Shown here: one piece after another, positions 1 to 64,000 of the stretch | Position numbering within the stretch: position 1 is the first letter of the stretch | How the letters are laid out: each line of letters begins with the position of its first letter | Assembly: GCA_017462485.1 (NCBI GenBank) | Contig: JAFTRA010000042.1 | Location: 119,214-183,213 of the forward strand | Reading direction: 5' to 3' | Length of the DNA: 64,000 bases | Origin: Clostridia bacterium | GTDB lineage: Bacteria; Bacillota; Clostridia; Oscillospirales; CAG-272 | Program-made: the position numbers and the translations under genes | Notes under the pieces: generated by a model | What the model was told of the DNA's origin: nothing | Database searches by the model: none | Seen by the model: the letters and a program-made list of their open reading frames with translations, nothing else

Positions 1-846
1 AAAGAAATCAAGCCCGACGTTGTTCTCTCAATGCCGGAGGAAATAGGTATATATGTTATTGGGGCTCTCTTGGGTACAAAGTATCCAGTGGTCGTTTCGG
101 AGAGAAACAATCCTTGGGTTATGCCCGATAAAAAGGCCACAAGGATATTGAGGAAACTCTTATATCCATTCGCTGACGGATTTATTTTCCAAACTAAGCA
201 GGCGGCTTCATTTTTCTCAAAAAAAATCCAGAAAAAAGGCATAGTTCTCCCCAATCCCTTGGATTTATCCAGAATTCCAGAACGTTATGAGGGTGAGCGT
301 GAGAAAACAATCGTTGGCGCAGGCAGACTTTTCCCACAAAAAAATTTCAAGCTTCTTATAGATGCTTTTGCAAAGTTTTATGAAACTCATACGAGCTATA
401 AGCTTGTTATTTACGGAGAGGGATATTTGCGAGAAGAACTTATAAACCACGCAGCATCCAAACTCCCCGAAGCAGCATTTTCTTTCCCCGGTCAAGTGGA
501 TAATTTGCCGGATAAAATAAATAAGGCTTCAGCGTTTGTTTTGAGCTCGGACTTTGAGGGAATGCCTAACGTTCTTATAGAAGCTCTTGCTATGGGTGTT
601 CCCTCTGTTTCGGTTGACTGCGCACCCGGTGGCGCCGCCGAACTAATTGAGGACGGTGTAAACGGTTATCTTGTCCCGATAGGAGACAAAGATGCCTTGA
701 GCGAAAGGCTTTCTTATTTGATTGATAATAAGACTATTGCTGAAAGCTTTTCAAAAAAATCAATTGAAATTAAGCAAAAACTTGATGCACATATAGTATG
801 CAAAGAGTGGTGCGAATACATTATAAAAAAACAGAGGAACTCATGA
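1..846 (+). CDS. glycosyltransferase family 4 (GT-B fold), 5' end cut by window edge
   Basis: Frame is open from base 1. C-terminal GT1/GT4 signature FEGMPNVLIEALAMGVPSVSVDCAPGGAAELIEDGVNGYLVP. First gene of a polysaccharide locus. Confidence 0.85.
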   Translation, partial: KEIKPDVVLSMPEEIGIYVIGALLGTKYPVVVSERNNPWVMPDKKATRILRKLLYPFADGFIFQTKQAASFFSKKIQKKGIVLPNPLDLSRIPERYEGEREKTIVGAGRLFPQKNFKLLIDAFAKFYETHTSYKLVIYGEGYLREELINHAASKLPEAAFSFPGQVDNLPDKINKASAFVLSSDFEGMPNVLIEALAMGVPSVSVDCAPGGAAELIEDGVNGYLVPIGDKDALSERLSYLIDNKTIAESFSKKSIEIKQKLDAHIVCKEWCEYIIKKQRNS

Positions 847-2042
847 AGTTATCAAAACGCCCTTTTCTTGACCTGGCTTTAGATTTTTCTTTTGCCTTTT
901 GGTTTGTTGCTGAAAATATATTTTTGCACAGCATAGTAGCGGTATTTGCGTTAGTTCTTTTTATGGGACTTACAATAGTTAAATTTGTTTCACTAGGCGT
1001 TATAAAGCTCAAAATACCCGCGATATTTGTGCTGTATGGTATATTTGTTCTAGTATGCTATATGAATATATGGCTTGGATATTCGATAAAGGAATCTCTT
1101 TCTCTTGAGCTAGGAACTACTTTAATCAGAAATTTCGCCTTTCTTGTACTGGCATATTTCTACGTTACTATTACAGACATTGAACGGCTTAAGAAGATTT
1201 TTGTTTTCGCAACTACCGCAGGAAGCATTTTTGCAATGTTTATGACACTTCTTACAACAGGAAGCTTTATGCTTCGAGGAGATGATAGCATATTCAATGC
1301 CAATACTCTGGCTATCAGTGCTGCCGTTGCTATTTGCTTTATCGTATGCTCGAAAGAAAAATGGGCAACGCCTTACAATATTTTTTGCATTACCGTACTG
1401 TCATTGTTATGTATTTTCTCGGGAACAAGAAAAGCTTTAATTGCCGCTGTTATAACTATCGTTGTTTATTTCGTATTAAAAAATCCTCAAAAGCTACTTA
1501 AGAACACAATATTTATATTGGTTTTCGCTGTTGCCGTTTACTTTGCGTTGTTAAAAATTCCGTTTTTATATGAGATGCTCGGTAACAGAGTAGAATCAAT
1601 GTTTGCTCTTCTTATGGGGGAGTCCGGCGATAAATCTGCAGAATCGAGAGCAGATTTTATAAAGCTTGGACTTGAACATTTTCCAAACAGCCCTTGGCTC
1701 GGGCATGGAATCAACTGCTTCCAAACATTAAGAGGCGCGTTCGATACTTATTCTCATTGCAATTACATTGAATTGCTTTTTAGCGTTGGAATATTGGGAA
1801 CATTGGCTTACTACTCAATGTATCTATTCGTCTTACTTTATGCTTTAGGCAAATATTTTAAAAATAGAAGTGATAATGTAGTCCTCTCTATAGGAGTCAT
1901 TATATCGCTATTCTTCATTGATTTTGCCTTGGTTTCATACTATGAAAGAACGAATTTAATACTCGTTATAATATGTCTTGCCTTGATAACTGGAGAAAAG
2001 AAACATGCTCAAAAAAGTCTTAAAACTAATCGAAAATCCTAA
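843..2042 (+). CDS. O-antigen polymerase/ligase-like (Wzy-type) polytopic membrane protein
   Basis: ATG at 843 overlaps the upstream stop (ATGA) and follows AGAGGAA. About 10 hydrophobic helices plus a large late loop (SAESRADFIKLGLEHFPNSPWLGHGINCF), typical of the Wzy/O-antigen ligase family. Confidence 0.7.
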   Translation: MKLSKRPFLDLALDFSFAFWFVAENIFLHSIVAVFALVLFMGLTIVKFVSLGVIKLKIPAIFVLYGIFVLVCYMNIWLGYSIKESLSLELGTTLIRNFAFLVLAYFYVTITDIERLKKIFVFATTAGSIFAMFMTLLTTGSFMLRGDDSIFNANTLAISAAVAICFIVCSKEKWATPYNIFCITVLSLLCIFSGTRKALIAAVITIVVYFVLKNPQKLLKNTIFILVFAVAVYFALLKIPFLYEMLGNRVESMFALLMGESGDKSAESRADFIKLGLEHFPNSPWLGHGINCFQTLRGAFDTYSHCNYIELLFSVGILGTLAYYSMYLFVLLYALGKYFKNRSDNVVLSIGVIISLFFIDFALVSYYERTNLILVIICLALITGEKKHAQKSLKTNRKS

Positions 2043-2916
2043 CAAATTATTTGTTCATTTGGCGTACAAGGGATATTTTTCTACTATGGATGATGAAAAA
2101 TACCTAAAAAAAATGTACAAAGGTATTATGGGTAAAAAGCTTGATTTAGAAAATCCAAAAACATTTAACGAAAAGCTTCAATGGTTGAAGCTTCATGACA
2201 GAAACCCCGAATATACAAAACTCGTTGATAAATACGCAGTAAGAGAATATATTGCATCAACGATAGGCGAGGAATATCTCATTCCCCTTCTCGGTGTCTG
2301 GGATTCTGCCGACGATATTGATTTTGACGCTTTACCAAATCAATTTGTTTTAAAATGCAACCACAATTCCGGTTTAGGAATGTGCATTTGCAAAGACAAA
2401 TCGACTCTTGATATAGAAAAAACGCGGAATGAACTACGAAAAGGTCTAGCTCAAGATTATTATTTAACTAATCGCGAATGGCCCTACAAAAATGTCAAAA
2501 GAAAAATCATAGCTGAAAAATACATGGTAGATGAATCTGGAGTAGAGCTTAAAGACTATAAAATATTTTGTTTCAACGGACACGCAGAATACGTTGAAGT
2601 TGATTTTAACAGACACATAGAACATCAGTTAAATCCATATGATTTTGATTGGAATCCATTAAATTTTTGTGATACATCAAAAAATAATTATAGCGCAAAT
2701 ATCACCAAACCTACCAAACTAAAAGATATGCGTATAATAGCCGAAAAATTATCAAAAGCGGCAACTTTTATGCGAGTGGATTTTTACAGTATAAATGATG
2801 ACATCTACGTTGGAGAACTAACTCTTTTTCCAGGTGCAGGATTTATCCAATTTGAACCTCGTTCAGTGGATTTAAAATATGGACAGTTACTAGATTTACA
2901 TAAGGAGCAACAATGA
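2005..2916 (+). CDS. TupA-like ATP-grasp protein
   Basis: N-terminal block GKKLDLENPKTFNEKLQWLKLHDRNPEYTKLVDKYAVREYI and C-terminal MRVDFY...GELTLFPGAG are characteristic of the TupA-like ATP-grasp family found in teichuronopeptide and capsule loci. Confidence 0.8.
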   Translation: MLKKVLKLIENPNKLFVHLAYKGYFSTMDDEKYLKKMYKGIMGKKLDLENPKTFNEKLQWLKLHDRNPEYTKLVDKYAVREYIASTIGEEYLIPLLGVWDSADDIDFDALPNQFVLKCNHNSGLGMCICKDKSTLDIEKTRNELRKGLAQDYYLTNREWPYKNVKRKIIAEKYMVDESGVELKDYKIFCFNGHAEYVEVDFNRHIEHQLNPYDFDWNPLNFCDTSKNNYSANITKPTKLKDMRIIAEKLSKAATFMRVDFYSINDDIYVGELTLFPGAGFIQFEPRSVDLKYGQLLDLHKEQQ

Positions 2917-4082
2917 AAATTTCAAAAAGAGCAAATGCCATACACCCCTCATTAGCAAGAGATTTATTCAACAAAGCTAAAGAATATAATGATGTAATCG
3001 ATTTAACCTTGGGCGATCCAGATTTTGATACCCCCACGCCCTTAAAGAATGCAGCTTGCAAAGCTATTAATGAAAATCTTACACACTACTCTTGCAATGC
3101 AGGGCTTTTAGAAGCACGAATTGCTGTTTCTAAAAATATAAAAAAATATTGGAAAATAGATGCTGATCCTACAAATGAAGTCATGTTAACCGTCGGAGGA
3201 ATGGAGGCATTATATCTTGCTCTTTTTTCACTTATTGATTCCGGAGATGAAGTAATTGTTTTTGCACCATACTATGTAAACTATGTACAAATGATAAGAA
3301 GCTGCGATGGTATCCCTGTAATAATAGATGCATATTCGGAAAATTACGGTTTTCAATTAAATGAAAGAAAATTGCGGGAAGCAATTACAAACAAAACAGT
3401 TGCTATCGTTCTTAATTCTCCCTGCAATCCCACAGGGGCGATTATTTCTAAAGAAGATCTTCATACCATTGCAAAAATCGCAGACGAAAAAGAATTAGTC
3501 ATTATTTCGGATGAAGTTTACCACACTTTAATTTTCGATAATGAAAAACACGAAAGCGTTTTAACCTTCCCTGAAGCAAAAAACAGAACCGTTTTGATTG
3601 ATAGTATGTCAAAAGAATTTTGTATGACCGGTTGGAGAATAGGATATGCTTACGCACCATCTGTATTAATACAAAGTATGGTAAAAGTTCAAGAAAACAT
3701 TGCCGCTTGCGCCCCCCTACCATCTCAATATGCTTTAATTGAAGCATATACAAATGATGATATACAAACAAACTTCGCAGAAGATTTCCAAAGCAGGCGA
3801 GATTATTTGTACGACCGTATATCTTCTATAAACGGATTAATATGTAAAAAACCACAATCAACCTTCTACTTATTTATCAACATTTCTTCTACAAATATGT
3901 CATCTTTGGATTTTGCACATAAATTACTAGACACCCAACACGTAGCCGTAGTCCCCGGAATAACATACGGTGACGGATATTCGAATTACATTCGAATTGC
4001 ATTCACTAAGGATATTTCTATATTAAAAATCGCATGTGATAGAATTGAAAAATTTATATCAACTCAAATGAACAATCAATAG
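2913..4082 (+). CDS. class I/II (AspC-like) pyridoxal-phosphate aminotransferase
   Basis: LTLGDPDFDTP, NSPCNPTG, IISDEVY and the PLP-lysine motif SMSKEFCMTGWRIGY. Start overlaps the upstream stop. Confidence 0.85.
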   Translation: MKISKRANAIHPSLARDLFNKAKEYNDVIDLTLGDPDFDTPTPLKNAACKAINENLTHYSCNAGLLEARIAVSKNIKKYWKIDADPTNEVMLTVGGMEALYLALFSLIDSGDEVIVFAPYYVNYVQMIRSCDGIPVIIDAYSENYGFQLNERKLREAITNKTVAIVLNSPCNPTGAIISKEDLHTIAKIADEKELVIISDEVYHTLIFDNEKHESVLTFPEAKNRTVLIDSMSKEFCMTGWRIGYAYAPSVLIQSMVKVQENIAACAPLPSQYALIEAYTNDDIQTNFAEDFQSRRDYLYDRISSINGLICKKPQSTFYLFINISSTNMSSLDFAHKLLDTQHVAVVPGITYGDGYSNYIRIAFTKDISILKIACDRIEKFISTQMNNQ

Positions 4083-4125
4083 GGTTAAACTTTAAAAAAC
4101 TGCAATATAAACTTGAGGTAATAAA

Positions 4126-5604
4126 TTGTCAACAGAACTTAACAAAAAATCAACCAACGCGTTAGCTTGGTCAAGCTTTGCCGAAATAATGGCAAAACTT
4201 GTAACTCCAATAGTAAATATAATACTAGCACGTTTATTAACACCTGATGCATTTGGGGCAGTTGCTACCATAACTATGGTTATAACCTTTGCCGAAGTTT
4301 TCACGGATGCTGGATTTCAAAAATATATTGTACAGCACAAATTTAAAAACAACGAAGAACTTAATAATGGTACGAACGTAGCTTTTCTTACAAATTTAAC
4401 GCTCTCCGCGTTGATAGTTATTATCATTGTAATATTCAGACATCAATTAGCAAAGCTTGTTGGAAGTGATAGCTTAGGAAACGCAATTGCGGTAGCTTCT
4501 CTTTCTATTATTCTTGTTGCTTTCTCAAGCATACAAATAGCACGATTCAGAAGAGATTTAGATTTCAAATCATTATTCTTCGTTAGAATAGGAGCTGCTA
4601 TCATACCTCTCATAGTTACCGTTCCTCTCGCATTTATTCTTCGTAATTTCTGGGCATTAGTGATTGGAACTCTATCAGTAAATCTCTTTAATGCTGTTAC
4701 ACTCACGATAAAATCGGATTGGAAACCTAAGTTCTTTTACAAATTTTCAATTTTTAAAGAAATGTTTTCATTTAGCGCTTGGACGCTATTAGAAAGCATT
4801 TCGATTTGGTTAACAGTAAACATTGATATTTTTATAATTGGTAATAAACTTAGTGATTATCACCTTGGAATTTACAAAACCTCCATACAAACAGTAAATT
4901 CTTCAATCGGTATGATTTCCGCTGCTATATTACCTGTTCTTTTTTCAACTTTATCAAAGTGTCAAAATGATTGTGTCGAATTGAAAAATACTTATTTAAA
5001 ATTTCAAAAATACACTTCTCTACTTTTAATTCCATTAGGTTTTGGGTTATTTCTTTACAACGATCTTGTAACGTACATATTGCTAGGTAAACAATGGAAC
5101 GAAGCTGCTCAATTTATTGGAGTGTTCGGTCTCGTTTATGCATTTTTAGTCCTGTTTTCTTATTTTGCAAGCGAGCTCTATAGAAGCACCGGTAATCCAA
5201 AGTTATCCATTATTATTCAATTAATACACATTGCAATTTTAATCATCTCTATTGAAATCGCTGTTTCTTATAGTTTTTCTCTTTTATGCATAGCGCGTGC
5301 AATTACACAAATGTGTTCTATCCTGGCACACATAATATTTGTTAGATTTTTGTATAAAATTCCAATGATAAAGAGCTTGCTTAACATTATGCCTGCATTA
5401 ACTTGTTCAATAATTATGCTCATTAGCGGAATTATTCTACGTCAAGTCTCATCATCTATTTGGTGGCAATTTGTCGTAATTCTAATATGTGTGATTATTT
5501 ATATATTCTCATTATTTCTTTTGTTCAGAAAAACAAAAAACGAACTTCTACAAACAGATATTGCACAAAAACTGTTTCATATTCTACCGAGATATAAACG
5601 TTGA
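4126..5604 (+). CDS. Wzx-type polysaccharide flippase (MOP superfamily)
   Basis: TTG start. 492 aa with about 12-14 TM helices. N-terminus AWSSFAEIMAKLVTPIVNIILARLLTPDAFG is typical of polysaccharide biosynthesis (Wzx) proteins. Confidence 0.8.
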   Translation: MSTELNKKSTNALAWSSFAEIMAKLVTPIVNIILARLLTPDAFGAVATITMVITFAEVFTDAGFQKYIVQHKFKNNEELNNGTNVAFLTNLTLSALIVIIIVIFRHQLAKLVGSDSLGNAIAVASLSIILVAFSSIQIARFRRDLDFKSLFFVRIGAAIIPLIVTVPLAFILRNFWALVIGTLSVNLFNAVTLTIKSDWKPKFFYKFSIFKEMFSFSAWTLLESISIWLTVNIDIFIIGNKLSDYHLGIYKTSIQTVNSSIGMISAAILPVLFSTLSKCQNDCVELKNTYLKFQKYTSLLLIPLGFGLFLYNDLVTYILLGKQWNEAAQFIGVFGLVYAFLVLFSYFASELYRSTGNPKLSIIIQLIHIAILIISIEIAVSYSFSLLCIARAITQMCSILAHIIFVRFLYKIPMIKSLLNIMPALTCSIIMLISGIILRQVSSSIWWQFVVILICVIIYIFSLFLLFRKTKNELLQTDIAQKLFHILPRYKR

Positions 5605-5708
5605 AATTCTATTAAATCACAAAAATTTCTAATAGCGGATTTATAAAAATATAATCTATCTATACTTTGCAAAAAAGATAATGAAAAGGGAGCAAGCATA
5701 TTGACATC

Positions 5709-6251
5709 ATGACGGATTTATTTAAATCGGATTTGTTTAGATATTACGGAAGCAAAAAAGAAACTTTAAAGCAAAAGCTTTTCAGACCTAAAGAACTGAA
5801 ATACATTTTACTTTATAGAAAATGCAGAAATACAAAGAACAAATTTCTAAAAATATACTATGTATATAAATTACGTATGCTACAACAAAAAGCAGGTGTA
5901 CAAATTCCTTATAAAACCGAAATCGGTAAAGGTTTTTATATAGGACATGCAAATAATATCGTGATAAATCCGAATGCAAAAATAGGCAATAATGTGAACG
6001 TTGCCCAAGGAGTTACGATTGGCCAAGAAAATCGCGGTTCCCGCATGGGATCACCTGTAATCGGTGATAAAGTTTGGATAGGAGCCAATTCTGTTATAGT
6101 TGGAAATATCACCATTGGAGATGACGTTATGATCGCTCCTTTAACATTTGTAAATTTCGACGTACCGAACCATTCGATAGTAATTGGAAATCCTGCTAAA
6201 ATCATTCACAAAGACAATGCGACGGAAGACTATATCAATCGCACTGTCTGA
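5709..6251 (+). CDS. hexapeptide-repeat O-acetyltransferase (CysE/WcaB/LacA-like)
   Basis: Left-handed beta-helix repeats IGKGFYIGHANNIVINPNAKIGNNVNVAQGVTIG ... VIGDKVWIGANSVIVGNITIGDDVMI. Confidence 0.8.
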   Translation: MTDLFKSDLFRYYGSKKETLKQKLFRPKELKYILLYRKCRNTKNKFLKIYYVYKLRMLQQKAGVQIPYKTEIGKGFYIGHANNIVINPNAKIGNNVNVAQGVTIGQENRGSRMGSPVIGDKVWIGANSVIVGNITIGDDVMIAPLTFVNFDVPNHSIVIGNPAKIIHKDNATEDYINRTV

Positions 6252-6288
6252 TTAAATCAAAAAACAATACTTGTATAAAGAGGTTCAA

Positions 6289-7470
6289 ATGTTACTACTC
6301 TGTAACGAAATATTTCAACAAACATATGGTCGTGAGCCCGAAAGCGTGGCGTTCACGCCGTACAGAGTCTGTCCGATAGGGGCGCATAGCGACCATCAGC
6401 TAGGACGGATTACGGGGCTTGCGATAGACAAAGGAATACATATCGCTTATGGGCCGAAGCAGAACGGTATTATTGAGATACAGTCGCTTCAGTTTTCGAA
6501 GCGAGCGCAGTGGCACGTTGCTTCGACTCCAAAGGAGAAGCAAGGCGACTGGGCAGACCATTTGCGCGGAGCAACAATAGCGCTTAATTTGCGTTATCCA
6601 TTGAGAATAGGACTTTGCGCCGTGATTGAGGGCGAGCTGCCTATTGGAGGACTTTCCTCCTCTGCGGCGGTTATAATAACGTTTTTGTCCGCTCTATCGA
6701 AGATTAACGGAATTCAGCTCTCTGAAAGAGAGATGATAGAGCTTTCGCTCGAGGCGGAAAATAAATACGTAGGCGTAGCCTGCGGAAAGCTCGACCAGAG
6801 CTGCGAGATTTATTCGAAGAAAAATCACCTGCTTTACCTCGATACGAAGGACGATAGCTTTGAGCTTATTCCCGCGCAGCCGTTTATGAAGCCATATAAA
6901 ATAGCTATTTTCTTCTCGGGACTTGAGCGTTCGCTCGCAACGTCAAAATTTAATATGCGAGTTGACGAATGCAAGAGCGCCGCTTACGCTCTTATGGCAT
7001 ACGCAGGTATGGAATACGGCAAATTTGCCGATACGTATATGAGAGACGTTCCCTACAAGATATACCTTGACCATAGGGACAAGCTACCTGAAAACTGGCG
7101 CAAGAGAGCCGCGCATTACTTCACCGAGTACGAGCGCACCAAGCGCGGCGCTGAAGCCTGGAGATGCGGAAATATCGAGGAGTTTGGAAGACTTTCATTT
7201 GAGAGCGGTCACTCGTCGATACATAACTGGGAGACGGGCTCTCCCGAGCTTATCAAGCTCTACGATATTATGACAAAGACCGACGGTATTTACGGAGGAA
7301 GATTCTCCGGAGCAGGCTTTAAGGGCTGCTGTATGGCTCTTATTGACCCCGCATATGAGGAGTCTATAATTGAAAACGTACGCCGCGAATATATTAAAGA
7401 ATTCCCGCTTCTTGCCGATAAGTATTCCTCGCATATCTGCGAGAGTGCTGACGGTGTTAAGTTGAATTAA
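6289..7470 (+). CDS. GHMP-family sugar-1-kinase, galactokinase-like (possibly a uronic-acid kinase)
   Basis: ATG at 6289 follows AGAGG; the ORF track starts 18 nt upstream at a TTG. It has the GHMP motif PIGGLSSSAA. The N-terminal sugar motif is YRVCPIGAHSDHQLG rather than the canonical GalK NLIGEHTDY. Confidence 0.75.
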   Translation: MLLLCNEIFQQTYGREPESVAFTPYRVCPIGAHSDHQLGRITGLAIDKGIHIAYGPKQNGIIEIQSLQFSKRAQWHVASTPKEKQGDWADHLRGATIALNLRYPLRIGLCAVIEGELPIGGLSSSAAVIITFLSALSKINGIQLSEREMIELSLEAENKYVGVACGKLDQSCEIYSKKNHLLYLDTKDDSFELIPAQPFMKPYKIAIFFSGLERSLATSKFNMRVDECKSAAYALMAYAGMEYGKFADTYMRDVPYKIYLDHRDKLPENWRKRAAHYFTEYERTKRGAEAWRCGNIEEFGRLSFESGHSSIHNWETGSPELIKLYDIMTKTDGIYGGRFSGAGFKGCCMALIDPAYEESIIENVRREYIKEFPLLADKYSSHICESADGVKLN

Positions 7471-7492
7471 CCACCAAAGGATAAATTAAAAT

Positions 7493-8227
7493 ATGAAATG
7501 CTTGATTTTAGCCGCCGGATATGCGACAAGACTTTATCCCCTCACAGAAAATTTTCCAAAGCCGCTTTTGCCCGTGGGAGACAAAACAATTCTCGACTGG
7601 CTTGTTGACGATATTGATACGGCGAAGGTCGTAGATGAATACGTCGTTATTTCAAACCACAAGTACGCTTCGCATTTTGAGGCGTGGGCGAAAACCAAGA
7701 CGCAAAAAATCACTGTCGTTGACGACGGTACAAGCTCTAATGAGACGAGACTCGGCGCGGTTCGCGACGTAGAATTCGCTATTGAAAAGCTTGGACTTGA
7801 CGACGATATGCTCGTTATAGCGGGTGATAACGTACTGGATTTCAGCCTTACTAAGTTTATACACTACTCTTTAGATAAGGCAACCTCTGCTATTATGCGC
7901 TATTACGAGCCTGACGAAAAGAAGCTCTTGAAATGCGGTGTCGTTACCATTGACGATAACGACCTCGTTACTGCTATGACAGAAAAGTCCCCTACCCCTG
8001 CGACACACTGGTGCTGCCCGCCCTTCTACTATTACACAAGGGAAGACGCGCGCCGTGTTAAAGAGGGTATTGATATGGGCTGCGGAACGGATGCGCCGGG
8101 AAGCTATATTGCGTGGCTTGCCACGGTTTCTGACGTTCACGCTATGGAAATGCCCGGCAAACGCTACGACGTTGGAAATCTCGAGAGCTATGAAAAGGTT
8201 AAGGGGGAGTATCACGGAATATGCTGA
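7493..8227 (+). CDS. sugar-1-phosphate nucleotidylyltransferase
   Basis: N-terminal LILAAGYATRLYPLTENFPKPLLPV (G-x-G-T-R-L type pyrophosphorylase motif). Lies immediately downstream of the kinase. Confidence 0.75.
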   Translation: MKCLILAAGYATRLYPLTENFPKPLLPVGDKTILDWLVDDIDTAKVVDEYVVISNHKYASHFEAWAKTKTQKITVVDDGTSSNETRLGAVRDVEFAIEKLGLDDDMLVIAGDNVLDFSLTKFIHYSLDKATSAIMRYYEPDEKKLLKCGVVTIDDNDLVTAMTEKSPTPATHWCCPPFYYYTREDARRVKEGIDMGCGTDAPGSYIAWLATVSDVHAMEMPGKRYDVGNLESYEKVKGEYHGIC

Positions 8228-9297
8228 CTCCAAACGTTGATTTATCAGGAAAAACCGTTCTCGTCACCGGTGCGGCAGGCTTTATTGGCTCAAACCTGGT
8301 TATGAGACTTTTAAAGACCGCAAAAAATATAAAAATCGTCGGTGTTGACAATATGAACGACTATTACGACGTTTCGATTAAGGAGTACCGACTTAAAAAA
8401 ATAGAAGAGCTTGCGGCTGCCACAGAGGACTCTGAATGGACCTTCGTTAGAGGCAATATTGCTGACAGAGACCTTGTAGAAGCTCTTTTCGCTAAGTACC
8501 GCTTCGCTGTTGCAGTAAACCTTGCAGCTCAAGCCGGCGTACGCTACTCTATTACGAATCCCGACGTTTATATTGAGTCGAACATAATCGGATTTTACAA
8601 TATTCTCGAAGCGTGCAGAAGCTATCCTCCCGAGCATCTCGTCTATGCCTCCTCGTCGTCGGTTTACGGCTCTAACAAGAAGATTCCGTACAGCACAGAC
8701 GACAAGGTTGATAATCCTGTTTCTCTCTATGCCGCAACGAAAAAGAGTAACGAGCTTATGGCTCACGCTTACTCGAAGCTATACAACATTCCCTCGACGG
8801 CGCTCCGCTTCTTTACGGTTTACGGCCCTGCGGGACGTCCCGATATGGCTTATTTCAGCTTCACGAATAAGCTCAGACGTGGAGAAACGATAGATATATT
8901 CAACTACGGTAATTGTAAACGTGACTTTACATTTGTTGACGATATCATTACCGGTGTTGCGCTCGTTATGCAAAATGCTCCCGAGAAAAAATGCGGCGAG
9001 GACGGACTTCCAATACCGCCGTACAGAGTATATAATATAGGAAATAACTCTCCCGAGAGTCTCTCGGATTTTGTTACCACTCTCGGTGAGGAGCTTATAA
9101 GAGCCGGTGTTTTATCAGCCGATTTCAACCTCTCGGAGCATATGAGACTCGTTCCTATGCAGCCCGGTGACGTTCCCGAGACGTATGCTGACACGTCGGC
9201 GCTTGAGGAAGATTTCGGATTTAAGCCCGCAACACCGCTGCGTGACGGCCTTAGGACTTTTGCCGAATGGTACAAGGAATTTTACAAAGAAGATTAA
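8221..9297 (+). CDS. NAD-dependent epimerase, UDP-glucuronate 4-epimerase-like (Cap1J/WbnF type)
   Basis: VTGAAGFIGSNL Rossmann motif, YASSSSVYG, catalytic YAATKKSNE, RFFTVYGPAGRPDMAY. Confidence 0.8.
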   Translation: MLTPNVDLSGKTVLVTGAAGFIGSNLVMRLLKTAKNIKIVGVDNMNDYYDVSIKEYRLKKIEELAAATEDSEWTFVRGNIADRDLVEALFAKYRFAVAVNLAAQAGVRYSITNPDVYIESNIIGFYNILEACRSYPPEHLVYASSSSVYGSNKKIPYSTDDKVDNPVSLYAATKKSNELMAHAYSKLYNIPSTALRFFTVYGPAGRPDMAYFSFTNKLRRGETIDIFNYGNCKRDFTFVDDIITGVALVMQNAPEKKCGEDGLPIPPYRVYNIGNNSPESLSDFVTTLGEELIRAGVLSADFNLSEHMRLVPMQPGDVPETYADTSALEEDFGFKPATPLRDGLRTFAEWYKEFYKED

Positions 9298-9309
9298 AAT
9301 AGAAGCGAG

Positions 9310-10476
9310 GTGAATAGCGTGAGCGAAATTTACGGCGTACTTACAAAGCTTATACAAAAAGAAATATGCGGACTTTCAGACGTCGTAATTTCTCCGGACG
9401 CCATAACGCCCGAAGCAGCAAAGACTCTTTATTCAATATCGAGCGCTCACGACGTTTCACACATCGTAGGACAGGCGCTTTTATCGCTTGGTGCGAAGAT
9501 GCCCGAGGAGACAGAGGCAGCCTTTAAAAAGTCGGTTTCTCTTGCTATGTACCGCTATTTACAGACCAAAAGAGAGCTTTCCGCACTAAAAGAGACGCTT
9601 GAAGACGGAAAAATACCATATATCGTTTTGAAAGGCTCCGTACTACGCGACTATTATTCCGAGCCTTGGATGCGTACAAGCTGCGATATTGATATTCTTA
9701 TAAAGAGCTGTGATATCAGTCGGGCTACCGAGCTTCTCACGTCGGAGCTTGACTATAAATTCGAGGGCAGAGCCTCGCACGACGTATCTCTCTTCTCTCC
9801 ATCCGGAATTCACGTTGAGCTGCATTTTAGCCTTATAGAAGAGGGAGAGAGCGCAAAGACCTTCGATGATATCTGGAATTCCGACTTAATCGTAGGCGTT
9901 TCTGATTACGGTTATGCTATGACTCCCGAGACATTTCTTACCTACCACGTGGCTCATATGGCAAAGCATTTTAACGGTGGCGGCTGCGGAATACGACCCT
10001 TTATTGACCTTTGGATTCTCGAAAGCAAGATGCCCTATGACAAGGACAAACTCTTCGCTCTTCTCTCAAGCTGCGGGCTTAATGCTTTTTATGACGCGGC
10101 AAGGCTGCTCTCTTTCGTATGGCTTTCTGACGTCGCGCATACGAACCTTACTCTTGCTATGGAGAGTTACGTTATGGGTGGCGGAGTTTACGGCACTATT
10201 GAAAACAGAGTGACTATACGACAAAGGAAAAGCGGCGGAAAATTCAGGTATATTTTAGGAAGAATTTTTCTGCCCTACCGAAAACTTAAAAGAATTTATC
10301 CGAGACTTGAAAAGTATCCTTTTCTTCTTCCCTACTACGAGGCGCGTCGCTGGGTGACCTTTTTAGTACGCGGTAACAAGAGCCGCGCACTATCCGAAAT
10401 AAGCTACACTGCGAGCGTTTCGGAGGATAAAAGTGTGGAGCTTGCGACGCTTATGCAAGAACTCGGACTTAACTGA
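9310..10476 (+). CDS. uncharacterised nucleotidyltransferase-family protein (NTP_transf_5-like)
   Basis: GTG start at 9310, or GTG at 9319 after GAGGTG. Core LKGSVLRDYY...RTSCDIDILI...HVELHF resembles the uncharacterised nucleotidyltransferase family. Assigned by eye only. Confidence 0.5.
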   Translation: MNSVSEIYGVLTKLIQKEICGLSDVVISPDAITPEAAKTLYSISSAHDVSHIVGQALLSLGAKMPEETEAAFKKSVSLAMYRYLQTKRELSALKETLEDGKIPYIVLKGSVLRDYYSEPWMRTSCDIDILIKSCDISRATELLTSELDYKFEGRASHDVSLFSPSGIHVELHFSLIEEGESAKTFDDIWNSDLIVGVSDYGYAMTPETFLTYHVAHMAKHFNGGGCGIRPFIDLWILESKMPYDKDKLFALLSSCGLNAFYDAARLLSFVWLSDVAHTNLTLAMESYVMGGGVYGTIENRVTIRQRKSGGKFRYILGRIFLPYRKLKRIYPRLEKYPFLLPYYEARRWVTFLVRGNKSRALSEISYTASVSEDKSVELATLMQELGLN

Positions 10477-10489
10477 AGGTTTTAAAAAT

Positions 10490-11458
10490 ATGACTATTAT
10501 CGTTACCGGGTGCGCCGGTTTTATTGGATTGAATTTCACAAAATACTGGCTCTACGAGCATAAGGGTGACAAGGTTGTCGGCATTGATTCTTTCAGCTAT
10601 GCCGCAAACGTAGATGAAATCTACGAGCTTTGCGAAAAAGAGCATAATTTCGTTTTTTATCGCGCGGATATATGCGACAAGGTGAAGATATCTCGTATTT
10701 TTCAAGACGAGAAGCCCAATGCCGTGGTTAACTTTGCGGCAGAGACGCACGTTGACCGTTCGATTGAATCCGCTGAAAAGTTTCTGATGACGAACGTTGT
10801 CGGAACGAACCTTTTGCTCGACGCCTGCCGTGAATACGGAAACGTAAGATTTCATCAGATTTCAACAGATGAGGTGTACGGAGATTTACCGTTAAACTCT
10901 AAAAAGTCATTTACCGAGTCTTCTCCGCTCCTCCCCAGCTCACCGTACAGCGCAAGCAAGGCGGCGGCGGATCTTCTTTCACTTGCCTACTACAGAACGC
11001 ACGGCGTTCCCGTTACGATTTCCCGCTCAGCTAACAATTACGGCTTCTTCCAGCACGAAGAAAAGATGATTCCTCACAGCGTAAAGAGCCTTATGCGAGG
11101 CGAGAAAATCTCGATTTACGGAGACGGAAAAAACGTGCGAGATTGGATATACGTGGGCGACCACGTGAAAGCGGTCGAAGCCATTCTTCTTAACGGTAAG
11201 ATTGGAGAAATATACAACGTCGGAGCAGGATATGAAATATCCAATCTTGAGCTTGCAAGGAAAATAATTTTATGCTATACCGAAAGCAGCGATGCCGCTA
11301 TAGATGAATATATAGAATTTGTTCCAGACAGAAAGGGACACGACAGACGCTACTCGCTTGACACCTCAAAAATAAAAAACGCTCTCGGGTGGCAGGCTAT
11401 CTCTGACTTTGACGAAGAGCTTTTAAAAACGATAAAATGGATAGGAGAAAAACAATGA
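10490..11458 (+). CDS. rfbB: dTDP-glucose 4,6-dehydratase
   Basis: MTIIVTGCAGFIG, ETHVDRSI, STDEVYGD, YSASKAAADL. The ORF track start at 10433 overlaps the upstream gene; the ATG at 10490 gives a canonical N-terminus. Confidence 0.9.
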   Translation: MTIIVTGCAGFIGLNFTKYWLYEHKGDKVVGIDSFSYAANVDEIYELCEKEHNFVFYRADICDKVKISRIFQDEKPNAVVNFAAETHVDRSIESAEKFLMTNVVGTNLLLDACREYGNVRFHQISTDEVYGDLPLNSKKSFTESSPLLPSSPYSASKAAADLLSLAYYRTHGVPVTISRSANNYGFFQHEEKMIPHSVKSLMRGEKISIYGDGKNVRDWIYVGDHVKAVEAILLNGKIGEIYNVGAGYEISNLELARKIILCYTESSDAAIDEYIEFVPDRKGHDRRYSLDTSKIKNALGWQAISDFDEELLKTIKWIGEKQ

Positions 11459-12183
11459 TTGCCGATACTAAAAAGATTCAGGACCATAAAAAGACTTTAA
11501 TGATAGCGCACAGAGGCGCATCGGGGATTGAGCCGGAAAATACCGTATCCGCTTTTATAGCGGCGGCAAACCGTTCCTACTACGGCATAGAAACCGACGT
11601 TCATAAGACGAAGGACGGAAAATACATCATAACTCACGACGACAACGCAAAACGTGTCACAGGAGTTGACACGGTTATAGAAGAAACAGATTTTGACACG
11701 CTCCGCGCCCTTAACATTTTCGATAAGGAAGGCCGTGGCAGATGCGACCTCTATATGCCCACTCTTGAAGAATACATCACCATATGTAAAAGATACGGCA
11801 AGGTTGCCGTGCTTGAATTAAAAAATGAGTTTGAAGAAGCGGATATTTTTGAAATTTGCGAGATAATTGATTCGCTTGGATATCTTGACGGAACGATATT
11901 CATAAGCTTTGCCATTAACAACCTTTATTACGTTAAGAAAAAGTATCCGAATCAAGCCGCTCAATTCCTTATACACAAAAATCTTCCCGAAGATTTGGCA
12001 GAGCAGCTTGCCTCACACGCTTTAGACCTCGACGTTTACTATAAGGAAGCGACAAAGGAGCTTATCGACAAGTGCCACGCAGTCGGCGTTAAGGTCAACG
12101 TATGGACCGTTGACGAGCTTTGCGACGCAGAGGCTCTTATTGAAAGAGGTATTGATTTTATCACCTCGAATATTATAGAATAA
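11455..12183 (+). CDS. glycerophosphodiester phosphodiesterase (cytoplasmic GDPD)
   Basis: AGGAGA RBS, ATG overlapping the rfbB stop. MIAHRGASGIEPENT ... IETDVHKTKDG. Confidence 0.85.
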   Translation: MIADTKKIQDHKKTLMIAHRGASGIEPENTVSAFIAAANRSYYGIETDVHKTKDGKYIITHDDNAKRVTGVDTVIEETDFDTLRALNIFDKEGRGRCDLYMPTLEEYITICKRYGKVAVLELKNEFEEADIFEICEIIDSLGYLDGTIFISFAINNLYYVKKKYPNQAAQFLIHKNLPEDLAEQLASHALDLDVYYKEATKELIDKCHAVGVKVNVWTVDELCDAEALIERGIDFITSNIIE

Positions 12184-12224
12184 CTTACATTGTGATTAAA
12201 TTTATACACTAAAAGAACGAAAAA

Positions 12225-12280
12225 CGAGCAAAAAGCCACAAAATGCAAATCTTTGGTTGCATTTTGCGGCTTTTTGCTCG
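12225..12280. terminator. bidirectional intrinsic terminator between convergent genes
   Basis: Near-perfect stem of about 24 bp, CGAGCAAAAAGCCACAAAATGCAA / TTGCATTTTGCGGCTTTTTGCTCG, with A and T runs on both sides. Confidence 0.8.
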
Positions 12281-12327
12281 TAATAAGTAACTAATCAACA
12301 GTGGAATTGCGGTTGAGCTTTTCGCAG

Positions 12328-13788
12328 TTAATTCTCTGCTTTTCCTACTGCGAATCCGGAATATCCGCCAAGGAAGTCCTCTGCGCACTTTCTGAACTGA
12401 ACTGTTACTATATCGTCATTAAATGTAAAAAGAGCTGACATATTGCCGAAATATTTATCAATTATCTGAACTCTTATCATAAAATCATCGGGCGAAAGAG
12501 CGGCTGCGCTTGATGCACAGTTATATCTATTGCCGGGGCATCTCTTTGAGCCGACCTTGTCGGAATATCCTTCCTCGCAGAACTTTTCAAAAACATTTTT
12601 GCCAAGTCCGAAATTGATAATCTTCTTTTCCGACTTTTTAACGTACTCAAATTTTCCCTCATCACCGTCAAACGTAAGAGTGAACTCTGATATACCTAAA
12701 TAGTTATCCTTGAACACGTATTTTTTTCCGTTAATCTTATCCATAAGGGGCGATGCATAGTCCCCCTTAAGATAGAAGAGGTCATCCTCGGGGATAGGCT
12801 CTCCCGAATACTCGGGAAGCGGATTTTCCGATACCTCCGAATATACCATATCAAAGAAGCCGTCTATTATTTTGGTTTTAGCAAGAGGATTTCCCTGATT
12901 ATCTCCGTTATAAACGAGAATCATATCCTTATCGGGACACATAACGCAAAACTGACAGCCCATACCGTTGAAGAAGAATGAATTCTCTCTCTGACGCCAT
13001 ATAAGGTAGCCATATCCGTAAGCGGAATCGTTAGCAAAGCCATACTCCGACGTGGAAACGAGATTCGAGGTTGCCTCCTTAACAAAAGCTTCACTGAGAA
13101 GCTGCTCGCCCTCCCATTTTCCGCCAAGAAGAAGGAATCTTCCTACTTTCAGAAGGTCAATCGGGCGCATAAGCAGCGCAGAGTCAGACCAGCTATGACC
13201 ACCCGGACACTCAAGCATATAAGCGCCCTCGACACCGAGCTTTGCTAAGAATTTTTCGTATAGGTAATCGGTAAGCTTCTTACCGGCGACACGCTCTACG
13301 AGCGCACCGAGAACGAACGAGCCCGTACTGTCATACTTAAACATCGTTCCTGAGGGATACAGCGAGCCCGAATTATTTGTAAAATAATCAAGAACTCTAT
13401 CCTCAGGGCTTGTTTCAAACCAACTCGGATAATTTTTGGGAAATGCGGAACGCATCTGAAGCATATGCCTTACCGTCTGATTTTTTATATTTTCATTGGT
13501 AACCCTTGAGCATTCTTCGGGAAAATATTTTGAAATGGGGTCATCGAGCGAAACCCTTCCCTCATCAACCAAAAATCCTATGCCAAGTGCAACGAAGCTT
13601 TTTGTTACGGAATACATTCTGTGAAGAAAATCACGGTTAAAGGGCTTCCAATACTTTTCAAATATTATATTGTCACCCTTTGCTATTATCACAGAGTGAG
13701 TAGAAAGAGCGGACCTGTTAAGATGGTTTACGTACTTCTTAATTGCCGCGGTAGAAACACCGCATTTTTCCGGTGAACTGTATTTCAT
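12328..13788 (-). CDS. serine hydrolase, beta-lactamase/transpeptidase-like fold
   Basis: S-x-x-K motif YSVTKSFVALG about 60 aa from the N-terminus. 486 aa with a C-terminal extension. Confidence 0.8.
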   Translation of the reverse strand: MKYSSPEKCGVSTAAIKKYVNHLNRSALSTHSVIIAKGDNIIFEKYWKPFNRDFLHRMYSVTKSFVALGIGFLVDEGRVSLDDPISKYFPEECSRVTNENIKNQTVRHMLQMRSAFPKNYPSWFETSPEDRVLDYFTNNSGSLYPSGTMFKYDSTGSFVLGALVERVAGKKLTDYLYEKFLAKLGVEGAYMLECPGGHSWSDSALLMRPIDLLKVGRFLLLGGKWEGEQLLSEAFVKEATSNLVSTSEYGFANDSAYGYGYLIWRQRENSFFFNGMGCQFCVMCPDKDMILVYNGDNQGNPLAKTKIIDGFFDMVYSEVSENPLPEYSGEPIPEDDLFYLKGDYASPLMDKINGKKYVFKDNYLGISEFTLTFDGDEGKFEYVKKSEKKIINFGLGKNVFEKFCEEGYSDKVGSKRCPGNRYNCASSAAALSPDDFMIRVQIIDKYFGNMSALFTFNDDIVTVQFRKCAEDFLGGYSGFAVGKAEN

Positions 13789-13814
13789 ATAATTTTTCTC
13801 CGTAAAAGTTATTT

Positions 13815-15221
13815 TTACACGTTATACATTTTAAGATATTCTTTCGTATTCTCTATCATCTCGTCGAAGAGAACTCTTGCGTCCTCACGCTCAATAGTAA
13901 CGAGAGGATCGTTTGCAAAGGCTTCGAACGCAAGGTCGAGATTTCTCGTGAAGACTGCCTCGAGAATAATCTCCTGATTTCCCAGAATTCTTGAAATAAG
14001 AGGATAAATAGACGTCGGAAGATTTCCTGCCATAACGGGAAGAACCTCGTTCGTTCTGAAGGTTGCATTGGTTTCTACTACCGCTCCGAGAGGAAGATTA
14101 GGTATCTGACCTACGTTAGGGATATTTACGTTAGTAACCATATCGCCAAGACCAAGAAGCGCCTCCATCATCATAACTCCCTCTTCTCCGGTATCCTTTA
14201 TAGACACCGCCTGAGTTCCGTTATAGTAAGCGTCGCTCTTCGCAAGTCTGTTCTTGAGGTCTTCCTTTCTGTAGCTTACGGGAGTAAGGTTAAAGTACCA
14301 GGTTTTTCTCACCTCGTCAACCGAGTTAAGATACCACTTTCCGGGGCAGAACTCCGCAAGATGACGGTCACCTGCCGCGGCAATATAACCGTAGCGAAGG
14401 AAGAGGTCCATCTTTACCTTATGTCTATGCTGCCATACGTTGCTTCCGTCCTCATCCCACTTATGGAACTGATTAGGATCCATATAACCGTTCTCTACGT
14501 ACTTTTCGCAGAACTTTTTGTATATCGGGAAGATGTCAATATTCTGATATTTAGCCTCGGTGAGCCAAGTGAAATGGTTAACACCTACAACGTTTACCTT
14601 TATATCTCTTCTATCGGCACACTTGATTCCTTCTATATCAAAAAGCGCCTTAACAAGCAAATTTTGAGTTCCAAATACTTCGTGGCAGCAGCCGAACGCC
14701 TTAATTTTAGGGAACGCTCTGTAAAGCGCGGCAACGCAAAGCGTCATAGGATTCGTATAATTTATAACCCAAGCGTTAGGGCAATTTTCCTCTACCTTCT
14801 TTGCGATATACTCGAACATAGGAAGAGTACGGAGCGCTCTTACAACACCGCCGGGGCCCGTAGTATCTCCAACAGGCTGATAAATTCCGTATTTTTCGGG
14901 TGCGTGAACGTCGCTTTCCATTTCATCAAAGGTTGCCGGAAGAATTGATATAACTACAAAATCGGCAGCACGAAGCGCATCGTCTATAGTTTCGCTGGCG
15001 TGATAATTCCAACGAGCCTTCGCGTTTTCGCACTCATTAAACTTTTCACCTATTGCTTCATTTCGCTTTGCCGCCTCATAATCTATATCGTAAAGATATA
15101 CGTCTCCCGATATTTTTTTGCTCGCCGCAAGGTCGGACATAAGCGACCAAGCCCATCCGCGAGAGCCTCCGCCGACGTATGCAATTTTTACGTTTTCGGC
15201 TTTGCCGTTTACAAAATTCAT
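13815..15221 (-). CDS. glycoside hydrolase family 4 (NAD/Mn-dependent alpha-glycosidase)
   Basis: ATG at 15221 follows AGGAGT. KIAYVGGGSRGWA dinucleotide fold, INYTNPM, GCCHEV. The ORF track start at 15308 has no RBS. Confidence 0.85.
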   Translation of the reverse strand: MNFVNGKAENVKIAYVGGGSRGWAWSLMSDLAASKKISGDVYLYDIDYEAAKRNEAIGEKFNECENAKARWNYHASETIDDALRAADFVVISILPATFDEMESDVHAPEKYGIYQPVGDTTGPGGVVRALRTLPMFEYIAKKVEENCPNAWVINYTNPMTLCVAALYRAFPKIKAFGCCHEVFGTQNLLVKALFDIEGIKCADRRDIKVNVVGVNHFTWLTEAKYQNIDIFPIYKKFCEKYVENGYMDPNQFHKWDEDGSNVWQHRHKVKMDLFLRYGYIAAAGDRHLAEFCPGKWYLNSVDEVRKTWYFNLTPVSYRKEDLKNRLAKSDAYYNGTQAVSIKDTGEEGVMMMEALLGLGDMVTNVNIPNVGQIPNLPLGAVVETNATFRTNEVLPVMAGNLPTSIYPLISRILGNQEIILEAVFTRNLDLAFEAFANDPLVTIEREDARVLFDEMIENTKEYLKMYNV

Positions 15222-15408
15222 AATTATACTCCTTATATCTGCCCTATATCCTTGGCAAATATTTTGTATTTCATTATAGATAATACTTGCAAAAAAGCTT
15301 TGCATCATCTCTTGCTTTCATAATATAGCAATTTTTTTGTGTTTTCTATTATATTTTTATCCACTTTACTGAAAATGCAATTTTTTTGCTTGATTTCGCA
15401 CAAAAGAT

Positions 15409-16233
15409 ATGATATACTCAAAATATAATAATATTTTGGAGCGAGAGTGCTTTATGGAAGGTTTGTACGTACACAGAAATATAAATAAGAGCCTCGGCTC
15501 GCAGCAGAGTCATTTTCATAACGGTTATTATGAGATATACTATCTTAAGCGCGGAACTGTAAGGTACATAATATCCGACAAAATTTTCGAGCTTTCAAAA
15601 AACGACGTTGCCCTTATTCCAAAGGGTGTTATACACAACACGTCGTACAGTGAGCTTGAGAACGAAAGATTGCTTCTGAATTTTTCAAAGGAATACTTAA
15701 GCGATACCTCTCTTTTAGAATCGTTTGATAACGGTGTTATTTCTCTTACAGAAAAGGAAGGCTTTGACTTCGAAAACATTTTAAAGAAAATCGAGCATGA
15801 AATCTCTTCCGAAGATGCATTTTCAAAAAAGCTTGTCACTCAATACATAACGGAAATTCTCATATTATTTATGAGAAAGGAAAAGAGAGACCGCAAAGCA
15901 GAGCTTGAGGGATACAATAAAATTATGCAAACGGCAACCGAATATATAAACTCAAGCTTTGATACGGATATCTCTCTTGCGGCACTCAGCAAAAAATTCT
16001 CTTTAAGTCAAAGCTTTTTCTCAAGAAAGTTTAAGGAAATAACAGGCTTTGGCGTTGCTGAATACATTACGCTCGTAAGAATAAAAAGAGCCGAAAAGCT
16101 CCTTAGGGACACAAATCTCTCTATGACCGACGTTGCGTATTCCTGCGGATTTTCTGATTCAAGCTACTTTGCCGCAACCTTCAAAAAGCTGATAGGCATG
16201 ACACCTCTTAAATACTCCAAAAGATATAAATAA
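15409..16233 (+). CDS. AraC-family transcriptional regulator (cupin N-domain)
   Basis: C-terminal double HTH (SLAALSKKFSLSQSFFSRKFKEITG ... AYSCGFSDSSYFAATFKKLIGMTPLKY). An alternative start is the ATG at 15454. Divergent from the GH4 gene. Confidence 0.85.
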   Translation: MIYSKYNNILERECFMEGLYVHRNINKSLGSQQSHFHNGYYEIYYLKRGTVRYIISDKIFELSKNDVALIPKGVIHNTSYSELENERLLLNFSKEYLSDTSLLESFDNGVISLTEKEGFDFENILKKIEHEISSEDAFSKKLVTQYITEILILFMRKEKRDRKAELEGYNKIMQTATEYINSSFDTDISLAALSKKFSLSQSFFSRKFKEITGFGVAEYITLVRIKRAEKLLRDTNLSMTDVAYSCGFSDSSYFAATFKKLIGMTPLKYSKRYK

Positions 16234-16260
16234 TTTTTCTTTAATTTTGATTTATCATAA

Positions 16261-16300
16261 AAGCGCCGACGGTATTTTTACTGTCAGCGCTTGTTTTTTT
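16261..16300 (+). terminator. intrinsic terminator after the AraC gene
   Basis: AAGCGCCGACGG / CTGTCAGCGCTT stem followed by a T8 run. Confidence 0.7.
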
Positions 16301-16384
16301 GTAAATCTTTATTAACCTTATTCGGCAACAATAAGTAGTATAAATTGCATTTCATCAATTCTTCCTTATTGTTAAAGCACTATA

Positions 16385-19300
16385 TCAAGCGTAATAATTT
16401 CCCTCTCCGATTGACGATTCATACTCCTTACACATCACGCATTCCTCAAGGAAATACCCACTTCCCTCGTACATAGCTCTTAAATACGTTCCGCAGTCGG
16501 AGCAATAATAATGGTCGGTACAGTCACCGCAAATCGAGGAGCAAAGCTCTTTGTTATCGTGGTCGCAAACGCCGTGTATGTGACCCGCGCAAAGATTTTT
16601 GCCGCAGCCGTCACTCTCGCATACTCCGTGCACGCCAAGCTCGAAAATACCGTCGCAAGAGGAGCATACGGTAAACGGAAGATTAAGAACGACACCCATG
16701 ATATTATCATTAGGCGCCCACATATTATCATCGTAATTCGTCTGATATTCCGTGAGCATTACGTAGGAAATCTTGCCCGTATCAACTCCGAACGACTCAA
16801 CCTGAGCGCTACTCCAACCGTTATCAAGAAGATTTCTTCTATGAATCTCGGCAGAGACAGGAGTCAGAGCCAAAACGTAATTATCATTTGTTACGAAATA
16901 AGCCGAGCAGGTTACGGTTATAATATCGGCATATTCAGTGTATTCAGCGTTATCACCGTAAGTATAACGAAGAGAATATTTTAGCGTTGCGATACTGCTT
17001 TCTTTACTGTAATGAACCTCAATTTTTACCCAGTTGCCGCCGTCAGTCTGATATTTATTAACGCCTCCCCAGCTAACAGGACATACCGCGCCCTCATAAA
17101 TATGCATACATTCAAAGCAAGGATTTGCTCCACCGCAAAATACGCATTTTTCTTCATCGTAAAGCTTATGGCATCTGTCACAGGCATAATTTCCGTCAGA
17201 ATCGTTATGCCCGTAAGGTTCTATCATACCGAGAATTCCGCTCTCTTCACCGGACGTTGCCACATCTGTGCCGTTTATTATCATATATGAGTAACCGCAG
17301 CTCTCTTTTTGGCAGCTATACGTATCTCTCATTCCGGGGTGCAAGCAGCTTGCATCATGACCCTTAAAAACGGTAACGTCACTTGCACATCTCGGGCAAT
17401 ACTGCGTAATATCCACTCTCTCCGAGCATGCGCAGCATTCAGAGCATTTCTCGCATCTTTCGCAAACGCTTGTGACTGCGTTGTAGCATCCCGAGCAGAA
17501 CTTCTGCTCTTCCTTATCGTCCTCACCTATACAGCTGCAGCAGTACTGACACTGATTACAGCTTCCGCACAAGGTTTCCGCCGCGCCATAGCAGCTCGCG
17601 CAAGTATTAGCTTCTCCGTAGTTACCGCAAATTCCGCAAGTATATGCTCCTCTCATTTCGTTATAGAGGAAAATTCCTTGACAGTTTGAGCAATAGTAAT
17701 GACTTCTTCCTGATACGCAGTCAACGTCTGTCGAGGTCATCGACTCAGGTGTGTGATTACATATAACGATATTAGGATCGCAGTAGTAGCATTCAAACAT
17801 CTCGACACCGATTTCGTTATACACCACACATAATACCTTGCCGCAATCGTTACATTTTCTATGCTCGTATTGCATATTGTAACCGCAGTTCATTAAGAAA
17901 GGCGAGGTATTCGTATGGTCGCAAACGATTTCAAGGTCGCAGGTACAGCAATCTAAACAATAACCGCAATTATCGTGGAAGGAACTCGCCGGAAGATTGT
18001 TTTTGCATCTATCACAGAATCTCGACGTATCTTTCCCCTTTGTACACATAACGTCGTGCTCGTAAACGCAGACGTACATACCGCACTCGCAAAGCTCGTG
18101 GGTAACACCTCTTACGCCGCAGCCCTCGCATATAATCATAGATTGTTTACACCAGTCGCAAAGTTCGTCTGCATCCTTGTCGTCGCACGGAACAGTTCCT
18201 ATGATTATAACCTTATCGTGCTCGGAGCCGGTGGTCTTTCCATCCTCCGAGAAGTACCAATTGCATATATCGCAACGGTAATGGTTATACCAACCGACCT
18301 CGTTACAGGTGGGGTCCTTCGCTTCGTAGAACTTAAGCGTTCCACCGTCTGTTACGTGATTGCACTCTGCAGGTGGATTGTTTTGTCCGGGATCCTGACC
18401 TTCGCAATTATCGTGGTCGCCCTGGCACAAGGGCGCACCGCAATTATCACACGTTTTGCCGTGTATATTTTCGTCCTCACAAATATATTCGGAGCAGTTA
18501 GGACACATCATATAATGCGCATCTCCAAGTCCGTCGCAGGTATATCCGTCACAATTCGCGCACTTATGCTCTTCTCTTGCGCCCTCTTCTCTACATTCAG
18601 GGCAATCCTTAAGCTTCATATCGCACTCTTTGTGCGCATCGTAATCGCCCTCGCATCTGTATTTATTACAGATCTCGCAAAGCGTATAATGATCACGGAG
18701 CTGACCGAGCTTATCTCCCTCCTCGCACCAGGAAAGCTCTCCTTCGCAATGCTCGCAAATCTCTTTCGGGTGATAGCAATAGTGCAGGTGGCAGGACGGA
18801 CAGTAGGATGCGCAGCCTATATATTCATTACAATTTGCGCAAAGCTCGTGATCCTCGCAAATATACTTTTCGCATTCCGGGCACTTTGCGTGCATCCACT
18901 GATTTCCTTCAAACGTTCCGCCACCGCAGAAGCAGGGCTCGTTAGGATAGCAAAGAGAGTGATCTCCTACGCAGATGTAATTATTACATTTAGCGCAAAC
19001 GGAATGAGTTTCACCGGGCTTTTTACAGCCCTCGCATACTCCCTCGGGGTCATTTTTCTTACACTTCGTGTGGTCACCGCGGCAAACGTAATCCTCACAT
19101 TCGGGGCAAAGGTTGTGAATTACTCCCTCGACGTTGCAGCCGGGGCAGACGGTTTCACCGGGAGCCTTGCACTTCGAGTGATCGCCTACGCAGGTATATT
19201 TAAAGCAATATATACATTTTTCGTGAAGCGTTCCGCCACCGCAGCCTTGACAAACGGTAGTAACGTTTCCGCCCGTCGTTCCACTTCCGGAACCGCCATC

Positions 19301-19513
19301 ACCCGTTCCATCTCCCTCGGTCTCGGTGTCGGGGGCTTTATTTTCCTCTTTATTTTCGTTTTCGTTATTTTCCTTATTTTCTTCGCTGTTTTCGTTCTCA
19401 CTGTCATTATTCATTCCCGGAATATCTATCGGCAATTCCTCGCAGGAAACGGCGCCAAGCGCAAGTGCGCAGGTGAGAATTATTAGGAATAGAGCTACGA
19501 GAAGTTTTTTCAT
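16385..19513 (-). CDS. giant cysteine-rich lipoprotein of unknown function (tandem CxxC...CxxC...GDH..C modules)
   Basis: MKKLLVALFLIILTCALALGAVSC signal peptide with lipobox, then an acidic N/E-rich linker, then about 125 Cys by hand count. The ORF track starts 12 nt upstream at 19525. Confidence 0.8.
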   Translation of the reverse strand: MKKLLVALFLIILTCALALGAVSCEELPIDIPGMNNDSENENSEENKENNENENKEENKAPDTETEGDGTGDGGSGSGTTGGNVTTVCQGCGGGTLHEKCIYCFKYTCVGDHSKCKAPGETVCPGCNVEGVIHNLCPECEDYVCRGDHTKCKKNDPEGVCEGCKKPGETHSVCAKCNNYICVGDHSLCYPNEPCFCGGGTFEGNQWMHAKCPECEKYICEDHELCANCNEYIGCASYCPSCHLHYCYHPKEICEHCEGELSWCEEGDKLGQLRDHYTLCEICNKYRCEGDYDAHKECDMKLKDCPECREEGAREEHKCANCDGYTCDGLGDAHYMMCPNCSEYICEDENIHGKTCDNCGAPLCQGDHDNCEGQDPGQNNPPAECNHVTDGGTLKFYEAKDPTCNEVGWYNHYRCDICNWYFSEDGKTTGSEHDKVIIIGTVPCDDKDADELCDWCKQSMIICEGCGVRGVTHELCECGMYVCVYEHDVMCTKGKDTSRFCDRCKNNLPASSFHDNCGYCLDCCTCDLEIVCDHTNTSPFLMNCGYNMQYEHRKCNDCGKVLCVVYNEIGVEMFECYYCDPNIVICNHTPESMTSTDVDCVSGRSHYYCSNCQGIFLYNEMRGAYTCGICGNYGEANTCASCYGAAETLCGSCNQCQYCCSCIGEDDKEEQKFCSGCYNAVTSVCERCEKCSECCACSERVDITQYCPRCASDVTVFKGHDASCLHPGMRDTYSCQKESCGYSYMIINGTDVATSGEESGILGMIEPYGHNDSDGNYACDRCHKLYDEEKCVFCGGANPCFECMHIYEGAVCPVSWGGVNKYQTDGGNWVKIEVHYSKESSIATLKYSLRYTYGDNAEYTEYADIITVTCSAYFVTNDNYVLALTPVSAEIHRRNLLDNGWSSAQVESFGVDTGKISYVMLTEYQTNYDDNMWAPNDNIMGVVLNLPFTVCSSCDGIFELGVHGVCESDGCGKNLCAGHIHGVCDHDNKELCSSICGDCTDHYYCSDCGTYLRAMYEGSGYFLEECVMCKEYESSIGEGNYYA

Positions 19514-19663
19514 AATTATTAGCATTCCTTTCAGGAAAGATGTCGTTTTTTAGATTTACTTCCAAACTGTTTTCTTTCAGAAGAGCCTTATCCGTTTAAT
19601 TTAACGGTAGATTTAGTAAAGGGTTAACCCATAACGGAGCTAACCCTTTCATTATATTGTTTA

Positions 19664-20170
19664 TTACTCAACAAACGTTATAGTTGAGTACGTTCCGGGA
19701 TTATTGTAGGTATGCCCGTTATGGATAACGAGAATCTTATCCTTGTGCACCTCAATTCTTACGTCGTAGGCATAGCCGTCCGAATTAGTGCGCTCAAAGG
19801 TAAGAACGTTCATATCCCTATCGCATTTGGTTTCGGGAACGCTGAATATTTTATGCATACCAGAATCCTTGAACTCCACGGTGTTCTCGGACGTAAATTC
19901 AACGCTTACGTGAACGTAAAGCATTTTGAGCGAATTTTCAGAGGTTACCAGCTTTGCCTCTTCCTTATCTCTTATCTCTATTGACTCGAAATAAAAGGTT
20001 TTTCCCGAAACGGAAATCTTTTTATCCGTAGGAACGTCGTCCTTAAATCTGTTATTGTAAGGATCGAAAACTCCGTCTTGCTCGGTTATGCCGTCGTCCT
20101 TATCACCGCACGAGGCAAATGATAAAAGAGAGAGCGACAGTAAAATAAGCAGAGCAATTATTTTTTTCAT
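19664..20170 (-). CDS. small lipoprotein, unknown function
   Basis: MKKIIALLILLSLSLLSFASCGD lipobox. A hairpin at 19618-19652 separates it from the downstream Cys-rich gene. Confidence 0.7.
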   Translation of the reverse strand: MKKIIALLILLSLSLLSFASCGDKDDGITEQDGVFDPYNNRFKDDVPTDKKISVSGKTFYFESIEIRDKEEAKLVTSENSLKMLYVHVSVEFTSENTVEFKDSGMHKIFSVPETKCDRDMNVLTFERTNSDGYAYDVRIEVHKDKILVIHNGHTYNNPGTYSTITFVE

Positions 20171-20182
20171 TTTAAATTATCC

Positions 20183-21238
20183 TTATTTACCCGCGTTTTT
20201 CTCGAGAGCCTCGAAAAGACCGTTAATATATGTTGCACCAAGAGCTCTGTCAAAGAGTCCGTATCCGGGCTTACCTGTCTCTCCCCATACCATTCTTCCG
20301 TGGTCGGGACGAACGTAGCCGTCAAATCCGTTATCAACAAGAGCCTTTACGATTTCATACATATCAAGCGAGCCGCAAGAGGAAAGATGAGCGCGCTCCT
20401 CGAACGAGCCGTCCTCCATAAGCTTAACGTTACGGATATGCATAAACGCTATTCTGTCCATTTCAGCATACTTGCGTACCATCTTGTTTATATCGTTGGT
20501 AGCAGCGCAACCGAGAGAGCCTGTGCAAAGGCAAAGACTGTTTGCGGGACTGTCAACTATCTTAAGGAATCTGTCAAGATTCTCCTCGCAGGTGATAATT
20601 CTGGGAAGACCAAAGATAGGATATGGCGGATCATCAGGATGGATAGCCATTCTCACACCGCACTCCTCGGCAACGGGAATAACCTTCTTCAAGAATTTTT
20701 CAAGATTCTTCCAAAGTCCCTCTTCGCCAATCTCACCGTAAGCCGTGATAAGCTCACGAACCTCGCTCTGCGTATAGCTCGAATCCCAGCCGGGAAGATG
20801 AATATCGTCCTTCAAGGGATCAAGACCTCTCATCTGGTCCCAATACATAACAAGGCTTGTAGAGCCGTCGGGATGCTTTTTATCAAGCTGAGTACGTGTC
20901 CAGTCAAACACGGGCATAAAGTTATACGTTACGCACTTTACACCGTACTTAGCGCATCTTCTGATATTTTCGCAGTAAACCTCAAGAAGCTCGTCAACCT
21001 TACCGCGTCCGAGCTTTATATCCTCGTGAACGGGAATAGACTCAACTACGTCAAATACAAGACCGTGAGCCTCGCACTGCTCCTTCATTTTTTTAAGGCT
21101 TTCCTCGCCCCATACCTCACCGGGCTTAACGTCGTAAACAGCCGATACGATAGAACGCATACCGGGAATCTGCGAGATATATTCAAGTGAAATAGGGTCG
21201 CTTTCTCCGTACCAACGGAATGACATTTTCATATTCAT
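20183..21238 (-). CDS. uxuA: mannonate dehydratase
   Basis: N-terminus [22 protein letters not shown] and overall length are typical of UxuA. Confidence 0.9.
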
Positions 21239-21253
21239 AATTTTGTCTCCTTA

Positions 21254-23533
21254 TTACTTTCTTAAAGTCTTGGGCTTTCTTATTCTGTTAAGCTGACGGT
21301 TGAGCTTAAGAAGCTCTTCCTTAGTGAAGCTTATATTCATCATACCCATCATACTCGTGAGTCTAAGAACGGTGAAGCCGCCCATCATCTGCATCATATC
21401 GCCTGAAACCTCGAAGCCTGCAGCTTTGGTTTTTTCACCCTTTTCTTTACCGGCGCTCATCTTCTTTTTGAGTCCGAGACCCACTTTTGCAAACCAAAGT
21501 TTACCAAAGAAGGACTGCATAATATCGCCTATCTTATCGTTAAGCGAATATCTTCCCTCAGGAGCGTCGATATCGAACCAGTTAAGAATTGCGCCCTTTT
21601 CCTTAAGCACGTAATCCTGATTCATCTCTGCTACCTTGCGAATAACGCCCTCGTCTGAATACTCGCCCGCCTTAACGGTGATAACGGTTTCGCCCTCGTT
21701 TTTGACGTTGAAGTAGAAGAAGTGGTTATCGCTCTTAAGCTTGCCCTGCGATACGCCGTTGGCAAAGAGCTCAACCTCGGGAAGATTCGAATAAACGGTA
21801 ACCTTTGTTACGTCCTCTACTCTGTCAATATATCTCTTACCGCAAAGGTGAACAAAGGGATCGTCGGAGAGCCAAGCCTTGTAAGCATAGAAGGCATCCT
21901 TCTTATACTTTCTGTCCATCGTGATAAGACCCTTATGGTTCTGACCGTTTTCACCGCCCTCTGCTCTTGCGTCAGCACCGAAGTCGAACATATTCCATAC
22001 GTGAGTCGCCCAGATATAAGGACGGCTGAAGAGCTGCTTTATAAGCTCCTCGTGGTAGTATGCCTGATATTCCTCGGTGTAGTCGCCCTGCACGGGATTC
22101 GACGTATGCCAGTTAAGAGCCTCGCAGCCGTATTCGCTGACACCGATGGGCTTATTTGGATATTTCTCGTGGAAGTTATCAAACCAAGGGCCGTTCATAT
22201 CGGTATCTCCGCCATACCAGCCGAAATAGTGGTTATATGAAACGACGTCGGAAATATGAACGTAAGGGTCGTCTATCTTCGCCATAGATACGCACGCAAC
22301 GGTGGTAAGACGCGTCTTATCCATCTCGTGAACCATATCGTTAAGAACCTTATGGTTATCAATGAGATCGGCATCGGAGCCGTTCATCGAAATCTCATTT
22401 GAAAGTCCCCAAACTACGATAGATGCGTGGTTATAGTTCTGTGTAATAAGCTCTTTCATCTGGCTGATAGTATTTGCTCTTCCGTTCGGAAGGTGCTTCG
22501 AGATATAAGGAATCTCTGCCCAGATAACAAGACCTACCTCGTCGCAAAGGTCATAGAAATACTGATCGTGCTGATAGTGAGCAAGACGGATTGTAGTCGC
22601 GCCAACCTCAAGGATAAGGTCGATATCCTCCTTATGATGCTCAGGGAGAAGAGCGTTACCGATGCCAAGTCTATCCTGATGACGAGATACGCCGCGAAGA
22701 GGATATTCCTCACCGTTAAGTATGAATCCGCGCTCAGGGTCAATCTTGAAGGTACGGCAGCCGAATCTTGCCGAAACGTTATCAAGAACGTTACCCTCTC
22801 TTACGATTTCAGCTTTAGCGGTGTAGAGATAAGGATTCTTTCTTCCGTTCCAAAGGTTTACGTTTTCTATCTTGATATTTACAAGCTTTTCGTTTGAAGT
22901 AAGCTCCGCTACCGTATTGCCCTCCTTGTCGGAGACTACGTAATGAATAGCGTCGCCCTCTGCAAGCTCATTCGTATAAACCTCGATTTCAACGTTTGCA
23001 TCAGCGCCTGAGATTTCCGGTGTAATCTTAATACCGGGTGTTCCGTAGTAATCAAGGTCGAAATGAGTCTTATTTACACCTACGAGGTTTACGTTTCTGT
23101 AAAGACCGCCGTAGAAAGTAAAGTCAGCCATCTGGGGATATACGAAATCGTTAGGAGCGTTATTTACGTGAATCGCAAGCTCGGACTCAGCGTCAGAAAG
23201 CTTACCCTTAAGGTTCACTCTCCAGGTAGAATAACCGCCGTCATGATGAGCGAGATGCTCACCGTCAAGATATACGTCTGCAGAAGAGTTTGCGCCACGT
23301 ATTTCAAGATAGTATTCCTCTGCGTCAAGCATAGACTTCGATATACTCTTCTTGTATATACAACTGCCGCGGAAGTAATCGTTTCCACCGTCCTGACCGT
23401 CGGTTGCGTTCCAGGTATGAGGGAGATTTACACCCTCACCGCCCTCGCTTACCTTAGGGTCATTTGAATTTTTAAAGAACTGCCAGCCTTCGTTAAGGCT
23501 TAAAATTTTTCTCATTGGTTTAGTTCCTTTCAT
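21254..23533 (-). CDS. glycoside hydrolase family 2 (beta-glucuronidase/beta-galactosidase type), catalytically intact
   Basis: Acid/base motif VVWGLSNEISM and nucleophile motif IGVSEYGCEA are both present, as is SRHQDR. An alternative start is the ATG at 23515. Confidence 0.85.
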   Translation of the reverse strand: MKGTKPMRKILSLNEGWQFFKNSNDPKVSEGGEGVNLPHTWNATDGQDGGNDYFRGSCIYKKSISKSMLDAEEYYLEIRGANSSADVYLDGEHLAHHDGGYSTWRVNLKGKLSDAESELAIHVNNAPNDFVYPQMADFTFYGGLYRNVNLVGVNKTHFDLDYYGTPGIKITPEISGADANVEIEVYTNELAEGDAIHYVVSDKEGNTVAELTSNEKLVNIKIENVNLWNGRKNPYLYTAKAEIVREGNVLDNVSARFGCRTFKIDPERGFILNGEEYPLRGVSRHQDRLGIGNALLPEHHKEDIDLILEVGATTIRLAHYQHDQYFYDLCDEVGLVIWAEIPYISKHLPNGRANTISQMKELITQNYNHASIVVWGLSNEISMNGSDADLIDNHKVLNDMVHEMDKTRLTTVACVSMAKIDDPYVHISDVVSYNHYFGWYGGDTDMNGPWFDNFHEKYPNKPIGVSEYGCEALNWHTSNPVQGDYTEEYQAYYHEELIKQLFSRPYIWATHVWNMFDFGADARAEGGENGQNHKGLITMDRKYKKDAFYAYKAWLSDDPFVHLCGKRYIDRVEDVTKVTVYSNLPEVELFANGVSQGKLKSDNHFFYFNVKNEGETVITVKAGEYSDEGVIRKVAEMNQDYVLKEKGAILNWFDIDAPEGRYSLNDKIGDIMQSFFGKLWFAKVGLGLKKKMSAGKEKGEKTKAAGFEVSGDMMQMMGGFTVLRLTSMMGMMNISFTKEELLKLNRQLNRIRKPKTLRK

Positions 23534-23685
23534 AGTTATTATTAAAAACCCATTCTAATTATAACTAAATATTAAGCTTTAGTCAATATTTCGGGCGTTT
23601 TATTTTCAAATTATTTATATATTTAAATACGGCGTCCGACGCATATGCCGGACGCCGCAAAAAAGCTTTGTCTATTTCGTTATAA

Positions 23686-25173
23686 TTAAGCCTCGGTCTC
23701 AGCAGTATTTACTCTGCTTGCCTCAAGCTCTTCATTCATCTTTGCCATAGTCTTGGTGTCAAGGTTATAGATGAATGCGATAGATACGAACATAAGAATT
23801 GCGCTGAAGAGGTAAAGTCCTGCTACGAGCCAGCACATATTGTATGCTGTCGCTGCGCTCTGTCCTCCTGTGCCCTTCTCGGAAATGTAACCGAGAGCAC
23901 CCATTATAAGAAGAACGATAGAGGGACCGATACCCTGAGCGAGCTTTCTGAAGAAGGAGTGAAGCGAATAAACGGTTCCCTCTTCTCTCTTGCCGGTCTT
24001 CCACTCGTTATAGTCGATAGCGTCAGCCATAAGAGCCCAGGATACACAAGTATAAATACCCATACCGATACCGAAAATAGAAAGTGCAAGAATGTAAAGC
24101 ACGAGAGCCGCGGTCTTGTTAGAAACGATCGGGAACACGAGCATAAGAAGTCCGCCGCCTACGGAAACGAGAGCTCCTACCGCGCTGGATTCCTTCTTAC
24201 CCCATTTAGCAACGATCTTCTTAATGAAGGGCATGAAGATAAACATGGGAAGGAAACCAACAAGAGACGCTATACCGGAAAGGCTTGCCATACCGAAGTA
24301 AGTAGCAAACATAATGGTGGTTGCGGTGGTTGCGGAGTTCATACCGAGGAACATAGCCATAGCAGCAAGAGTTGCGCCTACTGCAGGACGGTTCTTCATA
24401 AAGTTCTTGAAAGCGTCAAGAACGTTGAACTTTTGAGTTTCATTAGTCTTAACAGAGTTTTCGTCAACACGGATAGTGATCTTCTTTATCATAAACATGA
24501 ATGCGATGAAACCGAAGATACCCATTATGATAGCAACCCAGAATACTCTCTGTCCGAGAAGAGTCTCTACCTGAACGCCTGTTTCGGGGTTGATAACGGG
24601 ATCGCCGTTAGCGTCAACCTCTTTACGCCAGATAAGCATGGGGAGAAGAATCATAGGAAGCATATTTCCTACCATGGAACCAACCGAACGCCAAGTAGAA
24701 AGCTGTGCTCTTTCACCTGCATCCTCTGTTACGAGAGAAAGCATGGAGCCGTAAGGAACGTTAGCTACCGTGTAGCAAGCATCCCAGATAACGTATCCAA
24801 CGATGAAGAGAACTGCCTTGAGCCATACCGCTGCCTTAGGAGCGGGTATGAATACGAGTGCTCCTGCAACGAGAAGTCCAACAGCACCTATGAATATGTA
24901 GGTCTTGAACTTACCCATCTTGTACTTTCTTCTGTCTGCGTCGATAAGCGAACCAATAAGCGGATCGTTTATTGCGTCCCAAATCTGAACAACCAGAAGC
25001 AACGCGGAAAGAAGACCGGTTTCCAGCATCATATACACGAGCCAGAACGTCTGAACGGTGCCTTTGAGTGAGAAACTCATATTGCAGCCAAAGTCACCTG
25101 CAGCATACGCCAGCTTGTCTATCATACCAAACTTGCGCTTGCCGTTTGAATCGAGCTGAATTTCTTTTTTCAT
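23686..25173 (-). CDS. GPH-family (glycoside-pentoside-hexuronide:cation) symporter
   Basis: 12-TM MFS protein with the GPH signature WDAINDPLIGSLIDA. Sits upstream of GH2 and uxuA on the same strand. Confidence 0.85.
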   Translation of the reverse strand: MKKEIQLDSNGKRKFGMIDKLAYAAGDFGCNMSFSLKGTVQTFWLVYMMLETGLLSALLLVVQIWDAINDPLIGSLIDADRRKYKMGKFKTYIFIGAVGLLVAGALVFIPAPKAAVWLKAVLFIVGYVIWDACYTVANVPYGSMLSLVTEDAGERAQLSTWRSVGSMVGNMLPMILLPMLIWRKEVDANGDPVINPETGVQVETLLGQRVFWVAIIMGIFGFIAFMFMIKKITIRVDENSVKTNETQKFNVLDAFKNFMKNRPAVGATLAAMAMFLGMNSATTATTIMFATYFGMASLSGIASLVGFLPMFIFMPFIKKIVAKWGKKESSAVGALVSVGGGLLMLVFPIVSNKTAALVLYILALSIFGIGMGIYTCVSWALMADAIDYNEWKTGKREEGTVYSLHSFFRKLAQGIGPSIVLLIMGALGYISEKGTGGQSAATAYNMCWLVAGLYLFSAILMFVSIAFIYNLDTKTMAKMNEELEASRVNTAETEA

Positions 25174-25405
25174 TCGATTTACTCCTTTAATAATTTTAAG
25201 TTACTCGGCTTATATTACATACCGGTAATACAATCCTATGACTATTATATTATATTTACAATGTAACAAGTGAGTATTATTTTTATGTTTTTTTGTATTT
25301 TTTTAATATTTTGTTTGAAAATAATGTTGTTTTTAGACAATAAATATGATATAATGAAGAAAATAATAGATTATTTTGACAATTTTGCCATATAGGAGAT
25401 TTAAA

Positions 25406-26617
25406 ATGCTTAACGAATGCGAGCTTGAGCTTCTTTTTGACGTATTAAAGAAATCCCACGTAAGCGCAAGAGCTTTGCAAGCCTCGGATATTGTGGATGC
25501 CGTGAGAAACGTTCAAAACGAGCTAAAATTCGGTGCTTCCGAGAGGGACGATGGGAATATTCCTCTTCCAACCGGGCATACCGTGTATAAAATCACCGAC
25601 TCCTTTGACCTTTGCTATACGTATTTTCTCCTTTCGGATAACGACGATAGGGCGATTTTTATAGGTCCTTATATTGAGTCGCCGATTTCCATATCGAGAA
25701 TCAACGAAATCGCAAAAGAAAACCGCCTCCTTCCAAAGCAGGAAAGACGGCTGAAGGAATATTATGCTTCTATTCCCACGGTTTCCGATGATAGCTTGCT
25801 TTTTGTTATGATAAACAGTTTTCTCGAAAGAGCTTGGGAATCACCGTCGTTTTCCATAGTTGACGTAAACAACGAATATACCTCTCCCGCATCTCCTATG
25901 ACGAATATGCCAAAGGAAGAAAATTTTGACGAGATGCTTGCTGATATGAAGACTATGGAAAAGCGCTACGAATACGAAAACGAGCTGATACGCGCGGTCA
26001 CTCTCGGTCAGATACACAAGGAAAGCATTTTCAACTCTTCCTTCAACGATATGATGTTTGAAAAAAGAGTCCCCGACCTTTTGAGAAATGCGAAAAATTA
26101 CTGTATAATAATGAACACGCTCCTAAGGAAAGCCGCCGAGGCGGGCGGAGTTCACCCCTTATACATTGACCACGTTTCCTCGGATTTTGCCACGAAAATA
26201 GAGAATATGCCTCACCTTTCCGAAACGTCTTGGTTTATGAAAAATATGTTCAAAACCTACTGCTCACTCGTCAGAAATCACACAATGAAAAATTATTCAT
26301 CGCTCGTGCAAAAAACCATTCTTCTTATTGATTCGGATATATCCGCTCCGCTCTCCCCCGCAAACATAGCGGTAGCGCAGAACGTAAGCCTTGGATATCT
26401 TTCGACGGTTTTCAAGAAGGAGACCGGAAAAACTCTCACGGGTTATATAAAGGATAAGCGTATGGCTCACGCAAGGCACTTGCTTTCAACTACGCAGCTC
26501 CAAATTCAAACGATAGCTCTGCGCTGCGGAATAATGGATTTGCAATACTTTTCAAAAATCTTCAAAAAAGAGACGGGAGAAACCCCAAAGCAATATAGAG
26601 AACGTCATTCGTCTTAA
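25406..26617 (+). CDS. AraC-family transcriptional regulator
   Basis: AGGAG RBS before the ATG at 25406. C-terminal HTH pair (ANIAVAQNVSLGYLSTVFKKETG ... ALRCGIMDLQYFSKIFKKETGETPKQY). Divergent from the GPH operon. Confidence 0.8.
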   Translation: MLNECELELLFDVLKKSHVSARALQASDIVDAVRNVQNELKFGASERDDGNIPLPTGHTVYKITDSFDLCYTYFLLSDNDDRAIFIGPYIESPISISRINEIAKENRLLPKQERRLKEYYASIPTVSDDSLLFVMINSFLERAWESPSFSIVDVNNEYTSPASPMTNMPKEENFDEMLADMKTMEKRYEYENELIRAVTLGQIHKESIFNSSFNDMMFEKRVPDLLRNAKNYCIIMNTLLRKAAEAGGVHPLYIDHVSSDFATKIENMPHLSETSWFMKNMFKTYCSLVRNHTMKNYSSLVQKTILLIDSDISAPLSPANIAVAQNVSLGYLSTVFKKETGKTLTGYIKDKRMAHARHLLSTTQLQIQTIALRCGIMDLQYFSKIFKKETGETPKQYRERHSS

Positions 26618-26791
26618 TTTCAAAAAAGCTTTTCACTCGTCACGGACAATGCCCGATAATATTACCGTTTTTTCGTTATTTTCATATACTGAAAAATGGG
26701 CAATAAGCCCATAACGAGAAAATTCAAATAAAGATAAGGATAAAAAAAGCCTAAAAATCGTAACGGATTTCAAAGCTTTTCGGGCAAAAAA

Positions 26792-27652
26792 ATGGCAACC
26801 TTTTATAATCAGGCAACCTTAATATTCGACGGCTCAAGCACCACCTCGAACATCACAGAGGGACAGATAACAGCGGGCGCAGGGATTGAAAAAATTGTTA
26901 TAAACGGCGATTATACGCGAGGCGAGAGCGTAAGCTATTTAATTACACTCTCTAACACGGGTAGCACTCAATCCAACGTTACCCTTTCGGACAATCTCGG
27001 AAGATTTACTCCTACGGGTATGACTGCTGAGGTTACACCTCTTGAATATATCGAGGATTCGCTTATATTTCTCATAAACGGTATAGCTGCGGAGGCTCCC
27101 ACGGCTGCCGTAACAGACGCGGGACTTGTAATATCGGACATTGAGATTCCTGCCGGCAGCACAGCCTCGGTTATTTATTCTGCTCGCGCAAACGAATACG
27201 CTTCGCTTACTTCGGGCTCAACTATTACAAACACGGTAACAATAAGCGCAGGTGCTTTCAATGAAGAAAGCTCAGCTTCCGCTACGGTTACGGTGCGTGA
27301 TTGGACCTCACTCACGATAGCAAAGGCTATATGCCCCGAAATTATCAGCGAAAGCGGAGAGGTTAACTACACCTTTATAATTCAGAACACGGGTAATACT
27401 CCCGCAGTTGCGACGGATAACGTTATTATAACTGACACGTTCACACCGATATTAAACAACCTCACCGTGACACTTAACGGAGAAGAGCTTGTTATGGGCA
27501 CGGGATACACGTATGACGCGACATCCGGAGAGTTCGCTACTCTTGAAGGCGCAATAACCGTACCTGCGGCTACCTTTACAACCAACACCGAAACAGGCGT
27601 AGTCTCAGTTTCACCCGGTGTCACCGTTCTCACCGTGAGCGGCACTGTTTGA
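26792..27652 (+). CDS. DUF11 / conserved-repeat-domain-like protein (two beta-sandwich repeats), no signal peptide
   Basis: MATFYNQATLIFDGSSTTSNITEGQIT start. Two internally similar units (SYLITLSNTGSTQSNVTLSDNL and NYTFIIQNTGNTPAVATDNVIITDTF). T/S/N-rich with no hydrophobic leader. Confidence 0.55.
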   Translation: MATFYNQATLIFDGSSTTSNITEGQITAGAGIEKIVINGDYTRGESVSYLITLSNTGSTQSNVTLSDNLGRFTPTGMTAEVTPLEYIEDSLIFLINGIAAEAPTAAVTDAGLVISDIEIPAGSTASVIYSARANEYASLTSGSTITNTVTISAGAFNEESSASATVTVRDWTSLTIAKAICPEIISESGEVNYTFIIQNTGNTPAVATDNVIITDTFTPILNNLTVTLNGEELVMGTGYTYDATSGEFATLEGAITVPAATFTTNTETGVVSVSPGVTVLTVSGTV

Positions 27653-27733
27653 TTCAATCTTTAGTGCTCGTATAATATCAGCTTTCAATATTCAAATTCG
27701 TTTTTAGACAACAACTGTTTACAAAAACAAAAG

Positions 27734-27768
27734 AATCGCCCCCGAGCAATTTCGTTCGGGGGCGATTT
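27734..27768. terminator. bidirectional intrinsic terminator
   Basis: ATCGCCCCCGA / TCGGGGGCGAT stem between convergent genes. Confidence 0.8.
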
Positions 27769-27774
27769 ATAATA

Positions 27775-30060
27775 TTATTTTCCCATATGGTATGGGGTTA
27801 TAATTTTAAGTTTTGACTGAAGCTCGCCAAGAGTTGAAACTGCGTCGGTTTCAAAATTAATGACGGTAGGAGAGCCTGGAATCAAGTCAACAAAATTGTC
27901 CGCAAAGGCTGCGTAAATTCCGTCAAAGGATATTCTTGCGGCATACGCAAAGGCAGATGCGGTAAGCTTAAGTGAAAATCTTTTTCCGCTTCCGGAAATT
28001 TCAGCTTTAATTTCGGGGTTTTCGAAAGCGAAATGCTTAATGGGAACAAAAAGCTCAGTCCCCTTAACGATAATCCCCTTTGAATCATAAAGCTCGTACG
28101 CCACAAAGTGAGAATTCTTCTCCTCGTTAAGATATTTTGAAAAATCTGCCACTATCGGTTCCGAAGCATCAGACTTATCAAGGGAGATTTCCTTTGAGGT
28201 TTCGAATCGGCAAACTCCCATAGCGTCGTGAAGAGCGTAAACAAGCTTGCCCGAAAATTCCTTCTTCGTTCCGTTAATTACCGTAAAGCGCATTTCATCT
28301 CCGCACGATACGGCACTAACCGTTATTGGAGAGAAGAAATTCCTTGCGTAATAAAGGAGCGCCTTTTCTCTTCCGAACGAATCTATCATAGATGACGATA
28401 CGCACTGCCAACCGTCATTCAGCTGACGCAGAGCTGCGCTCATAGAGTGAGAGCTTTTCTCTCTCGCACATCTTACTGAGCGCGAAGCCTCTATAGCCGC
28501 CGAAAGCTCGGTTGCGTATATAAGCTCAGACATTCCCGTTGGGAATTTCAGGTTTTTCGAGATTGAGATAATCATATTTTGACACGCATCCGTGATTGCC
28601 GTATGAAGCTCGACCGCTTTTGAGAAAAGATTTACGTCTCCCTCACGCGCAATCGAAACCATAGTAAGCTCGGTGGGAAGCGAGTACAATGCCTTTCCCG
28701 ATGCCTTCGCGTCGGAACACGAAGCGTATCTTTCATCGTGACCAAAGAGCTTATCGGGGTTTGACAGAACTACCGTATTCGGTGCGCCGAATTTTAACAC
28801 GGGGCCGATGATTCTCATAGTTACCGCACGGAATTCCTCTATGGCGTCGGGATAAATTCTCATTCCGCCCCTCTCGGATTCTGTAATAGAGATAAACATA
28901 AGCGCAACCGACGGATGAATGGCGAATCTTTTTACAGTGTCGTCTATCGCATCTGTAAGTCCAGCTGCAAAAACGCCTGCCGCGGGCGGCGCTATGTAAG
29001 GCACGGAAAGCGACTGCCACACAAGGATACCTTTTTTATCGCAGGCATCGTAAAAGCTATCAGGAAGCGCTATTCCCTCATCAAATACGGTCAGTGTGTT
29101 CATATTGCGCGATATCACCGAATTCAGAAGAGCTTCGGTTTTTTCTTTAGAAACGCCGGAAAGAATTGAGCTCTCTCTTACATAAACCGCTCCCGAGGAA
29201 AAGATTTTAGTACCGTTGACTATCACCGCAGGAGCGCCGTTTTCCTCCGATTTCAAATCAATAGTTCGAAGTCCTATACGCCTCTCGTAAGTATCTGCAA
29301 CATCAGCTCCGTGATAAAGCGTTACACTGAGCTTATACAAGGATGGAGCGCCAAAGCCTCGGGGCCACCAAAGCTCCGGGTCGGGAACTGTAATTTTTAT
29401 ACCATCCTCATAAATTCCGCCGAAATATATCTTGCCGGAAGGCGACATAAGGCTCGCTACTATACGAACGTCATCGTCACTGCCTAAAATTTCGGGCTTA
29501 ACGATAACATTGACTCTTCCCTCTCCGTGCTCCTGCGAAAGCGTAACTCCGCTGACGAGGGCGCTGTCCGTCATAAGAATTTCGGGACGGCAAAGCACTG
29601 CGATATCTGAAAGGACAGGCGGCATATCGTATTCGCCCGATACCTCACCCGAAGAGGAAAGAATATTCTTTCTCAAAATGGGCTCGGTGCAATTTATGCG
29701 GAGCGTGTTTTCACCCTCCTTAACTCTGTCCGTCACGTCGAAAACGTAGTTAGCGTTCACATTGCTCATAAGCCCCTGGCTTCTATCGTTGAAGAAAACC
29801 TCGGCCTTTGCGCTCACGCCCTTTAGTGATAGATATATATGCTTTTTTGACGCTTCCGCAGCGGAAAAATCTATTTTTGCGACGAAGCTTGCCGCTTTTG
29901 GAAGCAAATCGTTCGTCATAAGTATATTCTTATCAAAATAGGGGTCCTCGATATATCCGCTTGCCAAATATGCCGAGCAAACGCTCGTGGGCACGGAGCA
30001 TTCAATATCCGAATATTTCCCGGCTGTAAGATATAAGGTCTTTATTTCTTTTTTTATCAT
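27775..30060 (-). CDS. GH2-like protein (beta-mannosidase-like architecture) with degenerate catalytic motifs
   Basis: N-terminal sugar-binding and Ig-like regions and GILVWQ resemble GH2 beta-mannosidases. The expected WxGNNE and SEFG motifs are not recognisable (see findings). Confidence 0.65.
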   Translation of the reverse strand: MIKKEIKTLYLTAGKYSDIECSVPTSVCSAYLASGYIEDPYFDKNILMTNDLLPKAASFVAKIDFSAAEASKKHIYLSLKGVSAKAEVFFNDRSQGLMSNVNANYVFDVTDRVKEGENTLRINCTEPILRKNILSSSGEVSGEYDMPPVLSDIAVLCRPEILMTDSALVSGVTLSQEHGEGRVNVIVKPEILGSDDDVRIVASLMSPSGKIYFGGIYEDGIKITVPDPELWWPRGFGAPSLYKLSVTLYHGADVADTYERRIGLRTIDLKSEENGAPAVIVNGTKIFSSGAVYVRESSILSGVSKEKTEALLNSVISRNMNTLTVFDEGIALPDSFYDACDKKGILVWQSLSVPYIAPPAAGVFAAGLTDAIDDTVKRFAIHPSVALMFISITESERGGMRIYPDAIEEFRAVTMRIIGPVLKFGAPNTVVLSNPDKLFGHDERYASCSDAKASGKALYSLPTELTMVSIAREGDVNLFSKAVELHTAITDACQNMIISISKNLKFPTGMSELIYATELSAAIEASRSVRCAREKSSHSMSAALRQLNDGWQCVSSSMIDSFGREKALLYYARNFFSPITVSAVSCGDEMRFTVINGTKKEFSGKLVYALHDAMGVCRFETSKEISLDKSDASEPIVADFSKYLNEEKNSHFVAYELYDSKGIIVKGTELFVPIKHFAFENPEIKAEISGSGKRFSLKLTASAFAYAARISFDGIYAAFADNFVDLIPGSPTVINFETDAVSTLGELQSKLKIITPYHMGK

Positions 30061-30279
30061 ATTTTTCTCTCCACGGTACTCACAAAACGGTTTTATTATA
30101 TTATATCATATCTCTTTTCCAAAATAAATGGTTAAAATTGCACAAAGTAATCGTCTTTTTTTGGTTATTGTTTCAAACATTTAAAAATAAAAATAAGAAA
30201 TTCCGAAAATGGACTTGAAGCTTTTTCCGAAGTATGTTAAAATATCGTATGAAATTATAGGTATCAGGAGGCAAATATC

Positions 30280-30891
30280 TTGAAGAAAGTATTCAGCTTG
30301 ATTTTCTGCGTGATTCTCTTCAGCGCTTTTGCTTTAGCGCTTTCGTCATGCGGACTGTTTAATAAAAACGAGCCCAAGGAGCATGCTCATACGCTTGGCG
30401 AATGGTTTGTTTCCGTTGCTCCCACTTGCGCTGAAAACGGCACGCAGAAAAGAGTTTGCACCTCCGAGGGCTGCACTTATTATGAAACAAAATCGATAAT
30501 TGCCACAGGGCATGATCTTGTTTCGGAAAAGGGAGTTCCCAATAGCTGTATAAGCATAGGTTGGAACGATTACGAAAAATGCACCAAGTGCTCTTACTCG
30601 ACGTACGAAGAAATCCCCGCTACCGGACACGTATATAATCAAGACATTTGCCGCAACTGCGGACAGGAGCATATTCACTCCTACGGTGATTGGTACGGCG
30701 ATACGGCGACCTGCTCCGGTACCGGACTTAAATACAGAAAATGCGTCGGTTGCACGCACGTAGAGAGCACGCCTACTCCCGCTATTGCTCACAAGGTTGA
30801 CGGTGGCGTATGCACGGTTTGCCACGAGGAAGTTGAACAAGAGGATAACGGTGACGATATCGTTCTCCCACCCGAAATATTTGAGGAATAA
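30280..30891 (+). CDS. small cysteine-rich lipoprotein (four H..W..C..C..C modules)
   Basis: AGGAGG RBS, TTG start. The signal peptide ends LALSSCG (lipobox). About 20 Cys in 203 aa. Confidence 0.7.
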   Translation: MKKVFSLIFCVILFSAFALALSSCGLFNKNEPKEHAHTLGEWFVSVAPTCAENGTQKRVCTSEGCTYYETKSIIATGHDLVSEKGVPNSCISIGWNDYEKCTKCSYSTYEEIPATGHVYNQDICRNCGQEHIHSYGDWYGDTATCSGTGLKYRKCVGCTHVESTPTPAIAHKVDGGVCTVCHEEVEQEDNGDDIVLPPEIFEE

Positions 30892-30955
30892 TATCTTACG
30901 TAGATAATTGGGCTACCCGCATCGGTGGGTAGCCCAAAGTATTAAAGGAGTTAAA

Positions 30956-31960
30956 ATGAACACGCTGCCCTACAAGGATAAAATACGCATCGAGAGACTC
31001 ATTTGCACTTTTGAGGATAATTTCCGCATAACGCAGCTTTATGCGGCATACCTCGAAAGCTTTCCCGAAATTATAACAAAGGAGATAATAAACGAGCTAT
31101 GCTGCGATTCGGGAATAAGAAAAGAGGATGCTATAGCCGCGCTTCTTTGCGAATTTTTCGCACTTGATACCGATAAGAACGAGGCGGACAGACGCATATT
31201 CAGAAATTATATACTTCCCTCTATACGAATACTGGACCCGAAGAAATACACCGAAAATCCTTATTATAAAAACGTTAAGCTTCCCGACAAAAAGCTTGGA
31301 AATTGGGAATTTAAAAACGAGAGCTATGCGCCTTACAGGGCTGTTATTTGCCACGATATGATAATAGGAGAGGATTTCTCGGAAATCCCACCGCTTGGAT
31401 TTTTCGAGGAAAAATTCGAATTTCCCGCCGTGCTTGAAGACGGAAACGAGTGGATGACTCTCACACCGGTTGACCTTGACACGTGCGAGGACGCTATAAG
31501 CTCTGCCTTCGGTAAGGTCGTGACCTTTGGGCTTGGTCTTGGATATTACGCATATATGGTCGCAAGACGACCTGAGGTTGACTCCATTACTATCGTAGAA
31601 AAGAGCCACGACGTCATAAAGCTTTTCAAGGAATATGTTCTTCCCTACTTCGAGCATCCCGAAAAGGTTCGCATCGTATGCGACGACGCATTTGACTACG
31701 CAGAAAAAAGAATGCCTAACGAAAAATTCGACTACGCTTTTGTTGACACTTGGCGTGACGCTTCCGACGGCGCGCCTATGTACGAGAGAATGAAGGCTCT
31801 TGAGCATCTTAGCCCCAACACGCGCTTTTCTTACTGGATAGAAAACTTCCTCGTATCCAACATACGTGCCAAAAGATTCGTTGATATAAGAGAGGATTAC
31901 AGAAGCGGTAAGCTTAATATGAGCTACGAGGAAATAGAAAGAAAGCTTGGTAAAAGATAA
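30956..31960 (+). CDS. class I SAM-methyltransferase / spermidine-synthase-like fold protein
   Basis: AAAGGAG RBS before the ATG at 30956. Glycine-rich VVTFGLGLGYYAY, then ITIVEKS, then FDYAFVDTW, is the spacing of Rossmann-type MTase motifs. Weak by-eye call. Confidence 0.45.
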   Translation: MNTLPYKDKIRIERLICTFEDNFRITQLYAAYLESFPEIITKEIINELCCDSGIRKEDAIAALLCEFFALDTDKNEADRRIFRNYILPSIRILDPKKYTENPYYKNVKLPDKKLGNWEFKNESYAPYRAVICHDMIIGEDFSEIPPLGFFEEKFEFPAVLEDGNEWMTLTPVDLDTCEDAISSAFGKVVTFGLGLGYYAYMVARRPEVDSITIVEKSHDVIKLFKEYVLPYFEHPEKVRIVCDDAFDYAEKRMPNEKFDYAFVDTWRDASDGAPMYERMKALEHLSPNTRFSYWIENFLVSNIRAKRFVDIREDYRSGKLNMSYEEIERKLGKR

Positions 31961-32040
31961 TATAGCAAGCTTTCATTTTACTAAAAAACGGCAGAGCCTA
32001 GGAAATCATCCCGACTTTGCCGCTTTTTTATTCGCATTTT

Positions 32041-32601
32041 TCAGTTTTCTTCCTCTTCGTCGCTCTCTTCTTTGAAGTCCGCTTTAGCAAGAGCTGCGTA
32101 TTCAAGAAGTCGTGCGGCAAGCTCGTCGGTTCCCTCTATTATCACCTCAAAGGACTCAGTCCTTGTCTTCGCAAGAATCATATATACAGCATCGGGTGAG
32201 AAGCTTGCAGCAAAGTTGTATTTACGGTATCCGGCTTCGGTTTTATGGAGTTTAAGCTCATTTTTTGTAAACTTTTGTATGCTTATTATACTATAAAGCG
32301 GCAAGCAACCCATCATACTCTGGCGTTTTCCTACCACCTTCGTGAATATCAAAAACGCATCAGAGTCGCTTCCCTCTCTTACAGAGTATGAGTAGTCTGA
32401 GGTTATATATCTTATATAGAACATAGTAGATGCGGTAAGTCCCGCAACGGCGAGAAGACTTATTATTCCCGCATATTTATCCACCGTCATAGAAAGCACT
32501 ACAAGAAGAGCGCTTATACCGATAAGAGTAAAGAACGTAGGCATTGCTCGGCGTTTATCCGCAAGGGTACGGTATGAGAAAGGTATTATTTTTTCGTTCA
32601 T
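32041..32601 (-). CDS. hypothetical membrane protein (2 TM), acidic C-terminus
   Basis: GGAG RBS before the ATG at 32601. Two hydrophobic helices near the N-terminus. I recognise no family. Confidence 0.55.
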   Translation of the reverse strand: MNEKIIPFSYRTLADKRRAMPTFFTLIGISALLVVLSMTVDKYAGIISLLAVAGLTASTMFYIRYITSDYSYSVREGSDSDAFLIFTKVVGKRQSMMGCLPLYSIISIQKFTKNELKLHKTEAGYRKYNFAASFSPDAVYMILAKTRTESFEVIIEGTDELAARLLEYAALAKADFKEESDEEEEN

Positions 32602-32690
32602 ATAAATCTCCGAATTTTTAATTTGCAAAGCTTGATAAAGCAAAAATTACCGCTATAACCTGAGTTACCCGTTGGAATAAAAACAAAGAA

Positions 32691-33419
32691 TTATTTTTTA
32701 AATTTATAGTCCTCAAACTTCGAGTAATTTTCGTTATTTTCGTAAATAGGAATCATATACGTATCTTTTGCCGCATCGGAATCGGGGGCGAGATTCTTCT
32801 CCCACGGAGTATCGTTCTCGGGCTTAACTCTCACCTCAAGTCTTATCCAGTACGGACTACCCTCGCCCGAAAAATCAATTCCGTCAAAGACGAGCTTCTT
32901 GTATCTATACATTACCTGCGAGGCGAAAACCGAATCGCTTACCACGTCGTAATAGACGAGTCCTGCCTCATCACCGTAGCTTGCGCAAAGGCGGTATTCG
33001 AAAACATCCTCATCGTCAGCGTCAAGCTCGCGTCCGAGCTCGTCCGAAAATCTTCTGACGGTCGAGGTATTATATCTCACGGTTATCTGAAGCTGACCGA
33101 GCTCCTCTATGACGTAAAGATAATCGCAGAAGAAGTTGCCGAGATCCTCGTCGTCATAGGGCGCGCGCAGGCTCTGCGTTTTCACCGAGATATTATCTCC
33201 GAGCGCACTGTAATGCGCTTCAAGCGCATCGTTTATATAAAGCTCTTCGACCGAATCGGGATAATTATTGAAAACTATCAGCCTGAACGCAATCAGCCCC
33301 ACAACCGACACGCACATAAAAGCAATCAAAATTTTAAGTATAATAACTATCGGATTTTTAGATTTAGGCGAATCATCGTCTATCTCGTCATAATCGCCAT
33401 ATCTTTCGTAATCTGACAT
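32691..33419 (-). CDS. hypothetical N-terminally anchored membrane protein
   Basis: One TM helix (IVIILKILIAFMCVSVVGLIAFRLIVF) followed by a soluble domain. I recognise no family. Confidence 0.55.
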   Translation of the reverse strand: MSDYERYGDYDEIDDDSPKSKNPIVIILKILIAFMCVSVVGLIAFRLIVFNNYPDSVEELYINDALEAHYSALGDNISVKTQSLRAPYDDEDLGNFFCDYLYVIEELGQLQITVRYNTSTVRRFSDELGRELDADDEDVFEYRLCASYGDEAGLVYYDVVSDSVFASQVMYRYKKLVFDGIDFSGEGSPYWIRLEVRVKPENDTPWEKNLAPDSDAAKDTYMIPIYENNENYSKFEDYKFKK

Positions 33420-33636
33420 CTTCCACACCTTTCAAATTATTCATCTTCATTTATTATAGCTTTTATATTTTATATTGTCAATAAAATTTTAAAATGTTTA
33501 AAGTAAGTTTAAAAAGCGCAAGGATTTAAAGTATAATAATAAAAAAGCCAAAACCGCAATTTTCAATCTCGGTATTTTGAAAACGTTAAAATAAAGTAGA
33601 GGTACCGAATTAACAATACCTCTACTTTGTTTTTAT

Positions 33637-33884
33637 TCGTTTATGCCGAAATGCGAAAACTCTCGCTTTAGCGAACGGATTTCGAGCAGAAATCTTCGTT
33701 CTTCGCTCCGAAGCTGTACCTTTGTACAGCGAGAGGGCGAAAACGGAGATAAAACAAAAAACTTCAATAAAAAGGAGAAATTCGCAGAATTTCAACCTTA
33801 GAACTTCAAATACACATAAATTTAGGGCGAAGATACTAACATCCTCGCCCTTGTTTTTTGTTCGGTTATGCCGAAATGCGAAAG
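33637..33884. repeat. repeated intergenic element, copy A (downstream of gap)
   Basis: Shares two conserved blocks with 37499-37694: GCGAACGRATTT.GAG.AGAAATCTTC..CTTCGCTC.GAAGC, and AAATACACATAAATTTAG.GCGAAGATACTAA..ATCCTCGCCCTT.TTTTTTGTTCGGTTATGCC.AAAT.CGA. Confidence 0.75.
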
Positions 33885-33891
33885 CTAGAAA

Positions 33892-34941
33892 TTAAGCAAG
33901 CTCTGCGAAATACTTAATAGTTCTAACCATCTGGCTGGTGTAGGAGTTCTCGTTGTCATACCAAGAAACAACCTGTACCTGATAGGTATCCTCGTCAATC
34001 TTAGCTACCATGGTCTGAGTAGCATCGAAGAGAGAACCGTAGGTCATACCGATAACGTCGGAAGAAACGATCTCATCGGTGTTGTAACCGAAGGAATCGG
34101 AAGCCTGAGCCTTCATAGCTGCGTTGATAGCTTCCTTGGTAACGTCCTTACCCTTAACAACTGCAACAAGGATAGTAGTAGAGCCTGTGCAGGTGGGAAC
34201 TCTCTGTGCGGAGCCGATGAGCTTACCGTTAAGCTCGGGGATAACAAGGCCGATTGCCTTTGCAGCACCGGTAGAGTTGGGAACGATGTTCTGCGCACCA
34301 GCGCGAGCACGGCGAAGGTCACCCTTTCTGTGAGGACCGTCAAGAATCATCTGTTCGCCGGTGTAAGCGTGAACGGTAGTCATAATACCGGACTGAATAG
34401 GAGCGTAGTCGTTAAGAGCCTTAGCCATAGGAGCAAGGCAGTTGGTGGTGCAGGAAGCAGCGGAGATGATCTGGTCATCAGCGGTGAGGTTAGTATTGTT
34501 TACACCGTAAACGATGGTCTTGAGGTCGTTGCCTGCGGGAGCAGAGATAACAACCTTCTTTGCGCCGGCATTGATGTGAGCCATGGACTTCTCCTTAGAG
34601 CAGTAGAAGCCTGTGCACTCGAGAACAACGTCAACTCTGAGCTTCTTCCAAGGGCACTTTACAGCATCCTTCTCGGAATAAATCTTGATTTCCTTGCCGT
34701 CAACGATGATAGCGCCGGGGGTAACTACCTTACCGTTCTCGTTAACAACTGCATCCTTGTAATCAACGGTGTGACCGTAAGGACCCTGAGCAGTGTCATA
34801 CTTAAGAAGGTGAGCGAGCATCTTGGGGCTGGTGAGGTCGTTGATAGCAACGATCTGATAACCCTTTGCGCCAAACATCTGTCTGAACGCAAGACGACCG
34901 ATACGGCCAAAGCCGTTAATTGCAACTTTTACATTTGCCAT
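33892..34941 (-). CDS. gap: glyceraldehyde-3-phosphate dehydrogenase, type I
   Basis: [20 protein letters not shown], the active site [12 protein letters not shown], and WYDNE. Confidence 0.95.
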
Positions 34942-34987
34942 TTTTGAAAATCCTCCAAAAAATATTAAATTTTATTTCGCGACTAAC

Positions 34988-35016
34988 ATTATAGCACAGT
35001 TTTTTTAAATATACAA
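34988..35016 (-). promoter_or_regulatory. sigma-A type promoter of gap
   Basis: On the minus strand: TTGTAT, 17 nt, TATAAT with an extended TGc just upstream. About 45 nt before the GGAGGA RBS. Confidence 0.6.
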
Positions 35017-35062
35017 TAGCTTTGACTAATTTTTATCAATTTTCTATGATATTTTGAAAAAA

Positions 35063-35797
35063 TCAATGATTTTTGGATAGTTTTTTGCCTATTTTGCCTT
35101 TTATTCGCCTGGGTTTATCCACATTTTTTAAAAAACCTATAATTTTTGGCAAGCGAGCTATGCGCTTCGGCTCCGACAACATACGAAACAGCCACTCGCA
35201 GCCGATAACCCTTATGGCCCTCGGCGCTCTTTTTTTCTCTTTCGAATATATATCCACCGAGCCACCGAGAGCGAGAAAAAGCGTTTTAGGAGCGTGTGTT
35301 CTCATCCTTTTAATAAATATCTCCTGCTTTGGCGAGCCGAGACAGACGAATACTATATCCGGCTTTCTTTCCGTCAAAAGTGATATGAAGGCATTTTCAT
35401 TTATATCATATCCCGAAAGAGCGAACTCGGGGATAACGCCCCCATGCCTCATAACAAGCTCCTGCATAGCTATTTCGGCAACACCGTCTTTCCCACCGAT
35501 AATACCGAGCTTGACCTCTCTTGATTCAAGCAAAGCCTCGCCAAGCTCAACACCCGGGAATCTTTCGGTAAAGACACCTCTCTTCTTCAAAACAGCTTCA
35601 ACACCTATTCCGTCGGGAATACACACCGAATCAAGAAGCGCTGCGCGGAGCTCCACGTTGTTTATAGAATCGTAAAGTATTTCGGGGTTAACTGTTGATA
35701 TAGCACCACCCCTGCCAAGCATCGAAGCGCATTTTTCTAATAACTCCTTACGTTTCCCCGTCTCTATTGTTACTCCTAAAATTTTAACGCAGTCCAT
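35063..35797 (-). CDS. tagA: WecB/TagA/CpsF-family glycosyltransferase (UDP-ManNAc transferase-like)
   Basis: ISTVNPEILY, PDGIGV, VCLGSPKQEIF, LALGGSVDIYS, RAPRAIRVIGCEWLFRMLSEPKR. Confidence 0.85.
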   Translation of the reverse strand: MDCVKILGVTIETGKRKELLEKCASMLGRGGAISTVNPEILYDSINNVELRAALLDSVCIPDGIGVEAVLKKRGVFTERFPGVELGEALLESREVKLGIIGGKDGVAEIAMQELVMRHGGVIPEFALSGYDINENAFISLLTERKPDIVFVCLGSPKQEIFIKRMRTHAPKTLFLALGGSVDIYSKEKKRAPRAIRVIGCEWLFRMLSEPKRIARLPKIIGFLKNVDKPRRIKGKIGKKLSKNH

Positions 35798-35912
35798 TTT
35801 TTACTCCTTTTATTTAAAACACGGTCTATCTTTACTCTTTACGCAAGAGGGCACAATACGAGGTAATTTTAATTCATAATCTCATTTTTTATTCAAGTCT
35901 CTGCTTTTATTA

Positions 35913-35941
35913 TTGACAAAATATAAAAATGATTGTATAAT
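35913..35941 (+). promoter_or_regulatory. consensus sigma-A promoter of rnpB
   Basis: TTGACA, 17 nt, TATAAT. Confidence 0.8.
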
Positions 35942-35945
35942 ATCA

Positions 35946-36320
35946 TAGACTGGGTGGGGCAATCGCGCGATAACACGCCGAAAGGTTTTATCGTGAGGAA
36001 AGTCCGGGCATCAGAGAGCAGGATAACGGATAACGTCCGTCTGGGGCGACCCACGGGAAAGTGCAACAGAAATAAACCGCCGTACCTGTACGGTAAGGAT
36101 GGAAAGGCGAGGTAAGAGCTCACCCGTTTCTATGGCAACATAGATCCGCTGTAAACCCTATCCGATGCAACGCCTTGAGCTTCGGGGCAACCCGAGCCGC
36201 TGCTCGCGGCTTATCATGGCGGCAGAGCCTTACGGCTTGAACTTAACGGTGACGTTAAGTGAAGATAGATGATTGCTGCGCCAAAAGGCGTACAGAACCC
36301 GGCTTACAAGCCCAGTCCAA
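35946..36320 (+). ncRNA. rnpB: RNase P RNA, bacterial type A
   Basis: Universal P4 halves GAGGAAAGTCCGGGC and ACAGAACCCGGCTTA. AGTGCAACAGAAA, GGTAAGAGCTCACC and AGATAGATGATTGC are present. P1 pairs GACTGGG (35948) with CCCAGTC (36311). Confidence 0.92.
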
Positions 36321-36348
36321 AGAAAGCAATCTGACAAAAACATAAAAC

Positions 36349-36410
36349 GAAAGCAGCTCAAGCTTCAAAAATGCATTTTAAGGTGCATAATCAAGCTTGA
36401 GCTGCTTTTC
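36349..36410. terminator. bidirectional terminator (rnpB and the convergent GDPD gene)
   Basis: 17-bp stem GAAAGCAGCTCAAGCTT / AAGCTTGAGCTGCTTTT. Confidence 0.8.
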
Positions 36411-36420
36411 TGCCGCAAAA

Positions 36421-37464
36421 TCAGTCGTTTTGCAAATTATTATTTACATATTCCTCATAAACAGCTTTTAATTTATGAGGATAATTAGTCATTATTCCGT
36501 CTGCGCCCAGCTCTATAAGCTGTCGCATTTCACTCTCGTCATCTATCGTCCAAAAATGTATAGCTATATTATGGCGGTGCATATTTTCTATAATTTCACG
36601 TTTTGCGTAAGTCACGCCAAGCTCTTCCATAGGAAGATGGAAAGCTGAGATTTTATCTCCGAAGAATAAATCGAGTCCGAAGTAATATAGAGCCGTATAT
36701 TTAACAGATGTCATAAGCGACGGAGTGTACATAACTCCCTCGGGAACCTTTCCGTTTTTCTGATACCGCGAAAGTCTTTTATAAACGTTATGATTAAAGG
36801 TCGCAATCGTCACACGGTCAAAGGCTTCGTGCTTTCTTATTACCTCGAGCGTAGCATCGAGCGCCCTTATACCGTCTTCGCCCTTTTGCTTTATTTCAAC
36901 GCTTACCATATTATCGGGAAAAGCCGAAAGAAGCTCATCGAAGGTCGTTGCCAAAAAGATTTCGCTATCCCTCGGAAAAACGCCCTCGGGATACTCGACG
37001 TCAAGCGGAGTTACCTCTATTCCGTCGTCGTTTTTGAACCTTGCTCTCTCGCCGACGAGTATGGTATCCTCTGTGTCATTATCATACCCAAAATTAACAC
37101 GGTCAGCTATTAAATCACTGTAATTCCAATCCGCGATATCTCCCGTCACGTTCGTGCGCCTATCAAGATTCGTGTTGTGCGAGAGAATAACCACTCCGTC
37201 CTTCGTTATGCTGACGTCGGTCTCCATCATTACGTTTTTATCTACGCTGTACGCATTATAGAATGCCTCGAGCGTATTGTCTGGAAATTCACCGTTTCCG
37301 CCGCCGTGTGCTATTAGAATAGGCATTTCCCCATCTTTTTTCATCAGCCGATTTTCACCTTCGGTATTCTCGCCTCTCGGGAAAAAATATACAAGCGCGT
37401 ATACGGCAAGAAATACAAGGAGCAAAATAGCGGTTATTTTATTTTCTATTTTCTTTTTTTCCAT
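36421..37464 (-). CDS. membrane-anchored glycerophosphodiester phosphodiesterase
   Basis: N-terminal TM helix, then ILIAHGGGNGEFPDNTLEAF ... METDVSITKDGVVILSHN. Confidence 0.85.
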   Translation of the reverse strand: MEKKKIENKITAILLLVFLAVYALVYFFPRGENTEGENRLMKKDGEMPILIAHGGGNGEFPDNTLEAFYNAYSVDKNVMMETDVSITKDGVVILSHNTNLDRRTNVTGDIADWNYSDLIADRVNFGYDNDTEDTILVGERARFKNDDGIEVTPLDVEYPEGVFPRDSEIFLATTFDELLSAFPDNMVSVEIKQKGEDGIRALDATLEVIRKHEAFDRVTIATFNHNVYKRLSRYQKNGKVPEGVMYTPSLMTSVKYTALYYFGLDLFFGDKISAFHLPMEELGVTYAKREIIENMHRHNIAIHFWTIDDESEMRQLIELGADGIMTNYPHKLKAVYEEYVNNNLQND

Positions 37465-37498
37465 TTAATAAAATGCAAGCTTTCCTTATTAAATTCTT

Positions 37499-37694
37499 AA
37501 TGCGAACATAAGCGGGGGCGAACGAATTTTGAGAAGAAATCTTCATCTTCGCTCAGAAGCAAATACGCTGTGAGTATTTATCGTTATGTTTCTCTACGAT
37601 GGTGCAAAAATTACGAAATACACATAAATTTAGAGCGAAGATACTAAACGTATCCTCGCCCTTATTTTTTGTTCGGTTATGCCAAAATACGACA
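37499..37694. repeat. repeated intergenic element, copy B (between msmX-like stop and GDPD start)
   Basis: About 86-90 percent identical by eye to the two conserved blocks of copy A (33670-33713 and 33808-33884). Confidence 0.75.
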
Positions 37695-37705
37695 GTCCGA
37701 TAGAT

Positions 37706-38839
37706 TTAGTGGCAAATGCACTTCTCAGTATCTCTATCAAAGATATGGATACGTGATGCATCAATAGCAACGGTAATCTCATCGCCGGACTTAGCCTGCG
37801 AACGAGAGGATACTCTGGCGATAATATTCTTTCCGTTGGTTGCGTCTTCCATACCCTCGAATGCAAGGTAGAGATAAATCTCTGCGCCCATAAGCTCGGT
37901 TACGTCAACGTTAACCTTCATAAGCGACTCGGACAAGGTCTGAAGATACATAGGCTCGTCGTGAATTGCCTCGGGACGAATACCGAAGATAACTTCCTGG
38001 TCTATGTACTCCTTAAGAGCGGGATTGTTTGCCTTCTCGCTGGGGAGCTTAAGCTCGGTGTTACCAAACGTAGCGTAGAGGTTCTGACCCTTCTTCTCAA
38101 GCTTACCGTTGATGAAGTTCATCTGAGGTGTGCCTATGAAGCCTGCAACGAAGAGGTTGCAGGGAGAATCGTAGAGATTCTGGGGAGTATCAACCTGCTG
38201 AATAAGACCGTCTCTCATAACAACGATACGGGAAGCCATCGTCATAGCCTCTACCTGGTCGTGAGTTACGTATATGAAGGTGGTTTCTACCTTCTTATGA
38301 AGCTTGGTAAGCTCGGTTCTCATGCTCGCACGAAGCTTTGCGTCAAGGTTGGAAAGCGGCTCGTCAAGAAGGAATACCTTGGGGTTACGAACGATTGCAC
38401 GACCGAGCGCAACTCTCTGCTTCTGACCACCCGAAAGAGCCTTGGGACGACGGTCGAGAAGGTGGCTGATGTCAAGAATTCTTGCAGCTTCTTCAACTCT
38501 CTTCTTAATCTGCTCCTTGGGAACCTTACGAAGCTTAAGACCGAAAGCCATGTTATCAAATACTGTCATATGAGGATAAAGAGCGTAGTTCTGGAACACC
38601 ATCGCTATGTCTCTGTCCTTAGGAGCAACGTCGTTAACGTACTTATCACCAATCCAAAGCTCGCCCTCGGAAATCTCCTCAAGTCCTGCTATCATACGAA
38701 GAGTGGTGGACTTACCGCATCCGGAAGGACCTACGAAGATAAGGAATTCCTTATCCTTAATTTCAAGGTTGAAGTCGGATACAGCGGTAACGCCGCCGGG
38801 ATACTTTTTGTAAATGTGTCTCAATGAAAGACCTGCCAT
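37706..38839 (-). CDS. msmX: sugar ABC transporter ATP-binding protein, MsmX/MalK/UgpC type (orphan ATPase)
   Basis: Walker A GPSGCGKST, signature LSGGQKQR, Walker B FLLDEPLSNLD, and a C-terminal regulatory domain. No permease or binding-protein gene is adjacent. Confidence 0.9.
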   Translation of the reverse strand: MAGLSLRHIYKKYPGGVTAVSDFNLEIKDKEFLIFVGPSGCGKSTTLRMIAGLEEISEGELWIGDKYVNDVAPKDRDIAMVFQNYALYPHMTVFDNMAFGLKLRKVPKEQIKKRVEEAARILDISHLLDRRPKALSGGQKQRVALGRAIVRNPKVFLLDEPLSNLDAKLRASMRTELTKLHKKVETTFIYVTHDQVEAMTMASRIVVMRDGLIQQVDTPQNLYDSPCNLFVAGFIGTPQMNFINGKLEKKGQNLYATFGNTELKLPSEKANNPALKEYIDQEVIFGIRPEAIHDEPMYLQTLSESLMKVNVDVTELMGAEIYLYLAFEGMEDATNGKNIIARVSSRSQAKSGDEITVAIDASRIHIFDRDTEKCICH

Positions 38840-39077
38840 TTGTGTAATCTCCTTTAAAATAATTTTTTAACACCTATATTCTACAATATTTTTATTCTTT
38901 TTTCCATTGGCATCTTAACTGTTTTTCAAAGGCACTCTTTGGTAGTTTTTCACATTTTATATATCTTTCTTTTGTTATTATTAACAAATCGCTTTTACAT
39001 TTTCTAATTTATTAGAATTCCTTGTTTTCCATTTTAATATGCTGATATTACACTATTTGATTTAGCCAGCTTGTCTA

Positions 39078-39335
39078 TTGACTTTCGCCTTTATTTGTGA
39101 TAGAATAACTCTGCCAAACAAATTTAATAATAGAATTAGCGGTATCTTTTTCTCTATGGGAGTATTATACCCTTTTTTTGTCATAATCTTTTTTATAATT
39201 CGGTAAAACCGCAAATTCCGTTTAAAGAGATTATGGCACAGGTGCTCTAATTCTATTTAAATTTGTTTGGCGACAATTGGAGTTTGCGTTTTTCGGTGCG
39301 CTGACTTCGGTTGGCGCATCTTTTTATTTTTATCA
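39078..39335 (+). promoter_or_regulatory. promoter plus structured 5' leader with terminator-like hairpin upstream of the LRR lipoprotein gene
   Basis: TTGACT, 17 nt, TAGAAT (39078-39106). Arms of about 25 nt at 39113-39139 and 39247-39271 are complementary. A GGTGCGC...GCGCATC hairpin (39295-39320) is followed by TTTTTATTTTT just before the GGAGGA RBS. Confidence 0.5.
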
Positions 39336-39354
39336 AACTTTGGAGGAAAAGAAA

Positions 39355-42036
39355 ATGAAAAAATCAAGAAAAATCGCAATATTTTTACTGTGCCTATGTT
39401 TAATTTATGCGAGTATATTTACATTTGCAGCTTGCAAGAATAACGAAACCGGGAAAGATACTAGCGGAGAGCAAAATTCCGAAAACGCAACTGAGGAAGA
39501 TGCTAGCGTAGAGCAAGGAGGTAATGAGTCAGAAACCGGTTCTAGTGAGCCGAACGACAACAATCAAAATTCCGAGAATGGTGAACAAAACACTGAAAAT
39601 GAATACGCAAGCAATGATTTACAGTATGAACTTTCAAATGACAAGACTCACTATGTACTTTGCGGTATAGGAGATTGCACTGATACAGATATTGTAATTC
39701 CAAGTACGTATAACAATCTCCCTGTTTCTTCTATTCTTAATCAGGCATTTATGGGTTGCACAACTCTTACAAACATAACTATCCCAAATAGCGTTACCTC
39801 TATTGGTGACAGTGCGTTCTACAATTGCACAAGCCTTGCAAGCATAACCATTCCCGATAGCGTTACTTCTGTTGGCTATAGGGCGTTCCTAGGTTGCACC
39901 AATTTACAGTATAACGAATATGATAATGCATATTACCTTGGCAATGAAAAGAATCCTTACGTTGTATTAGTGGAACCTAAGAGTAGAGACATCACTTCTT
40001 GTATTATCCCTAACGGCACGAAGGTTATCTATGAACAAGCATTCCGTAGTTGCACAAGCCTTACAAGCATAACTATCCCCAAAATCGTTACTTCTATTGG
40101 TAGATATGCGTTCCAAGATTGCTCAAGCCTTACAAGCTTAACTATTCCTGATGGCATCACTTTTATTGGTGACGATGCATTCATAAATTGCGCGGATTTG
40201 CAATACAACAAATATGATAACGCATGTTATCTTGGAAATGAGAATAACCCTTACTTAGCATTAATTAAAGCTACGAGTGCCGATATTGCTTCTTGTGCTA
40301 TTCATAACGATACAAAAGTTATTTATTACTCTGCGTTCAAAGATTGCGCAAAACTTACAAACATAAATATTCCTGAAAAGGTTATTTCGATTGGTAGGTA
40401 TGCGTTTGAGAATTGCACAGCTATCGAAGAAATCTATTTTAATGCCAATGCTATGCGTGATTTTGAGTTTAGAAATGGAACTTTCGGTAATGCAGGCAAT
40501 GACGAAAATGGAATAAAAGTTGTTATTGGTAAAAACGTTACTAGAATTCCTGCGCATCTTTTCGAATCTGACACTGAAACAACCCCATATTCACCTAAAA
40601 TAACAAGTGTAGAATTCGAAAATAGCAGTATATGCGAAAATATAGGTTTTTCTGCGTTCTCTCGTTGCACAAGCCTTACAAGCATAACCATTCCGAATAG
40701 CGTTACTTCTATTGGTAGTTATGCGTTCCAAGATTGCTCAAGTCTCACAAGCGTAACTATTCCCGATAGCGTTACTTCTATTGGTAGTTATGCGTTCCAA
40801 GATTGCTCAAGCCTCACAAGCATAACCATTCCGAATGGCGTTACTTCTATTGGTAGGAGTGCGTTCCTTGGTTGCACAAGCCTTACAAGTATAAATATTC
40901 CCGATAGCGTTACTTCTATTGGTAGTTATGCGTTCCAAGATTGCTCAAGCCTCACAAGCGTAACTATTCCCGATAGTGTCACTTCCATTGGTGATTGTGC
41001 ATTTCGTGATTGCTCAAGTCTCACAAGCGTAACTATTCCCGATAGCGTTACTTCTATTGGTGACAGTGCGTTCCAAGATTGCTCAAGCCTCACAAGCATA
41101 ACCATTCCGAATGGCGTTACTTCTATTGGTAGGAGTGCGTTCCTTGGTTGCACAAGCCTTACAAGTATAACTATTCCAGATAGCGTTACTTCTATTGGTG
41201 CTAGAGCGTTCCGCGGTTGCACGAGTCTTACAAGCGTAACTATTCCCGATAGCGTTACTTCTATTGGTAGTTATGCGTTCCAAGATTGCTCAAGCCTTAC
41301 AACCGTAATCATTCCCGATAGCGTTACTTCTATTGGTATGCGTGCTTTCGAGGGTTGCATAAGCCTTACAAACATAACTATTCCAGATAGTGTCACTTCC
41401 ATTGGTGATCTTGCATTTCGTGATTGCTCAAGCCTTACAAGTGTAAATATTCCCAATAGCGTTACTTCTATTGGTAGGAATGCGTTCCAAGATTGCTCAA
41501 GTCTCACAAGCGTAACTATTCCCGATAGCGTTACCTCTATTGGTGATCTTGCATTTCGTGATTGCTCAAGTCTCACAAGCGTAACTATTCCCGATAGCGT
41601 TACCTCTATTGGTGATCTTGCATTTCGTGATTGCTCAAGTCTCACAAGCGTAACTATTCCCGATAGCGTTACTTCTATTGGTGACAGTGCGTTCCTTGGT
41701 TGCACCAATTTACAGTATAACGAATATGATAATGCATATTACCTTGGCAATGAAAAGAATCCTTACGTTGTATTAGTGAAACCTAAGAGTAGAGACATCA
41801 CTTCTTGTATTATCCCTAACGGCACGAAGGTTATCTATGAACAAGCATTCCGTAGTTGCACAAGCCTTACAAACATATTCTACAAAGGTACAAAAAAAGA
41901 CTGGAATAGCATCTCTTTCGGTTACTATAATAATCTTGAAGATGTCGCTCGTTACTACTACTCCGAAACCGCTCCCACAGAAGAAGGAAGTTTCTGGCAT
42001 TATGACGAAAATGAAGAGATTGCGATTTGGGAATAA
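39355..42036 (+). CDS. BspA-type leucine-rich-repeat surface lipoprotein
   Basis: GGAGGA RBS. MKKSRKIAIFLLCLCLIYASIFTFAAC lipobox, an acidic N/E/S linker, then more than 25 LRR units of about 23 aa (SLTSVTIPDSVTSIGDSAFQDCS). The ORF track start at 39277 lies in the leader. Confidence 0.85.
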   Translation: MKKSRKIAIFLLCLCLIYASIFTFAACKNNETGKDTSGEQNSENATEEDASVEQGGNESETGSSEPNDNNQNSENGEQNTENEYASNDLQYELSNDKTHYVLCGIGDCTDTDIVIPSTYNNLPVSSILNQAFMGCTTLTNITIPNSVTSIGDSAFYNCTSLASITIPDSVTSVGYRAFLGCTNLQYNEYDNAYYLGNEKNPYVVLVEPKSRDITSCIIPNGTKVIYEQAFRSCTSLTSITIPKIVTSIGRYAFQDCSSLTSLTIPDGITFIGDDAFINCADLQYNKYDNACYLGNENNPYLALIKATSADIASCAIHNDTKVIYYSAFKDCAKLTNINIPEKVISIGRYAFENCTAIEEIYFNANAMRDFEFRNGTFGNAGNDENGIKVVIGKNVTRIPAHLFESDTETTPYSPKITSVEFENSSICENIGFSAFSRCTSLTSITIPNSVTSIGSYAFQDCSSLTSVTIPDSVTSIGSYAFQDCSSLTSITIPNGVTSIGRSAFLGCTSLTSINIPDSVTSIGSYAFQDCSSLTSVTIPDSVTSIGDCAFRDCSSLTSVTIPDSVTSIGDSAFQDCSSLTSITIPNGVTSIGRSAFLGCTSLTSITIPDSVTSIGARAFRGCTSLTSVTIPDSVTSIGSYAFQDCSSLTTVIIPDSVTSIGMRAFEGCISLTNITIPDSVTSIGDLAFRDCSSLTSVNIPNSVTSIGRNAFQDCSSLTSVTIPDSVTSIGDLAFRDCSSLTSVTIPDSVTSIGDLAFRDCSSLTSVTIPDSVTSIGDSAFLGCTNLQYNEYDNAYYLGNEKNPYVVLVKPKSRDITSCIIPNGTKVIYEQAFRSCTSLTNIFYKGTKKDWNSISFGYYNNLEDVARYYYSETAPTEEGSFWHYDENEEIAIWE
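39892..40066 (+). repeat. 175-bp direct repeat, copy 1 (inside the LRR gene)
   Basis: Identical to 41698-41872 except for one base (GGAACC vs GAAACC). The offset is exactly 1806 bp. Confidence 0.9.
40666..41700 (+). repeat. 15 tandem 69-bp (23-codon) LRR units, highly similar at DNA level
   Basis: Period read directly: TGC.CAAG.CT.ACAAG.(A/G)TAAC.ATTCC.(G/A)ATAG.GTTACTTCTATTGGT... repeated 15 times in frame. Confidence 0.9.
41698..41872 (+). repeat. 175-bp direct repeat, copy 2 (inside the LRR gene)
   Basis: See 39892-40066. Confidence 0.9.
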
Positions 42037-42101
42037 TATGATATCCACTGCTCCAGATAATAAAACATTAAAATCATTTTATCGTAATTTAAGGAGAAAT
42101 C

Positions 42102-42989
42102 ATGGGACGTAAAAAAATAACTTTAGACAACAAAAACTGTACTTTTAGCGACGAGGAATACAAACGTTTAAATAACGAATTGTTAGAACGAATGCGAGGA
42201 ATCTTCACGCATGGCTTTTCCATTATCTCGATGGTTGGGTTGCTTTGGACAATTACCGCAACTTTAATAGCAAACTATAATCTTAAAGATAATTTGTGTG
42301 GCAGTGATGCAACATTCTTTTTTGCCGGACTTGTTGTTTTCCTTTTTGGTGCTCCTTCATTTGTATTATATCCTTTTTCTGTAAAATATCGGGACAATCT
42401 CCGTGTGATTGCAAATCTCAGCTCATATATAAAGGTGTTCTTTGAATATCCGCTTTTATTAGGCAAGCATGATACTAACGGAAAGAATGCTCCTCGTATG
42501 TCATGGGAAACTATGCATTGTGGCGCAAAATACGGAGTAAAAAAGCTTTTCGGATTTGAATACGGAGCAGCGGCAATTGTTTCCGATATTCTTGCAGCAC
42601 TCTCTTTCATTTATATCTTATCTCTTGGGCGAGATACAAATGGGTTTATAGCTTTTTTAGTGTTTGGAATTGTTTATTTAATTTTTCTGACTTACACTAC
42701 AATTATGGTATGCTTAAATTCACGTTCAACCGAACCGCTATTTACATACAACAAAGAATATTTTCTGGTATATCTGTCAGAAGCAACCGAATCTGGCTTT
42801 CTATCAAAAGATGAGGCAATTTTTTGCATAAAAAATCAAATAAAAACACTTATGCGTGATTCTTACGTATCCAACAATCTAAGAAAGAGCAAGAGAAAAA
42901 ACTTATATGATATCTATTTCAATGAGGGGATATCAAAATATAAAAGTTACGTTCGAAAAAATTCTGAATTTCGCTCGATGAATTTTTAA
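42102..42989 (+). CDS. hypothetical polytopic membrane protein
   Basis: AGGAGA RBS. About 5 hydrophobic helices. I recognise no family. AT-rich like the LRR gene. Confidence 0.55.
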   Translation: MGRKKITLDNKNCTFSDEEYKRLNNELLERMRGIFTHGFSIISMVGLLWTITATLIANYNLKDNLCGSDATFFFAGLVVFLFGAPSFVLYPFSVKYRDNLRVIANLSSYIKVFFEYPLLLGKHDTNGKNAPRMSWETMHCGAKYGVKKLFGFEYGAAAIVSDILAALSFIYILSLGRDTNGFIAFLVFGIVYLIFLTYTTIMVCLNSRSTEPLFTYNKEYFLVYLSEATESGFLSKDEAIFCIKNQIKTLMRDSYVSNNLRKSKRKNLYDIYFNEGISKYKSYVRKNSEFRSMNF

Positions 42990-43035
42990 GACTACTACAT
43001 ATCTATTACCTTATTAGAATGAATTCATTCCAGCA

Positions 43036-43070
43036 AGAAGCCGCCTGTTTGTAGGCGGCTTCTTTCATTT
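43036..43070 (+). terminator. intrinsic terminator
   Basis: AAGAAGCCGCCT / AGGCGGCTTCTT stem followed by a T-rich tail. Confidence 0.75.
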
Positions 43071-43182
43071 CTTCTCTAAATATTCAAAATTGAAAACTTT
43101 ATAATGCAAAATTCCGCCAAAAGACACGAACAATTCTACGCAATGGGTTAAGTTAGGCAAAATTAATGACTTGTTTTTTATA

Positions 43183-43211
43183 TTGACATCATCAACTAAA
43201 TAATGTATAAT
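43183..43211 (+). promoter_or_regulatory. consensus sigma-A promoter of the alpha-galactosidase gene
   Basis: TTGACA, 17 nt, TATAAT. Confidence 0.7.
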
Positions 43212-43322
43212 ACCTTTAGTTATTAGTGACATTTTGCCATATAAAAGCGACATATTTCAATGGATTTCTTCGCGCGTGAGATTTATAATAATATTGTAAT
43301 ACAAAAAAACAGGAGAAGTATT

Positions 43323-45503
43323 ATGGCAATTTGCTTTGACAAGGAAACAAAAACCTTCTATCTTGAAGGTAAGAGTACAACCTACGCCTTCTTTATAAAC
43401 AATTTCGGCTATGCCGAGCATCTTTATTACGGCAGTAAAATTCACCGTGATTATCTGCTCTTCACTCGCTCGGGCAGTACGCAGACGTTCCAGGCTACGC
43501 TCCCAGGACTTGACAGGCAGCCGGGATTTAATACGTACAATGCTATGAGCCCCGAAATCACCTTCTTCGGAACGGGTGATTACAGAGAGGCTACCGTTCA
43601 TCCGAAATTCGAGACGGGTGACCGCCTGACGCAGCTTCATTATCACAGCCACGAAATTCTCGACGAGAAGCCTCGCATTTCCTGTATGCCCTCGCTTGAC
43701 GGCGGCAAGACTCTCGTTCTTCATCTTTATGACGAGGTCAAGAGCTTCGGCGCAGACCTTTACTATACCGTTTACGACGACTGCGACGTTATCGCAAGGC
43801 GCATAGTTTACATAAATAATTCGGATAGTGAAATTGCTATTGAGAGAGCTTATTCGTTCGCTTTTGCTCTTCCCACAGCAGACTACGATATGATTTCCCT
43901 CTTCGGTGGTTGGGCTTGCGAAAGACAGCTTGAAAGAACTCCGCTTCACCACGGTGTTTCCTCGGTTGACTCGAAGAGAGGATCCTCTTCTGCCTCGCTC
44001 AATCCGTTCGTTGCTATCGTAGGAAAGGACACTAATGAAACGAGCGGCAACGCTTACGGCTTCAACCTTATTTATTCCTCTTCTTACGTGCTTAAGGCAG
44101 AGCGCGCGGTGGGCGGCGAGGTTATAGTCTCGGGCGGTATCAACGACTTTGACTTTGAGTGGAAGCTTGGCGCCGGCGAGACGTTTGAGACGCCCGAAGC
44201 TGTTATCGCTTATTCTGCCGACGGTATCGGCGGTATGAGCCGTGAGCTTCACGATGCTTACAGAAATCATCTTATAAACAAAAAATACGCACACGCTCCC
44301 CGTCCAATTCTTATCAACAACTGGGAGGCCACCTACTTCAAATTCACAACTGAGAAGCTCTCGGCTATCGCTGACGCGGTTGAGGGCACGGGTATTGACA
44401 CGCTCGTTCTCGACGACGGTTGGTTTGGCAAAAGAGAAGACGATTCTTCCGGACTCGGCGACTGGGTAGTAAACGAACAGAAGCTCGTAGGCGGTCTTGA
44501 CGCGGTGATAAATCACGTTCACAGCAAGGGTATGAAATTCGGTCTTTGGTTTGAGCCCGAGATGATAAGCGAGGACTCGGACATATTCCGCGCTCATCCC
44601 GAATACGCTATCGGAGTACCCGATAGAAAAAGATGCTATTCCAGGCATCAGTTCGTAATGGACCTTACCAACCCCGAGGTCAGAGATTACGTTGTTAACT
44701 CGGTTAACGCTATCGTAAGAAATCACGAGATAGACTACGTTAAGTGGGACTTCAACAGAAATATTACCGAGTTCTTCTCACTTGGTCTTGACGCTGAATA
44801 TCAGTCCGAATTCTCGCACAGATACGCCCTCGGTCTTTACGATATCTGCGAACGCATAGTTAATGGAAATCCCGATGTATTCTTCGAGGGCTGCTCGGGC
44901 GGCGGCGCAAGATTCGACCCGGCAATTCTCTACTACTTCCCACAAATATGGGCATCTGACGACTCGGATGCCGAGGAGCGCACACGCATTCAGTACGGAA
45001 CCTCTCTCGCATACCCACTCTCCGCTATGTCCTGCCACGTATCCGCAGTTCCCAATCACCAGGTAAACAGAATTACGTCATTTGAAACGCGCGGTAACAT
45101 AGCTCACCTCGGAGCAACCGGCTACGAGCTTGACACTACCGTTTTCACCGATAATGACAGAGCTGCCGTTAAAGCGCAGATTGAGAACTATAAGAAGATG
45201 GAGCGTCTCGTTCTTGACGGTGACCTCTACCGCCTTGAGAATCCCTTTGAATCGGATTACTTCGCATTCGCCATAGTTTCTAAGGATAAGTCCCAAGCTC
45301 ATCTTACCTGCTACCGTTCTCTCGGTCACTGCAATCCCCACGCGCATAGAGTTGTAATGCAGGGACTTGACAAAAACAAGGAATACTATATTCCCGAGCT
45401 TAAGATAATCGTTCACGGCTCGACGCTTATGAACGTTGGTCTTACGGTTAACTTCCCCAAGGGAGATTTTCAGACTAAGGTTTATCACTTTGAGGAAAAA
45501 TAA
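43323..45503 (+). CDS. alpha-galactosidase, glycoside hydrolase family 36
   Basis: AGGAGA RBS before the ATG at 43323. YVKWDFNR (nucleophile region), CSGGGARFD, WASDDSDA. The 489-aa antisense ORF is a shadow. Confidence 0.9.
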   Translation: MAICFDKETKTFYLEGKSTTYAFFINNFGYAEHLYYGSKIHRDYLLFTRSGSTQTFQATLPGLDRQPGFNTYNAMSPEITFFGTGDYREATVHPKFETGDRLTQLHYHSHEILDEKPRISCMPSLDGGKTLVLHLYDEVKSFGADLYYTVYDDCDVIARRIVYINNSDSEIAIERAYSFAFALPTADYDMISLFGGWACERQLERTPLHHGVSSVDSKRGSSSASLNPFVAIVGKDTNETSGNAYGFNLIYSSSYVLKAERAVGGEVIVSGGINDFDFEWKLGAGETFETPEAVIAYSADGIGGMSRELHDAYRNHLINKKYAHAPRPILINNWEATYFKFTTEKLSAIADAVEGTGIDTLVLDDGWFGKREDDSSGLGDWVVNEQKLVGGLDAVINHVHSKGMKFGLWFEPEMISEDSDIFRAHPEYAIGVPDRKRCYSRHQFVMDLTNPEVRDYVVNSVNAIVRNHEIDYVKWDFNRNITEFFSLGLDAEYQSEFSHRYALGLYDICERIVNGNPDVFFEGCSGGGARFDPAILYYFPQIWASDDSDAEERTRIQYGTSLAYPLSAMSCHVSAVPNHQVNRITSFETRGNIAHLGATGYELDTTVFTDNDRAAVKAQIENYKKMERLVLDGDLYRLENPFESDYFAFAIVSKDKSQAHLTCYRSLGHCNPHAHRVVMQGLDKNKEYYIPELKIIVHGSTLMNVGLTVNFPKGDFQTKVYHFEEK

Positions 45504-45719
45504 TCATTAAATTTTACTTTAAAATCAAAAATAAAAACGCAGGTTTTTCTCAAAAAAGAGTTAAAACTTGCGTTTTTTGTTTACTTTTATTTACTTTTAG
45601 TGCATTTAACGTCTCATAATTAAAAATTAGTTCTTGTTTTACAGCAAAAATTTAGCTTTGACCCGGTATCATTATTAACCATTCGGAAACACTAACAAAA
45701 AAACGTTTTCGAGGTGTAA

Positions 45720-46394
45720 ATGGAATTTATAAAAATCATATTAACCTCTTTACTCTCCGTCGTCGCCTTGTTCTTTATCGCAAAAATTATGGGGCATAAG
45801 CAGCTGGCACAGCTTGACTTTTTCGACTATATCACGGGGATCACCATAGGCTCAATTGCGGCAGAGCTTGCAATTGATTTGGAGACTCCTTGGAAAGCGC
45901 TTGTTGCCATGCTCATATACGGCGCTGTTTCGGTAACGCTCAATATGATAACTCACAAGTTTCCAAAAACGAGAAAATTTATAAACGGAACGCCTACAAT
46001 AGTTATGAACGACGGCAAAATCTTCCGCAAAAATCTTAAGAAGGCAAAGCTTGATTTAAGCGAATTTATGGTTCTTTGCCGAGAGCAAGGATATTTTGAT
46101 ATGAATGATATCAAAACCGCCATTTTCGAGCAAAACGGAAAGCTAACGGTGTTCCCCGTCAGTACAAGCCGTCCGCTTACAGCCTACGACATTAACCTCA
46201 AAGTTAAGCCCGAGCATATCAGTACCGAGCTTATTATGGACGGACGAATTATGGGTGAGAATCTCAAAAGGCGCGGACTTGACGTAAGCTGGCTTGAAAA
46301 ACAAATCCGCGCGCTCGGTTACCACGGCACGAAGGAAGTTTTTCTCGCACTTTGCGACGAGAGTAACAAGCTTACCGTGTTCGGTTTTGATTAG
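45720..46394 (+). CDS. DUF421 (YetF-like) membrane protein
   Basis: N-terminal helices plus GHKQLAQLDFFDYITGITIGSIAAELA, typical of the YetF/DUF421 family. Confidence 0.8.
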   Translation: MEFIKIILTSLLSVVALFFIAKIMGHKQLAQLDFFDYITGITIGSIAAELAIDLETPWKALVAMLIYGAVSVTLNMITHKFPKTRKFINGTPTIVMNDGKIFRKNLKKAKLDLSEFMVLCREQGYFDMNDIKTAIFEQNGKLTVFPVSTSRPLTAYDINLKVKPEHISTELIMDGRIMGENLKRRGLDVSWLEKQIRALGYHGTKEVFLALCDESNKLTVFGFD

Positions 46395-46424
46395 CACGGC
46401 TGAAATCAGAAGTTTATTCCGAAA

Positions 46425-46466
46425 AGAAACGCAGAGCCCGGAATTTTATGGGACTCTGCGTTTTTA
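46425..46466. terminator. bidirectional intrinsic terminator
   Basis: AAACGCAGAGCCC / GGGACTCTGCGTTT stem between convergent genes. Confidence 0.8.
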
Positions 46467-46476
46467 GTATGTTTGT

Positions 46477-47856
46477 TTATTCGGCTTTGCCGCTTTGTTT
46501 ATCAGCCAAGTTTTTCTTTAAAAGAACCGGAAATCTGAAAACAAAGATAACGGTGCAAAGCGTTGCGGCGACGGCATCCGCAATAGCTTCGGCGGCATAG
46601 ACTCCGCTGACTCCGAGAAATTCAGGCAGCAGAAGCGCAAGAGGTACGAGGAGAACGACCTTACGGAGAAGAGCTATGCAAAGAGATACCTTTGCGTCAC
46701 CGAGAGCAATAAAGGTATTCTGGCAAACACGCTGGAGACCGAATATCGTCATACCCGCAAGGAACAGAGGCATATACGTGCTTACTATCTCGATAAGATA
46801 TGCGTCGCTCGTAAATATAGAGGCTACAAGACCGGGGAATATTATCATAGCAAGCATTCCTATAAGGTTGAATGAAACACCGATAATGAAGGTGTATTTC
46901 AAAGCTTCCTTGACTCTTCCGTGATTACCGTGACCGTAATTGTAGCTGATTATGGGAGAGACTCCCTGCGTGAAGCCCGCAAGAGGAATACTTACTATCT
47001 GCATAGCGCTTTGCATTACCGTAAGAGAGCTCACGTATATATCGCCAAAGCCCGAAAGCGTGCCGTTCAGAACGAATCCCACAAGGCTCTCGGTGCTTGC
47101 CATAACGAACGGCGAGATGCCCAGGGCGAGCGTTCCGCCAACTATAGAAAAATCGGGCTTGAAGTTGCGAAGCTTTAAGCGAAGAGATGCCTTTTTGCTT
47201 ACAAGAAAGGCGAAAACAAAGCACGCCGAAGCAACCTGGGAAATTACAGTTGCCACCGCAGCACCCTTGACGCCCATACCGAACGCATATATAAAAATCG
47301 GGTCAAGCACTGTATTGAGAAGCGCTCCTATAATTACCGAAACCATAGCGACGATAGGTCTTCCCTGCACGCTTATAAAAGCGTTCATTCCCGTCGCAAT
47401 CATAACGAAGAACGTACCGAGAAGATAAATATCGAGGTATTCCTTTGCGTAGGTCAGCGTAACGTCTGACGCGCCTGCAAATTTCAGAAGCGGTGTCATA
47501 AAGGCGTACGACAAGCTCATGCAAAGAGCGGTGAATATTATTATCAAAACAAATCCGTTACCTAAAATATGCTCGGAGCGCTCTCGGTTTCCACGTCCGA
47601 GCGCTATGGCGGCAAGAGGTCCTGCTCCGCCGGCTACGATATTCGCAAACGCCGCAACGAGCATAACCACAGTACCTGCAACGCCTACCCCCGCAAGCGC
47701 ATCCTTACCTATAACGTCTATATGACCTATATAAATTCTGTCAACCACACCGTAAAGCAAATTGACGAGTTGCGCAAAAACAGTGGGCAACGCCATTTTG
47801 AATATCAATGGGAGTATCGGAGACGTGCCGAGAAGTTCATCGGAATTTCTTTTCAT
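46477..47856 (-). CDS. MATE-family efflux transporter
   Basis: 12 TM helices. N-terminus ILPLIFKMALPTVFAQLVNLLYGVVDRIYIGH is typical of MATE/NorM proteins. Confidence 0.9.
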   Translation of the reverse strand: MKRNSDELLGTSPILPLIFKMALPTVFAQLVNLLYGVVDRIYIGHIDVIGKDALAGVGVAGTVVMLVAAFANIVAGGAGPLAAIALGRGNRERSEHILGNGFVLIIIFTALCMSLSYAFMTPLLKFAGASDVTLTYAKEYLDIYLLGTFFVMIATGMNAFISVQGRPIVAMVSVIIGALLNTVLDPIFIYAFGMGVKGAAVATVISQVASACFVFAFLVSKKASLRLKLRNFKPDFSIVGGTLALGISPFVMASTESLVGFVLNGTLSGFGDIYVSSLTVMQSAMQIVSIPLAGFTQGVSPIISYNYGHGNHGRVKEALKYTFIIGVSFNLIGMLAMIIFPGLVASIFTSDAYLIEIVSTYMPLFLAGMTIFGLQRVCQNTFIALGDAKVSLCIALLRKVVLLVPLALLLPEFLGVSGVYAAEAIADAVAATLCTVIFVFRFPVLLKKNLADKQSGKAE

Positions 47857-47983
47857 CTTTATATCTTAAATTTCCTTTATCAGCTTATAGGGTTGCGAAA
47901 TTACGCTCCCGTAACAAGCGTTATTATAGCAAAAAATCTCCGATTTGTCAATCGGAAATTAAAGTAAACCGATAGTGTCCTTA

Positions 47984-48502
47984 TCAGTCACATTCAAGTC
48001 CTGCGAAGAAATCATCGTAGGTGCAATTATATATTTTCTTCAAATTTACAAGAACGCTGATTTTTATGTTAAGCTCACCGCACTCGTACTTTTCATAAGT
48101 GCTTAGGCAAGAGGGAATAATATGAACTCGTTTTAGAAAGGCAAATTTCCAGCAATACATCGGTAAAAATCCTTATAATATCCCTATATTATCTCAAATT
48201 TTAACCTCGTCTTACAGGAAATTTGCTCTTTCTAAAATTTCTCTAAACCCTCGAGCCTTAATTTTAAGATGATTTTGGTGCTTGGCACTCGCAGCCAAGT
48301 ACGACCTTGCAAGAGTGATAAGTGCCGAAAGCACTAAAAATTCAGGCTTGAGGGCGAGTTCGTATTATTCCCTCTTGCCTATATATCACTTCCGCGTCGC
48401 TGGAGCTCAGCACAAAGCTTTTCCTGCGGATAAACCCGCATCTAAACGAAGCTTTTTTAAATTTTGCCCCATATTCCTATCACGTCTTAATTTTTGTTCC
48501 AT
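47984..48502 (-). pseudogene. XRE-family HTH regulator gene, disrupted by a frameshift and a 278-bp insertion
   Basis: The minus strand reads MEQKLRRDRNMGQNLKKLRLDAGLS, then a 1-nt frame slip near 48427, then QEKLCAELQRRGSDI, then the insertion, then STYEKYECGELNIKISVLVNLKKIYNCTYDDFFAGLECD and a stop. Confidence 0.7.
48104..48381. mobile_element. MITE-like non-autonomous element with 27-bp terminal inverted repeats
   Basis: TAGGCAAGAGGGAATAATATGAACTCG (48104-48130) vs the reverse complement of 48355-48381 (TAGGCAAGAGGGAATAATACGAACTCG): 26/27 identical. No ORF. Removing 48104-48381 rejoins the XRE coding halves in frame. Confidence 0.7.
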
Positions 48503-48554
48503 AACTATTCTCCTTAATTTTTAATTGTTGTAACTTGAGGGCATTTTATTAAAG

Positions 48555-48788
48555 GATACCACGGTCAAAAAAGATATTTCGGGGAGTTTTCGTATGGACT
48601 CGAACCCACGCGTCTTAATCACGGCATAGCCGTGGATATCATCAAAACGGAGTTTTGTATATCACCAAGGCGTGAGCCTTGTATATCATCATTGCGAAAG
48701 AGGATACAGCCTACGGCAGATGATATACACCTTCGGTGATGAGATACACGCTAACGCGTGATGATATGCCATTGCTTTCGCAATGGAT
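48555..48788. other. ornate nested hairpin/9-mer element A, with the 19-nt inverted-repeat cap at its outer end
   Basis: GATACCACGGTC+A6+G at 48555-48573. Three (G/T)ATATCA(T/C)C motifs, then three GATGA(T/G)AT motifs, interleaved with six different short hairpins (details in findings). Confidence 0.6.
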
Positions 48789-48823
48789 AAAAAAATTCGA
48801 CAAGTCAAAACTTGTCGATTTTT
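48789..48823. terminator. bidirectional terminator (tRNA-Gln on the minus strand; element A on the plus strand)
   Basis: A7, TCGACAAGT / ACTTGTCGA, T6. Confidence 0.85.
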
Positions 48824-48897
48824 TGGCAGGGGTAGCAAGATTCGAACTTACGATGAGGGAGTCAAAGTCCCTTGCCTTGCCGCTTGGCGATACCCCT
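48824..48897 (-). tRNA. tRNA-Gln (anticodon UUG), CCA encoded
   Basis: The reverse complement AGGGGTATCGCCAAGCGGCAAGGCAAGGGACTTTGACTCCCTCATCGTAAGTTCGAATCTTGCTACCCCTGCCA folds as a cloverleaf with anticodon loop CTTTGAC. Closely resembles E. coli tRNA-Gln. Confidence 0.95.
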
Positions 48898-48918
48898 ATG
48901 TATTTAAGCAACGGGTAG

Positions 48919-48947
48919 ATTATATCATAAAAATTTACTTGTGTCAA
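48919..48947 (-). promoter_or_regulatory. perfect consensus sigma-A promoter of tRNA-Gln
   Basis: On the minus strand: TTGACA, 17 nt, TATAAT, ending about 20 nt upstream of the mature 5' end. Confidence 0.8.
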
Positions 48948-49023
48948 TAGGAGAAATTAAAAGTTTTGAAAGTTCAAATTTTGTTTTTTAGGTGTTGTAC
49001 TTATCTTGGAATTACGAAAGCAG

Positions 49024-49052
49024 TTGAAATATTCGTAGATTTGTGATATAGT
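49024..49052 (+). promoter_or_regulatory. sigma-A type promoter of the 49091-50459 two-gene operon
   Basis: TTGAAA, 17 nt, TATAGT. Confidence 0.6.
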
Positions 49053-49090
49053 GGAGTAAAGAATGTTTAACAGATAGAAGAGGTGAGCAA

Positions 49091-49633
49091 ATGAAATATT
49101 CGTCAACAAATCGGTTTGAAGATTTTGAGTTTCATGATTCTATGCTATCATTGGTGTCATGGGATAACTCGCGTTTGGTCATCGCAGCAAAGCACCTAAA
49201 CGTGCACAAAGACGCAGCGCCAAACAATGCCGGAGCAGATATGGAGATATCCGAAGCCCGCATTACATTCTACGAAGCTCTAGTAAAAGAATTCGAGCCG
49301 GGGCGTGCGTGGAAAAGAGACGAGAGCGGCAATTCATATACCGATGATCCTTTAATTATTCACAACGGAAAAGCTGCGCACGATATGTTTGAAAATGAAT
49401 TACGCAATTCCATTACAGTTATTGGATTTACATCTGACAACGGATTGTATGAGCTTGGTGCGGTTGGCATTGATCCTTATTTTTCTGTTCGTTTTACTTT
49501 TTCCAAATTTGAAGTAGAATGGGATGATTATCGTGAAAAAGCATGGTACGAATTGCATAGACAGTATAAAAAAACGATTACTCTCGCAACTGAAAACGAT
49601 AATATTGAGCTTGACGCTCACATATTGACTTAA
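49091..49633 (+). CDS. hypothetical cytoplasmic protein (180 aa)
   Basis: GAGGTGAG RBS. No signal peptide and no motif I recognise. Followed after a 16-nt gap by the next gene, so probably co-transcribed with it. Confidence 0.6.
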   Translation: MKYSSTNRFEDFEFHDSMLSLVSWDNSRLVIAAKHLNVHKDAAPNNAGADMEISEARITFYEALVKEFEPGRAWKRDESGNSYTDDPLIIHNGKAAHDMFENELRNSITVIGFTSDNGLYELGAVGIDPYFSVRFTFSKFEVEWDDYREKAWYELHRQYKKTITLATENDNIELDAHILT

Positions 49634-49649
49634 GAAAGGCGGTGAGGCA

Positions 49650-50459
49650 ATGTTTGGAGCAATATACGGAGACGTAATCGGCTCGTACTATGAAGTTCAT
49701 TGTACAAAGAATTACAATTTTGAATTCAACAAAGACAGTTATTTCACAGATGACAGTGTTTTAATTGCAGCAGTATGTAAATCAATACTTAATAATCCCA
49801 CTGAAATATCAAAATGGAATCTTCACGCCCGTTCCAAAGAATACGCCTCACACTATCGCCAATATTATTCGTACCATCCTCACGCCGGATTTGGGAATAT
49901 GTTTGCCGCTTGGGCAAAAGATCCGTATGCAAGTAATGGGCACAGTTATGCCAACGGCGCATCTATGCGAGTCATTCCAATCGGATATGCATACGACACA
50001 TTGGAGCAAACACTCCTGCAAGTAAAATCAAGTTGTATTCCTACTCATAATCATCGGGAAGCAATCAAAGGCGCGCAAGCGGTTGCTGCGGCAATTTTTT
50101 TAGCGCGAAACGGAGAGGATAAGGAGCAAATTAAAGCATATTTAGAAAAAACATTTAAATATAAGCTATCAACCCCTCTCACCACAATTAAAGAAAACCA
50201 CGTGTTCGATAGCCGTACATCCTATAGCGTTCCACCTGCGATTATTGCGTTCTTGGAATCGACAGATTATGAAAGTGCAATCAGAAATGCAATTTCCCTC
50301 GGTGGTGATGCAGATACACAAGCGTGCATAGCGGGGGGTATCGCAGAAGCTTATTACAAAGAAATCCCCGAACATATCAAGCGCTTTTGCGATAACAGAA
50401 TTGACAGTTCTATCAAATCCGTCGTGAAAGAATTTAAACAAAAGTATTTCATTAGATAG
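49650..50459 (+). CDS. ADP-ribosylglycohydrolase family protein (ARH/DraG/Tri1-like)
   Basis: IYGDVIGSYYE, FTDDSVL, ANGASMRVIPIG, PTHNHREA, LGGDADTQACIAGGIAEAYY. This is the full set of metal-site motifs of the family. Confidence 0.85.
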   Translation: MFGAIYGDVIGSYYEVHCTKNYNFEFNKDSYFTDDSVLIAAVCKSILNNPTEISKWNLHARSKEYASHYRQYYSYHPHAGFGNMFAAWAKDPYASNGHSYANGASMRVIPIGYAYDTLEQTLLQVKSSCIPTHNHREAIKGAQAVAAAIFLARNGEDKEQIKAYLEKTFKYKLSTPLTTIKENHVFDSRTSYSVPPAIIAFLESTDYESAIRNAISLGGDADTQACIAGGIAEAYYKEIPEHIKRFCDNRIDSSIKSVVKEFKQKYFIR

Positions 50460-50733
50460 ATTTTTGTTTACAAGCATGGCGTTAAAAGTTCTGTAGAACG
50501 CGGATACTTTTAACTCCCATCATCGCCAAGGGAAATGTGCATCATCACGAGAAAATCCGTGCATCTAACTCGGCCACACACTACTGTATCTAAATTTGGC
50601 ACACATCACAACAAAAGCACCCACTGAAAATGGGTGATGTTCTTAGCTGAGAATTTGTATTTTGACAAAAGTGCAAGCATCGCATTTGACTAGTCGAATG
50701 CATTATGGGCTAAGCCCCACCCCTTATAACAAC

Positions 50734-50783
50734 AGAAAGAGATAACAAATCGGTTTGTAGTCGAAATGTTATCTCTTTTTTCT
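50734..50783. terminator. terminator-like hairpin at the inner end of element B
   Basis: AAAGAGATAACA / TGTTATCTCTTT 12-bp stem with a 19-nt loop. TTTTTCT follows on the plus strand and an A-rich run precedes it. Confidence 0.6.
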
Positions 50784-50800
50784 GCTCGTTTTAGTTTAGA

Positions 50801-51036
50801 GTTATGAGGCTCGCAAAGCCCGCATTCGCGGGATTTTATGCTCGCCGTTATGAATTTGCTACACAAATGTTATGATATGATTGCCCATTGAACCTTAAAC
50901 TTGGCGAAGCCAATCATAACAATGCGAAGCATTTCATAACTCATAACTTGCCGGCAATGGCAATCATAACTTAGCGTGATTTGTCCGCTAAGGACAGCAC
51001 GCTAATGGTGGGTGCTCTTTTTTTGACCGTGGTATC
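50801..51036. other. ornate nested hairpin/heptamer element B, with the 19-nt inverted-repeat cap at its outer end
   Basis: Three GTTATGA then four TCATAAC motifs interleaved with seven short hairpins. Ends with T7+GACCGTGGTATC (51018-51036), the reverse complement of 48555-48573. Confidence 0.6.
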
Positions 51037-51090
51037 GGTGACTCGTTTATCGTTCGCAAAGCGAACATAACCGTAAGAGAACCTTTAATT

Positions 51091-52242
51091 TCACTTTATA
51101 AACGCAACCGCAAGAGCTATCCTCAATGCCTGAGGAGCGAGAGAGGATATTATACCGAACTCATTTATGGTATGCACGCTTCCGCCGAGTACTCCGAGCG
51201 CATCTACCGAGGGTATTCCGGCAGAAGATGCGAAAGCCGCATCGGTTCCGCCAAGGCTTTCGCACGGAGTCAACTCTCCGAGTCCCGCCTCGCGCCATAT
51301 ATCGTTCATTTTATTTGCAAGCGTTAGGTTTTTATCCGACCACTCCATAGCAGGTCTTACTCTCGGCAAAACAGCCGTGCAGGTGCAACCGGGCACCTTG
51401 ATATCGTTGCAAAGCTCTTCCACGTATTTTCTGAATTCGTCAAGCTCTGACATCTTTGCAAATCTGACGTTCGCCAGAAATTTGCACTCATCGGGAACGA
51501 TATTATGAACAGTTCCTCCGTTTATTACAGTGCAGGAAACGGTAAGTCCCTCGTTATTCTTGAATTTTTCAAGCTCAATTATTTTATAAGCCGCCTCGGC
51601 AATCGCATTTGAGCCCTGTACGGCGCAAGCAGCAGCGTGAGCCGTTACGCCCTTGAGGGTAAACTCAAAGGTAGCTATTCCTTTTCTTCCTATAACGATT
51701 TTATCCTTCTTGCCATCCTCTAAATTCAAAAATGCAATAGAGCCCTTGGCATCCTCGCAGATATAGTTTATCGTAGCGTCATTACTGTATTTTCCGCCGC
51801 CCTCTTCGTCACTTTGCAGATACATAATTACGGGTCGTGACGTGAAGCCGCATTCACGAAGAGCATCCATAGCCAAGAAGCCGGCAACTATACCGCCCTT
51901 GCAATCGGTAACACCGGGGCCGTATATTTTATCGCCCTCTATTTTTACAGCGGGATAACCGAAGGCTCCTATGCGATGCACCGTATCCATATGTCCCGAT
52001 AACGCAATAGGCTCTGCTGTGGAATCCTTATTCATAGTGATTTTAACAACGTCGCCCGCACGCTCTTGTGGGAATATCTCCACGTGCCAGCCGCGCTCTT
52101 CTGCCATTGATATGAAGTATTTTCCAACAGAGTCAACGCCCATTTTACTGCTCGTCGGACTCTCTATCTCGCAGACCTCTTTCCATATTTCAAGGTATTT
52201 ATCCTTAAGCTCTTCTATTTTTTTGATAAGCTTGTCTTTCAT
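51091..52242 (-). CDS. M20-family metallopeptidase (carboxypeptidase G2 / glutamate carboxypeptidase-like)
   Basis: LSGHMDTV, GPGVTDCKGG and YLQSDEEGGG metal-ligand motifs. Confidence 0.85.
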   Translation of the reverse strand: MKDKLIKKIEELKDKYLEIWKEVCEIESPTSSKMGVDSVGKYFISMAEERGWHVEIFPQERAGDVVKITMNKDSTAEPIALSGHMDTVHRIGAFGYPAVKIEGDKIYGPGVTDCKGGIVAGFLAMDALRECGFTSRPVIMYLQSDEEGGGKYSNDATINYICEDAKGSIAFLNLEDGKKDKIVIGRKGIATFEFTLKGVTAHAAACAVQGSNAIAEAAYKIIELEKFKNNEGLTVSCTVINGGTVHNIVPDECKFLANVRFAKMSELDEFRKYVEELCNDIKVPGCTCTAVLPRVRPAMEWSDKNLTLANKMNDIWREAGLGELTPCESLGGTDAAFASSAGIPSVDALGVLGGSVHTINEFGIISSLAPQALRIALAVAFIK

Positions 52243-52278
52243 AATTCAACGTAACCTTTCTTTAAGTTGGGGTGAAAA

Positions 52279-54264
52279 TCAGTATTCCGCTACTATTGAG
52301 GTATGACAGTTCAGCTCCGCAACGGTGAAGTGAATTTCATCACCCTGCTTCTCGAACTCTATTTTCTCACCGGTTACTCCGTAATACAGGCGCTTGACGT
52401 TTTCCTTAACATTAAGAGAGACCTTCACGTTATATACGGGCATAATGTCCTCTATAATTTCAGCTACTCCGCGCTTTACGGGAACGGCATACGTCATATT
52501 GATGCAGTATCTCTTTTTATCAGGCTGTGAAATCATAGTGCATCTTCCCTGCGAGCCAAGGCCGCTGACCTTAAGCGCTCCGCCAAAATAGACAAGTTTA
52601 AGAGCCTTAAGGAAATACTCTCTGTGATAAAGCGAGCCGTACGTGTTGTATTCGCTTGCGAGAGGGTGGGAGAGATACACCACGTTTTTATATTTTGCGA
52701 TTGCGGGATAACGTTTTGCATTCTTATCGTGAGGCGTGTTCTTGTGGCCGCAGAAATGACCGTTTGTACGACTGAAATAAGGTGTAAGAAGCTCGGCAAA
52801 TACCTCAGCTCCGCATACCTCCGCTCTATGACCCGGCAGATTGCAGAGCATAGGTGCGTTCGGAATATTTTCTTCCTTTTTAAGAGACACTATATAATCG
52901 CAGTCATACTTGGCTGCTCCTACGTATTCAAGCCCCATATCAAGAATGAATTTTCCGTCCTTAACAAGCGAATCAGCCACCGCAACGACTTTTCCGCCCT
53001 GCTCTACGTATGAGCGCAAGGCAGAGGCTGCAGCTTCGTCAAGAAGCGAGCCCTCGGGAATTATTACGGTATCGAAATCGGAGAAATTATTATCCGCTAC
53101 GATTCCGAAATCTATCTGATTTTGCAGGAGTATATTTGATACGCCCGAATTGACGTCTGACTTCATCGAGCAATAAAGACCGAGATTTACAACGGGCTCT
53201 CCGCCATAACAGAAAGGCGATATTTTCTCAAGATAGTCGTATGCGTAGCCTATATTCTCATAGGTTTGCATCTCCATCTCACCGTCCGGGTGCATATGGT
53301 CTCCAATAGACGCTCCCGCTCCGTAAAGCGCCATAGTAGCAACCTCGTATTTAAGAGCTTCTTTAGTCTTGAAGCCTCCGAATTCTCCCCATGCAAGATG
53401 GAATTTACCCGTCATTCCGAGATAAGCCTTGCCGCTGTTCGCAAAGAACTTTGCCCTTACCGGCAGCTTATCGTATCCGCCCCACGCAGTAGGCAAATCC
53501 TCCATCTCAAAATGAGTCTGTAGGGAGTGATATCTCGTCTTATACTGATGCGCTCCTCCGCTATTGAAGAATATGGTCGCATCGGGGTGATATTTTTTCA
53601 AAATGGCAGTGCATTTTTCCATAAATGCGCGGCGCTTGATTATGAAATATTCTCTTGCATCTCTGTCACTTGAGAGACTGAAGCCCATATCGAGCATTCC
53701 CTTTTTACAGCTCTCGCAGTAGCACACGTCATTTACAATGCATATATCAAAGAAAAGACCGTCTATCTTATCGTATCGACGGCAAACCTCTTCGGTAATC
53801 TCATAGATATGCTCGGCATACGCGCCTCCGTCGTTAAGACATAGAGTATGCCAACAGCAGTGATTCCTAGGCTGATCGAGCGCCTTTGAATCATCAAGAC
53901 CTCCGACGGTCATAAACCTTCCGTCTTTTGAAACCGAGCGCCACTCGGGATGCTTCAGGGCATCGGCGTGAGACCAGCCCGCAGTTATGTATATAGGAGC
54001 GCGCACACCGATTTCGTGAGCCGCATCAAGCATTGCTCCCGTAAGGTCGAAATCAAGGTGCGGGTGCATTGTTCCTACCTTTGTCGGATAATAGCATACA
54101 CCGTGATGGCACTTCGCAAAAATTGTAATACTGTCAAGATTTCCAAGCTTAAGGGCTTTTTGGAAATTCTCCTTTGAAAATCTTGAGCCTATACCCTCGA
54201 TATCGGGTGAGGTGTGAAAATCAAGGTGCGTTTGTCTTGTTGGAAATTTGTCGTTTATATTCAT
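52279..54264 (-). CDS. putative glycoside hydrolase (GHL6 / GH42-like TIM barrel plus trimerisation-like domain)
   Basis: N-terminus TRQTHLDFHTSPDIEGIG ... FAKCHHGVCYYPT resembles the hypothetical glycosyl hydrolase 6 family. By-eye call only. Confidence 0.5.
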   Translation of the reverse strand: MNINDKFPTRQTHLDFHTSPDIEGIGSRFSKENFQKALKLGNLDSITIFAKCHHGVCYYPTKVGTMHPHLDFDLTGAMLDAAHEIGVRAPIYITAGWSHADALKHPEWRSVSKDGRFMTVGGLDDSKALDQPRNHCCWHTLCLNDGGAYAEHIYEITEEVCRRYDKIDGLFFDICIVNDVCYCESCKKGMLDMGFSLSSDRDAREYFIIKRRAFMEKCTAILKKYHPDATIFFNSGGAHQYKTRYHSLQTHFEMEDLPTAWGGYDKLPVRAKFFANSGKAYLGMTGKFHLAWGEFGGFKTKEALKYEVATMALYGAGASIGDHMHPDGEMEMQTYENIGYAYDYLEKISPFCYGGEPVVNLGLYCSMKSDVNSGVSNILLQNQIDFGIVADNNFSDFDTVIIPEGSLLDEAAASALRSYVEQGGKVVAVADSLVKDGKFILDMGLEYVGAAKYDCDYIVSLKKEENIPNAPMLCNLPGHRAEVCGAEVFAELLTPYFSRTNGHFCGHKNTPHDKNAKRYPAIAKYKNVVYLSHPLASEYNTYGSLYHREYFLKALKLVYFGGALKVSGLGSQGRCTMISQPDKKRYCINMTYAVPVKRGVAEIIEDIMPVYNVKVSLNVKENVKRLYYGVTGEKIEFEKQGDEIHFTVAELNCHTSIVAEY

Positions 54265-54480
54265 ACTAAAATCCTACCTTTTCATCATTCGATTGATTTT
54301 TTCGGCAAACTGTCAAACCCAAGTAAAGTTTAACATAGCTTAAAATTAAAGTCAATATGCTAAATTTATTTTCTACTTTAGTATTGTAAAGCAAAAAAGT
54401 TTGTGCTATACTGTTATATATCTATACTGGACACACAGGAAAACAAGATTTCTTGGCAGTAATATATTACGAGGTGCTTT

Positions 54481-55251
54481 ATGAGAATAGTTATAAAAAT
54501 CGGAACTTCAAATATAACTTACAGCACGGGCTGCCTTAACTTAAGACACGTTGAAAAGCTCGTTAAGGTTATTTCGGATATAAAGAACGCGGGGCACGAG
54601 GTTATACTCGTTTCCTCGGGAGCTATCGCTATGGGTACGGGCAAGCTCAATCTTGCCTCTCGCCCCTCTGAAATTGCGGGCAAGCAAGCGTGCGCTGCGG
54701 TCGGTCAATGCGAGCTTATGTACACATACGACAGACTTTTTGGTGAATATAATCACACGGTAGCGCAGATTCTTCTGACCGCGCCCGACCTTGCGAATGA
54801 TGAAAGATGCCAAAAATTCAAGGCAACCGTGGCAAAGCTCCTCGACTTCAAGGCGCTTCCCATAATAAACGAAAACGACACGGTAGCAACAGAGGAAATT
54901 GAATTCGGTGACAACGACACGCTTGCGGCAAAGGTTGCGGTAAGCGTAGGTGCAGAGCTTCTCGTTCTTCTCTCGGATATTGACGGACTCTATACGGCAG
55001 ACCCGAGGAAAGACGCCTCGGCATCTCTTATTCCCGAGGTGCATAAGCTTGACGACGAAATTATGGCTCTCGGCTCCGGCGCAGGCTCGGCGCACGGCAC
55101 GGGCGGTATGATTACCAAGCTACGCGCGGCAAAAATAGCAACCGCCTCAGGCTGCGATATGATAATAATGAACGGTGACGCCCCTGAAAAGCTATACAGC
55201 GTAACAGACGGAGAGCCGATAGGCACACGCTTTTTCGCAACCGACAATTAA
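54481..55251 (+). CDS. proB: glutamate 5-kinase (short form, no PUA domain)
   Basis: RIVIKIGTSNIT, VILVSSGAIAMG, INENDTVAT, GTGGMITKLRAAKIA. At 256 aa it ends before where a PUA domain would lie. Confidence 0.9.
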   Translation: MRIVIKIGTSNITYSTGCLNLRHVEKLVKVISDIKNAGHEVILVSSGAIAMGTGKLNLASRPSEIAGKQACAAVGQCELMYTYDRLFGEYNHTVAQILLTAPDLANDERCQKFKATVAKLLDFKALPIINENDTVATEEIEFGDNDTLAAKVAVSVGAELLVLLSDIDGLYTADPRKDASASLIPEVHKLDDEIMALGSGAGSAHGTGGMITKLRAAKIATASGCDMIIMNGDAPEKLYSVTDGEPIGTRFFATDN

Positions 55252-55263
55252 TTGGAGATTTTT

Positions 55264-56532
55264 ATGGAAAACTTAAGTTCAACGGCTTTACTTTGCAAAA
55301 GCGCAAAGGCTGCCGTAAACAAAATTTCGGCTATAGGTGACAAGAAAATAAACGCCGCTCTTTTTGAAATGGCAAACGCTATTGAGGCGAGCAGAGATAG
55401 CATACTTGCCGCAAATGAAATTGACATCGAACGCGCGCAAGGTGTTATTTCAGAGGTTATGATAGACAGACTTCGCCTAACCAAAGAAAGAATATCCTCT
55501 ATGGCTGACGGTATTCGCGCGATAGCTGCTCTTCCCTCGCCTCTCGGCATTACCCTCGAAGAAAAGACTCGCCCGAACGGACTCGTTATTGAAAAGATAA
55601 GCGTTCCTATGGGCGTTATAGCGATAATATATGAAAGCAGGCCTAACGTTACCTCCGATGCTGCAGCTCTTTCGCTAAAAAGCGGAAACGTTTGTATTCT
55701 GCGAGGAGGCAAGGAAGCATACAATTCCTCGCTCGCTATCGTCACCGCTATGAAGTCGGGACTAAAAAAAGTGGGTATAACCGAGGACGCTATAAATCTC
55801 GTAAGCGACACGACCAGAGCGAGCGCTACAGAGCTTATGCGAGCTTCGGGGTACGTAGATTTGCTTATTCCTCGCGGCGGAGCGGGACTTATCAGAGCGT
55901 GCGTCGAGAACTCGACCGTCCCCTGCCTTGAAACCGGAACGGGTATATGCCACGTTTACGTTGACAAAGATGCGGATATACAAAAGGCACTTTCAATTAT
56001 AGAAAACGCAAAGACTTCACGCCCCTCGGTATGCAACGCTGCGGAGGTTTGCCTTGTTGATAAGCAAATAGCGGAAAGCTTTCTTCCTCTTCTCAAAGAG
56101 ACTCTCGTCGATAAAAGAGCTGCGGAGGGAAAGACGCCTGTTTGCTTAAAGCTATGCGAAGAGTCTATAAAAATCATTGACGGCGAGAGAGCCTGCAGCG
56201 AGGATTTCGATACCGAATTTTTGGACTATATTCTTGCGGTAAAGGTGGTTCATTCTGCAGACGAGGCTATAGAGCATATAGCAAGTCACTCAACGCATCA
56301 CAGCGAGGCTATCATCACCGAAAACAAGGAAACCGCAAAAAAATTCGTCTCCTCGGTTGACAGCGCCGCAGTATATATAAACGCATCTACGAGATTTACC
56401 GACGGCGGAGAGTTCGGACTTGGGTGCGAAATGGGTATATCTACTCAAAAAATGCACGCAAGAGGTCCTCTCGGTATAAGAGAGCTCACGACCTACAAAT
56501 ACGTTATCACGGGAGACGGACAGATACGATAA
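55264..56532 (+). CDS. proA: gamma-glutamyl phosphate reductase
   Basis: GGAG RBS before the ATG at 55264. IYESRPNVT, ILRGGKEA, CNAAE, HSEAIIT, YINASTRFTDGGEFG. Confidence 0.9.
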   Translation: MENLSSTALLCKSAKAAVNKISAIGDKKINAALFEMANAIEASRDSILAANEIDIERAQGVISEVMIDRLRLTKERISSMADGIRAIAALPSPLGITLEEKTRPNGLVIEKISVPMGVIAIIYESRPNVTSDAAALSLKSGNVCILRGGKEAYNSSLAIVTAMKSGLKKVGITEDAINLVSDTTRASATELMRASGYVDLLIPRGGAGLIRACVENSTVPCLETGTGICHVYVDKDADIQKALSIIENAKTSRPSVCNAAEVCLVDKQIAESFLPLLKETLVDKRAAEGKTPVCLKLCEESIKIIDGERACSEDFDTEFLDYILAVKVVHSADEAIEHIASHSTHHSEAIITENKETAKKFVSSVDSAAVYINASTRFTDGGEFGLGCEMGISTQKMHARGPLGIRELTTYKYVITGDGQIR

Positions 56533-56574
56533 ACGATACGTAAAACCGTACGAAACACAGAAAGAAGTATTCAA

Positions 56575-57363
56575 ATGAACGTTGGATTTATAGGAGCAGG
56601 CAATATGGGCGGCGCTCTGGCGCGCGCTATTTCCAAAGATTTGGAAACTGTTGTTTACATTTACGACAAAAATGAAGAAAAATCGTCAGCGCTTGCAGAA
56701 ATAACCGGGGGGTTCTCTTCAACCTTTGGAGAGGTGATAGAAAAATCAGATTTTCTTTTTCTCGGGGTGAAGCCCAACATTATCGCACAGATATGCGAAG
56801 CGATAGGGAAAGAGTGCCGGAAGGATACCGTAATCGTATCTATGGCGGCAGGCGTAAAAATTTTAAAAATTGAGGAATCACTCGGGGCAAGGCTCCCCAT
56901 GATACGGATTATGCCTAACACTCCGGTGGCGGTTGGCGAGGGACTTACCGCTTACTCGAAAAACGACCTCGTTACATCTGACACCGAAGAAGCATTTAAG
57001 AAAATTATGAGCCTCACGGGAACACTCGTCCACGTGGAAGAGAGCGAAATAGATGCATTCTGCGCTATTGCGGGCTGCGGACCGGCTTATGCTTATATGT
57101 TTATTGAAGCACTTGCAAAGGGTAGTGAGGCTTGCGGAATTCCCCGTGACCGTGCTATTTTCTATGCTTCAAAAATGATAAGAGGCTCGGCAATTATGGC
57201 ACTTGAGAGCGGCATAGACCCGAAAACGCTACGTGAGAACGTATGCTCACCCGGCGGCGCTACTATTGAGGGCGTCAAGTTGCTCGAAAAATGCGGCTTC
57301 TCCGATAGCGTATCATCTGCAATCGACGCGGCGTATAAACGTACGCTTGAGCTTGGCAAATGA
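56575..57363 (+). CDS. proC: pyrroline-5-carboxylate reductase
   Basis: VGFIGAGNMGGAL, RIMPNTP, SPGGATIEG. Confidence 0.9.
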   Translation: MNVGFIGAGNMGGALARAISKDLETVVYIYDKNEEKSSALAEITGGFSSTFGEVIEKSDFLFLGVKPNIIAQICEAIGKECRKDTVIVSMAAGVKILKIEESLGARLPMIRIMPNTPVAVGEGLTAYSKNDLVTSDTEEAFKKIMSLTGTLVHVEESEIDAFCAIAGCGPAYAYMFIEALAKGSEACGIPRDRAIFYASKMIRGSAIMALESGIDPKTLRENVCSPGGATIEGVKLLEKCGFSDSVSSAIDAAYKRTLELGK

Positions 57364-57447
57364 AATAAAAGGCAAACAGTGCTTTTTCAGCAATAAAACA
57401 CACAAACAATACGGAACGCATCTATAATTTCGCTGTTTAAGATAAAA

Positions 57448-57511
57448 ATAGCAAGAGGCTTAAGCGCGTTATCTTTAACGTAGAACACGCTTAAGCCTCT
57501 TGCTATTTTTT
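57448..57511. terminator. bidirectional terminator after proC, overlapping the 3' end of the convergent XRE gene
   Basis: AATAGCAAGAGGCTTAAGCGCG / CACGCTTAAGCCTCTTGCTATT long stem followed by T6. Confidence 0.8.
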
Positions 57512-57745
57512 CGTTTGCTCATTCTCGGTATCTTCCTCTTCATCATTTGCACCGAGTCCCAGTATAAAATCCGCGCTTACGTCATAATATTGGCATAACG
57601 TTATAAGATGATGAAGCGGCAGCTCGTTAGCTCCTCGCTCATATCTTGCGTACATAGTTTGCGACGTTCCCAAAATCTCTGCGATTTCAGCTTGAGTTTT
57701 ATCGTGGTCCTCGCGCAAATCCCGAATTTTCTTGACGTACTTCAT
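57503..57745 (-). CDS. XRE-family HTH transcriptional regulator with acidic tail
   Basis: IRDLREDHDKTQAEIAEILGTSQTMYARYERG HTH. The start is taken at MKYVKK. Confidence 0.8.
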   Translation of the reverse strand: MKYVKKIRDLREDHDKTQAEIAEILGTSQTMYARYERGANELPLHHLITLCQYYDVSADFILGLGANDEEEDTENEQTKK

Positions 57746-57959
57746 ATAGTCACCACGCAAATTCATAGTATAAGTACATTATACCAAGTAAATATGTTTA
57801 CTAACGCATTTAGTAAATATTTTTACTAAAGAAGCGCTTTTATCAACGATTTAAGTCACAAAACATGAAATATTTATACTAAAACAAATACAAATCATTG
57901 ACACCGGGCGATTATTTTGCTAAAATTATCATATAACAATTATAAATCAGAGGTGCGCT

Positions 57960-58877
57960 ATGAAAAAACATTTAATTTCCGTTCAATCGGGAGACTGGTA
58001 CGAAGAGAGTAACGATGATGCAAGCATGAAATATGCCGCGGAGTGCGGAGTAGAAGCTTTGGACTTTAACATCGACCACATAATGAACACTAAAAGCTAT
58101 GCGGAGGGAACGGCTCATTACGAGCTTTGCGATAAGTCCACCGAGGAGTTCGTTCAGCACTTTGCGCCTCTCAAGGCGGCAAGCGAAAAATACGGCGTCG
58201 CATTTTCTCAGATGCACGCTCCCTTCCCTATCTACTTCCCCGGTCAAGACGACGTAAACGATTACATAGTTGAGATGCTCAAAAAGGTTATAGCAACCTG
58301 CGGATACGTTAACTGCCCCGCTCTCGTTATTCACCCTTACGTTTATGCGAACGATGAAGAAGCTGTCAAAATAAATTTTGAAATTTATAAAAAACTCATT
58401 CCCGCGGCAAAAGAGCATAAGGTTAAGATTTGCCTTGAGAATCTCTTTAAGGGGCACAAGGAATGCATATTCTCAAACGTAAGAGATGCCGTCGAGATGA
58501 TTGACATGCTTAACGAAGAGGCAGGCGGAGACGTATTCGGCTTCTGCTTAGACCTCGGTCACGCTAATTTTTTGAGACGCGACGTAAGAGAATTCGTGAG
58601 AGTTCTCGGAAAAAGGCTCACCGTTCTCCACATCCACGATAACAACGGCAACGGCGACTCTCACCTTATTCCCTTTACGCAAACGGATAACTGGGGCACG
58701 AAGTACACGACGGATTGGGAGGGCTTTATAGCAGGACTGCGTGACATCGGATACGAGGGTAACCTCTCATTCGAAACCTTCCGTGGCTTGAAGCTTATAC
58801 CAAAGGACGCGCAAAAAGAGGCTCTCTGCCTTATCACTGCGATAGGCAGATATTTAAGACGCCGTATTGAAGAGTAA
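57960..58877 (+). CDS. sugar phosphate isomerase/epimerase (xylose-isomerase-like TIM barrel)
   Basis: LVIHP, KICLENL, FCLDLGHANF, HIHDNNGNGDSHLIP and SFETF metal-site pattern. Confidence 0.8.
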   Translation: MKKHLISVQSGDWYEESNDDASMKYAAECGVEALDFNIDHIMNTKSYAEGTAHYELCDKSTEEFVQHFAPLKAASEKYGVAFSQMHAPFPIYFPGQDDVNDYIVEMLKKVIATCGYVNCPALVIHPYVYANDEEAVKINFEIYKKLIPAAKEHKVKICLENLFKGHKECIFSNVRDAVEMIDMLNEEAGGDVFGFCLDLGHANFLRRDVREFVRVLGKRLTVLHIHDNNGNGDSHLIPFTQTDNWGTKYTTDWEGFIAGLRDIGYEGNLSFETFRGLKLIPKDAQKEALCLITAIGRYLRRRIEE

Positions 58878-58950
58878 TAATAAATAAAAGCTGCTTCGTT
58901 AAAGCTCGGATATCCGAATTTGACGAAACAGTTTTTTTTTGAAAAGTATA

Positions 58951-58979
58951 TTGACATTTTGATATCATTATGATATCAT
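58951..58979 (+). promoter_or_regulatory. promoter of the SPFH operon with an overlapping direct-repeat operator candidate
   Basis: TTGACA, 17 nt, TATCAT. The spacer and -10 contain GATATCAT twice (58961-68 and 58972-79). Confidence 0.55.
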
Positions 58980-59030
58980 AAATATACCAACATAAATTGG
59001 AAAAATCAGATTTTACAGGAGAAATTTATT

Positions 59031-60047
59031 ATGACAGAAAAGATTCTAGAAAACAAGAAGAACGGTATGTTTGTGCTTCTCGTTGACCTTGCGGCTCTCG
59101 TTGCGGCTCTCGCAATTACTATTCTCGGCGGCATCCGTCTTGATTCGGGAGATCAGGTGTTTGGCGCTGTACTTTTGGTTATAGGACTGATTGGATTGTC
59201 TGTCGGCTGGATTCCCCTCTGCGGACTTCGAATCCTCAAGCCCCAGGAAGCTCTCGTTCTCACCCTTTTCGGTAATTACATAGGCACTATCAAGGGCGAG
59301 GGATTTTATGCGGTTAACCCCTTCTGCTCGTCGGTAAACCCTGCAGCAAAGACCAAGCTCAATCAGAGCGGAGACGTAAATACTATTGAAAATCCCCTTA
59401 CCGCTGCTACAGCAGGCACTGTAACACTCGTTGATAAGAAAATCTCCCTTAAGATAATGACTCTTAACAACAACCGCCAGAAAATCAACGACTGCCTCGG
59501 TAACCCCGTTGAAATTGGTATTGCTGTAACCTGGAGAATAGTTGACACGGCTAAGGCTGTTTTCAACGTTGATAACTACAAGGAGTTCCTTTCTCTTCAG
59601 TGCGACGCATCTCTTCGAAATATCGTAAGACTTTATCCTTACGACGTTGCTCCCGGCATTGACACCACAGGCGACGGTATTGCAGACGACGGAAGTCTCC
59701 GCGGCTCGAGCGACATTGTTGCTTCCCGAATCAGAGACGAAATTCAAATCAAGGTTGAAGAAGCGGGTATAGAGATACTCGAAGCGAGAATCACCTATCT
59801 TGCTTACGCTACCGAAATCGCTGCGGTAATGCTCCAGCGTCAGCAGGCATCGGCTATTATAGACGCAAGAAAAATGATAGTTGACGGAGCTGTCGGTATG
59901 GTTGAAATGGCTCTTGAAAGACTCGCGCAGAACGACACGGTTGTTCTCGACGAGGAAAGAAAGGCGGCTATGGTCTCAAATCTTCTCGTCGTTCTCTGCG
60001 GAAATAAGGATGCCCAGCCCATAGTAAACTCGGGAAGTCTTTACTGA
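59031..60047 (+). CDS. SPFH/band-7 (stomatin-prohibitin-flotillin) domain membrane protein
   Basis: Two N-terminal TM helices, then an SPFH-like core (ITYLAYATEIAAVMLQRQQASAIIDARKMIVDGAVGMVEMAL coiled region). Confidence 0.8.
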   Translation: MTEKILENKKNGMFVLLVDLAALVAALAITILGGIRLDSGDQVFGAVLLVIGLIGLSVGWIPLCGLRILKPQEALVLTLFGNYIGTIKGEGFYAVNPFCSSVNPAAKTKLNQSGDVNTIENPLTAATAGTVTLVDKKISLKIMTLNNNRQKINDCLGNPVEIGIAVTWRIVDTAKAVFNVDNYKEFLSLQCDASLRNIVRLYPYDVAPGIDTTGDGIADDGSLRGSSDIVASRIRDEIQIKVEEAGIEILEARITYLAYATEIAAVMLQRQQASAIIDARKMIVDGAVGMVEMALERLAQNDTVVLDEERKAAMVSNLLVVLCGNKDAQPIVNSGSLY

Positions 60048-60048
60048 T

Positions 60049-60237
60049 ATGCAGAAAAACGAAAAGAAGCAGGTTCCGCTAAGATTAAATAAGGAGCTTT
60101 TTGACAGTCTTTCAGCTTGGGCTGAAGATGATTTTCGTTCTCTCAACGGACAGATAGAGTATCTTCTTACCGAGTGCGTCAAGGTGCGGAAGAAGAGCGG
60201 AAGAAACACTCCTAAAAGCTTTAAAGAAGAAAATTAA
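60049..60237 (+). CDS. small ribbon-helix-helix (Arc/MetJ-like) protein
   Basis: Starts 1 nt after the SPFH stop. KKQVPLRLNKELFDSLSAWAEDDFRSLNGQIEYLL has the beta-strand/helix/helix pattern of RHH proteins. Confidence 0.55.
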   Translation: MQKNEKKQVPLRLNKELFDSLSAWAEDDFRSLNGQIEYLLTECVKVRKKSGRNTPKSFKEEN

Positions 60238-60326
60238 ACCTAATAAAAGCAAATTATTGTTTATAAAATCAAAAAATCAGCCGATTTATATTTCGGCTGA
60301 TTTTTACTTTGTCGTTTTTTATTTAA
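60192..60326. repeat. ~135-bp direct repeat, copy 1 (3' end of the RHH gene, a terminator and a remnant of a convergent gene end)
   Basis: Aligns with 63665-63802 at roughly 90 percent identity by eye, including the hairpin AATCAGCCGA...TCGGCTGATT. Confidence 0.85.
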
Positions 60327-60396
60327 GAAAAATTTGTATGTAGAATGTCGAAAGTATAAAAATTTTAATATTTGACAACTTAGAGTCCCATGTCTT

Positions 60397-61275
60397 TTAT
60401 ACTCTCTTATGCTTTCTATACTGTAAGGGAGACATTTCGAATTGCTTTTTAAAGACGGTTGAGAAATAGTCCGCGGAGGAAAAACCCGAAGCAAAGGATA
60501 TATACCTTACCGAATACTCGGTCGTGCATAAAAGTTCCTTAGAGTAATTCAAACGGCAAATCCGTATTTCCTCGGCTACGCCGTGCCCCGTCACCACGCT
60601 GAAAAGATGCTTAAGATATGACTCACTTATATGGCAATGCTTTGCCACATCTCTTGCGGTAATGGGACTTTCGAAGCTTTTCGCAATATAATCACACGCT
60701 TTCAGAACATAGTCGTTGGCTTCGCGACGAACGGTGTCAAGTAAGTCTGGAATCTCGCTTTCTAGAGTAACGTAGCGTTCCAGCATATTGCCCAGTATCT
60801 TGATAGCCGTCATTACTGTTTCTTCATTATCCGCCTTTAAAAGCGCACTATCGCGAAGCGCCATAAATCTTTTATACGAAAGACCTATGCGACGACTTAA
60901 CGCCATATAAGTGCATTCGTGAAGATTTCCTAAAAAACCTACCGCAGATACCATGCAAACCAGACGATCGCCGCATTTTATCGGCATAACATACTCGCTC
61001 ACTCCGCAAAAGCAAGTGCTTTTTACAACGCCCTCGCCAGAAAGCACCTTATTCACAAAATCCTCTTTTAGATTTACGCAACGCTTGTGCAACTTTTTAT
61101 TCTCCTTTATTTTCAGGCAATAGGGATTCGTATGCCACTTACCCGTTTGACGAAGTGATGAGAGCGTAGTCTTCGAAAGTAATCTGCATTCATCATAGAT
61201 CACGATATCCAGCCCGAGTTGATTTTCAAGTAAATCGATATAATCTCTTATAATTTCAAGCGTTCCCGTTTTCAT
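60397..61275 (-). CDS. AraC-family transcriptional regulator with Cys-containing N-terminal sensor domain
   Basis: C-terminal HTH pair (ARDVAKHCHISESYLKHLFSVVTG ... SFASGFSSADYFSTVFKKQFEMSPLQY). Confidence 0.8.
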   Translation of the reverse strand: MKTGTLEIIRDYIDLLENQLGLDIVIYDECRLLSKTTLSSLRQTGKWHTNPYCLKIKENKKLHKRCVNLKEDFVNKVLSGEGVVKSTCFCGVSEYVMPIKCGDRLVCMVSAVGFLGNLHECTYMALSRRIGLSYKRFMALRDSALLKADNEETVMTAIKILGNMLERYVTLESEIPDLLDTVRREANDYVLKACDYIAKSFESPITARDVAKHCHISESYLKHLFSVVTGHGVAEEIRICRLNYSKELLCTTEYSVRYISFASGFSSADYFSTVFKKQFEMSPLQYRKHKRV

Positions 61276-61396
61276 TCACCCCTTTTTCAAAGTAATATAG
61301 CACAAAATCAAAGTTTTTTTCTTTATTATAGTGCTATAATGGAGAAAAGTCAATAATTTCTTTGAAAACATCTTTTAAATTGTTTGGAGGTGCATT

Positions 61397-63613
61397 GTGG
61401 AAAAGCTTTGGATAGACGCTGTGGATTTTGACGACTACGGAGGTTTCATATTAGAGACACAGTTCATTCGAGAAATGGGACAGCCTTACCTTATGGCAAA
61501 CGGTGTGGGAGAAGCAGTAAGCCCCGCAGAAGCTTCGTTTACCGTAAAAGGCGGCGGAACGTATCGCTTTTTCATAAGAACGAAAAACTGGTGCGCGGAA
61601 CATAATCCCGACGGCCTTGTTCTTGAGGTTGATGGTATGAAGTCAAGGCACGTTTGCTCGGAAATGCGCGTTAACGGTTGGTATTTTGAAATAGGCGCTG
61701 ATTTTATACTAACCCCCGGAAAGCATACGTTGAAGATATACGACACTAAGGGCTGGTTTGCGAGATTTTCGTGCGTGGTAATAACCAACGATTATGATTT
61801 TATGCCGTCAAGAGAGCTGAAGGCTTTAGAGAGACAGCGTAATGAAATTAAAGGACTTGCGTTGGAGGTGTCCGACAAGGGCAGCTTTGATTTAATAGTC
61901 GTAGGCGCAGGAGTTGGCGGTATCGTTGCGGCAATAACAGCGGCAAGATACGGCTTAAAAACAGCTCTTATAAATGACAGACCGAAGCTCGGCGGTAACG
62001 CTGCGGAGGAATCGAACGTTGTTCTTGAGGGCGCAGCTCACCGTGGTTATCACGAGATGGGCGTAGTTTTTGAGATTAAAAATTACAAGCACGCACATAA
62101 TACGAGCTGGTCTTCCGCATTTGAAAAATTCACCTCGCAAGAAGAAAATCTTGAAGTATTTTCCGATATGCTCCTTATAGATGCGGTAACGAATAATAAC
62201 TCAATTACCGAAATTTTCACACTTGACACGCACAGCCTTGCACAGTACAAATTCTCTGCTGACACATTCGTTGACGGCACGGGAGACGGCTGGCTCGGAT
62301 ATTATGCGGGAGCCGCATACCGAATAGGCAGAGAGGCAAAATTCCAGCATAACGAATCCTTTGCTCCCGATGCCGCTGACGGTAATACGATGAGCGGCTC
62401 TGCAACCGGAGTTGACACTGATGTAAACAAGGCTATATTCGGCTATCTCGCAGAAGAGACCGCAGAAGCGGTAGATTTTAAAGCGCCTGATTGGGCATTT
62501 AAGCTCCCCGAGGGAGAGATGCTCGGCAGAGTTCCTTCGAGATTAGAGCGCGGTGAATGGTGGCTTGAAATGCCAAACGATTATGACGACCTTTTCGAAA
62601 ACGAGTACGTCAGAGATTCAATGCTCCGAATGGCAGTAGGCTATTTTGACTGGATGAAAAACTCCTGGAGCGAGCGTGAGAAGGCAAAAAGCTTCAGGCT
62701 CAAATCACTCGGCACGTATAACGCAAAGAGAGAGTCCAGAAGACTTATCGGAGATTATATTCTTACGGAAAACGACTACGTAGAAAATCAAAGCTACTTT
62801 GATTCTATATCCTATTGCGGCTGGAATATTGACGTTCACCACGTTTGCGGAATTTTCTCGGGAGTTGAGGGGAAATTCACCGCAAATAAAAAGATACCGA
62901 TAACACCTATTCCCTTTGGAACTCTTTATTCCAAAAATATTAACAACTTAATGATGGTAGGACGCTGCATCAGTGCAACTCATATAGGACTTGGTCCCGT
63001 AAGAGTTCAACTTACCACGGGGACTATGGGTCAAGCGGTTTCCACCGCAGCATATCTTTGCAAAAAATACGGCAAAAATCCGCGTGCTATAAGAAACGAG
63101 CATATAGGTGAATTGCAACAGCTTCTTATAAAGGACGGCTTATACATACCCGGTGTTTGCCACAACGACCCCAACGACCTCGCAAAAGGTGCACGGGTAT
63201 CCGCAACCTCACACGCCCCCGGCGGTGAGCCGAGCAACGTCATAAACGGCAAGATATGGAAAAAGGACGGAAGTGATTACGCCTGGATATCAAGTGGCGA
63301 TTTGCCCGAGAGCATAACGCTTGAATTTGACGCTCCCAGAACAGTCAGTCAGGTCCGTCTCACATTTGACACTCCATTTAATAAATACAAATACGGTTAT
63401 ATGGAGCAGCCCTTGCCAAAAGAACTTGTTACCGATTTCTCGCTCTCTTTGCTTAAAAACGGTAAATGGACAGAAGTTAAATTGGTAAATGGCAATATTC
63501 AAAGACTCGCAGTTCTCAATATTGAACCGACAGTTGCAAAGGCAATAAAAATCACTGTTTTGAAAACATTTGATTGTAAAAACGCTGTAATATCCGAAAT
63601 ACGCGCTTATTGA
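61397..63613 (+). CDS. FAD-dependent oxidoreductase-like protein with an N-terminal beta-sandwich and a C-terminal discoidin (F5/8 type C)-like domain
   Basis: GTG start after GGAGG. DLIVVGAGVGGIVAAITAARYGLKTALINDRPKLGGNA dinucleotide motif. The C-terminal 150 aa (PSNVINGK ... ISEIRAY) is discoidin-like. Confidence 0.7.
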   Translation: MEKLWIDAVDFDDYGGFILETQFIREMGQPYLMANGVGEAVSPAEASFTVKGGGTYRFFIRTKNWCAEHNPDGLVLEVDGMKSRHVCSEMRVNGWYFEIGADFILTPGKHTLKIYDTKGWFARFSCVVITNDYDFMPSRELKALERQRNEIKGLALEVSDKGSFDLIVVGAGVGGIVAAITAARYGLKTALINDRPKLGGNAAEESNVVLEGAAHRGYHEMGVVFEIKNYKHAHNTSWSSAFEKFTSQEENLEVFSDMLLIDAVTNNNSITEIFTLDTHSLAQYKFSADTFVDGTGDGWLGYYAGAAYRIGREAKFQHNESFAPDAADGNTMSGSATGVDTDVNKAIFGYLAEETAEAVDFKAPDWAFKLPEGEMLGRVPSRLERGEWWLEMPNDYDDLFENEYVRDSMLRMAVGYFDWMKNSWSEREKAKSFRLKSLGTYNAKRESRRLIGDYILTENDYVENQSYFDSISYCGWNIDVHHVCGIFSGVEGKFTANKKIPITPIPFGTLYSKNINNLMMVGRCISATHIGLGPVRVQLTTGTMGQAVSTAAYLCKKYGKNPRAIRNEHIGELQQLLIKDGLYIPGVCHNDPNDLAKGARVSATSHAPGGEPSNVINGKIWKKDGSDYAWISSGDLPESITLEFDAPRTVSQVRLTFDTPFNKYKYGYMEQPLPKELVTDFSLSLLKNGKWTEVKLVNGNIQRLAVLNIEPTVAKAIKITVLKTFDCKNAVISEIRAY

Positions 63614-63627
63614 TTGCTAGAGTAAAT

Positions 63628-63665
63628 AAAAAAGGGACACCTCAGTGTGTCCCTTTGGCTTTTTG
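63628..63665 (+). terminator. intrinsic terminator after the FAD-protein gene
   Basis: AAAGGGACAC / GTGTCCCTTT stem followed by GGCTTTTT. Confidence 0.75.
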
Positions 63666-63802
63666 AAGAGCGGAATAAACACTCCTAAAAGCTTTGAAAA
63701 AGAAAATTAAACCTAATAAAAGCAAATTATTGTTTACAAAATCAAAAATCAGCCGATTTATATTTCGGCTGATTTTTCTTTTGTCGCTTTTTCTTTTATA
63801 AG
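63665..63802. repeat. ~135-bp direct repeat, copy 2
   Basis: See 60192-60326. Here the RHH-gene tail is non-coding, and the other end is the real 3' end of the 63758.. gene. Confidence 0.85.
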
Positions 63803-64000
63803 ATAATACACATAATAGAACGCTGAAATGTATATTATAAACAGCGCTACGACTATCAATGGATAAAGTACCGCGTTTCCGCCCACGAGATTATAAATAA
63901 TATCGTAAGGAGTTCCGTCACCCTTCATAAGAAACATATAGTTATACGGTATAAGTACGTTTGCGGTATACGCCATAATACAGAAGCTTAACAGTATTGA
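63758..64000 (-). CDS. hypothetical membrane protein, N-terminus beyond window edge
   Basis: The frame stays open upstream of the annotated Met to base 64000. Hydrophobic C-terminal helix, then KEKATKEKSAEI. Confidence 0.5.
   Translation of the reverse strand, partial: SILLSFCIMAYTANVLIPYNYMFLMKGDGTPYDIIYNLVGGNAVLYPLIVVALFIIYISAFYYVYYLIKEKATKEKSAEI

What the first reader, a model, noticed from the sequence alone, without database searches (positions are those of the whole stretch)
50734..51036. Element B: same nested architecture as element A built from a different, self-compensating heptamer (GTTATGA/TCATAAC)
The plus strand reads as follows.
- GTTATGA at 50801, 50847 and 50869.
- A centre.
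- TCATAAC at 50914, 50934, 50941 and 50964.
- Interleaved hairpins: GGCT-CGCAA-AGCC, CCCGC-ATTC-GCGGG, ATTTG-CTACA-CAAAT, TTGGC-GAA-GCCAA, AATGC-GAA-GCATT, TTGCC-GGCAAT-GGCAA, and a two-level hairpin at 50971-51005 (TTAGCGTG..TGTCC-GCTAA-GGACA..CACGCTAA).
- A longer alternative helix, ATGATTGCCCATTG (50877-90) with CAATGGCAATCAT (50955-67).
- AGCACCCAC (50616-24) is complementary to GTGGGTGCT (51008-16).
Read on the minus strand, the order is: 19-nt cap, hairpin/motif array, mirror array, terminator-like hairpin (50734-83). This is the same layout as element A on the plus strand. The two copies keep the geometry, but the paired motif differs on both sides at once (GATATCATC/GATGATATC versus GTTATGA/TCATAAC). 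That is what base-pair covariation looks like. It is hard to explain as binding sites for a single protein.
Basis: partly seen in the sequence, partly recalled or inferred. Interest (0 to 1): 0.8.

Follow-up and report, generated by a model that had tools for sequence, protein, structure and literature searches.

The report
Strain-variable hairpin array inside a terminator
Element B is a real, about 235-bp block of small perfect hairpins separated by a repeated 7-base tag; it sits inside a transcription terminator, only some strains of one uncultured gut or rumen Clostridia species carry it, and it looks more like a new sort of extragenic palindromic repeat cluster than a conserved RNA gene.

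Summary
Elements A and B share the order H0-L1-H1-L2-H2-L3-centre-R1-H5-R2-H6-R3. Both fold into the same three-rung ladder with side hairpins.

The RNA-covariation reading is only partly supported.
- Both strands fold equally well.
- All hairpins are perfect Watson-Crick.
- The rungs within one element are identical to each other.
- In A the favourable loop strand flips at the centre.
- No promoter precedes either element.

Sister strains (M20 gene 99% identical) show that the shared "cap" is a 12-mer, GACCGTGGTATC, next to the T-tract of a bidirectional terminator. One strain has cap plus a plain terminator and no array. Others have A but lack B and the 2.1-kb orf180/ADP-ribosylglycohydrolase segment that carries it.

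No relatives turned up in Rfam, phages, plasmids, GTDB genomes, JGI metagenomes or IMG/VR.

The hairpins are enriched in the C-G-closed GNA/GNNA "mini-hairpin" class (GCGAAGC, GCGAAAGC, GCGTTAGC, CCGAAGG).

Best reading (about 0.4): an accessory, REP/BIME-like palindromic mosaic that extends a bidirectional terminator or 3'UTR. Rivals are a structured RNA, a single-stranded-DNA element, and a recombination by-product.

The parts
51025..51036 (.). Conserved 12-mer GACCGTGGTATC (+), equal to GATACCACGGTC (-). This is the 'cap' proper.
   Evidence: An identical copy lies at 48555-48566. The same 12-mer follows a plain terminator in strain L043. A diverged version, GCTATCCACATAAC, flanks the M20 terminator of L040 and L043.
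51018..51024 (.). T7 tract (A7 on the - strand) between array B and the 12-mer.
   Evidence: It matches the T-tract of the L043 terminator.
51008..51016 (.). GTGGGTGCT, the right arm of a split bidirectional terminator stem.
   Evidence: It is complementary to 50616-24. The run GGTGGGTGCTCTTTTTTTGACCGTGGTATCGGTGA is the same in L043, where the loop is only 6 nt.
50971..51005 (.). Two-level flank hairpin TTAGCGTG..GTCC-GCTAA-GGAC..CACGCTAA (H0 when read on the - strand).
50914..50970 (.). Right half-array: TCATAAC at 50914, 50934, 50941 and 50964, with hairpins AATGC-GAA-GCATT (50921-33) and TTGCC-GGCAAT-GGCAA (50948-63).
50876..50913 (.). Centre: TATGATTGCCCATTGAACCTTAAAC plus the mini-hairpin TTGGC-GAA-GCCAA (50901-13).
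50801..50875 (.). Left half-array: GTTATGA at 50801, 50847 and 50869, with the 39-nt hairpin 50808-46 and the hairpin ATTTG-CTACA-CAAAT (50854-68).
50736..50784 (.). Bidirectional terminator hairpin (arms 50736-52 and 50762-78) plus a T6 tract. It closes array B on the side away from the cap.
   Evidence: (I8).
50616..50636 (.). AGCACCCAC, the left arm of the split terminator, together with the local hairpin CACCCAC-TGAAAA-TGGGTG.
   Evidence: scores it as terminator-like on the - strand, followed by CTTTTGTTGT.
48973..51085 (.). 2,113-bp strain-variable segment: its own promoter, orf180, the ADP-ribosylglycohydrolase gene, element B and B's cap. Sister strains have 115 bp holding a plain terminator here.
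48555..48824 (.). Element A, the sister module. Cap 48555-72; 5' hairpin region 48573-617; hairpins H0-H2 with tags GATATCATC, TATATCACC and TATATCATC (48620-90); centre 48691-718; tags GATGATATA, GATGAGATA and GATGATATG with hairpins H5-H7 (48719-86); A7 tract 48789-95; bidirectional terminator 48797-818; T6 tract.
48824..48897 (-). tRNA-Gln(UUG). Its terminator and 3' flank hold element A. Its promoter (48947..48919) matches the consensus 12/12.

Best explanation
Element B, like A, is an accessory extragenic palindromic mosaic built into a bidirectional intrinsic terminator. It is not a free-standing RNA gene.

The common module is: 12-mer GATACCACGGTC, A-tract, [array], A-tract, bidirectional terminator hairpin, T-tract. 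The array can be absent, as in strain L043. When present it is two inverted half-arrays. Each half is three or four units of one short, perfect hairpin (every hairpin a different sequence) plus one 7-12-nt tag (the same tag throughout one element).

The two halves are complementary only through their tags. Any single strand therefore folds into a three-rung ladder with two four-way junctions and a hairpin on every side. That holds for RNA made from either direction and for unwound DNA.

Inferred mechanism:
- B is transcribed only as the 3' end of its neighbours: the M20 peptidase mRNA on the - strand and read-through of the orf180/ARH operon on the + strand.
- It then acts as E. coli REP/BIME clusters are reported to act. 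It is a very stable, nuclease-resistant, strand-symmetric structure that backs up termination, insulates convergent or tandem transcription units, and protects the upstream mRNA.
- Strain-to-strain gain and loss tunes this without touching coding sequence.

Shown: the anatomy, the fold, the symmetry, the position in the terminator, and the presence/absence polymorphism. Inferred: transcription, and the terminator/stabiliser effect.
For: Position:
- B lies in the loop of the terminator stem AGCACCCAC/GTGGGTGCT. It also lies between two T-tracts, next to a second terminator hairpin.
- A lies between the tRNA-Gln terminator and T6 plus the 12-mer.

Allelic series within one species (M20 gene DNA 99.06% identical):
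- L043 has tRNA-Gln, a plain terminator, T7 and the 12-mer, with no array.
- L040, L042 and L086-L090 have A but no B.
- The window has both A and B.

Other points:
- No promoter-like site precedes either element, and no terminator lies between the M20 stop and B.
- Energies and z-scores are equal on both strands.
- With DNA parameters the ladder is the minimum-energy fold on all four strands. With RNA parameters, folds that use the L-R rungs beat local-only folds by 7 kcal/mol (A) and 17-20 kcal/mol (B).
- Hairpins are perfect and flush with their spacers. The left and right arms are homologous beyond the tags, and stem changes are compensated.
- The surroundings are ordinary chromosome, with no recombinase or transposase from 25 to 64 kb of the window or in 10 kb beyond its left edge.
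- REP clusters are reported to act as combined 3'UTR terminators and stabilisers whose locations vary between strains (bioRxiv 10.64898/2026.03.23.713779).
Against: - Hairpins alone would serve a terminator or stabiliser role. The identical tags within one element, and the conserved 12-mer, are left unexplained.
- REPs are high-copy and alike in sequence. Here every hairpin is unique, and only two arrays occur in 74 kb.
- The internal hairpins are not followed by U-tracts.
- There are no expression data.
- Enrichment in the GNA/GNNA mini-hairpin class points as much to single-stranded DNA as to RNA.
Confidence: 0.4

Rival explanations
1. One reading: A and B are two members of a structured non-coding RNA family. 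A would be read on +, B on -, with the cap at the 5' end. The L and R motifs would pair in the RNA, and the change of motif between copies would be covariation.
For: - Both elements share one topology and have strong fold z-scores.
- Hairpin sequences differ while the hairpins themselves are kept, with compensated stem changes.
- Two GNRA-type loops are present: GUGA on A(+) and GAAA on A(-).
- B would be part of the M20 3'UTR.
Against: - There is no Rfam match, even at E <= 10.
- No promoter lies at the cap, and the cap also occurs without an array.
- The fold is equally good on the opposite strand.
- The curated helices hold about one G-U pair. MFE G-U counts do not favour the proposed strand: B(+) has 9-12 against 3 for B(-).
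- Identical rungs invite misfolding, which is unusual for a specific RNA fold.
- Seven of 13 loops are triloops.
- The G..A loops lie mostly on the strand opposite to the one proposed (7 against 2), and in A they switch strand at the centre.
- The elements are present or absent among near-identical strains, and no homologue exists elsewhere.
Confidence: 0.2
2. An element that acts as single-stranded DNA. It would be an array of tag-plus-hairpin sites for a structure-specific enzyme, such as an HUH/Y1 nuclease as with REP/RAYT or IS200/IS605 ends, or a primase or polymerase as with ssi signals and hairpin promoters. The array could be non-autonomously mobile and inserted in terminator A/T-tracts.
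For: - Seven of the 29 C-G-closed GNA/GNNA hairpins in the whole 64 kb lie in A (5) and B (2).
- Their cores, GCGAAAGC, GCGTTAGC, CCGAAGG and GCGAAGC, are the 'mini-hairpin DNA' sequences described at the phage G4 and St-1/alpha3 priming sites and in RSF1010 ssiA. N4 hairpin promoters use 5-bp stems with GAA or GGA loops (PMC13037366).
- With DNA parameters the ladder is the minimum-energy fold.
- Each half-array is favourable on the opposite strand, as with ssiA/ssiB or paired REPs.
- The arrays are flanked by duplicated A/T-tracts, and the 372-bp block 50637-51008 is flanked by direct TGGGTG repeats.
- The elements are present or absent between strains.
- Independent assemblies break inside A and B.
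Against: - No HUH, Rep, primase or transposase gene lies from 25 to 64 kb of the window or in the 10 kb beyond its left edge.
- A and B share no terminal sequence other than the cap, and the cap stays behind in the 'empty' allele.
- The terminator hairpins next to the three alleles all differ, so these are not simple filled and empty versions of one site.
- Only two copies were seen.
- There is no GTAG or CGTC head.
Confidence: 0.2
3. A by-product with no function. A recombination-prone terminator palindrome would have grown by inverted and tandem duplication, and template-switch correction would have kept the hairpins perfect.
For: - The arms align beyond the tags. Scores are 40 and 41, against 10-13 +/- 4.5 for shuffles.
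- Units U3 and U4 of B (AATGC-TTC-GCATT and TTGGC-TTC-GCCAA) look like tandem duplicates.
- The locus is a mosaic of related terminator and cap modules that are shuffled between strains.
Against: - Two unrelated sequences arrived at the same unit order and the same number of rungs.
- The enrichment in G..A loops is strong.
- A is 100% identical in the eight assemblies that cover it.
Confidence: 0.1
4. Arrays of binding sites on duplex DNA, such as iterons, a partition site, recombinase arm-type sites or operators for the neighbouring XRE regulator.
For: - One short motif appears in both orientations at a spacing of about 20-24 bp.
- A lies directly upstream of an XRE-family gene.
Against: - This does not explain why every spacer is a perfect hairpin.
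- B has no adjacent DNA-binding gene and no gene to regulate.
- There is no rep, par or int gene.
- XRE homologues in other genomes have no such arrays upstream.
Confidence: 0.08

Closest known systems
REP/BIME clusters of Enterobacteria and Pseudomonas (e.g. E. coli REP325)
   Same: - Both are extragenic and sit at gene 3' ends or between convergent genes.
- Both are clusters of small palindromes in opposite orientations joined by short linkers.
- Both form hairpins on either strand.
- Their locations differ between strains.
- REP clusters are reported to act as terminator plus mRNA stabiliser (PMC3333891 and PMC4550694 as listed).
   Different: - In BIMEs the palindromes are the conserved, high-copy part and carry a GTAG or CGTC head. 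Here every palindrome is unique and the linker (tag) is the conserved part.
- The tag differs between the two arrays.
- Only two arrays occur in 74 kb.
- No RAYT gene was seen.
Mini-hairpin DNA at single-strand initiation sites (phage G4 and St-1/alpha3 origins, RSF1010 ssiA/ssiB) and N4 virion-RNAP hairpin promoters
   Same: - The core sequences are identical: GCGAAAGC, GCGTTAGC, CCGAAGG and GCG(A/G)AGC.
- Stems are short, with GNA or GNNA loops.
- The signals sit on opposite strands of an inverted repeat (PMC13037366).
   Different: - Those sites belong to replicons or phage genomes with a cognate primase or polymerase.
- They are single sites, not arrays with a repeated tag.
- Here the context is a housekeeping chromosomal terminator.
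Bidirectional intrinsic terminators
   Same: Both have an A-tract, a perfect palindrome and a T-tract, and both work on either strand. The array-less allele in L043 is exactly such a terminator.
   Different: - Here the loop or T-tract carries 215-385 nt of extra nested hairpins.
- The internal hairpins lack U-tracts.
Pneumococcal BOX elements (boxA-boxB(n)-boxC). This comparison rests on my own knowledge and was not tested here.
   Same: Both are modular and intergenic, have a variable number of internal units, have ends that pair, and are predicted to form a stable structure.
   Different: BOX modules are conserved in sequence and present in about 100 copies per genome. A and B share only the 18-nt cap.
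Integron attC sites
   Same: Both are imperfect palindromes at the 3' end of a gene cassette, and both are active as a folded single strand.
   Different: - The tag order is GTTATGA...TCATAAC, whereas attC runs RYYYAAC...GTTRRRY.
- The tags do not fit the core consensus.
- There are multiple tags.
- No integrase and no attI were found.

Membership tests
Any Rfam 15 RNA family | Covariance-model score at or above the gathering threshold. | tested here: not met
   Only RNase P RNA and tRNA-Gln are found in the window. At E <= 10 nothing credible falls on A or B.
REP/BIME | Extragenic, at the 3' ends of genes or between convergent genes. | tested here: met
   B lies between the convergent M20 and ARH genes. 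A lies 3' of tRNA-Gln.
REP/BIME | Many copies per genome of a 20-40-nt palindrome with conserved sequence. | tested here: not met
   None of the 14 hairpins tested recurs elsewhere in the window. There are only two arrays in 64 kb plus 10 kb. The whole genome was not available.
REP/BIME | A GTAG or CGTC tetranucleotide head at the foot of the hairpin. | tested here: not met
   The tags are GTTATGA and (G/T)ATATCA(T/C)C.
REP/BIME | An associated RAYT (Y1 HUH) gene in the genome. | not testable with these tools
   None lies from 25 to 64 kb of the window or in the 10 kb beyond its left edge. The rest of the genome could not be reached.
MITE | Terminal inverted repeats, a target-site duplication, and multiple dispersed copies. 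| tested here: not met
   - The ends of A and of B are not inverted repeats.
- Only the A/T-tracts are duplicated, which is ambiguous.
- There are two copies with unrelated sequence.
Integron attC | R''(RYYYAAC)...R'(GTTRRRY) in that order, with an integron integrase or attI nearby. | tested here: not met
   The order is reversed and the consensus is not matched. No integrase was found.
Type III toxin-antitoxin RNA (ToxI-like) | Direct tandem repeats of one 34-45-nt unit, a terminator, and then a toxin gene downstream. | tested here: not met
   The units differ and are mirrored. No downstream toxin gene is present, and PADLOC gives no hit.
Plasmid iterons / partition sites | Repeats next to a rep or par gene, with an AT-rich region and DnaA boxes. 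| tested here: not met
   No rep or par gene is present. There is no plasmid or phage match apart from the tRNA.
Single-strand initiation signal / mini-hairpin DNA | A hairpin with a GCGNNAGC, GCGNAGC or C-GNA-G core. | tested here: met
   Seven such hairpins lie in A and B, out of 29 in the 64 kb. The class is defined in PMC13037366.
Single-strand initiation signal / mini-hairpin DNA | Belongs to a replicon that has a cognate primase or Rep and a single-stranded DNA stage. | tested here: not met
   The locus is chromosomal and housekeeping, with no such gene from 25 to 64 kb of the window or in the 10 kb beyond its left edge.
Bidirectional intrinsic terminator | A G+C-containing perfect hairpin flanked by an A-tract and a T-tract. 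| tested here: met
   This holds for the flanking hairpins 48797-818 and 50736-78, for the split stem 50616-24 / 51008-16, and for the L043 allele. The internal array hairpins have no U-tract.

The most novel reading that the evidence does not exclude
A and B would be the first examples of a new class of single-strand-active element. Such an element is a ladder of perfect four-way junctions, built from identical tag rungs and unique GNA/GNNA mini-hairpins, that is placed at the A/T-tract of intrinsic terminators next to a conserved 12-mer. It would be read by an as yet unknown structure-specific enzyme (an HUH nuclease, primase or polymerase) or would act as a self-assembling RNA. Each element would carry its own tag 'address'.
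Probability: 0.22. Interest if true: 0.8.

Novelty: new variant of a known kind. Interest (0 to 1): 0.45.

Why it matters
If the best reading holds, Gram-positive gut anaerobes have their own REP/BIME-like way of tuning 3' ends. It would be built on a different principle: unique hairpins joined by a shared tag, rather than shared hairpins. Such blocks would be swapped between strains without touching genes.

If the tags and the 12-mer turn out to be read by an enzyme, or the ladder is a functional RNA or single-stranded DNA, this would be a new kind of element with a programmable short address.

In either case the locus is a compact natural example of stacked four-way junctions made of extraordinarily stable mini-hairpins.

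Tried and rejected
Searches that found no relative:
- Rfam at gathering and at E-value thresholds: nothing.
- blastn of 48540-51060 against phages and plasmids: only the tRNA-Gln matches.
- Exact cap scans of IMG/VR (0 hits), GTDB genomes (36 hits) and JGI metagenomes (26 hits). All hits are chance matches in coding DNA, with no arrays.
- Array-pattern scans of IMG/VR for both tags: 150 loci, none mirrored.
- Neighbour-anchored searches. The closest M20 homologue after the 99% one is 67% identical and not syntenic. orf180 homologues sit in other contexts, without ARH or arrays. XRE homologues have no arrays upstream. An extra 10 kb of the same contig has none.

Ideas considered and rejected:
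- The two caps as terminal inverted repeats of a 2.5-kb transposon or as an invertible segment. A persists without B, and the cap persists without either array.
- The cap as a tRNA 3'-end att remnant. It matches the tRNA-Gln 3' end at only 9 of 13 positions and in the inverted orientation. The T-loop-like GGGTTCGAGTCC at 48598-612 is not recognised as tRNA.
- Hairpins copied from other terminators in the window: no copies.
- A third array at 40.6-41.0 kb: it is LRR coding repeats.
- The tags as extended -10 promoters, or as HUH nick sites of the phiX174/pC194 type. These are resemblances only, and the polarity is inconsistent between A and B.
- Decayed coding sequence: the only ORF (50690-50866) has no family hit.

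Not done:
- A covariance model built from A and B. The two cannot be aligned by sequence, and no public collection can be searched with such a model.

Full report
**Observation.** That covers three GTTATGA on the left, four TCATAAC on the right, the interleaved hairpins, the alternative helix 50877-90 / 50955-67, the distant pair AGCACCCAC / GTGGGTGCT, and the M20 stop at 51091. There are two small corrections. The first two hairpins overlap by 2 nt and fold as one 39-nt hairpin (50808-46). The shared cap is 18 exact bases, not 19.

The features are far from chance:
- The heptamer occurs 21 times against 8.3 expected, with 7 copies in 170 nt.
- The cap occurs twice against 0.05 expected.
- Fold z-scores are -5.4 to -6.4.
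- Each of five clean spacers is a flush, perfect 5-bp hairpin, matched by 0.1-1.3% of shuffles.
- A sequence-free scan for mirrored k-mer arrays finds only A and B in the window and nothing comparable in about 560 kb of other DNA.

**Anatomy.** Read from the cap, A (+) and B (-) have the same order: cap, A-tract, flank hairpin H0, L1, H1, L2, H2, L3, a centre containing a hairpin, R1, H5, R2, H6, R3, A-tract, bidirectional terminator hairpin, T-tract. With DNA parameters the minimum-energy fold of all four strands is a ladder: rungs L1-R3, L2-R2 and L3-R1, with a hairpin on each side of each junction. With RNA parameters the folds use the same rungs. They are 7 kcal/mol (A) and 17-20 kcal/mol (B) better than folds restricted to local hairpins. 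So the claim of a shared nested architecture holds.

**What the cap is.** Contigs from other samples carry the same M20 gene at 99.06% DNA identity. They give an allelic series.
- In L043 the tRNA-Gln gene is followed by AAAAGAGCACCCACC-GTTTTT-GGTGGGTGCTC-TTTTTTT-GACCGTGGTATC-GGTGATTCG. This is a plain bidirectional terminator followed by the reverse complement of the cap, with no array.
- The run GGTGGGTGCTCTTTTTTTGACCGTGGTATCGGTGA is the same sequence that borders element B in the window. Its other stem arm is at 50616-24. B, with about 385 nt in all, therefore sits inside the loop of that terminator.
- L040, L042 and L086-L090 have element A, 100% identical, between the tRNA-Gln terminator and T6 plus the 12-mer. 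They lack window 48973-51085, a 2,113-bp segment with its own promoter, orf180, an ADP-ribosylglycohydrolase gene, B and B's cap. In its place they have 115 bp holding a simple terminator whose flank is a diverged cap-like GCTATCCACATAAC.

The cap is therefore a 12-mer that accompanies terminator T-tracts, not the 5' end of an RNA. Both arrays are optional inserts between that 12-mer/A-tract and a terminator hairpin. Several independent assemblies break inside A or B.

**Relatives.** None were found. Rfam gives nothing. Phage and plasmid collections match only the tRNA. The cap has no hit in IMG/VR, and its hits in GTDB genomes and JGI metagenomes are chance matches in coding DNA. Tag-array patterns in IMG/VR are never mirrored. 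Loci around homologues of M20, orf180 and the XRE regulator, and 10 kb more of the same contig, have no arrays. The organism is an uncultured member of the Ruminococcaceae/Oscillospiraceae-like Clostridia; the next M20 relative is only 67% identical. The neighbourhood is ordinary chromosome: GAPDH, RNase P RNA, proline biosynthesis genes and glycoside hydrolases. No recombinase, transposase, reverse transcriptase or Rep gene lies from 25 to 64 kb of the window or in the added 10 kb.

**RNA or DNA, and which strand.** Several observations weigh against a one-strand RNA design.
- Both strands fold equally well: -91 against -88 kcal/mol for A, and -97.7 against -97.9 for B, with equal z-scores.
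- The curated stems are all Watson-Crick. The only G-U pair is in the outer part of hairpin 50808-46, on the + strand.
- The rungs inside one element are identical to each other. Pairing selection does not require that, and it would favour misfolding.
- Seven of 13 loops are triloops.
- Loops are strongly of the G..A type closed by C-G. Seven of the 29 such hairpins in the whole 64 kb lie in A (5) and B (2). Their cores, GCGAAAGC, GCGTTAGC, CCGAAGG, GCGAAGC (twice), CGGAG and GCGTGAGC, are the 'mini-hairpin DNA' class. The same sequences are described at the phage G4 and St-1/alpha3 priming sites and in RSF1010 ssiA (PMC13037366).
- In A these loops are on the + strand in the left half and on the - strand in the right half. 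A is therefore two inverted half-arrays of the same kind of unit. The arms also align beyond the tags, with compensated stem changes.
- No promoter-like site precedes either cap. The only route to transcription is as the 3' end of M20 (- strand), since no terminator lies between its stop and B, or as read-through of tRNA-Gln or the ARH operon.

**Explanation.**
- I commit, at about 0.4, to an accessory palindromic mosaic that extends a bidirectional terminator or 3'UTR. It is strand-symmetric because it faces transcription from both sides. It would work as REP/BIME clusters are reported to work, as terminator plus mRNA stabiliser with strain-variable locations. The anatomy, symmetry, position and polymorphism are shown. 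The transcription and the effect are inferred. This reading leaves the identical tags and the 12-mer unexplained.
- About 0.2 goes to a single-stranded-DNA element: tag-plus-hairpin sites for an HUH-type or priming enzyme, possibly mobile into terminator A/T-tracts.
- About 0.1 goes to a functionless product of palindrome growth.
- About 0.08 goes to duplex-DNA binding arrays.
- Decayed coding sequence is excluded for practical purposes.

**Comparison and novelty.** The closest known kind is the REP/BIME cluster. It shares the position, the opposed palindromes with linkers, the strain variability and the proposed role. The logic is inverted, though: here the hairpins are unique and the linker is conserved. 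There is also no GTAG head, no high copy number and no RAYT gene in reach, so membership is not met. The hairpin cores match mini-hairpin single-strand initiation signals, but the replicon context is missing. Integron attC, MITE, ToxI-type repeats and iterons all fail defining features. I rate it a new variant of a known kind, with moderate interest. About one chance in five remains that it is a truly new single-strand-active element.

Noticed in passing
window 48973-51085, compared with L040 9160-9275 and L043 3797-3911: A 2,113-bp segment is present in the window strain and replaced by 115 bp in sister strains whose M20 gene is 99% identical. It carries its own promoter (49024-49052), orf180, an ADP-ribosylglycohydrolase gene and element B. 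orf180 corresponds to the N-terminal 180 aa of a 312-aa Clostridia family whose C-terminus weakly matches DUF6304. Neither gene hits PADLOC, and orf180 has no NCBIfam hit.
   Followed up: partly
L043 4047-4190: In this strain tRNA-Gln is followed by a plain terminator plus the 12-mer. After that come GCGCTC-GTTTAT-GAGCGC, GTAAG.., CGAGC-TTG-CTCG and TAAGCG, where the contig ends. This may be the start of a third hairpin series with a different tag.
   Followed up: no
window ~48282-48502 (- strand): The XRE-family HTH gene next to element A is frameshifted in the window but intact (81 aa) in L042 and L086-L090. This small regulator is about 80% identical across thousands of Clostridia proteins. 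In L096-L102 it again lies beside tRNA genes.
   Followed up: partly
L097 2540-2860 (also L099-L102) compared with L096 3265-3425: A 161-bp tandem duplication of a tRNA-like segment plus terminator, downstream of the XRE homologue, is polymorphic between samples.
   Followed up: no
window 48598-48612 (- strand): A T-loop-like GGGTTCGAGTCC lies in the cap-proximal hairpin region of element A. Neither ARAGORN nor the Rfam tRNA model calls it.
   Followed up: yes
window 48919-48947 (- strand): The tRNA-Gln promoter matches the consensus 12/12 (TTGACA, 17 nt, TATAAT) and has an upstream TG. Its extended -10 (ATGATATA) happens to equal the core of element A's tag.
   Followed up: no
L038, L039, L087, L089, L090 (contig ends at window 50898, 50923 and inside 48573-48790): Independent assemblies end inside A or B. 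Either the palindromes break the assembly graph, or several alleles coexist in those samples.
   Followed up: partly
L028 2405-2480 and 5711-5800 (same contig as L059): A Bacteroidales MAG fetched by a chance cap match carries contiguous AATTATG heptads in both orientations. They are unrelated to A and B, and they resemble heptad operator or centromere arrays.
   Followed up: no
window 35947-36322 and 39277-42036: A class A RNase P RNA, and a 919-aa BspA-type LRR protein. The LRR protein's coding repeats produced a false mirror-k-mer signal at 40.6-41.0 kb.
   Followed up: yes
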